This document shows, one piece after another, positions 1 through 64,000 of a stretch of 64,000 nucleotides of DNA. Every line of letters begins with the position of its first letter. Position 1 is the stretch's first letter. Source of the stretch: Eledone cirrhosa. Lineage: Eukaryota. Position numbers and translations under genes: made by a program. The stretch is taken from positions 378,572,001 to 378,636,000 of the forward strand of contig OZ024740.1 in the NCBI GenBank assembly GCA_964016885.1. The letters are read 5' to 3'. The notes below the pieces were generated by a model. It did not search any database. It was not told the origin of the DNA and worked only from the letters and a program-made list of their open reading frames with translations.

Positions 1-458
1 CCATATTATATTTCTAGTTCTATTTCTTTTTCGGCTTTTGGAATTATTGTAATGTTTTTTATTATAGTTGTTAATGTTGTTACCGTAATTAAAATTGTTA
101 TTATTTTGGTTAGTTTGCTTATTATTATCGATGTACTTAGTTTTATCACTATATCCTGCTCTAGCTAACGCTTCATTGTAATACTGCGCTTTTTCATCAA
201 AAATATGGTACGTCAAAATTATTTATAAAACGTCAAAATTATTTATAAAACTGTTTATATATTGTATTTTATCTGACGAAGGCATGCCATATTTTTAATA
301 TGGTATCCCTGAAATATGTATAATGAAATAAATATGGTTTTATAAATATAGTTTCCATTTGTTTAATATCGTATATCTACTCCAAAAACTTGTCGAGTGC
401 TTTATATCAGTTATAAAATATTTACTTGTTGTAACCCAACAATTTTAAATAAAACTTT

Positions 459-462
<4 letters not shown>
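1..462. mobile_element. Hydra-clade-like PLE fragment: minus-strand coding remnant (1-203) joined to an inverted, plus-strand pLTR (about 206-462); runs off the window start
   Basis: 1-203 aligns by eye with 54478-54680 of the PLE ORF. 230-462 matches the pLTR at 56800-56937 and the tail at 50194-50283. It ends in (TA)n. Confidence 0.85.
265..330 (+). ncRNA. Type I hammerhead ribozyme (minimal stem III, PLE type)
   Basis: Stem I TATTTTAT/ATGAAATA; core CTGACGA (273-279); long stem II AGG..ATGCCATATT/AATATGGTAT..CCT; GAAA (311-314); near-palindromic stem III ATATGTAT, then A at the cleavage site. Confidence 0.8.
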
Positions 463-507
<45 letters not shown>

Positions 508-509
<2 letters not shown>

Positions 510-1053
510 CTTTGATAGGTTTCGGTAAGTGTTGGCCCAGGCCATGTCTAACTTAATAGCACCACCTGGCGAAGTCTTTCAAATCAGGATTTGGACACCA
601 TTGCCCACTAAAGTAGAGAGTTATTGTTTACATATCCGGGAGTAAGAGGTTTATCCGGCATTTCTTGAAAGAATTTGTCCAAAGACTTCTTGTTTCTGTT
701 TTGGTGTAATGTTAAAGAAAGCGGGGCCAATTGAGGTGAAATAATTGTGCCGTATTGTTGTTATGATATGCGAGTGTGATTTTTGTTGTGGGCGGATAGC
801 ATGGGGCCCAAGCCTTGGGTGTACCTTAAAGGTGATGCCAACATCATTTGGGCAATGCTGATGGAATATCTTACACATCATGCAGATGATGTAGCGCTCA
901 CGGCGACGTTGGAGAGAATAAAGTTTGAGTTTTTCTAGTCAGCTCCAATAGTCAAGGCCTGATATGCCATCTATCTTTTTCGTGATTGACCTTTGAGGAG
1001 TTTCAATTTTCATGATACTTTGTTTCGCGTGTGGAGACCACAGTGGACAACAG
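508..1053 (-). mobile_element. 5'-truncated CR1/Jockey-group LINE 3' fragment (same family as 32038-34010)
   Basis: Encodes [25 protein letters not shown]. The 3' UTR (CTTCGCCAGGTGGTGCTATTAAGTTAGACATGGCCTGGGCCAA) is shared with 32070-32118. Both sides are TA repeats. Confidence 0.9.
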
Positions 1054-1230
1054 TATATATATATTTATCCTGGGTTCAATTGGGGGTAACCACAGTAAGT
1101 AAAGTACTCAATACATAGCAGAGTATAAATATTTAATATAGAAATTGCTCCTACAGGACGAGAAATGTTTCATTCAGTGATTTCTAAAGAATGAAACAGT
1201 TCTAGTCCTGTAGAATCTCATCTATATTAA

Positions 1231-1279
<49 letters not shown>

Positions 1280-1456
1280 GTCGTATGGTTGCTAGGATGC
1301 GTCCATAGGCAGTATGCCGGTTGAGCACTCTATTCTCCTGCGGAGCAGAGTATGATAAAATGGAAAACCAAAAATCAGTGATGCATCGGAACTGATTTAT
1401 TACGTATTACAATTGTTTCTCTTTATATATATATATATATAATATGTTAAAGGCAC

Positions 1457-1486
<30 letters not shown>

Positions 1487-1494
<8 letters not shown>

Positions 1495-1770
1495 GATGAA
1501 ATAAAAAATGTAACTGGAGTCTTATTTTTAAATAGGGAGGGTCTGTGGTTTTTCTCACATTGTGAGAAAAACCACAGACCCTCCATCTCAACTCTACTTT
1601 TGAAAAGCAGAAGAACTGCGAAACCGGTAAAGGAACCAAATAAATATATATATTTTTTTAAAAATAAGACTCCAGTTACATTTTCGATTTCATCTTATTT
1701 TCTTTATACTTTCACTCGTGTAGGACACCTCGGTTACTTTTCATTTTGTAAAAAAACCTCACTTTCTAAT
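1487..1770. mobile_element. Non-coding mini foldback element (inverted PLE-type pLTR ends); left arm internally deleted
   Basis: Hairpin centre GGTCTGTGGTTTTTCTCACA-T-TGTGAGAAAAACCACAGACC. Homologous to 25124-25478. (TA)n on both sides. Confidence 0.8.
1597..1632 (+). ncRNA. Hammerhead ribozyme, U3-A8 core variant
   Basis: CTT-TTGAAAA-GCAG(AAGAA)CTGC-GAA-ACCGGT-A-AAG: 3-bp stem I, 4-bp stem II, palindromic stem III, GUA cleavage triplet. Confidence 0.6.
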
Positions 1771-1785
1771 ATATATATATATATA

Positions 1786-2095
1786 TTAAACAAAGCGTTG
1801 AACTTCGCTACCACTTATACCACCGTCAATGGTTTAGACAGCGAAATCATCGCTCACTGTTGGAAAACCCTCCTCTTCAACGACAGAGTAGCCTGGGCAA
1901 AGGAGTCTACAACTTCAGACCTATTCGACGTCTCCATGGGATCGTTTGACAGTGCTGACGTATGTGACTTGGTTGGCCTATTTATCTTAGACATATTACG
2001 TGTTAGATTCCCGGACTTCCACACGGGAATATACCGCGACAATGGACTGACTTTATCGAGCCATAAAAGTGGTCACGATCTCGCACGCATTCTAG
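1786..2095 (+). pseudogene. Hydra-clade-like PLE reverse transcriptase fragment
   Basis: FDVSMGSFDSADVCDLVGLFIL..GIYRDNGL is homologous to FDITMGSSDSAQVTDLVGLFL..GLYRYD in the 53821-55945 ORF. The catalytic DD is changed to DN. Confidence 0.85.
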
Positions 2096-2171
2096 TATTG
2101 CCTGTGTGAAGTGACCGGGTTTCTGCGCAAGCGCGTTTGTACGGTTGTCCTTCCTGTTCCTATAACCATGC

Positions 2172-2221
2172 CCATTCCGAGCTGAGGATCCGCTAAGGTG
2201 AAACAATTGTTCTCGGTATGG
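2172..2221 (+). ncRNA. Type I hammerhead ribozyme in a pLTR end
   Basis: Stem I CCATTCCGAG/CTCGGTATGG; CTGAGGA (2182-2188); short stem II tCCgctaaGGt; GAAA (2200-2203); palindromic stem III ACAATTGT; GUU triplet. Confidence 0.75.
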
Positions 2222-2890
2222 TGAATTAACTGTTGTGTAACCACTTCTATATATATATATATCCCATGGCTTCCGTCTGTCCCCTCTCTATCTGCCCCTC
2301 TCTCTCCGTTCCCCCTCTCTCTCTCTCTCTCTCGCCCTAGGTCCACCTCCCTCCCTCTCCACATCTATGAACCTGCCCTTTGTGGCAATAAATAATTCCA
2401 ACCTTGACTATCAACGCATCGCTTAAGGTGGTCGCTTTAAGAGTAACCGGTATAATAAAACCCCTACCACAACATTTTGATTAAGATATCTACAAGCCAC
2501 TCTCTCCCATTTCTCCAACCCCTGCATATCTCTCTCTCCCTCTCCCCTTCTTTTCTCTCTTCCTTTTCTACTCTATCTTCCCCAATAACCTCACTTAAGG
2601 ATATTTACATTTTACATTTTAACCATTCTGCTCTGATGATACAGTGGTCACAGCATTTGATAATTGATAATGCTCTGATGATACAGTGGTCACAGCATTT
2701 GATAATAGTTTTGCAAATAGTTATAAATTTGCACATAGCATAACTGTCTACCTGTTATTGTTCATTTTTTATGTACACTCCGGAATACTGAAGGATCAGG
2801 AACTGAGTTTCTTCAACTATTCTTCCATAACTCGTTGAGTAACCTCTCACCGTACGTCAACTCTATCCAGTGTAGTAATTATATATATAT

Positions 2891-2940
<50 letters not shown>

Positions 2941-3013
2941 CAATATTTGTTTCGACACACGATTTCATATCAAAAACCTCGCAAAACTAATTCATCGCCG
3001 TTATGGCATTAGC

Positions 3014-6000
3014 TTGTGCCAAGCTGAAAGGTTATTGAAAGACACTGTTTTTTGTTATATAAAAACTACAATAACAACAGAACAAATCCGCTTCTTAAAA
3101 CACTGTGTTTCCTCCAAAATATACACAACAAACATATCAAAACAAGTAAATAATTTATTATTGAACAAAACACAAGCTGAACGACTAAAACACACAATAA
3201 CAGTTAATATGAAAAGAACAACATACACAAAAGTCAACGAACTTTACAGACAGAAACGCATTAACGGTAAGGAAGTCCAAAATCTCACCACACCAAACGA
3301 AAGGGATGACTTCATGAGCGTCATCCGACGTGAAACGAAATACGCCCGAAACGAATGCAATAGGCATTTCAATAAGAAATTAGAATGGATGAATAAGAAA
3401 AAGCTACAAGAAAGGAAAATAGAATATTCTCAAAAATACCCAGATAACATCAACAATATCCGTATGACTGATGTAAAACTACCGGAAGAATTTACCAATG
3501 ACCACACAGTAAATATTTATGGGAACACTTTAATCAGTGAACAAGAAAAACAAATCCTGCAGCTACCACCAAAATTTGCCATCTACAAAAAGATTAACCC
3601 TATTGAGTACAAAACGGAGCTGGAAAAGTGTTTCACAAAAATACGTTGGAATGCAAAAGTAAACAACAACAACAATAATAACGGTAGTAGTAATATAAAC
3701 AATAACTCTGAGTATAGAAATAACAGCTATAATAGTAATAGCCATAACAATAACAATAGCAGGAGAGTGAGAAATAGTAATAATGGTGATAATATTAACG
3801 ATAGACAGAACAACAACAACAACCACAATAATAATAATAATAGAAACATTAACTACAGATACAGCAGCAGCGACCACAGTAGTAATAACGGTAACAATAC
3901 GAACAACAACAACAACAACAACAACCACAGTGGTAATAATGGAAATAATACATGTAACAACATTAATGATAGACACAACAAAAACAAGAAACATAATAAA
4001 AGTAACAACCACAATGGTAGAAATAACAGTAACAACAACAATAACGGTGAAGTAAACAACAATCACAGCAACAATACATCTAGCAATCATAACAACAATA
4101 CATCTAACAATCACAGCAACAATACATCTAGCAATCATAACAACAATACATCTAGCAATCACAGCAACAATACACCTAGCAATCATAACAACAATACATC
4201 TAACAATCACAGCAACAATACACCTAGCAATCATAACAACAATACATCTAACAATCACAGCAACAATACATCTAGCAATCATAACAACAATACATCTAAC
4301 AATCACAGCAACAATACACCTAGCAATCATAACAACAATACATCTAACAATCACAGCAACAATACACCTAGCAATCATAACAACAATACATCTAACAATC
4401 ACAGCAACAATACATCTAGCAATCATAACAATAATAATAATGCTAATAATAGGAACAACAACAACCACCATAATAACAATAATAGCAACACACACAACTA
4501 TGACGATAGATATAATGACAACCCCTTAGAGAAACTATTTTTCAACCCAGCTGACAAAAAATATAAGATGGGTAATATCTATCCTACGAGGTTACCCTTT
4601 AATAAAAGAGTTTGCATACCACAACAAATAGATGACGAGACAGAGGCACAGTTCACCATAGCTAGAAATAAGATTAGACAAATAGTAGACCGGTATACTA
4701 AGAGACAGAGCAGACCAGAGGCCAAACAACTTGGGAGGAAACCTGTAGAAGGCTTGGTTAGCCTCAAGCAGCGCACAAGGGATGGTGAGGTAGTATGTCT
4801 ACCCACGGATAAGTCTGGTAGGATGTCAATAGATAGCATGCCGAACTACATCAAGGCTATGCAACCCCACATCACCAACACGAGCGAAATTGCACAGCAA
4901 ACACATGATGGGAGAGAGAAAATCCTCAACGCTCACATGATGATGTGGACCGACATCCTAAAGCCAAGCAGACGCACTGCCAACAACTTCCAGGCGTCTA
5001 ACAATGGCATACCACCCTTGTATGGGTTCCGCAAAGACCACAAGACAGTCGATGACCCGACAACAGGACCACCAACAAGACCCGTATGCGGAGCAAATAT
5101 AGCTAGCAACTACAGGATCTCCTACTTCCTCTCAATGGTTATACGCCCCATAATCAAGATGTCCCCAGATGTATGTGACAGTACAGAGGACCTCCTCAGC
5201 AGAATCAGTGAGTGCAACAAAAACAGGAACCTATCCAACTGCATAATAGGCAGCGTGGATGTGGTATCACTGTACCCATCCATTAACATTGATTTTGCTG
5301 TGGAAAAATGTGTGGAGATGATCATTGAGAGTGAGGTGGAGTTCTGCGACGTCGACACAGACGAACTGGGCCTCCTACTTAGACTTACCTACGACACTGA
5401 CTACCTAGACAGCCATGACCTTAGACGTTTCTGCCCTAGTAGACCCATAAGAGGTAGACCCCCCACCATAACCTCAATGGCTAAAAAGACTCCCATGGGA
5501 AGGTGGATTGGGTGGACCAAAGCTATACGGACCCCCCAAAACAATGATCAGGTAAGAAAAATAGTCGCACATGCAATAGGGGCTAGTATCAAAACTACCC
5601 TAAAGGGCCACATATTCAAGTTCAACGAGAAGATCTACACCCAAAATGAGTGAGCAGCCATTGGCGTCAGCATAGCTGGTGATGTTGCCAACCTTTTTAT
5701 GGTATGGTGGGAAAGGAGACTTAAAGATCTCCTTAATGAGAGCTCCATAGACCTCATCATGTGCTCTCGTTACGTAGACGATATCAATATAGTTATAAGA
5801 ACATCCTCACATAAGAGCACTAATAAGTTTGATTTAGAACGTAGCACAATGGAAAGCATCCAGCAGATAGCTAATTCCATACACCAAAGTATAACTGTAA
5901 CTATCGACTACCCTTCCAAACACACTGTATTAGACACGGAACTCTGGATTAACACTATAGACGAGAGAACCCAGATTCTCCACTCACACTATGCTAAACC

Positions 6001-6929
6001 CATGGCCTCCAAATACCTGATACTAAAAAACTCAGCAATGTCCAGTAGTGCTAAGTTTAATATTCTGATCGCAGATTTGGTACGAGTGATGAAGAATGTG
6101 TCCCGCATGTGCGACCCAACAGAAATGGAAAGACACATCCAACACTTCATCAACCGCATGCAGTTCTCTGGCTACAACCAAAGAGACAGAGTCAGAGTAT
6201 ACGAAGGAGCCATGGAGAAGTATAAGACCCTCATAGAACTGGACATAAAAGGAATTTGCCCATTATACAGGAGCAAATCATGGAATAGCTTAGATAGGGC
6301 TAGACATAAGATAGGGAAAGCCACCTCATGGTACGACAACCAGAGATACCAGAGTGTCATGTTTGTGGACGCTACCCCTGGAGGGAAATTAGCTAACCAG
6401 TGTAGAAAGGCCCTGAGAAAGACCCACTTAAAGATTAAGGTGGTAGAAAAGCCAGGAACCATCATAAAATCCCTGATCAGCAAAACCTACCCTTTTAAGA
6501 AAACCCACTGTACTAATAGGAAATGTATCATATGTAAGGTAAACCCCCGGATAAACTGTAAAACTAGAAACGTGGTCTATAGCATAAGATGTACAGAGGG
6601 TACTTGCAGAAACATGATAACAACATACATAGGCGAGACAGCTCGTAGCATAGCTGAAAGGATAGACCAACACTGGGGGGGGGGGGGGGGGACGACGACT
6701 AAAAGGACGAAAAAACGGGTCAGTACTATACGAACATGCCAGACAACAACACGGCGGTAACATAGACAACATAGAAATTAGAATAATATCTAAACATAGA
6801 AATGACCCAGCAGATAGGCAAATCAGAGAGGCCAGTGAAATAGAACTTAGAAGGCCAAGGCTAAACAGAAAGAATGAATGGAATAACAACAACACCCAAA
6901 CAAACAACACTGACCTAAGAGAAGTATAA
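3014..6929 (+). pseudogene. PLE RT plus C-terminal GIY-YIG endonuclease, disrupted
   Basis: Motifs TDKSGR, SVDVVSLYPSI, RYVDDI, VVYSIRC..YIGETARS..ER and a final LNRKNEW. The 3014 and 5699 ORFs share one frame separated by one TGA (5651-5653) at the QxxG glycine. There is a frameshift in the G run near 6675-6691. Confidence 0.92.
4061..4430 (+). repeat. In-frame 24/48-bp coding minisatellite within an Asn-rich insert (about 3661-4520)
   Basis: Largely alternating units AATCACAGCAACAATACAYCTAGC and AATCATAACAACAATACATCTAAC encode (NHSNNT[S/P]S NHNNNTSN)n. Confidence 0.95.
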
Positions 6930-7183
6930 ATAAATAAATAGATAAATAAATAAATACATACACAAGCACAATAACAACAAACACATAAACACACACTAGT
7001 AAAGATAGAATACATTAACCAATACACAGTCACCCAATCACGAACACACATCAAACAAAACACTATACACACACGCAAACGTATGCGCAAAGAAGACAAA
7101 ATAAAACAAGCAAATAAATAAATATATAAACAGACTAAATAAAGATGGCGTAGAAAATACAATGTAACGGGAGGAAACAATAG

Positions 7184-7226
7184 CACCACTGACGATGTTG
7201 CAGATGTGCAACGAAAGAACTTTGAT
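7184..7226 (+). ncRNA. Probable degenerate hammerhead ribozyme in the 3' pLTR of element A
   Basis: CTGACGA (7189-7195), perfect 6-bp stem II GTTGCA-GATG-TGCAAC, GAAA (7213-7216). Stems I and III are imperfect. Confidence 0.55.
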
Positions 7227-7482
7227 AAACTATATATATGTGTTTGTGTCTATATTGTATCTGTATTATTTTTGACCGTTGGTCAGTCAATGGCAACATT
7301 GAGGACCGAATAAATTAGATTACCGATATAAAAGACACAGAAGCGAAAACCAACCAAACAGTGAGTGTGTTCTGTTATTGATTCTGGCATTATTACACAA
7401 ATATGACCCTCCCCAAGTATAACAATATTTGTTTCGACACACGATTTCATATAAAAAGCCTCGCAAAACCAATTCATCGCCG

Positions 7483-7518
<36 letters not shown>

Positions 7519-7525
<7 letters not shown>

Positions 7526-8002
7526 TAAACGGAATAGAAAATGCTGACAAATTGTTCACAGTTGAAAAATGGTTTAATTAGGAATAAAAGAGTATTAGTG
7601 ATTGTATGGGTTAGTATTCAGTTGTGGTTTTTAAGTTTTTACCGGTTGCGCATTTCTAAATGCTTTTCAAAAATAATTTTAAGATAGAGTGTCCGTGCTG
7701 TTTGCTCTGATCTGATTAGTTTTGGGAATTCTACCTGTTTTTATGTTAAAAAAAGTGGCTCCAGCGTTACTTTGGTGTTGCAAAATTTCTTGTGGTCAAG
7801 ACAATTTTGATTGGTCGGTAGAGGTCATGTGAGTGTAAAAAATTGATTTTGCGCCAAGACTGTTTTTATGTTAAAAAAGTGGCTCCAGCAACAATTCTTG
7901 TGGTCAAAACAATTTTGATTGGTCGGTAGAGGTCATGTGAATAGAAAATTGGTTTTGCGCCAAGATTGAGAAATGACTCTTTCACAACAAATGTGTGTGT
8001 GT

Positions 8003-8050
<48 letters not shown>

Positions 8051-8125
8051 TAGTAGTAGTAGTAGTAAGGTGTTCGATGTTGTGATAATGGTTAGCAGCG
8101 ATGTGTGTCAAATGGCTATTGAGAT

Positions 8126-8173
<48 letters not shown>

Positions 8174-10269
8174 CAGAGTAATTCGTGGTGGCAGGGATGG
8201 TCAGTAAGAATGTGTCTGAAAGCAATGGGGGTATTTTAGCATGTCAAAAGATATTTTTCAGCTTTTGTCTTATACGGAGAAGTGCGTGTGTGTGTATATG
8301 TGCGTATATAAGTCTCTTTGTATGTTGATGTACGCGTGTGTATGTGTGTGTGTGTATATATGTGTGTGTGTGTGTGGACCAATATTTTTTTCCCTTGGTA
8401 AAATGGTGTACATTATTCGATTTTTTTCAGTAAAATCGGTTCTCTTAATAGAACATCAAAAATCTTAACAATAAAAGGTGTGAAATGATATTCACTATAT
8501 ATATATCCACACACACACATATATTCACTATATACATATATATATATATATACATATATACACATATATACACATATATATGCACATATATTTTTTTGTG
8601 TTGCACCATAGAGCATGTGTGTTTACGTATGTCATTGTGTTTATATGTGGGTAGAGATGTGTGCTGATGTAGGTATGTATGTTGACGTGTGTATGTTGTG
8701 GGTTCGTCTTAGGGAGAAGTGTTTAGACGGGGTCCGTATTTGTTAATGAAGTAAGATTCCTTGCTGATGCGCTGGGTGTGGGTGGCATTATCTTTAAATT
8801 TGTAGAGGGGAAAGATTCTGAAGTTGGGATGATTTTGGGCGGCACAGGTATCAATCTGTTCACTCAGTGGTATTTTCCTGTATTCCCGTATTTTAATTTG
8901 GGATCTATGGACAGTCATGCGTTGGCGGAGGCTGTTTTTGGTGTGGCCTATGTATTGTTCTCGACAACCTGAACAAGTTAATACATATATTAGATTTTCC
9001 GATGCACATGTGAAATTGTGTTTTACTATAAAACGTTGTCCATCTTTGAAATAGAATTCCGAACCCTCTATTAGGTTGATGCAAATGCCACAGTTGGGTC
9101 TATCGCATTTTTTTTTACTGTGGGATTTGTTGTTGTGGTTGACAGTACTTTGGCATGTGTTAAGATGTTTTTCATTGACTTGGATTGTCTTTTGCTCTTT
9201 ATGATATCGTGTGTTCGTAGAATTCGGTTCATTCTATGGTCCTTTTTCAATACAGGGATGTTCTGGAGGATGGTGTCAAAGGCCTCATTGTTGAGGGGGT
9301 TGTGTGTGGAGATGTATGGAAGAGCTTTTAGTTTTGGTTGATTTACTTTAGGGTGTCTAAGGTCCTGGGTACTGAGTTTTAGGGCACGTTGGATTCCATT
9401 GTCAATTAGTGATGCAGGGTAGTCCCTGCCTATGAGGGTGTCCTTTAGTTCTTGTAGCCGTAAGTAGCAGATGTTTTTATTGGAGACTATAGTACAGATT
9501 CTCTTGGCTAGGTTGTAGGGAATATTAATTTTAACGTGTCTAGGGTGGCAAGAGTTGAAGGGGAGATATTGCTTGGAGTCTGTGGGCTTGTAGTATATGT
9601 CTGTTTCTATTTTTTTGTTATGGATCTTAATGAGGATGTCGAGGAAGGGGAGTTGTTGATGGCTGTATTCCATCGTGAAGTTAATATTTGTGTTGAGCCC
9701 ATTTATAAGGGTGTGAAATTCTTTAAGTTTTTCGGTGTTTTCGTGCCAAAGGATGAAGCAGTCATCTAGATATCGCTTCCAGTTCCTTTCAATGTGTAAG
9801 TGGAGGGTGTTTCCAAATTTGTTTAGGACTTTAGTGTAGAGGGTGATTTCCAGGTATCCCATGACTAGGTTGGCATAAGTGGGGCTGTTTTCGTTCCCAT
9901 AGCGGTCTCAGATTTCTGCCTGTAGGGTTTGTTATTGAAAACGAAGTAATTGTTCTCCAAGATAAATTTGAGTCCCTCTATCACGAATTCTTTTTTGATG
10001 CGTTGTGGGAGTTCATTGTGGAAATTATCCAGCCAGAATTGGATAGCTTCTATTCCTAGGTTGTGGGGGATGTTGGAGTATAGGTTGACTACATCGAACG
10101 TCACTAGTAGGGTTTGTTCAGGAAGTGGCATATTAGGGAGGTGATTGAGCATATCTAGGTCGTCCCTTATATAGCTTTTGATGTGCTTGAGGAAGGGTTT
10201 GAGAAGGGTATCAATGAAGTTGCTAAGACGGTGCGTTTCGCAAGCGGGGCCTGCTATTATAGGTCTTAA
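7519..10269 (-). mobile_element. Inverted 5'-truncated copy of Neptune-like PLE B
   Basis: Near-identical reverse complement of 13003-15780, with RYLDDC and the GIY-YIG region. Sharp junction at 10269/10270. It lacks the roughly 35-nt 3' tail. Confidence 0.95.
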
Positions 10270-10314
10270 CTGCTAACCATTATCACAACATCGAACACCT
10301 TACTACTACTACTA

Positions 10315-10429
<115 letters not shown>

Positions 10430-10966
10430 TATTTGTTGTGAAAGAGTCATTTCTCAATCTTGGCGCAAAACCAATTTTCTATTCACATGACCTCTACCGA
10501 CCAATCAAAATTGTTTTGACCACAAGAATTGTTGCTGGAGCCACTTTTTTAACATAAAAACAGTCTTGGCGCAAAATCAATTTTTTACACTCACATGACC
10601 TCTACCGACCAATCAAAGTTGTTTTGACCACAAGAAATTTTGCAACACCAAAGTAACGCTGGAGCCACTTTTTTAACATAAAAACAGGTAGAATTCCCAA
10701 AACTAATCAGATCAGAGCAAACAGCACGGACACTCTATCTCAAAATTATTTTTGAAAAGCATTTAGAAATGCGCAACCGGTAAAAACTTAAAACCACAAC
10801 TGAATACTAACCCATACAATCACTAATACTCTTTTATTCCTAATTAAACCATTTTTCAACTGTGAACAATTTGTCAGCATTTTCTATTCCGTTTACCAAT
10901 ATATAATAACTTGTGTGTTACACCTCTATTCTTTTAACTATCATATCCTCACACGAGATACAGAAA

Positions 10967-12277
10967 ATGCCAACAAAAACGGATACAACCCTCATCAACT
11001 CAAATGAAGAGATCCTACAGGAACTCAAGAAAATCAACACCAACCTATCTTTGCTGGTCGACAAACTTGACTCCACAAATAAGGAAACCGCCACCGGATA
11101 CAAACCCTCCGAAATCGGCGACAAACTCCAAAACCTTTGCGATACTATCCTAACTATGTTCACTACTACCAACCCAGGAAAAACCAACGAAGAACCATGT
11201 GAGATTGATTCACACAAAATGAAAATTCGAACAATTCCAAAATGGAACAAATCCCTCAGAGACAGAAAGTTCTCATTCTGGAAGATGATACAAAATCACA
11301 ACAAAGCAGAGATATATGAAAAATGGCTTAACTCAACCCCTCTAACTCTCCCCCGTAAACTACAAATTAAGTCCATTCCAAATGAACCCGAACCTCAAAG
11401 ACACCTTAGGGAAAGAATGGAATTGGAAAAAATGAAGACAGAAATTGAACTTCTTAAACTGAGGGCCCACACAAATGAGGAAAAAATCAAAACCATCGAT
11501 GAAGAGATCCTTCTGGAAATCAACAACAAAACTGAAGGCCCCAAGGTAGAGAAGATCTCCAAATTATGGAAAGGGGACTGCAACAGAGAAGAACTGAAAT
11601 CCCTTCAACGCTGGGAAAAACGTGCCGCTTGGTTCCTACACTATGAATCGACTTTTCAAACGGATTACACCTCCAATAACCCGTTCATAAAAATAGGAAA
11701 ACCCATAACTGAACCGCACAACAACTTCTCAAACCCCCAAGCCTCTAACAAACGAAGAAGGAAGCACCACACCGAAGATGAACTTCCCAACCTCGCTACC
11801 ATAAAAAGGAACAAAAACCCAAGAAATCATCTCCCCCAGAATGACATTTACAACTTTCCCCCTTCAAGGAGACACCATACCAAATCACTCAACTACTACG
11901 CGGATGCCTCATCGTCAAACATAGGGAAAAGATACCACCGCCATGATAGATGTAACAACTTCCCCGCTCCAAGGGGACAGCAAGGTAATTACCATTTTCT
12001 CAACTCTCGCTTCCACAATACACAACAAACCCACACCACACGATACAACCAACAACGTAGGCCACTTATAACACCACAATACAACATGGCACATAGAAAC
12101 ACACACCCATACTCGCAGTACAGGAACACCCCATTCAATCTACAACCACCAACCTGAACCACATTTTACAACAACAAGGAATATAACAAACACAGGAGAC
12201 CACTTAACATCAGCAGACAACCCCTCTACCCCAATCATTTTTTAGACACAGCACACAGATACAGGCAAACAAAATAA
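10967..12277 (+). pseudogene. Upstream ORF1 of PLE B (coiled-coil-like N-terminus, basic/His-rich tail) with one internal TGA
   Basis: ATG at 10967; heptad-like LEKMKTEIELLKLRAHTNEEKIKTIDEEIL. The frame stays open past TGA 12155-12157 to NHFLDTAHRYRQTK-TAA at 12277. Confidence 0.7.
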
Positions 12278-14565
12278 CACAAGACAGGGAGGAGAAACCG
12301 ATAGTAATAAAAATTATCAATCTTACTAGTGCAGAACCAACATCCAACCTTATCAACTTACTCTCCAAAGGTCTTAAATTCACACCGACCCCACTACGTC
12401 CTAACTACTATGAAATGAAGGAAGACATCACAGACTTCTGTAGAAAGTTACGACTTAATGAACAACTATTCGACCAGTACAATGAGGATGAATCATTAGC
12501 CAGAAATAGAAGCAATTACACCCCTTCAAAAGGTAGAAATAAAATCCTGGACGAATTCTGTGAACACATCACAAACTTCCCTTACCAACACTTGCACGGA
12601 CAAAAACACAAGCCAAACCTCAACAAGAAAGAATGGGAAGAATTAAATAGATTAAAAAACGACAGAACCATTACAATTAAAGAGGCTGATAAAGGGAGTA
12701 CAGTAGTCCTAATGGAGACAGAATTCTATATCAACTTAGCGCTCTCCACTTTGGAAAACGAAACATACTACGAAAAGGCTGAACACTACAATCAACAGAA
12801 AATTATGAGAAACCTAAAAACTCTAATCAACCAATACAAAGAAGGACTCACTAACAAGGAATTCAGCTTCATCACAGACATCACAAGTAAATCCAGCCTT
12901 TTCTACGGTATCCCTAAAGTACATAAAAGCGAATCAATAAGTAAGGCATGCAAGGAAGCCACAGACATAGTCATCAATGTCCCCTCACCCAATGATCTCA
13001 AATTAAGACCTATAATAGCAGGCCCCGCTTGCGAAACGCACCGTCTTAGCAACTTCATTGATACCCTTCTCAAACCCTTCCTCAAGCACATCAAAAGCTA
13101 TATAAGGGACGACCTAGATATGCTCAATCACCTCCCTAATATGCCACTTCCTGAACAAACCCTACTAGTGACGTTCGATGTAGTCAACCTATACTCCAAC
13201 ATCTCCCACAACCTAGGAATAGAAGCTATCCAATTCTGGCTGGATAATTTCCACAATGAACTCCCACAACGCATCAAAAAAAAAATTCGTGATAGAGGGA
13301 CTCAAATTTATCTTGGAGAACAATTACTTCGTTTTCAATAACAAACCCTACAGGCAGAAATCTGAGACCGCTATGGGAACGAAAACAGCCCCCACTTATG
13401 CCAACCTAGTCATGGGATACCTGGAAATCACCCTCTACATTAAAGTCCTAAACAAATTTGGAAACACCCTCCACTTACACATTGAAAGGAACTGGAAGCG
13501 ATATCTAGATGACTGCTTCATCCTTTGGCACGAAAACACCGAAAAACTTAAAGAATTTCACACCCTTATAAATGGGCTCAACACAAATATTAACTTCACG
13601 ATGGAATACAGCCATCAACAACTCCCCTTCCTCGACATCCTCATTAAGATCCATAACAAAAAAATAGAAACAGACATATACTACAAGCCCACAGACTCCA
13701 AGCAATATCTCCCCTTCAACTCTTGCCACCCTAGACACGTTAAAATTAATATTCCCTACAACCTAGCCAAGAGAATCTGTACTATAGTCTCCAATAAAAA
13801 CATCTGCTACTTACGGCTACAAGAACTAAAGGACACCCTCATAGGCAGGGACTACCCTGCATCACTAATTGACAATGGAATCCAACGTGCCCTAAAACTC
13901 AGTACCCAGGACCTTAGACACCCTAAAGTAAATCAACCAAAACTAAAAGCTCTTCCATACATCTCCACACACAACCCCCTCAACAATGAGGCCTTTGACA
14001 CCATCCTCCAGAACATCCCTGTATTGAAAAAGGACCATAGAATGAACCGAATTCTACGAACACACGATATCATAAAGAGCAAAAGACAATCCAAGTCAAT
14101 GAAAAACATCTTAACACATGCCAAAGTACTGTCAACCACAACAACAAATCCCACAGTAAAAAAAAATGCGATAGACCCAACTGTGGCATTTGCATCAACC
14201 TAATAGAGGGTTCGGAATTCTATTTCAAAGATGGACAACGTTTTATAGTAAAACACAATTTCACATGTGCATCGGAAAATCTAATATATGTATTAACTTG
14301 TTCAGGTTGTCGAGAACAATACATAGGCCACACCAAAAACAGCCTCCGCCAACGCATGACTGTCCATAGATCCCAAATTAAAATACGGGAATACAGGAAA
14401 ATACCACTGAGTGAACACATTGATACCTGTGCCGCCCAAAATCATCCCAACTTCAGAATCTTTCCCCTCTACAAATTTAAAGATAATGCCACCCACACCC
14501 AGCGCATCAGCAAGGAATCTTACTTCATTAACAAATACGGACCCCATCTAAACACTTCTCCCTAA
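12238..14565 (+). pseudogene. Neptune-like RT, Cys linker and GIY-YIG ORF with frameshifts
   Basis: LLSKGLKFTPTP, ADKGS, GIPKVHK, LRPII, FDVVNLYSNI, RYLDD, CDRPNCGIC, NLIYVLTCSGC..YIGHT..LRQR..H. Frameshifts occur in A runs near 13276-13285 and 14158-14166. Confidence 0.92.
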
Positions 14566-15097
14566 GACGAATCCACAACATACACACGTCAACATACATA
14601 CCTACATCAGCACACATCTCTACCCACATATAAACACAATGACATACGTAAACACACATGCTCTATGGTGCAACACAAACAAATATATGTGCATATATAT
14701 GTGTATATATGTGTATATATGTATATATATATGTATATAGTGAATATATGTATGTGTGTGTATATATATAGTGAATATCATTTCACACCTTTTATTGTTA
14801 AGATTTTTGATGTTCTATTAAGAGAACCGATTTTACTGAAAAAATCGAATAATGTACACCATTTTACCAGGGGGAAAAAATACTGGTCCACCCCCTCCCA
14901 CACACACACATATACACACACACACATACACACGCGTACATCAACATACAAAGAGACTTATATATACACACACACACACACACGCACTTCTCCGTATAAG
15001 ACAAAAGCTGAAAAATATCTTTTGACATGCTAAAATACCCCCCCATTGCTTTCAGACACATTCTTACTGACCATCCCTGCCACCACAAATTACTCTG

Positions 15098-15187
<90 letters not shown>

Positions 15188-15269
15188 ACACACACTTATC
15201 TCAATAGCCATTTGACACACATCGCTGCTAACCATTATCACAACATCGAACACCTTACTACTACTACTA

Positions 15270-15308
<39 letters not shown>

Positions 15309-15808
15309 TATTTGTTGTGAAAGAGTCATTTCTCAATCTTGGCGCAAAACCAATTTTCTATTCACATGACCTCTACCGACCAATCAAAATTGTTTTGACC
15401 ACAAGAATTGTTGCTGGAGCCACTTTTTTAACATAAAAACAGTCTTGGCGCAAAATCAATTTTTTACACTCACATGACCTCTACCGACCAATCAAAGTTG
15501 TTTTGACCACAAGAAATTTTGCAACACCAAAGTAACGCTGGAGCCACTTTTTTAACATAAAAACAGGTAGAATTCCCAAAACTAATCAGATCAGAGCAAA
15601 CAGCACGGACACTCTATCTCAAAATTATTTTTGAAAAGCATTTAGAAATGCGCAACCGGTAAAAACTTAAAACCACAACTGAATACTAACCCATACAATC
15701 ACTAATACTCTTTTATTCCTAATTAAACCATTTTTCAACTGTGAACAATTTGTCAGCATTTTCTATTCCGTTTACCAATATATAATAACTTGTGTGTTAC
15801 ACCTCTAT

Positions 15809-15860
<52 letters not shown>

Positions 15861-15871
15861 ATGTGTGTGTG

Positions 15872-16030
15872 TGAAGGCGGTGAATTGGGAAAATCGCTAG
15901 AACGTTGGATAGAATATTTTGTGGTATTCGCTCCGGCTCTCTGCACTCTCTGTTTGAATGCCACCGAGCTCAACTTTACCTTTCATCCATTCGAGGTCTA
16001 TAAAAAAGTACCTGTTAAGTACTGAGGTTA
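15872..16030 (+). mobile_element. Degenerate tRNA-derived SINE
   Basis: Similar to the 17580-17800 copy (CAACTTTACCTTTCATCC..GAGGTCTATAAAA..GTACC). Confidence 0.65.
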
Positions 16031-16701
16031 ACTCTTCCTTTATACCTCTTTGTCACTTCCATTCTCTCATTTTCTATCCTTCTGTTGAAGAAATCTGTTG
16101 TACTCAGACCTAGAGAGGAGATAGGTTCCGCCAGGTTTCAAAAACGCCCTAGAAACAGGAGTTACGGAACCATATGTGAGTGTGTGTGTCAGTGTATATA
16201 TATATATGTTTATCCCGGGTTCAATCGGGGGTAACCACAGTAAGTAAGATAATATATATATATATATGACTACATTATCCAATGAGCCTTTTCCTTATTT
16301 TGAAGATGGAAATGAGATTGGTTACTATTTCTAACAGGTTAAGGGACCACATAGTGGTATCTGTAGTACCAACACAAGCTAATTTGTATTACTAAATTCA
16401 TAACCATGGTTGTCTGTGATTCGGGTTGACAAGAGCTACCAGACAAGTTGTAGGAGTCAAATTTCTCCTGAGATGACTCACTGATATATGATTACAAGTT
16501 TGCATAGCTATCTGGAGAGTAGCTATTTAGCGATAGCGATATTGGTTTTGTCATTATGATCAGCTCATAATAATATTTTCCTTAAGGGTGAACCTAAATT
16601 CTTTATAACTGTTGTTATTTCTATTTATCTGAAGCAGATTGCTTTCTAAGTATCTCAATTATTTTTCAGGCTAACATCTTTAGTCTTTTATTCTCTACTT
16701 A

Positions 16702-16747
<46 letters not shown>

Positions 16748-16753
<6 letters not shown>

Positions 16754-16789
16754 TAAATAACAGATTAAAGTTTAAGCAAAGAATCGCTG

Positions 16790-16793
<4 letters not shown>
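16748..16793 (-). mobile_element. About 45-bp terminal stub of the PLE D family between two (TA)n tracts
   Basis: TTTATTAAATAACAGATTAAAGTTTAAGCAAAGAATCGCTGCTTT is nearly identical to 59950-59995. Confidence 0.85.
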
Positions 16794-16839
<46 letters not shown>

Positions 16840-16979
16840 TATGAATAGCAGTTAATTCTTATTGTATTTTCTTTATCTTAATTATTATAATTCGTATGAT
16901 ATCTATATAATAGGTTTCTTTTCTGTAATAGATCTAGCACACATGCAATAAATCACATCTACATTTAGCTAGTAATATT

Positions 16980-17300
16980 GACTTCTAATTTAGGCACAAG
17001 ACCAGAAGTTTCGGGGGAAAGGGAAAGTCGGTTATATCGACCCCAGTACTTGAGTGGGTAAGGTTGACCACAAATAGATTTGAACTCAGAATGTAAAGAG
17101 TCGCAACGAAAGTACTGCAATACATTTCATTCGACACATTCTGTCAATCAGGCATCATCAACTACCTAGTAATACTGATTACAAATATTGACACAAAGCC
17201 TGAAATTTGTATGGGGAATAGGTGTAGTTGATCATATCGATATCAATACTTGATTTGTATTTGTCTCATCGGTCATGGAAGGACGAAAAGCAAAGTCGCG
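16980..17300 (-). mobile_element. Two degenerate SINE copies
   Basis: GGCACAAG..CCAG..ATCGACCCCAGTAC..GATTTGAACTCAGAA is the reverse complement of the SINE body. Confidence 0.65.
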
Positions 17301-17579
17301 TAGTACTGTTTTCTTTGTGAGGGGTGGATACCAAATATATGGTGATAGTTCTTGTCACTACCCTAAAATTTTATATAACTTTATTTATCTTACCCCACAT
17401 GTAATACCCTTGTTTTTACACAATTTAAAAAATGCTGTCTTTGTATAATGTCCTAGACCTTCCCTCACTTTTCTATAACTTAATTATTTACCCCCAATAT
17501 GTTAACGTTTTTGTAATTGCATGCATGAATGGCAATGTATGTAATTGCTTTTTGTAGCTAAATAAAGGAAATTATAGGG

Positions 17580-18200
17580 TAGTGGATTGGCAATATCGGT
17601 AGAGCGTCGGATACTATGCTTTGAAGCATATAGTTATGGCCCTTTACTTTCTGAGTTCAAATCCCGCCGAGGTTAGCTTTGCCTTTCATCCTTACGGGGT
17701 CGATAAAATAAAGTACCGTTTAGAACTGGGGTCGATTTAATCGATTTTCCTCCTCCCCCAGAATTGTTGGTCTCGTGACTATAGTAGAAACAATTATTAT
17801 TATTTGCAATGTCGGTAGAGCGTCAGACACCATGCTTTACAGCAAAGAGGTATGGCCCTTTACGTTCTGAGTTCAAATCCCGCCGAGGTTCACTTTGCCT
17901 TTCATCCTTACGGGGTCGATAAAATAAAGTACCAGTAATGTACTGGGATAATTGCTGGCCTTGTGCCAAAAGTAGAAACAATTATTATCACTGGTCTTTA
18001 TATTCCGAATTGAAATCGCGACGAGATCAACTTTGCCTTTCATCCTTTCGAGGGCCGATAAAATAAAGTTCCAATGAAATATTTGGGTCAATATAATCAA
18101 ATTTCCTCTTCTTCCTTCCCCAAAACTGCTGGCTTTGCCAATGTTAAAACGAATTATTATGGATCTTTCCATTCTGAGTTCAAATCCTACCGAATCCAGT
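17580..18200 (+). mobile_element. Tandem array of tRNA-derived SINE units (cephalopod-type)
   Basis: A box TGGCAATATCGG, B box GAGTTCAAATCCC, body GCCTTTCATCCTTACGGGGTCGATAAAATAAAGTACC, (ATT)n tails. Three units plus a partial one. Confidence 0.85.
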
Positions 18201-19062
18201 AATACTTGAGTTAGGTATAATCTACTATACTTCTCCTTAAATGTGTTATCGTGTCAACATGAGAACATTTTAATTTTCTTAGTACTATATACCAATTCTT
18301 TGCTACCTTTTGTTGTTATTGTTGCTATTCATCGACCTCATGGAATCAAAAACATGGCATTCTTTACTGATTTTAACATTTTCGTTTTCCATACACAAGA
18401 AAAGAAACACACTACTCTATTCCTTAATCTTTTCAACCTCACATTGAAATACCAGAAAATTTACAAACCTAACACCATACGATACTAAGTTTCTTAATAT
18501 TCAAACCGGAGACTTGGCTCAAAAGCTTTCAACAGAGAATACTCCACTTAAGGTACCTAAGGTGCCACAATTCTACTGCACAGTTTGATCTTACTAGATA
18601 CAAGACATGAAACAGCGCTTCTTCTCTAATAGCAAAATATATTCTTAAAGCATACTAACATTTCTTGACCTGCTGAAGGCATTTATTTACTTGTTAGATA
18701 AATCTATTTTGCAAAATTGCCAGGAAAAAGATATATTTCTAATATCCGCATTCCTGCTTCATTGATCATTCAATTGTATTTGGAATAAAATGCAAAGATT
18801 ATTTTTATTATTCGCAAATATATTTATATATGTACAGACATATTTTTCTTTTTCTAACGTTTCTCTATCCCTCTGTATAAATATTCACCAACTCACTTTC
18901 ATATTTGTATACATTACATTAATACATAGATACGTTATTTCTTTCTCTCTCCCGTCTCACACACACATGGATGTGTGTGTGAGAGACAGAAACAGAGAGA
19001 ATGTTTCTATGCATATGATTCCCAATAAAAGTGTTAATGTAAAATATAAAAGTGAAAGATGA

Positions 19063-19096
<34 letters not shown>

Positions 19097-20221
19097 ACGC
19101 ACACGCGCACACACGCACACACACACACACCATCATCGTTCTATGCGCGCGCAGGTATAATTATTAAAAATGTGGGAAGTGAAAAGACGTACAGTCTAGG
19201 CTATTTTTATATTTCAGCCAATCATACTGGCATTCTGTCTGGGTCAGGTTTATAATATCTTTAAAAAAATAAACAAACAAGACTACAAAACATTAAGGAA
19301 AAAGGTTCTAAAACACCCATCGCTTAATATTCTGTTATGAGACATCATTATACTTGGAATTTTGTTAATGCCAATAGTAAAGTAATTTTGTTATATGCTA
19401 TTGTCTGTTAAACATTATATTTTCAGGGTATATTATAAGAATTTACGACTCTAGGCTTCTAATTAATATTCAAATATACGTTATATTCTAGCATAAATAT
19501 TCCTCATTTAATTGCATCGACAAACGTATGCTGGTCGTGGAAATGAGACTGGTCATTTCAGGTATTTTTTATATTTTGTACGCCATATATAGCGTTGCTG
19601 TAGCAATATTTCTTCGTACATGGAATCATAATCATACGGTGACAATAATCATTGAGATTTCGGCATAAGAATAATCTCTTATGTTTTTCTGTTTAAGGAG
19701 AAATGTTTGAAAGTCTTTAGACTTCGCAGTTCAATCATTCTTTTCACAGGTAGTCTCATGTACCTGAACACAAAGAGTGATTGTTTCGCGAGCTATCCTT
19801 GCTTGTCTTTGTACATTATCTTCGAATGCGAGACGACGGCATCATAGTCTTTTCTCTTTTCTATAAATAATATATTAGCCCAGTCATTTGCCAGAGCTTC
19901 CTTTACTTCATTTCTTTCTTCTTTTTCTTCTTTTTTTGAAGACATAGAAAAGGCTCTCCTCTCGTTGTGGGACATATTAACTTTCTCCTTGCGCACTTCT
20001 GAATATGCTCTGACCAGAAGTTCTTTTTAACACAATGTTTCCACTGTTAAGTTTTCAACTGTAAATTCACCATAATCAGTTGTTTAACGATAGAGGTGGA
20101 CTAGTTTACTGAACTTCGCGCATGAAGCTGGATTCACCCCCCCCCACCTGCATATAACATCTATCGAAAATAACGTGTGTGCACCTCGACAGGTTCGGTT
20201 GCTGGTGGATCTAACGCTGTC

Positions 20222-20637
20222 AATAATAATGGTTTTTTATATAGGCACAAGGCCAGCAATTTTTGGGGAGGGGGAAAGTCGATTAAATCGACCCCAGTGC
20301 CTGACTGGTACTTTATTTTATCGACCCCGTAAGGATGAAATGCAAAGCTAACCTCGGCGGGATTTGAACGCAGAACGTAAAGGTCCGAAACTCTATGCTG
20401 CAAAGCATGTTGTCTGACGCCCTACCGTTACTGCCAATCCATAATAATAATAATAATAATGTTTCTACTTTTGGCACAAGGCCAGCAATTACCCCCAGTG
20501 CATTACTGGTGCTTTATTTTATCGAGCCTGTAAGGATGAAAGGCAAAGTTAACCTCGGCAGATTTGAACTCAGAACGTAAAGGGCCATAACTTTATACTT
20601 CAAAGCATGGTGTCTGACGCTCTACCGATACTGCCAA
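20222..20637 (-). mobile_element. Tandem pair of the same SINE
   Basis: Reverse complement of the 17585-17985 units, with A and B boxes and an (AAT)n spacer. Confidence 0.85.
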
Positions 20638-20659
20638 ACCAAGTAAAAAAAGAGATGAC

Positions 20660-21380
20660 AACATGAGCAAGGACGTAAGAAGTTGTGGAGAAAAAAAATT
20701 GGATCGAAGAAAAGGTCATAATACTGAAACTGGATGGTTAAAGACACTTAAAAATGAAATAAAAATCATTAAGCAGGAAAATACACAAGGAAATGGTAAT
20801 TAAAAAGTGTAGTACGTAACGAAGGCTGGGCCCGATGATGTTGAAGGATATTGGTTAAAGAGATTCACATCACTGCGGGAATATCTGTAGAACTGAAAAA
20901 GATAATACATAATAAGGATAGTTTGCATATATAGACAACACATGGAAAAATTTCGCTCACTATCATGTGGAAATTTTTAACTGGAATCATTGCAGACAGT
21001 ATAATTTCATTTCTTGAAGTAAAGAGACTATTTCCAGAAAAGCAAGAGGGCTGTCGTAGGAAGAGCAGATAAACTGTATGAACACAGCATGAAAAACTCT
21101 AAGTGTGAATATATGTCGTCTGGAGAGCTGAACGAAAAAAAAAAAAAAAAGAATCTATTAAGGAGGCAGTTTATTACCACTACTGTGCGTAGTATGCATG
21201 ATATCGTAACATTGGGTATTACTTAGGGAAGCAACACTCTAAAATATGCCATTTGCTATTAAGGGATGATATTAAGATGAATGAAAAGAACAAAAACCAA
21301 GTAAATTCTCTAATAAATGCTGTTCATACAGGGGTGGGATACAGGTTTTATGGAGAGGAAAAAGTGTATCATCTGATGGG
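20660..21380 (+). pseudogene. Highly decayed Dong/R4-like non-LTR RT remnant
   Basis: Fragmentary translations AGPDDVEGYWLKRFTSL, MWKFLTGIIAD..FPEKQEGCRRKSR and DDIKM..NQVNSLINAV, with many stops and deletions. Confidence 0.65.
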
Positions 21381-22614
21381 GTAGCACAACCAGAAGACAG
21401 TGAGAACCATTTCCAGAATGGATAACTCAAGATAAAACTTTTCTATGTATATATGATTCATATAATAATGACGCAGATAACATTTTGAAACTAATAATTA
21501 ATTCGTATATAAGCAGCTGAACAGAGTTTTCAGAATTATTCCATTATGATATTATACGCACATTTAAAATGATTGCCCTAATATTTTCATAAAACCTGTC
21601 AAATAGGTTCATAAAAGCCTATTAAATAATATATTCTTCAGCGTATATTATGCAAGCTTATTCCTTATAAAGATAATTTATTCCGTTATAAGAACATGTT
21701 GATAGATATTTGCAGGTAGTAAATGTGTTTGCTCAAAAGTTGAGCTGTTGTCACAGAAAGAGAAGAGGAAATGAAGACAATTTATTTCAAATTTATAGAA
21801 AGTGACATACAAACCTAGCATTTCTGTGAGTAATTTATAAAAACCATTATTATATAACACTTAAATTATGGATAAAAAAGCTTTTAAAAATGACATGACT
21901 ATTAGAAAAACACTCCGAGTTGATAAAATGGGACGTTAAACGAAAACCACAAGACTTAAATATTCACGTATATACGGTCATTCTATCCTTGTATATGTTT
22001 GGTAACAATATTTACCTTTCTTCTAAAAGACAAAAAGACCAGCTGAGCACTGGTGTCAATCCAATCGCCTATAGACATGCATTAAAAAGATTGAGGCATT
22101 ATGCATATGTTAGAATTCAATATTTATTGTAAATAAGAATAAACAAGTTCATTTTATCTTGTGTGTTTCACATGTATCCCGTACGTACGGGATACATGTG
22201 AAACACATGTATATATGTATGTGGCCCGTGGTAAGAAACTCTCAGGAGAGCTGGACAGTAGAAGGTTTTCAGAGATGATTTGATAGCATGTACCACGCTT
22301 TTGTTAATGGTTTTAGGTGTCCACACTGTCGAAGCGGACACGGACGCAAGAAAGGTTGAAAAAATGGTTACAGATGAGATGGAATATTTTCTTCTTTTCC
22401 CCGCCTTTTGTGTGTTGCACATGCGTGACAACTACCTGCACTCTGTCATGTGAAGGACTGAGTAGCAAGAGGAAATGATGGCGCACCAAGCATTGTTTGG
22501 TCTGAGGCTGAAAAATGATTAGTAGGCTGATTGTATTCTCAACGGCGACGAAACGGTGACTGTTTTGAGAATTGGGAGCTTCTGTTTTCAAAGGTTGACT
22601 ACATTTTTTCTGAG

Positions 22615-22925
22615 TGAAGGCGCGTGGCTTAGTCGTTTTGGTATTCGGCTCACGATCATAAGATCATGAGTTCGCTTTCAGGTGGCACGCTGTGTCATTG
22701 AACAAGACACTTTATTTCCCATTACTGCAGTTCACTTAGGGGAAAGAGAATGAGTTTATCTGTAATTCAAAAGGCCAGTCTTGTCACACAGTGTTATGCT
22801 GAATGCATTTGTAACTACATTAAGAGAACACGTTTGTAGAATGATCGTCTACTTGCACGTTAATTTCACGATCAGACTGTTCTATTTATCAAACAATAGA
22901 AACACTCGTCCCCGGAACCGAAGTA
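22615..22925 (+). mobile_element. Second tRNA-headed SINE family
   Basis: Head GGCGCGTGGCTTAGT..GAGTTCG, then a GTGTCATTGAACAAGACACTTTA core-like segment. Confidence 0.65.
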
Positions 22926-23176
22926 CAACAACCAAAACAGCAACAACAACCTTTCTTCTCAGAATAGAAAGAACATTAAACAAAAAAGAAATACATAAAA
23001 TGAAGAGTTGGGAGCACGTGCATGAGGTGAAGAGAAAAAAAAAGGTGGAGGCATTTACACACGAGAGCAGTTTCAAAACAAGAGGAAAACCTGTTATTAC
23101 TTTCCATTGTTTTCAATGTACTATTGAATATGAGTAATGTTTTGTTTTCGTTTTGTATTTTCTATTATATTAACAA

Positions 23177-24400
23177 CTAGCAGTAAAGCCCGGCGTTGCT
23201 CGGGGTCGCTCAGTAGCTGTGTTAAAGTTACAATGTTAAGTTTCTTTTTTGGCTTAAAAACTGTAGTGTCTACTGTGCAGACTTGCATGTGGTGTTTTTG
23301 ATTAATATTCCCTCAACCAACAATATGCCTTATGAAGTTAAGAAAACATAACGATAACCCGAATTAAAGTAAATTCAGCCTTATAAGACCGTAAAATTAA
23401 TTTAAACGTTTAATAGGGAAAGTTTGCTAACCGTCGTAATAAAAAAATAAATATCAATAACTTACGAAGTAATGAACTCGCCGAACTTTTAAAGCGTTGT
23501 AGCATACAAAGGCAGTACAGTGCAAATGAAGCTATTAAACAAACTGGAGATTCCAATTCACTCTACTAAAGATTTACTTAATCGTCTGCACATTCGCTAA
23601 TCGTCTGCTCATTCCATAAAAGGGAAATAATCGCCTATATCACCTCTCTGCATGACTGTCTGTCTGCACGCCTATATCACCTCTCTGCATGACTGTCTGT
23701 CTGCACGCCTATATCACCTCTCTGCACAACTGTCTGTCTGCACGCGTATATCACCTCTCTGCACGACTGTCTGTCTGCACGACTGTCTGTCTGCACGCCT
23801 AACGAAATTTACAGATACATATATTTTAAATAAACTTATATAATTTTTGCTTTTTTTTACGAAATATTTGCTTGTTTTACGTAGTCTTTAAATAGACTTG
23901 TTTTCAAGTAAAAATATTGTTTTAAAAGGCTTTTAAATGGAAATGAAGCAAAACGGAAGCTTAGTGTTCGAACTGATGAATTTTGCAGGTCAAAATTTTG
24001 CTGGCTCGACAACTGTTCGCGTATTGTGTTAATGTCATTTTAAACGCTGAGAAAGCCAGCGTAATTTTTTTAATTTTTGCCAGCGTAATTTTTTTAATTT
24101 TTGCCAGCGTAATTTTTTTAATTTTTGCACGCAGAAAATGTAAACAGAACGTAAGACGCTACGCTGAATGTAAACAGAACAAAGGGAAATAACTGATCAC
24201 TTACGCTCAAAAATCGATACATTATATTCGATTTCGTCAGATAGGGCGGGTCAATTTGAAATATTTTTTTTCCGATGTCTTCGCTAGGGCTCAATGTACA
24301 AGTATAGCAATTTCGGTGCAATTCCGTGAGAGATTCTAAGAGGAGATGTGTGCCAAAAATCGATAGACAGACAGACAACCTCAGTTTTATATATATATAT
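23177..24400 (-). mobile_element. Non-autonomous Helitron-like element
   Basis: The minus-strand 3' end has the hairpin CCCGAGCAACGCCGGG then CTAG|T. The 5' region reads TATATAAAA..(GTCT)n. A second degenerate 3' end lies at 24402-24430. Confidence 0.75.
23633..23800. repeat. About 37-bp minisatellite inside the Helitron (a roughly 23-bp x3 repeat also at 24054-24128)
   Basis: CGCCTATATCACCTCTCTGCATGACTGTCTGTCTGCA repeated about 4 times; GCCAGCGTAATTTTTTTAATTTTT three times. Confidence 0.9.
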
Positions 24401-24554
24401 ATTAGCAGAAATACCCGCCCTTGCTCAGGAAAGAGATGACTTGGTGGAAAATTTCTTGAAAAATAGTAATTGCGACTCTGCATATATTGTTTGTGCTTGC
24501 GTGTGTCTGTGTCTGTGTTCTCGCTTTTGTCTCGTAACGGAGTAGTTCGGCAAA

Positions 24555-24682
24555 TAGAGATAAAACAAGTCATAAATTGAAATAAGTACTGGGAACGATA
24601 TGATCGCCGAAACTCTTTAAGACGTTGCCTCAGTATAAACGCAGACCAGTTGAATAACTGAAACTAAATCAGTGAAAGATCT
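24555..24682 (+). mobile_element. Degenerate SINE 3' half with a LINE-like tail
   Basis: GATAAAACAAGT..AAGTACTGGG..AAGACGTTGCCTCAGTAT..CAG..CTGAAAC resembles the LINE 3' UTR at 34209-34260. Confidence 0.5.
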
Positions 24683-25259
24683 GATTAATTTTTATTGTTA
24701 TTGTTAATGTTCGATTTGTTGATTGTATGTACATGAAACTAAAACATAACCGAACCATACCATCCTTAAGATCAACAGTATACAATTAGTACCCACATGT
24801 TTGCTCCAAACGCTGAACCTCATTATTATTTAGGAGCTCTCATGGTAAACGCACAACCTAAACATAGAACTGCATCTAAAAGATTGGCCCTTCTCTTTAC
24901 CTTACAACTGTCTTTCACTTCAAATCCTGTTTTGTGTTTGTCAGCTTTCTTAACAGAAAACTGGTATTTATGTTTTGTTCGTGTTTTGACTCTATTTCTA
25001 TTAATTTTATTATCATTCTTTACTTGATATTTTTGTTATCTTTCAGAGGGTGTTAAATCATACTTCTGGTTTATGTAAATATTTTTTTTCGGTGTAGTTA
25101 CTTTCCCTATATATATATATATATTAGAAAGTGAGGTTTTTTTTACAAAATGAAAAATAACCGAGGTGTCCTACACGAGTGGAAGTATAAAGAAAAAGGG
25201 ATGAAATCGAAAATGCAACTGAAGTCTTATTTTTTTTTAAAATATATATTTATTTGGTT

Positions 25260-25297
25260 CCTTTACCGGTTTCGCAGTTCTTCTGCTTTTCAAAAGG
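25260..25297 (-). ncRNA. Hammerhead ribozyme, U3-A8 variant (minus strand)
   Basis: Exact reverse complement of 25367-25404. Confidence 0.65.
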
Positions 25298-25366
25298 TGA
25301 GTTGAGATGGAGGGTCTGTGGTTTTTCTCACTGTGAGAAAAACCACAGACCCTCCATCTCAACTCA

Positions 25367-25404
25367 CCTTTTGAAAAGCAGAAGAACTGCGAAACCGGTA
25401 AAGG
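25367..25404 (+). ncRNA. Hammerhead ribozyme, U3-A8 variant
   Basis: CCTT-TTGAAAA-GCAG(AAGAA)CTGC-GAA-ACCGGT-A-AAGG. Confidence 0.65.
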
Positions 25405-25471
25405 AACCAAATAAATATATATTTTTAAAAAAAATAAGACTTCAGTTGCATTTTCGATTTCATCCCTTTTT

Positions 25472-32037
<6,566 letters not shown>

Positions 32038-32038
<1 letters not shown>

Positions 32039-34010
32039 ACTTTGAATAACTTTGAAATGTTTTGGCCAGTATTGGCCCAGGCCATGTCTAACTTAATAGC
32101 ACCACCTGGCGAAGTCTTTCAATTCAGGATTTGGGCACCATGGCCCATTCGAGAAGAGAATTACTGTTTGCGGAGACATATCCGGGTGTGGGTGGTTTGT
32201 CCGGGATTACTTGGAGGAATTTGTCCAAAGACTTCTTGAATTTTGAGTGGTCAGTTTCTGTTTTGACGTGTCCTGGTGTGATGTTGAAGAGAGCAGGGCC
32301 GATTGAGGTGAAATAATTGTGCCGTATTGTTGTTATGAGTTGAGATTTAGATTTTTGAATGGGACGGATAGCACGGGGCCCAAGCCTTGGGTGTATCTTG
32401 AAGGCGATGCCAACATCATTTGGGCAGTGATGATGGAACATTTTCCACATCATGCAGATAATATAACGCTCACGGCGACGTTGGAGTGAGTAAAGTTTCA
32501 GGTTTTCCAATCGACCCCAGTAGTCAAGGTCTGACATGCCATCTATCTTTTTCGTGATTGCCCTTTGAGGAGCTTCAAGTTTCATGATACTTTGTTTCGT
32601 GTGGGGAGACCACAGTGGACAACAGTATTCAAGGTGTGGTCGGGCGAAAGTAGAGAAGAGAAGGATAATGGTGCGGGAATCTCTCGACTGGAAGGTTCTG
32701 AGGATCCAGGAACACATTCTGCGGGCCATGTCAACTTTGCTGCTTATGTGCGTGGTCCAGCTTATGTTGCTGTCCACGGTTACTCCCAAGTCTCTGATGT
32801 TGTTAGATGCCACGAGAGTTTCCCCGGAGGGAAGGGAGTACGGGAGTTTCAGAGCATCCTCTTTTCCAAAGTGGATCAGTTCGAATTTGTCCTCGTTCAG
32901 TAACATGTTGTTCTTTTCTGCCCATTGGGTAACAGCCAGTAGGTCTGACTGAAGGCTTATCCGGTCATCCACGCCATTGATGACCTTTTGGAGCTTGGAA
33001 TCATCAGCGAAAATTTTAATGTTGCTGTGTTTGATGATGTCAGTGATGTCATTAATATAGATGATGAAGAGAAGTGGGCCCAACACAGTGCCTTGTGGGA
33101 CTCCACTACTGACTTTGGCTGGGCTTGATTTGACTCCCTCAACTACAAGATGTTGGGTTCTGTTTGACAGGAAGCTCTTGATCCACTGCAGCAGCTTTCC
33201 AGTGACACCAATATTGGACAGCTTTCTCAGTAGAATGTTATGATCAACCCTGTCAAAGGCCTTGCTGAAATCAAGGTAGATAACATCAGTGTTGGAACCC
33301 TCTCCCAAGGCTCTCAAAATGTCATCAAAGTGATGCAGTAGTTGCGTCAGGCAATCCCTTCCATTACGGAATCCATGCTGGTTGGAGTTCAGCATATTGT
33401 TACTCTCAAGGAAGTGGGTCATTCGCGATCTCACCACTCGCTCAAATACCTTAATGATATGAGAGGTGAGTGAGATTGGACGGTAATTCACGGCAAGGGA
33501 TTTGTTTCCCTTTTTGAAAACTGGGACAACAGACTGGGATAGAAGGTTTTCTGGCACATATCCAGCATCCAGTGAGTTCCGCCACAGATTGGCAAGAGGA
33601 GAAGCAAGTTGGTGTTGACACGCCTTCAAGACACAAGCAGGGAACCTATCGGGACCTACTGCTGAATTATGCTTGATTTCCTTTATTGCCGCCAAGACAT
33701 CAGGGGCGCCAAACGTTATGTCCGATAAGGTGTAATGGGGAGTAACATCGCCGATACAGCCCAGATCGGCCATATCAGGATTGCTGAAAACAGAGCAGTA
33801 TTGTTTCTGCAGTATCTCACCCATGGTTTTAGCATTGTCTTGAAGAGTGCCATTTTCATCAATTAGAGGGCCAACAGTAGAGCCAGTGATTTTGTGTTTT
33901 TTTGCAAATGAAAAGAACACTTTGGGATTGAGTTTGATCTTCTCAATGGCCCAGGCCTCTTCAGCTCTTCTCTGATTGTTGATGAGGGACATTATGTTGT
34001 TTTGGAGGTT
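32038..34010 (-). mobile_element. 5'-truncated CR1/Jockey-group LINE (family 2) with an uninterrupted RT frame to the stop at 32124
   Basis: [47 protein letters not shown]. The 3' end is (TTCAAAGTTA)x2 running into (TA)n. Confidence 0.93.
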
Positions 34011-34023
34011 ATATATATATATG

Positions 34024-34104
<81 letters not shown>

Positions 34105-34145
34105 GTATATATATATATGTATATATATATGTATATATATATATG

Positions 34146-34176
<31 letters not shown>

Positions 34177-34273
34177 GTGTATATATATATATATATATAT
34201 GTGTATACTCTTTTACCTGTTTCAGCCATCCGGCTGAGGCCATGCTGGGGCACCGCCCTTGTTGCTACACATT

Positions 34274-37200
34274 TTATCTCCAGCCTGTATAGGTTGGCCA
34301 CTGGTGTAGGAGGGAGTTTGTTGCTGCTGTCCTTAGGTTTCCCTCGTGTCTTGCTGTGGGCTCATCCGGGATCCTGGATAACAAGGTGTCGAGATGTTTC
34401 TTAAAGACATCCACCTCCACGTCATGCAAGTCTCGCAGATGCCTCGGCAGCCTGTTGAAGAGTTGAGGGCCCTTGAATCCCAGGCTATTGCAATACCTGC
34501 TCCTTATTCTAGATGTGGAAGACGGGACCTTTGGCACCACACAGTGACGTCCTGTTCGACGGTTGGTCCAGCTCCCAATGCCAAAGTTTGGTGCTAGTCC
34601 CTCCAGGATTTTCCACATGTAGATCACTGCGTATCTCTCCCGTCTTCGCTCCAAGGAGTAGAGGTTCAGTTCCTTCAGCCTCTCCCAGTAGCTTGTCTCC
34701 CTCATCTTGGCAATCCTCTTGGTGTAGCTTCGCTGGATTGCCTCAAGCTCTGTGGTTAGTTTGACACTATGGGGTGACCACAGCTGGGAGCACTAGTCCA
34801 GGCGGCTTAGGACAAAGGTCCTCCACAGTGTCAACATGGTGTCTCGATCTCTTGTAAGGAAAGTCCTCAAGATCCAGCCAGCGAATCGTCTACATGCTGT
34901 CGCCACCTTCATGATGTGTGAAGAAAAAGATGCATCATCGCTCATGTCTATGCCCAGGTCTCGTATCGATTTTGACACGGGGATATCGGTCCCTCCTGGT
35001 TCTGTGTAGCTGTGTTCCGCTATATTTGTGTTTGTGTTTGCAGGTTTGTATTGTAGGGCTTGGAATTTGCCAGCATTAAACTGCATGTTGTTTTCTTCCG
35101 CCCATCTGTATATGGCATCCAGATCCTGCTGTAAGAGGGCAGCGTCAGCCGGGTTTTTGATTGCCTGTGCTACCTTAGTGTCATCAGCATAGCTAGTGAG
35201 GGATGTTGTTGCATGCACCACAGAGGGCATGTCCGAGAGAGCCACCAAAAACAGTAGTGGTCCCAGGACTGTCCCCTGAGGCACCCCACTTGTTATCGGT
35301 GTTTCCCTCGAGAGGGCCCCATTTGCTGCGACTGCCTGGCTTCTGTCCCTTAAGAAGCCATGCAGCCACTCACCTACTTTTCCAGTTATGCCGAGTCCGT
35401 GTAGTTTGTGACATATCATTCCGTGGTCGACCTTGTCAAAGGCCTTCGCAAAGTCAAGATATATCACGTCTACATGTGAGCTGTCTAGTAGTTGTCTCAG
35501 TACCCAGTCGTAGTGATGTAGCAGCTGTGTAAGGCAGCTTCTTCCTGGGCGGAAGCCATGTTGCGTGCTAGTCAGGCGGTCATTTTCTTCGAGGAAAGTG
35601 ATTAGTTTCTTTCTGACGACTCGCTCCATGACCTTACTGATATGCGACGTCAGGGAGACTGGCCTATAGTTCTTGGCCTCCGCTCTACTACCTCCTTTAT
35701 GGATAGGGCATATTGTGCCTTCTTTCAGCTCCCTGGGTAGTACACCGCTAGCCAAGGAGCTTCTGAAGAGCATCTTCAGTGGAGTTGCTAAGGCCCGCTT
35801 ACATATTTTTAGGAGAACTGCTGGGAATCCATCAGGTCCAGCAGCCGAGTCTGTTCTAATTTCATCAATGGCGTACACCACATCCTCCTCCGTTATGTCT
35901 ATGTGGTTGATGGTTGCCATTTCTTGATGTAGTGTTGTGGCATCAAAGAACTCCTCTGGCTTCGTTATTTGCATGTGCCTCAGTGGACATGTGAAGACAC
36001 TTTTGTACTGTTCGTTCAGTATTTCACATATCTCTTGGGGATTTTCGGTTAATGAACCGTCCGTGTGGAAGAGTGGTCCAATCTTGCAGTGTACTGAGGC
36101 AGTTTCTTTTGCAAATTTAAAGAAGGCCTTAGGGTTTGTTTTAATGTTTTCTATGGCCCTGTTCTCTTTCCTTGCCCTCTCATTCTCATGTGAAAGCTTG
36201 AGTGCAATCTCGGTGTCAAGTAGTGCACGTTTCAAATAGGATTCCTTCTTGTTTTGGTTTTGTTGACTATTCAACTGGTTTGAGAGTTTAGTTCTACGTC
36301 TCATAAGGATTTTCCTATCTCTGGGAAAAAGATTTTTGTGTCTGTTTGCCTCTTTCTCCGGGACACACCTTTTGCATATGGTGTGTATCGTTGTCATGAA
36401 GTGTTGAAATTGTGTGTTAGTGTCTTGTGTGGCGATGTTTGCACTCCATGTTTGCTTCCGGATTTCACTCTTAATCTTCTTCCAGTCAGCCCCGTAGAAG
36501 TTAAGGCTGGATAGCGTCCCGGAGCTTCTTGGTGGTTTTGTCTCTGTTGGTTCTCTTGGACCACATATCATTAGCTCTACCAAGTTATGATCCGAGAGAA
36601 TTGTTGGTGTCACCTTTACATTGTGGATGAGCACTTCGTTGTTTGTAAAAGAGGTCCAGGACATTTTCGCCTCTTGTTGGGAGGAGTATTGCTTGCTCCA
36701 TGAACAGCCTGTGTGTGAGGGCCAGCAGGGATTCCGTCTCTCTCTGTTCTATTGACGTCATTCCAGGGAGGAGGTGGCCCTCAGGCCATTTGACCTTTGG
36801 TAGGTTGAAGTCTCCCAGCAGTAGGATGTTGAGACCCTGGTCCAGTTTGTCAAGGACCTCTTCTATCCTACTTAGGCTATCCTCAAATTTACCCTCATGA
36901 CTGGGGGCATCGGGCGGCCGATATGTGACACATATTACCGTCTGTAGTTGCTTCATATGTATTATCAGTGTGTCACAGACTGAGTTTGAATGTGTCAACA
37001 GTACAATTGGTGTGACATCTTCACGGATATACAGAGCAACCCCACCATGAGTTCTCTCCTTCCTGTCCGAACGAAATACAGTATATTTCGGTATATGTAT
37101 TTCTGCATCTGCTATACTGCTTGTCAGGTGCGTTTCGGTTAGTGCCATGCATAGTGCTTGATTGCTTATGGCTAAGTCTCCCAGGTAGGAAATTTTACTC

Positions 37201-37424
37201 ATGTTGCTGAGTTTCACCAGGCCCCTGACATTCAGCAGCAGCACTGGTGTGACTTTTGGGGTGCCAGTAATGGCTGTCGGTATGACACCTGGTCTGGTGT
37301 CAGCGGCGGCCACTCTGGGTCCCTTAACTGCGGTGGTCTCGAGTGCTGGTGTGGATGACCCTGGCTCTGGAGACGATGCAGCCAGGTCAGCTGTCCCACA
37401 ATCTTCTCTGCCATCACTAAAAAA
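34274..37424 (-). pseudogene. LINE ORF2: apurinic endonuclease plus RT, with one frameshift (about 36650) and one TAG (34793-34795)
   Basis: LLNVRGL, LTETHL, GGVALY, YRPP, GDFN, PTRG..LDL, SDHN; YLDFAKAFDKVDH, GVPQG, YADD; RLD*CSQLWSP; LERRRERY. Confidence 0.93.
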
Positions 37425-38200
37425 TTTTTCTGATCTGCTGCTGCCATCTGTATCTCGTCGGCATGTGCGTGCCTTCTCCTTGTTGGTGCAGCACGCGCGA
37501 CATCAGCATACTTCTGGAGCGGCTTATTTCGGCTTCGGCTTTGGCTGGGGCATGTTGCGCGAGTATGATGGGCATAGTTCGTTTGAGACCTAGGGTGGGC
37601 GAATCTGCATCCCATCCCTGTCTCTCCATGCCAGCATGTCCCGTTCTTGAAAAACTTGCACATTACTTGGTGTTTTTTGCTCCCAGTGTCTCGGTGCTTT
37701 CTGTTCTTTCTTTGAACAGTTGTCCACTGGTCCCTCTGCGCTTGGTTCTCCTTCGGAAGGTGATTTCGCTTTTCACCTTTGCCCTTAGCTTGTTGGTTGC
37801 CCGGCCTGCCCTCCCTGCCTGTAGCGGAGGGTATATCATTTTCTTTCAGGTCCGTGCTTGTGCTCTCCTCCTTTTCTTTTTCCCTTTCCTTTTCCTCTTC
37901 CTTTTCCCTCTCCTTCTCCTCATCCCTCCCTTCGATTTTCTCCTCCCTGAGGACACGGCTTAGCATCGCCATATGAGGCGCTATGAGGACATACGCCTTC
38001 TCAATTTCTTTTCTCTTTCTCTCTATCTGTACCAGGGTCCTCATAAACCCATGGCTCTTCAGGTTCTCCGCCATCTTTTTGCTTGGTGGAGACCCATCAG
38101 CCATAGTCCACCCCTTGATCAAAACCGCTAGTTCAATCTTCGACCAGTTTCGCTGACTCCTGATTTCACATTTTTCCCATTTTTCCTGCATGCAGTCCAT
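37232..38200 (-). CDS. LINE ORF1 with a Myb/SANT-like N-terminal domain and a CCCH zinc finger
   Basis: Likely ATG at 38200. NWSKIELAVLIKGW..MAENLKSHGFMRTLVQIERKRKEIEKAY; C-x7-C-x8-C-x3-H (CKFFKNGTCWHGETGMGCRFAH). Confidence 0.75.
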   Translation of the reverse strand: MDCMQEKWEKCEIRSQRNWSKIELAVLIKGWTMADGSPPSKKMAENLKSHGFMRTLVQIERKRKEIEKAYVLIAPHMAMLSRVLREEKIEGRDEEKEREKEEEKEREKEKEESTSTDLKENDIPSATGREGRPGNQQAKGKGEKRNHLPKENQAQRDQWTTVQRKNRKHRDTGSKKHQVMCKFFKNGTCWHGETGMGCRFAHPRSQTNYAHHTRATCPSQSRSRNKPLQKYADVARAAPTRRRHAHADEIQMAAADQKNFLVMAEKIVGQLTWLHRLQSQGHPHQHSRPPQLRDPEWPPLTPDQVSYRQPLLAPQKSHQCCC

Positions 38201-38410
38201 TTCGCTGTGGAGGGGAGAAAGAGGGACAGTGGGAGGTGTAGAGTAGAGGTTAGAGAGGGACAGGGTGAGGGAGGGAGATAGAGATATAACTCCAGCGAGA
38301 GAAAAAGAAAGAAAGAGAAACAGAAGAAAAGAAAAGAAAAGGGGGAGACAGAAGAGGGGAGCGAGAGAGATAGCGGGAAGAGTGGGGGGGGGGTCAGAGG
38401 GAGAGAGAGA

Positions 38411-38442
<32 letters not shown>

Positions 38443-39087
38443 CTCGTTGATCTAGAGAGAGGGAGAAAGAGAGCTCGTTGATCGAGAAAGAGAGGGAGAG
38501 AGAGAGAGGAAGGAGAGAGATAGAGACAGCGTGAGAGCGTGAGCAACTGCAGTTCATAAATATAAAAATAAATTTTTAAATCTAAATTTAAATTAATGAA
38601 TGGAAGAAACCGGAAACAGAGATATAGAAACACGATGTAAATGTCTGTTTACAAATATACGGAGTTATTGTAATATCAGCATATCATACAAGAAACAACG
38701 AAATCGGGTCAAATACAGATAAGATTATACAAAATCAAACAAGATTATATCAAATTAAATTATGTTACTCAGAAATATCAAAATTAATACAAAATTGCTT
38801 AAGCTAAACCAAAATGCTCTGTATGAAACAAAAATAGAAAGCACCTGTGTGTGTTGTCTCCCATGAATGAATCATACAGTGAAAATAAACATGTTCAAAA
38901 CGGTAATATATGTAAAATATACTTCAAAATAATTGCGTCAAAGCACAAAAACTTATCTTTTTTGTATGTTTTCCTTGTCCTCTGAAGAATTAAAACCATA
39001 CATAAATCCGATTACTGTCGATTTAAAATATTAAAATTTCAAATCCGGAGAGACGACAATTCACGTCTTATACCAACAAGTGCCAAG

Positions 39088-39594
39088 CCTATATATGTAT
39101 ATATATATGTATGTATATATGTATATATATATGTATGTATATATGTATATATATATATGTATGTATATATGTATATATGTATATATATATATGTATGTAT
39201 ATATGTATATATATATATACATATATATGTATATATATATGTACATATATATGTATATTATATATGTATATATATATATAATGTACATATATATGTATAT
39301 TATATATGTATATATATATGTATGTATATATGTATATATATATGTATATGTATGTATATATGTATATATGTATGTATATATGTATATGTATGTATATATG
39401 TATATATATATATATATGTATGTATATATGTATATATATATATATATGTATGTATATATGTATATATATATATATGTATGTATATATGTATATATATATG
39501 TATATATATATGTATATATATATGTATATATATTTGTATATATGTATATATATGTATATGTATATATATATATATGTATATGTATATATATATG

Positions 39595-39625
<31 letters not shown>

Positions 39626-39638
39626 GTATATGTATATG

Positions 39639-39669
<31 letters not shown>

Positions 39670-39852
39670 GTATATGTATATGTATATATATATATGTATA
39701 TGTATATATATATATATGTATATATATATGTATATGTATATATATATATGTATATGTATATATATATATGTATATGTATATATATATGTATGTATATATA
39801 TATATGTATATGTATATATATATGTATATATATATGTATATGTATATATATA

Positions 39853-39887
<35 letters not shown>

Positions 39888-40087
39888 ATATATGTATATG
39901 TATATGTATATATATATGTATATATATATGTATATATATATGTATATGTATGTATATGTATATATATATGTATATATATATATGTATATATATGTATATG
40001 TATATATATGTATATGTATATGTATATGTATATATATATGTATATATATATATGTATATGTATATATATATGTATATATATATATAT

Positions 40088-40121
<34 letters not shown>

Positions 40122-40150
40122 GTATGTATATGTATATATATGTATATGTA
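39088..40150. repeat. (TA)n/(TATG)n array
   Basis: Direct inspection. Confidence 0.95.
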
Positions 40151-40281
40151 GATAAATCTACCAAGAGTTTACGGTAGTGTCCAATCCGTATGAAGAACTC
40201 AATGTATTCCGGATATCATGGAAAGAAGAGATGTAATGAAAAATCACTTTCGGTGAAAGATAAACGGTATACAGAGTCAAG

Positions 40282-41125
40282 ATAAAATATTAAACAAATA
40301 ATGAATAAAACAATGAAACAGTTCCTTATATTAAACAAAAAAAGTTCATTATTTAACGATCGTTTCTAGGATATATATGTGTTAGAATTGGCATGCATAT
40401 TCAACAGATCTATGTACAAAATTATACAAAATTATACAAACTATCAAGATTAAATATACATACCAACACATATATACGCCGTCTTCAGAAATAATGAGAT
40501 ATATTTATTGATAATAACAACAATTCAAAATTTCAGGTCCGTTTGGGAACAAAATTGACCAATGAAAATACAAAAGGTTTAATGCAGTTCGGTGTGTGTA
40601 TATACATGTAACTACCCTTACACATATTTTACAAAAATGTATGCTCAACTTGTATACGCATACCAAAAGGATGGATGCAAATACAAAATTTCAAGGTTAA
40701 TGTCTCTGTAAGTTTATAATGCACAGATAAGATGCGTATAGACACATAAATATGAAATAAGTGTATACACATATTCTCATACTCACACATATCCGTACAA
40801 TCACACACACACGCGCGTATATGCATAAACATACACATAACTACGAACATACAAACACACACACACCCCCACTCACATATATATATGTGGATATAAAATC
40901 CTAAGCACATGGATATTAATTCACTCACATAAACACTGGCACACACATTTAGATCAAGATACAGAAATTAGGTGGGAGGGGGGGAGAGGTCAGTATTCAA
41001 CGGTTTGGGCAGACTGCTTATTATAGATGTATCTATAAACTAAGAAAATAAAAAATAATAAATAATAAATAAACATTAAAAAGGAAAGAAAAGAAAAAGA
41101 AAAAAGAAAAAAGAAATATATCAAG

Positions 41126-41167
<42 letters not shown>

Positions 41168-41168
41168 C

Positions 41169-41231
<63 letters not shown>

Positions 41232-41232
41232 C

Positions 41233-41281
<49 letters not shown>

Positions 41282-41282
41282 C

Positions 41283-41313
<31 letters not shown>

Positions 41314-41427
41314 CACACAAACACATACATACATATACACACATCCACACTTAGAACATACATACACACACATATATAAACATATACATATACACACATA
41401 CATACATATACACACATACATATAAAT

Positions 41428-41478
<51 letters not shown>

Positions 41479-41755
41479 TACACATATAATCACACATACT
41501 ATATAGACACACATATATATACACACATACACGCACATATACATACACTTACATACTTATATACATACAGATATACACATACATACCTATATATACACAC
41601 AAATACATACAGACATACATACATACATACAGACAAATACTTACGCATCCATATATCGGTATATACATACAAACACCACTACACTCTCACACAACTCAGA
41701 CATACAAAGAAAAAGGTATATATCTATACACATATACATATACAAATAGAGAAAC

Positions 41756-41787
<32 letters not shown>

Positions 41788-42006
41788 ATATACATATATA
41801 TATATATACATACACATATACACACATACACATACATACACATACATACATGTACACACACATAGATATATATACATACACACATACACACATACATATA
41901 TAGTCATACACACACGTACACCTACACGAACATACACATACACATATATAAAGATATATATACACACACACACACACATACACACACACACATATATATA
42001 AAATAA

Positions 42007-42075
<69 letters not shown>

Positions 42076-42403
42076 CATATACATACACACATACATAGAC
42101 ATATATGTACATACATACACATACATACATACATACACACACATACATACATATATATATACACACATAGACATATACATACATACACACACAACATACA
42201 TACACACACATATATACTCATACATAGAATTAGATATATATTCATACATACATACGCACTTACATATACTCATATATACAAATACATACGCATCCATATA
42301 TGCGTATATACATAGAAACACCACTACACCCTCACACAACTCAGACATACAAAGAAAAGGCATATACATATACATATATACACGCATTAATAGAGATATA
42401 TAT

Positions 42404-42440
<37 letters not shown>

Positions 42441-42653
42441 CACTTATATATATAGACCCACACACACATACAACCATAAATACACATACAAACACCCACA
42501 TATACATATATATACACATATATATATATACACACACATAAAAAACAGACATGCACATATATATTTTTTTACACATATATATACACATATATATACACAC
42601 ACACACCCTCACATATACACACATACACATAAGTTATATTATAATAATAAATA

Positions 42654-42694
<41 letters not shown>

Positions 42695-42949
42695 CACATA
42701 CGAATATAGACATATATACACACATAGATATATATATATATATATACACATACATATACACACACACATACACACACTCACATATATATGTGTGTGCACA
42801 CACACATATATACACATACACACATATACACGTAAACACATATATGTGTATACATGCACACACACACATATATCCACATAGATACGAAGATAGACATATA
42901 AATAGAGAGACATACATATATATACACACACATATATACATACATACAT

Positions 42950-42980
<31 letters not shown>

Positions 42981-43698
42981 GACATGCATATATACACATA
43001 TATATATACATACACACATATATATACACACACAATCTTACATTCTTATTTGCATGCGCATATATGTATTTTTATATTCAGATATAAATACCCAAACATA
43101 TATACACCTACCTACATATATATTCATACATACACGCTTACAAACACAGATGATAATAGTATGGGGGAAAAGGGGGGGGGGTGGAGAAGGGGATTATAGT
43201 AAATATATGTTTCAAGAAACATAGAATATTATCCGTATCTGGATCCAATGTATGTTTTTACATAGTTTCAGTGTTAGGAAATACAATAAATAAGAAATAA
43301 GGCAAAATTTATGCATTTCAAAATAAATAAGTATACCATTAATTATATGTTAACTAAAATAAAGATAGTTAACATATTGATTTCTAAGGTGTAAATTAGT
43401 TAGGTTTATAATATTTGAAGCAGAATTTTGAAGTTAAATAGTAGTAGAGTATTAATTATAGTATAACTAAATTAAAGTTAATAACGTTATGGTATCAATA
43501 TTAGGAAATGAATTTAGTAATAGGGAAAAAACAAATAAAGTATTACATCGGTAGTAGAATATAAATTATAGGTTAACTAAATTAAAAATTATATATTTAT
43601 TTCTATAGTATATGTTAATTAGGTATATAATAAATAAAACAGATATTGTATTTTATCAATAGCAGAATATAATTATATGCAAATAGAAATCAAAATTA

Positions 43699-43729
<31 letters not shown>

Positions 43730-43732
43730 CAC

Positions 43733-43785
<53 letters not shown>

Positions 43786-43815
43786 TACACATACACATAC
43801 ATATATACATATACA

Positions 43816-43856
<41 letters not shown>

Positions 43857-44049
43857 TATTATCATAATATAACTTATGTGTATGTGTGTATATGTGAGGG
43901 TGTGTGTGTGTGTATATATATGTGTATATATATGTGTAAAAAAATATATATGTGCATGTCTGTTTTTTATGTGTGTGTATATATATATATGTGTATATAT
44001 ATGTATATGTGGGTGTTTGTATGTGTGTGTGGGTCTATATATATAAGTG

Positions 44050-44086
<37 letters not shown>

Positions 44087-44414
44087 ATATATATCTCTAT
44101 TAATGCGTGTATATATGTATATGTATATGCCTTTTCTTTGTATGTCTGAGTTGTGTGAGGGTGTAGTGGTGTTTCTATGTATATACGCATATATGGATGC
44201 GTATGTATTTGTATATATGAGTATATGTAAGTGCGTATGTATGTATGAATATATATCTAATTCTATGTATGAGTATATATGTGTGTGTATGTATGTTGTG
44301 TGTGTATGTATGTATATGGCTATGTGTGTATATATATATGTATGTATGAGTGTGTATGTATGTATGTATGTGTATGTATGTACATATATGTCTATGTATG
44401 TGTGTATGTATATG

Positions 44415-44451
<37 letters not shown>

Positions 44452-44648
44452 TTATTTTATATATGTGTGTGTGTGTATGTGTGTGTGTGTGTATATATAT
44501 CTTTATATATGTGTATGTGTATGTTCGTGTAGGTGTACGTGTGTGTATGTGTGTATGTATATATATCTATGTGTGTGTACATGTATGTATGTGTATGTAT
44601 GTGTATGTGTGTATATGTGTATGTATATATATATATATGTATATATAT

Positions 44649-44716
<68 letters not shown>

Positions 44717-44997
44717 GTTTCTCTATTTGTATATGTATATGTGTATAGATATATACCTTTTTCTTTGTATGTCTGAGTTGTGTGAGAGTGTAGTGGTGTT
44801 TGTATGTATATACCGATTTATGGATGCGTAAGTATTTGTCTGTATGTATGTATGTATGTCTGTATGTATTTGTGTGTATATATAGGTATGTATGTGTATA
44901 TCTGTATATATATAAGTATGTAAGTGTATGTATATGTGCGTGTATGTGTGTATATATATGTGTGTCTATATAGTATGTGTGATTATATGTGTATATA

Positions 44998-45038
<41 letters not shown>

Positions 45039-45146
45039 ATTTATATGTATGTGTGTATATGTATGTATGTGTGTATATGTATATGTTTATATATGTGTGT
45101 GTATGTATGTTCTAAGTGTAGATGTGTGTAAATGTATGTATGTGTT

Positions 45147-45194
<48 letters not shown>

Positions 45195-46067
45195 TGTATA
45201 TATATATATATATATATATATTTTCTTGATATATTTCTTTTTTCTTTTTTCTTTTTCTTTTCTTTCCTTTTTAATGTTTATTTATTATTTATTATTTTTT
45301 ATTTTCTTAGTTTATAGATACATCTATAATAAGCAGTCTGCCCAAACCGTTGAATACTTACCTCTCCCCCCTCCCACCTAATTTCTGTATCTTGATCTAA
45401 ATGTGTGTGCCAGTGTTTATGTGAGTGAATTAATATCCATGTGCTTAGGATTTTATATCCACATATATATATGTGAGTGGGGGTGTGTGTGTGTTTGTAT
45501 GTTCGTAGTTATGTGTATGTTTATGCATATACGCGCGTGTGTGTGTGATTGTACGGATATGTGTGAGTATGAGAATATGTGTATACACTTATTTCATATT
45601 TATGTGTCTATACGCATCTTATCTGTGCATTATAAACTTACAGAGACATTAACCTTGAAATTTTGTATTTGCATCCATCCTTTTGGTATGCGTATACAAG
45701 TTGAGCATACATTTTTGTAAAATATGTGTAAGGGTAGTTACATGTATATACACACACCGAACTGCATTAAACCTTTTGTATTTTCATTGGTCAATTTTGT
45801 TCCCAAACGGACCTGAAATTTTGAATTGTTGTTATTATCAATAAATATATCTCATTATTTCTGAAAACGGCGTATATATGTGTTGGTATGTATATTTAAT
45901 CTTGATAGTTTGTATAATTTTGTATAATTTTGTACATAGATCTGTTGAATATGCATGCCAATTCTAACACATATATATCCTAGAAACGATCGTTAAATAA
46001 TGAACTTTTTTTGTTTAATATAAGGAACTGTTTCATTGTTTTATTCATTATTTGTTTAATATTTTAT
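40282..46067. repeat. Large non-coding inverted repeat (arms about 40282-42690 and 43820-46067)
   Basis: The arms are near-identical reverse complements (the same spurious peptide appears at 40629-40946 minus and 45403-45720 plus). Microsatellite-rich, with TA flanks. Confidence 0.92.

Positions 46068-50193
<4,126 letters not shown>

Positions 50194-64000: not shown

Follow-up and report, generated by a model that had tools for sequence, protein, structure and literature searches.

A probable pair of head-to-head Penelope-like element leader copies with a U3-A8 hammerhead in the genome of Eledone cirrhosa

Among the Penelope-like elements (PLEs) that carry an endonuclease (EN+), those of the Neptune and Nematis type combine an RT with a C-terminal GIY-YIG nuclease and have a hammerhead in the pLTR (Craig et al. 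2021, PMC8557442). They insert into (TA)n targets, one copy being inverted and 5'-truncated and only one end bearing a tail. In this account a CX2-5CxxC linker together with microsatellite targets marks the two clades, and the tail, a concept also used by Frangieh et al. 2024 (PMC11167929), measures 30-40 nt. The hammerheads of PLEs are minimal type I motifs with a short stem I and a palindromic stem III that needs a dimer (Cervera and De la Pena 2014, PMC4209133). The same authors report about 1,300 heterogeneous U3-A8 hits in Schistosoma PLEs including Cercyon, which came up only after the descriptor had been altered, as well as pairs on opposite strands at distances of 100-700 bp; thus, neither U3-A8 in PLE hammerheads nor the opposite-strand pairing is new. 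Natural cores in which C3-G8 is replaced by U3-A8 are also in print in Perreault et al. 2011 (PMC3088659), as sporadic cases, with the statement, citing earlier work, that U3-A8 is active in vitro. The Poseidon protein of Anolis cuts and extends both target strands, its RT starts at two internal sites that bound the tail, the template is uncut RNA, and the hammerhead cleaves only with the protein (PMC11167929); as described there the start sites lie inside the ORF, the core is C3-G8 and the two sites are not linked to inverted pairs. Non-LTR retrozymes and viroid-like RNAs offer a further comparison, since they are small, non-coding, carry type I hammerheads and have kinship to PLE pLTRs. Literature searches on octopus Penelope hammerheads found nothing on point, and a C3U/G8A double change gave no match under that wording and one paper under the term U3-A8.

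Here, we analyzed a window of 64,000 nucleotides of Eledone cirrhosa DNA (contig OZ024740.1, positions 378,572,001 to 378,636,000), taken from a 3.0-Gb genome with many TA repeats and retroelements. The original prediction for this window was a near-perfect 293-bp palindrome with a 1-nt loop and without an ORF. Such a palindrome is present at 25186-25478 with 98.98% self-complementarity, perfect 93-bp arms (25239-25425) and a single central base, and the stop-free frames that cross it are TA-repeat read-through only. The left 62 bp have no palindrome partner and are part of the minus arm alone, and TA runs border the whole foldback on both sides (Table 1). A complete type I layout with a TTGAAAA core had been claimed for each arm, and all elements were located on both. 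On the plus strand stem I consists of CCTT (25367-25370) and AAGG (25401-25404), the core occupies 25371-25377, stem II pairs GCAG with CTGC across an AAGAA loop, and GAAA (25391-25394), ACCGGT (25394-25399) and A17 (25400) follow, in the usual hammerhead numbering. The claim of hammerheads on both strands stands insofar as each strand has the motif, but there is only one sense ribozyme per strand, the arms being one sequence and its complement. The diverged copy noted at 1597-1632 does have the same core, and its stem I is only 3 bp long (CTT/AAG). A comparison with Rfam 15 gave no hammerhead family among the best 150 of 516 matches, and only below-threshold matches to miRNA hairpins. We propose, with a probability of about 0.8, that the foldback consists of two copies of an EN+ PLE 5' leader joined head to head, likely made in one RT-driven insertion into (TA)n, with the U3-A8 hammerhead carried along uncut. 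In this reading the foldback is ordinary retroelement debris, a by-product of insertion, and not a viroid-like RNA.

Table 1. Features of the foldback and of related elements in the window
Feature	Position	Strand	Remarks
Long arm	25124..25331	-	PLE 5' leader copy that begins 68 nt before the predicted cut and extends as far as the distal 3' end point (~+141), ~61-nt tail included
PLE tail	25124..25185	-	on the long arm only; between 3' end points +80 and +141
Short arm	25333..25478	+	same leader; its 3' end point is the proximal one (~+80), within a TA run
Head-to-head junction	25326..25338	.	base 25332 at the centre; falls short of the fixed 5' edge -73 (CAGATGTG) by a few bases
Type I minimal hammerhead layout, U3-A8 core	25367..25404	+	predicted cut 25400/25401
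Same hammerhead layout on the long arm	25260..25297	-	predicted cut 25264/25263
(TA)n target run, left	25104..25123	.	from sequence
(TA)n target run, right	25479..25540	.	runs on for kilobases as TA/TATG repeat
Second foldback, same family, older subfamily	1500..1770	+	deletion in the inverted arm; hammerhead core 1600-1606
Family B hammerhead (U3-A8, C13)	10749..10785	+	in the leader of element 10910-14565
Further family B hammerhead copies	15628-15664 (+), 7637-7673 (-)		from motif scan of the window

The prediction had also called for an autonomous PLE that shares this terminus, and locus L055 supplies one. It runs from an arm (7717-7508) through ORF1, which starts about 170 nt past the cut, RT and GIY-YIG to a second arm copy (2802-2660); the two copies have further upstream sequence in common, as a pLTR at both ends with the hammerhead inside. 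The long arm of the foldback matches the first copy, immediately upstream of ORF1, at 97.6%. In locus L054 a frame of 770 aa bordered by arm sequence matches RVT_1 at 288-436 (Pfam, E 5e-07) and GIY-YIG at 677-767 (E 7.6e-05), which is the RT to C-terminal nuclease order of EN+ PLEs. Its linker between RT and EN reads KKCGRSNCGTC (CX4CX2C, as in PMC8557442), and TA runs stand at the insertion ends. The parent is an endonuclease-bearing PLE of the Neptune/Nematis type, as judged by linker and targets; the RT tree includes no named references of either clade. Relatives at E<=1e-20 number 812, and the first ORF has at least 150 scored copies in this genome. ORF1 measures 400 aa in 20 of 29 copies and overlaps the RT frame at a T-TTT-TTA heptamer (~6352-6338 on the minus strand of L055, ~12231-12245 on the plus strand of the window), with TTTTTTA at the matching place in L202 (~1330). 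The heptamer is in the right frame for -1 ribosomal frameshifting, its AATCATTTTTTAGAC context is found in the sister family B as well, and a programmed -1 frameshift is predicted for the overlap. A separate 400-aa ORF1 before the RT and very many leader-only insertions distinguish the family from the PLEs described in PMC8557442, as does the length of the tail.

Two other PLE types are present in the window. Beside the second foldback, at 1792-2106 (+), lies an RT fragment that was considered as parent and rejected, since it has no match to the parent RT and 34% identity to a different RT in L054. It belongs to another PLE type, probably Naiad-like by its sequence (FDVSMGSFD...). At 2903-6760 (+) lies a third PLE type with a long Asn-rich ORF insert, an in-frame stop at 5651-5653 and a GIY-YIG, and a C3-G8 minimal hammerhead-like motif stands in its 3' region (~7145-7190). 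PLE RTs with hammerheads were also seen in 54 loci (L275-L328) in records of bacterial genomes, most of them MAGs recovered from animal hosts; these are most likely host DNA in bins.

The U3-A8 core is a property of the whole family. Genome counts were made with exact sequence patterns, and the motif pattern leaves positions 7 and 8 free. With 11,012 matches in the genome and none in the reversed control, the motif is not a product of chance. C3 occurs in 42 of these copies, all with A8, and position 8 differs from A in 38 (15 G, 13 C and 10 T, counted from the list). C3-G8 is found in none of the 11,012 and U3-A8 is thus the fixed state of the family; a pattern search for C3-G8 in its GC..GC/CCGG frame found no motif anywhere in this genome. 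The rare deviating copies look like scattered single mutations. Hence the view that the core did not arise by independent decay has held up, and the mostly CTGANGA copies that such decay would have left are absent. The expectation that CUGANGA-based searches would miss the family is also borne out, as the U3-A8 core lies outside such descriptors: a narrow C3-G8 descriptor finds 123 matches in the genome (44 in the reversed control), whereas U3-A8 matches exceed 22,000, although that descriptor misses C3-G8 families with other stem III shapes, which a relaxed scan brought up. Searches restricted to CUGANGA therefore undercount PLE hammerheads. Compared with the Schistosoma motifs of PMC4209133, U3-A8 is here fixed in two young, homogeneous families, there is no extra base between 9 and 10.1, and the sister family adds C13. 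Unlike the sporadic cases in PMC3088659, the motif here would act in a minimal dimer context with a 4-bp stem I. Canonical C3-G8 type I hammerheads of another repeat family, with an 8-bp AT-rich stem I and a long stem II, lie elsewhere in the window at 265-325 (+), 56828-56890 (+) and 52465-52525 (-).

Covariation of positions 3 and 8 cannot show inside a family that is fixed for U3-A8, and we looked at it between families. In 128 loci of related PLEs from other organisms, scanned with positions 3 and 8 left free, the coding strand gave 25 C-G and 12 U-A hits, with 4 hits scattered on the other strand. The 37 sense-strand hits, which amount to about 18 C-G and about 6 U-A distinct motifs because loci overlap and pLTRs are repeated, include no mismatched pair. 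A relaxed scan of 19 close loci found 6 C-G and 2 U-A. The loci that have ORF1 and RT in common with the parent family (L202 and L211) are C3-G8, and an identical CCGG palindrome lies ahead of ORF1 in the corresponding position. Both core states also occur in sister subfamilies of a second repeat family of this genome with a longer stem III (L050 and L019 versus L059 and L126, the motif of L126 being at ~1960); L059 is a head-to-head pair as well (~250-540). On an RT tree of 27 families, 9 with U3-A8 and 18 with C3-G8 are scattered, the state changes 7 times, at least 3 of them forced by well-supported branches, the labels are no more clustered than in shuffles (163 of 500 as low), and a single U3-A8 clade is rejected (p-AU 2e-5). 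This is a quick tree that omits L211 (short), L260 and L271 (near-duplicates), and L261, L264, L270 and L282 (hammerhead not assignable to one ORF). The stems show compensatory changes between families, and the other core positions, the stem II pairing and the ACCGGU palindrome are kept. Three low-copy U3-A8 families (L156, L157 and L165) have the same CCGG palindrome with stem II GCT/AGC or GCTA/TAGC, and no PLE ORF within their 3-kb loci. Taken together, the paired 3-8 hits, the sister subfamilies, the label changes on the RT tree and the stem covariation uphold the original suggestion that the double change is covariation, at the level of PLE families and not within one.

The sister family, which we term B, is represented by an element at 7523-15815 with an inverted shortened copy on its left and three pLTR copies. 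It contains a 1,349-bp perfect inverted repeat (8536-9884 / 13390-14738) and has a short tail at the left end and a longer one at the right. Its RT is 52-58% identical to that of the parent family, and when a 381-bp query was compared with its leader only 66 nt around the hammerhead aligned (75.8%). The family B motif has 11,268 genome matches and a change of A13 to C (GCAA for GAAA); position 13 is C in 97, A in 2 and G in 1 of 100 matches listed. C13 is either a tolerated core variant or the mark of a dead ribozyme in a successful family. The A13C change, like GCAA/A13 variants of the catalytic core in general, was not found in the literature searched. Work by Lunse et al. 2017 is said to deal with PLE hammerhead variants and may cover U3-A8 or C13. 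The figures and one supplement of PMC4209133 may cover C13 as well. Foldbacks of this family, picked as opposite-strand neighbours among the motif matches listed, have a CAGAT edge at -75..-72 and 3' end points at +123 and +159, which gives a tail of 36 nt, and 12 of 12 pairs join a short to a long arm.

The leader insertions of the parent family follow the same rule. A 22-mer that lies downstream of the ribozyme has 16,942 matches, and the stretches with the first 100 of these gave 116 arms after de-duplication, numbered from the cut. They form 39 head-to-head pairs and 38 singles. The 3' ends lie at +80 in 35 arms, at +141 in 63 and elsewhere in 18, nearly all in TA. A short arm is joined to a long arm in 38 of the 39 pairs (p 1.6e-11 against 0.48), and in 46 of 50 under a looser motif-based typing, so that the inverted truncated copy with a tail on one end only, as expected of a PLE, is the regular outcome. 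At the 5' side 57 arms end at -74..-63, where -73 forms a sharp edge; 29 arms extend upstream beyond this range, and the others end in -62..-1 (10), at 0..+4 (6) and in +5..+50 (14). The edge is likely the transcription start of the leader RNA, judging from DNA ends only, and its CAGAT presumably reads as Initiator-like. Since the 5' ends are piled up 63-74 nt upstream of the predicted cut, the templates were mostly uncut RNA. Loose ends in contigs from three sequencing runs show the same end points. The genome holds about 1,690 symmetric head-to-head junctions near -73, whose sequences vary and use tiny palindromic microhomologies. The two arms of a pair agree at three diagnostic sites in 50 of 50, 25 of 25 and 40 of 43 cases (chance 0.54, 0.73 and 0.38).

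Is the hammerhead active? The motif has stems I-III and a core N3 U G A N N8 A / G A A A / U H with 3 and 8 paired, which is the type I layout. Its stem I has only 4 bp, and stem III forms only as a dimer, with a predicted -8.3 kcal/mol for the ACCGGU duplex. As a monomer the motif is predicted to fold only weakly, with a probability of 0.03 for stem I in the leader and +0.7 kcal/mol for the active-like form. Going by sequence and predicted folds, the motif is probably catalytic in some context, although we hold this with limited confidence: the compensated core, the covarying stems and the dimer-ready palindrome speak for it; the weak stem I, the 96 of 116 arms that reach upstream of the cut and C13 in family B speak against it. 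The last two points would suit a relic or protein-binding structure that no longer cleaves and in which U3-A8 is kept for the fold or the promoter, and the success of family B with C13 may mean that catalysis is dispensable. Two further observations favor such a relic. In PMC11167929 cleavage was unnecessary for insertion in vitro and no RNA ends were described at the cut. Here, genome-wide arm ends at the cut number 102 against a mean of 56 at four comparison positions, a ratio of 1.8 that is below the value of 2 set beforehand, in a test confounded by longer upstream patterns, microhomology and RT stalling at stem I. The same counts can be held against it, as ends are about twice as common at or just after the cut (102 at 0, 70 at +1, 75 at +2) as just before (52 at -7, 28 at -6). 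Moreover, the conservation of core, stem II and palindrome across families, with compensatory stem changes, speaks against a relic, and on the tree positions 3 and 8 have changed state jointly, at least 3 times and possibly as many as 7, the pair belonging to the active fold (PMC3088659). We therefore regard a relic as possible, if rather doubtful. Ends exactly at 0 account for about 7 of 99 junctions by eye (in a flat distribution from -23 to +6), for 6 of 31 distinct sites and for 2 of 116 arms, and cut templates would make up at most about 1-2% of insertions.

How then does a foldback arise? In the reading that we favor, the GIY-YIG nuclease would nick both strands of the TA target, and the RT would use one nick to start at the internal site +141 and the second nick to start at +80. 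The two cDNAs would run to the RNA 5' end at about -73, the likely transcription start CAGATG, and their ends would anneal via CATCTG/CAGATG microhomology, followed by fill-in, which would yield a head-to-head pair with a one-sided tail. The hammerhead would ride along uncut and would have no role in the hairpin itself. It would be a type I motif with a compensated U3-A8 core that selection on the autonomous element maintains, with slow cleavage predicted only as a dimer via ACCGGU or with help of the PLE protein. The fit to the anole biochemistry (PMC11167929) counts for priming at two sites: two internal RT starts that bound the tail, cutting and extension of both strands, and, as we infer here, an uncut template. 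A limit is that strand displacement or a tandem transcript would be required for the synthesis of two cDNAs from overlapping stretches of a single RNA. The main rival is a snap-back, in which a single cDNA primed at +141 would run to the RNA 5' end, fold, copy its own DNA to +80 and join the target. One such RT run would explain the subfamily identity of the arms, the pairing of short with long arms and the tiny palindromic microhomologies. However, among 21 pairs the short arm reaches further 5' in 13, the long arm in 6, and 2 are equal, with about 6 of these comparisons blurred by near-apex point changes or later deletions at hairpin centres. Because the arm that extends further 5' is sometimes the short and sometimes the long one, neither can simply have been copied from the other. 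A further reaching short arm is impossible for a copy of the long arm unless the latter was trimmed later; examples are L093 (-71 versus +2 for short and long arm), L123 (-69 versus +3) and L116 (beyond -196 versus -97). In addition, the +80 end is much too sharp to be accounted for by TA microhomology alone, and a longer TA run at +13..+22 has no 3' ends, although such ends went unsampled because the sampling anchor lies downstream of that run. The snap-back fits less well and is in our view unlikely, while later trimming at hairpin centres could mimic the longer 5' reach of short arms.

The weakest reading is the original one, in which the foldback is a mobile unit and its transcript a rod-like retrozyme or viroid-like RNA processed by its own ribozymes: the large number of symmetric foldbacks, the recurrence of some junction types and the non-autonomous hammerhead elements from PLE pLTRs described in bioRxiv 10.64898/2026.07.22.740005 would suit it, but junctions vary, with none like that at 25332 among the first 50 of the ~1,690 sites listed (by eye), one and the same junction type recurs on different subfamily backgrounds, the antisense arm would be transcribed first and pair with the ribozyme over 146 bp, a strand with a single sense ribozyme has no means of releasing a unit-length circle, and the 116 arms include no short head-to-tail arrays, so that we consider it highly improbable. 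A read-through transcript is predicted to fold into a 146-bp hairpin of -251 kcal/mol with the whole ribozyme paired; together with the varied junctions and the fact that most copies stem from RNA uncut at 25400/25401, this leaves the viroid-like interpretation unsupported. Non-LTR retrozymes require head-to-tail tandem monomers that give circles, whereas here there are head-to-head pairs or single arms. A viroid-like RNA with ribozymes in both polarities needs two different ribozymes that can fold out of the rod, and here one sequence and its perfect complement are fully paired in the predicted fold. A MITE or DNA foldback transposon requires equal terminal inverted repeats with fixed outer ends; here the outer ends differ (+80 versus +141) and the repeat is a retroelement leader.

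As a viroid-like foldback with a new core the locus carries little weight, both features being already in print for PLEs. What is worth keeping is the two-site pairing rule and the sister family of 11,268 motifs with its added A13C. Tentatively, the leader-only insertions might be an in vivo record of PLE integration in which the RT is primed twice per event, once per strand and start site; the ribozyme would be an active, slow U3-A8 form whose 3-8 pair has flipped repeatedly, and A13C a natural core variant, either active or a loss of catalysis carried by 11,000 copies. For the role of PLE hammerheads this genome has modest value as a test bed, since one sister family of about 11,000 copies has a compensated core and the other, of similar size, has A13C in addition. 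The anatomy of the insertions turns the in vitro model of two RT start sites and two cut strands into a countable rule. Two primings per event would, if true, account for the inverted copies of PLEs as well as for their tail at one end.

Follow-up and report, generated by a model that had tools for sequence, protein, structure and literature searches.

The LINE on the minus strand of the window (the whole stretch of 64,000 nucleotides of Eledone cirrhosa DNA that was analysed) probably produces its enzyme ORF by programmed -1 frameshifting, which would give an ORF1-ORF2 fusion. Judging from the sequence and its comparison with relatives, we put the probability of this reading at about two in three. 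At the junction, a slippery heptamer is phased on ORF1, the -1 frame is open and this copy has no ATG before the catalytic Asn of the endonuclease; moreover, phased sites recur at the same junction in relatives. The fusion had been put forward in the original prediction together with a stimulatory pseudoknot. The comparison with relatives favours the fusion, and the pseudoknot found no such backing.

The element extends from about 38200 to 34200 and consists of ORF1 and an ORF2 that is present in three pieces (Table 1). From stop to stop, ORF1 covers 37232..38575, and its first plausible ATG is that at 38200. The Cys and His residues of its CCCH finger are invariant in all three aligned ORF1s. 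The N-terminal part resembles Myb/SANT-like DNA-binding domains, a likeness that is a lead only; this part had no match in Pfam, and the whole ORF1 gave no usable match against the Atlas. An ORF1 layout combining this lead with a CCCH finger is not named in the available text of PMC4120745. A long pyrimidine-rich tract ending in CAG (38205-38530, minus strand) lies just before the ORF1 ATG and could represent either a microsatellite of the 5' UTR or a splice acceptor. In ORF2, a copy-specific one-base frame break is present near 36650 and, because of this break and the premature TAG, the copy is broken and cannot move by itself. Directly downstream, beyond a TA-rich microsatellite, lies another LINE (32124-34010, minus strand), which is 5'-truncated and represents a sister family within this element's RT clade. 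No second copy of the LINE was found within the 64-kb window.

Table 1. Features of the LINE and of its ORF1/ORF2 junction (positions in the window)
Feature	Position	Strand	Remarks
LINE ORF1	37232..38200	-	322 aa from ATG 38200; relatives P0001, P0002, P0158
ORF1 N-terminal part, Myb/SANT-like	37916..38200	-	Atlas feature matches 0.84-0.89, below the 0.9 mark
CCCH-type zinc finger in ORF1	37589..37660	-	PF00642, E=0.018, below the curated cut-off
ORF2 5' piece, linker and APE endonuclease	36585..37502	-	PF03372/PF14529; Asn codon 37232-37230; first ATG 37202-37200
ORF2 middle piece with RT	34793..36748	-	RT domain ~35704-35051, RVT_1 E=3e-30; premature TAG 34795-34793
ORF2 C-terminal piece	34274..34792	-	followed near 34200 by TA-rich microsatellite sequence
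Slippery heptamer T TTT TTA	37418..37424	-	in phase with ORF1, over Phe-Leu (residues 260-261); next base G
Overlapping heptamer A AAT TTT, likewise phased	37421..37427	-	missed in the original prediction
Dual-coding overlap past the slip site	37232..37417	-	62 codons, read as a conserved ORF1 tail and as a low-complexity linker of ORF2
CTG in the ORF2 frame, rival start	37383..37385	-	site where P0003 and P0009 begin with Met
Stem 1 of the original prediction (S1)	37375..37415	-	37415-37408 with 37381-37375; not supported
Stem 2 (S2), strongest hairpin	37356..37389	-	37389-37380 with 37366-37356; only a 3-pair core compatible in relatives
Alternative stem 1	37370..37408	-	37408-37398 with 37379-37370; 9-nt spacer; candidate stimulator, this copy only

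The ORF2 profile matches L1 ORF2p and the L1 endonuclease, and both an N-terminal APE endonuclease and an RT are present. The best protein match is XP_036369725 from Octopus sinensis, and one ORF1 relative comes from O. vulgaris. By eye, the RT stretch is very like those of the Octopus CR1 LINEs O.sinensis_104, 135 and 14 (PMC10294476, supplement 30), which share the APE and RT ORF2 with the element and are classed as Jockey/CR1 (PMC10294476, supplement 27). The element is probably a CR1-clade LINE, a class assigned by this likeness, and it has a separate upstream ORF1. The Proto2 clade was considered and rejected, since the Proto2-1_BF row differs at the RT motifs by eye (PMC10294476, supplement 30). 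In a quick RT tree, built without reference sequences, the element falls into a clade of 27 rows (support 97), separate from the majority of the contig loci. When the ORF2 5' piece was searched against the PDB as a single sequence, one chance match only was returned, plasmid sequences contained no match to the LINE, and the scan of genome contigs gave mostly distant elements.

The original prediction had placed T TTT TTA at 37424-37418 in the X XXY YYZ phase on ORF1, and had claimed that the -1 frame encodes the endonuclease and that its first ATG follows the LLNVRGL motif. All three statements were confirmed: the heptamer is so phased, the frame, which stays open between 37502 and 36585, encodes an APE endonuclease, and the ATG at 37202 lies ten codons past the Asn. 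The ORF1 and ORF2 frames overlap by 271 nt, and the stop codon of ORF1, TGA at 37234-37232, shares bases with the Leu and Asn codons in the first endonuclease strand. By itself, the heptamer is not a rare sequence, with TTTTTTA occurring 48 times in the window; in a 271-nt overlap, a phased one has a chance of about 0.02, and the open stretch of 62 codons has one of 0.02-0.05 at local stop densities. The weight of the heptamer comes from its recurrence in relatives and not from its rarity. Past the slip site both frames are conserved in relatives. Identity of ORF1 peaks in this part of the overlap (24/30 and 21/30), and P0002, read in the ORF1 frame, and P0005, read in the ORF2 frame, are compatible at 39 of 39 overlap positions. 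This conservation bears on the idea that there is really a single long ORF, put out of frame by an indel in its A5-T6 run through mutation, assembly error or transcriptional slippage. The copy does contain the other one-base break and the premature stop, and P0153 shows a fixed shift at about the slip site. However, independent copies keep both frames, ORF1 in P0001, P0002 and P0155 and ORF2 in P0003, P0005 and P0009, and distant loci share the -1 layout. The offset is thus not an indel artefact; in that form this explanation is largely refuted, and as a whole it scarcely deserves any weight.

Protein relatives carry a signature that fits the slip site. The test set consisted of those 33 of 150 ORF2 relatives that have at least 35 aa upstream of the endonuclease, the 117 shorter ones being dropped. 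In 9 of the 33, Phe-Phe occurs 25-94 residues upstream of the endonuclease and is always followed by Arg, Ser or Ile, which make up 27% of the residues after Phe-Phe in ORF2 bodies. Against the 9 observed, within-segment shuffling produced 0.43 on average and never more than 4 in 5000 shuffles; the pattern had been spotted by eye before testing. None of the other 19 doubled residues is enriched in the same relatives. The nine proteins are 28-46% identical to each other; Met is absent between Phe-Phe and the endonuclease in six of them and present in three. Among the 16 dipeptides that an ORF1 Phe-Leu can give in the -1 frame, Phe-Phe is the most enriched (9 vs 0.93), IF (7 vs 1.8), VF (5 vs 1.4) and VP (10 vs 5.3) are enriched more weakly, and the other 12 are flat. 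Phe-Phe fits TTT TTT A coding; protein sequences are compatible with the heptamer but cannot fix codons. The excess points to a constraint at the nucleotide level, and the heptamer site looks selected. Furthermore, the ORF1 relatives P0001 and P0002 keep Phe-Leu at the slip-site position. Phe-Phe is absent from 24 of the 33 relatives, many of which start downstream of its position; among extensions of at least 66 aa upstream of the endonuclease, it is found in 7 of 15 and lacking in 8.

The recurrence extends to distant DNA loci. Eighty LINE-bearing contigs (L001-L080) were collected, of which 45 have no endonuclease start; 10 of the other 35 were left out as edge, broken, single-ORF or duplicate cases, leaving 25 loci scored at the ORF1/ORF2 junction. 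A -1 overlap with a true ORF1 is present at 7 of these 25, mostly distant CR1-group loci, and a strict phased heptamer occurs in 4 of the 7 as compared to 1 of the 18 other junctions (Fisher p=0.012), among which L021 and the 5'-truncated L024 and L025 were counted. The strict sites are T TTT TTA in L004 and L033, T TTA AAC in L020 and A AAA AAC in L002; the relaxed site T TTT TTG of L013 raises the count to 5 of 7. Because 1.1 strict heptamers are expected among seven overlaps, 4 of 7 is modest by itself; for TTTTTTA, 0.06 are expected and two were observed. All three loci without an ATG before the endonuclease motif (L004, L013, L020) have a site, located 3-6 codons past the upstream stop in the ORF2 frame, and in L019 and L038, which have no slip site, an ATG stands where the overlap begins. 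The layout seen in the window is found again in L004 and L013, with F-L-x-M and an ORF1 stop on the first endonuclease strand; the RT of L004 matches that of the window element at only 31%, and the ORF1 tail after Phe-Leu nevertheless aligns with that of L004. The original prediction had asked for conservation of the heptamer, and a site recurs in 9 of 33 proteins and 4 of 7 DNA overlaps. L002, the only DNA junction in the element's own 27-row RT clade, combines A AAA AAC with an ATG 34 codons before the endonuclease and lacks U6A, and the slip site of P0158, which is a decayed copy from O. vulgaris, reads KFC.

Several other arrangements were seen in the same collection. Esterase-type ORF1s end on T TTA AAC directly before their stop in L020/L022 and L021, the latter with an apparent one-base loss just downstream, and on T TTT TTA followed by a strong stem-loop in L033 (480-530). 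In L027/L066, L071, L073, L003/L006/L007 and L030, ORF1 and ORF2 are in-frame with one stop between them and no ATG before the endonuclease motif. The stop contexts at these junctions are TGA CAA, TGA CAG and TGA CTA, which we take to look like readthrough signals, and otherwise TAR GAT or TGA AAC. ORF2 overlaps ORF1 by 50-92 nt in the +1 frame in L009, L010, L018, L041 and L058, where a +1 or -2 shift is possible; L009 and L058 have no Met before the endonuclease. In L045, L046, L055, L075 and L076, the endonuclease is preceded by a Cys-rich finger and by a DxExNPGP motif of the 2A-like type or one similar to it; 2A-like peptides in CR1/L2 ORF2 have already been reported (PMC13405545). Finally, 333 LINE-type RT stretches were found in prokaryotic genome records, where they are probably eukaryotic contigs binned into those assemblies.

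Two explanations for the heptamer do without recoding. It could be a by-product of a conserved ORF1 helix (F-L-x-M) written in A/T-rich codons, with ORF2 being expressed otherwise. The ORF1 tail past Phe-Leu is indeed among the best-conserved ORF1 blocks, and TTTTTTA is common in the window. Yet the other codings of Phe-Leu in the -1 frame (FS, FL, FP, LS, LL, LP and the like) are not enriched, the esterase-type ORF1s of L020 and L033, whose tails are unrelated, also end on phased heptamers, and a mere by-product leaves this copy with no route to an intact endonuclease. We regard this explanation as very improbable. The alternative that TTTTTTAG is a 3' splice site, so that a spliced RNA would join an upstream start to the ORF2 frame, is improbable as well. 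A G follows the heptamer in the window, L004 and L033, and eight of the nine Phe-Phe proteins continue with Arg or Ser, which is compatible with an AG. A G, however, also follows U6A in HIV-1 and alphavirus shift sites. No AG is present at the site in L013 (TTTTTTGG) or in P0035 (FFI), and L020 uses T TTA AAC. Moreover, the pyrimidine run is only 6-7 nt long, with purine-rich sequence and another AG just upstream, and a splice site need not be phased on ORF1, yet all these sites are.

The start of ORF2 is where the frameshift competes with a translational alternative. By family profile, the Asn of LLNVRGL is aligned with N14 of L1, and a start at ATG 37202 would drop this residue because the ATG follows it by ten codons. 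In L1, N14A cut retrotransposition to 1%, and in Zorro3, N17A reduced it to under 5% (PMC1965478). The Met at 37202 is absent in P0003, P0004, P0005, P0009 and P0159. If the frameshifting is real, ORF2 models begun at the first ATG lose a catalytic residue of the endonuclease. The claim in the original prediction that ORF2 lacks a usable start holds for this copy and not for some relatives. P0003 from O. sinensis has two Met before the endonuclease, at the positions of CTG 37385 and GTG 37313; P0009 and P0159 have their Met start upstream of the endonuclease, in P0009 at the place of CTG 37385, bearing in mind that starts of predicted proteins may be GTG or TTG; and ATGs precede the endonuclease in L002, L019, L033 and L038. 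Since an upstream Met or ATG is present in P0003, P0009, P0159 and L002, an AUG start of ORF2 is conceivable for some copies and families. The original prediction had named copies with an ATG before the endonuclease, or without the heptamer, as evidence against itself, and such copies exist in part (P0003, L002).

A free ORF2 protein might arise if ribosomes initiate, or terminate and reinitiate, within the overlap, using an AUG or a near-cognate codon; the heptamer would then be a relic or second route. The candidate starts are CTG 37385, GTG 37313 and, 4-10 nt upstream of the ORF1 stop, the near-cognate GTG/CTG at 37244-37238. AUG-independent initiation of ORF2 has been described for L1 (PMC5009743, PMC1965478) and stop-start coupling for SART1 (PMC2699510). 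Against this, the codon at 37385 stems from the wobble base of an ORF1 Thr-Trp pair; because it is CTG here, C-initial in P0158 and Leu in P0107 and P0153, it is not a conserved AUG, and it lies 150 nt before the ORF1 stop. Separate initiation also leaves unexplained the excess of FF(R/S/I) and the opening of the -1 frame just before the heptamer in L004, L013, L020 and L033. We consider it unlikely, but to be reckoned with. A UGGGA, which we take to be the motif of a calicivirus-type TURBS, is present at about 37398-37394. It was rejected as such an element since it lies about 160 nt from the ORF1 stop, whereas the elements described in PMC2699510 are of about 70 nt.

The RNA downstream of the heptamer was compared with the pseudoknot of the original prediction. 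Both proposed stems can pair and have an H-type layout with loops of 18, 0 and 10 nt, but this pseudoknot is not supported in the form drawn. S1 is separated by 2 nt from T TTT TTA and by 5 nt from A AAT TTT, the usual spacer between heptamer and structure being 5-9 nt (PMC5009743), and S1 alone amounts to -4.7 kcal/mol. Plain folds of the slip region are ordinary, at shuffle level (z -0.07 to 0.75). The best-pseudoknot stacking score was attained in 11 of 300 shuffles, in 3 of 190 windows from the LINE body and, with a spacer of 4-10 nt, in 3 of 100 shuffles, the latter for an alternative pseudoknot at 9 nt. This score owes its height to a single 10-bp hairpin, the best pairings differ from S1, and with both stems at full length the alternative pseudoknot is strained, its loop 3 having only 3 nt. 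The conservation of the stems asked for in the original prediction was not borne out: as inferred from proteins, at least one impossible pair occurs in S1 in all three relatives covering it, in S2 in five of six, and in the alternative S1, the lower half of which is broken, in three of four. Among five related loci scored for downstream structure, only L033 was strong, and a search with Rfam over 32000-39000 gave 12 weak matches, none near the slip site. Altogether, no conserved 3' structure was found downstream of the heptamer among the relatives compared; a hairpin or loose pseudoknot may help the slip in this copy.

In the frameshifting reading, ribosomes that have translated ORF1 as far as residues 260-261 would meet U UUU UUA G or the A AAU UUU that overlaps it. 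Most of them would continue to the ORF1 stop 62 codons on and make the 322-aa ORF1 protein, and a minority would slip back by one base, reading a linker of about 60 residues and then the whole endonuclease and RT. In intact copies, the predicted fusion would have about 1,300 aa (261 residues from ORF1 and about 1,047 from ORF2), with Leu or Phe at its junction, as with the same heptamer in HIV-1. The slip would set a low ratio of ORF2 to ORF1, like gag-pol frameshifting, and because no conserved structure was found, a low shift rate that rests mainly on the heptamer is to be expected. If this is correct, the active enzyme would be a covalent ORF1-ORF2 fusion that could enter the ORF1 assembly on its own RNA, and both particle assembly and cis preference would be affected. 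A retrovirus-type slippery site would also give CR1-group elements a second, testable route to ORF2. We would suggest only tentatively, at somewhat less than even odds, that gag-pol-style recoding is widespread and overlooked in CR1-group LINEs, with -1 shifts at U UUU UUA or U UUA AAC in many lineages and stop readthrough in sister lineages.

The original prediction had drawn a parallel to an unrelated Penelope-like element (PLE) in the window. The same heptamer is indeed present in it, at 12238-12244 on the plus strand (within the region 10910-14565), where it is phased and the -1 frame is the RT frame. However, the parallel is weak: ORF1 of this PLE copy has a TGA 81 nt upstream of the heptamer, and no fold was found downstream of it. 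That ORF1 of PLEs can be separable by a frameshift with a pseudoknot is stated in PMC8557442 (legend of Fig. 1); PLEs are a different class of retroelements with a GIY-YIG endonuclease, and this bears on the neighbouring PLE and not on the LINE. A second Penelope-like element (2903-6760, plus strand) has a long Asn-rich insert and one in-frame TGA in an RT motif (5651-5653), which is most likely a nonsense change. Selenocysteine was rejected for this codon, the element having a C-terminal GIY-YIG and the codon standing at a Gly and not a Cys position; Gly is presumably what the RT motif expects there.

Programmed -1 frameshifting itself is well known from viruses and LTR elements. For CR1 elements, no description of a slippery site was found in the literature searched, which included few subscription papers and no Repbase Reports. 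The available main text of PMC10294476 makes no mention of frameshifts, and the available text of the survey of CR1/L2/Jockey ORF1 (PMC4120745) gave no matches for frameshift, overlap or CCCH; the ORF1 in the window differs by its CCCH finger and Myb/SANT-like lead. A prior mention of a CR1 frameshift is possible, since early CR1 papers reportedly discussed close or overlapping ORFs. A close match to the proposed mechanism is HIV-1-type gag-pol, which shares the heptamer U UUU UUA, the -1 direction and a structural ORF overlapping an enzyme ORF. For the HIV-1 heptamer, a mix of Leu and Phe is expected at the junction (PMC5009743); the window element differs from HIV-1 in being a non-LTR element with no protease domain seen and no conserved stem-loop at 5-9 nt.

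Among LINEs, the Dictyostelium elements TRE5-A and TRE3-A belong to an L1-like clade, unlike CR1. A review states that they require a -1 frameshift for ORF2 (PMC5911963), in a different host from that of the window LINE. A frameshift in the gag of HeT-A and a suggested +1 frameshift or readthrough in Paramecium LINEs have also been described in the literature covered, which included PMC5009743, PMC1965478, PMC5405496, PMC11835228 and PMC7175516. In general, translation of LINE ORF2 has been described as unresolved, with reinitiation favoured (PMC5009743, PMC1965478). L1 and SART1 face the same need for little ORF2 from a bicistronic LINE RNA. In L1, the ORFs are split by a short spacer, and in SART1 they meet at a UAAUG stop-start pentamer (PMC2699510), both arrangements giving a free ORF2 protein. 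In the window LINE, by contrast, the two frames share 271 nt and the catalytic Asn is not preceded by an AUG.
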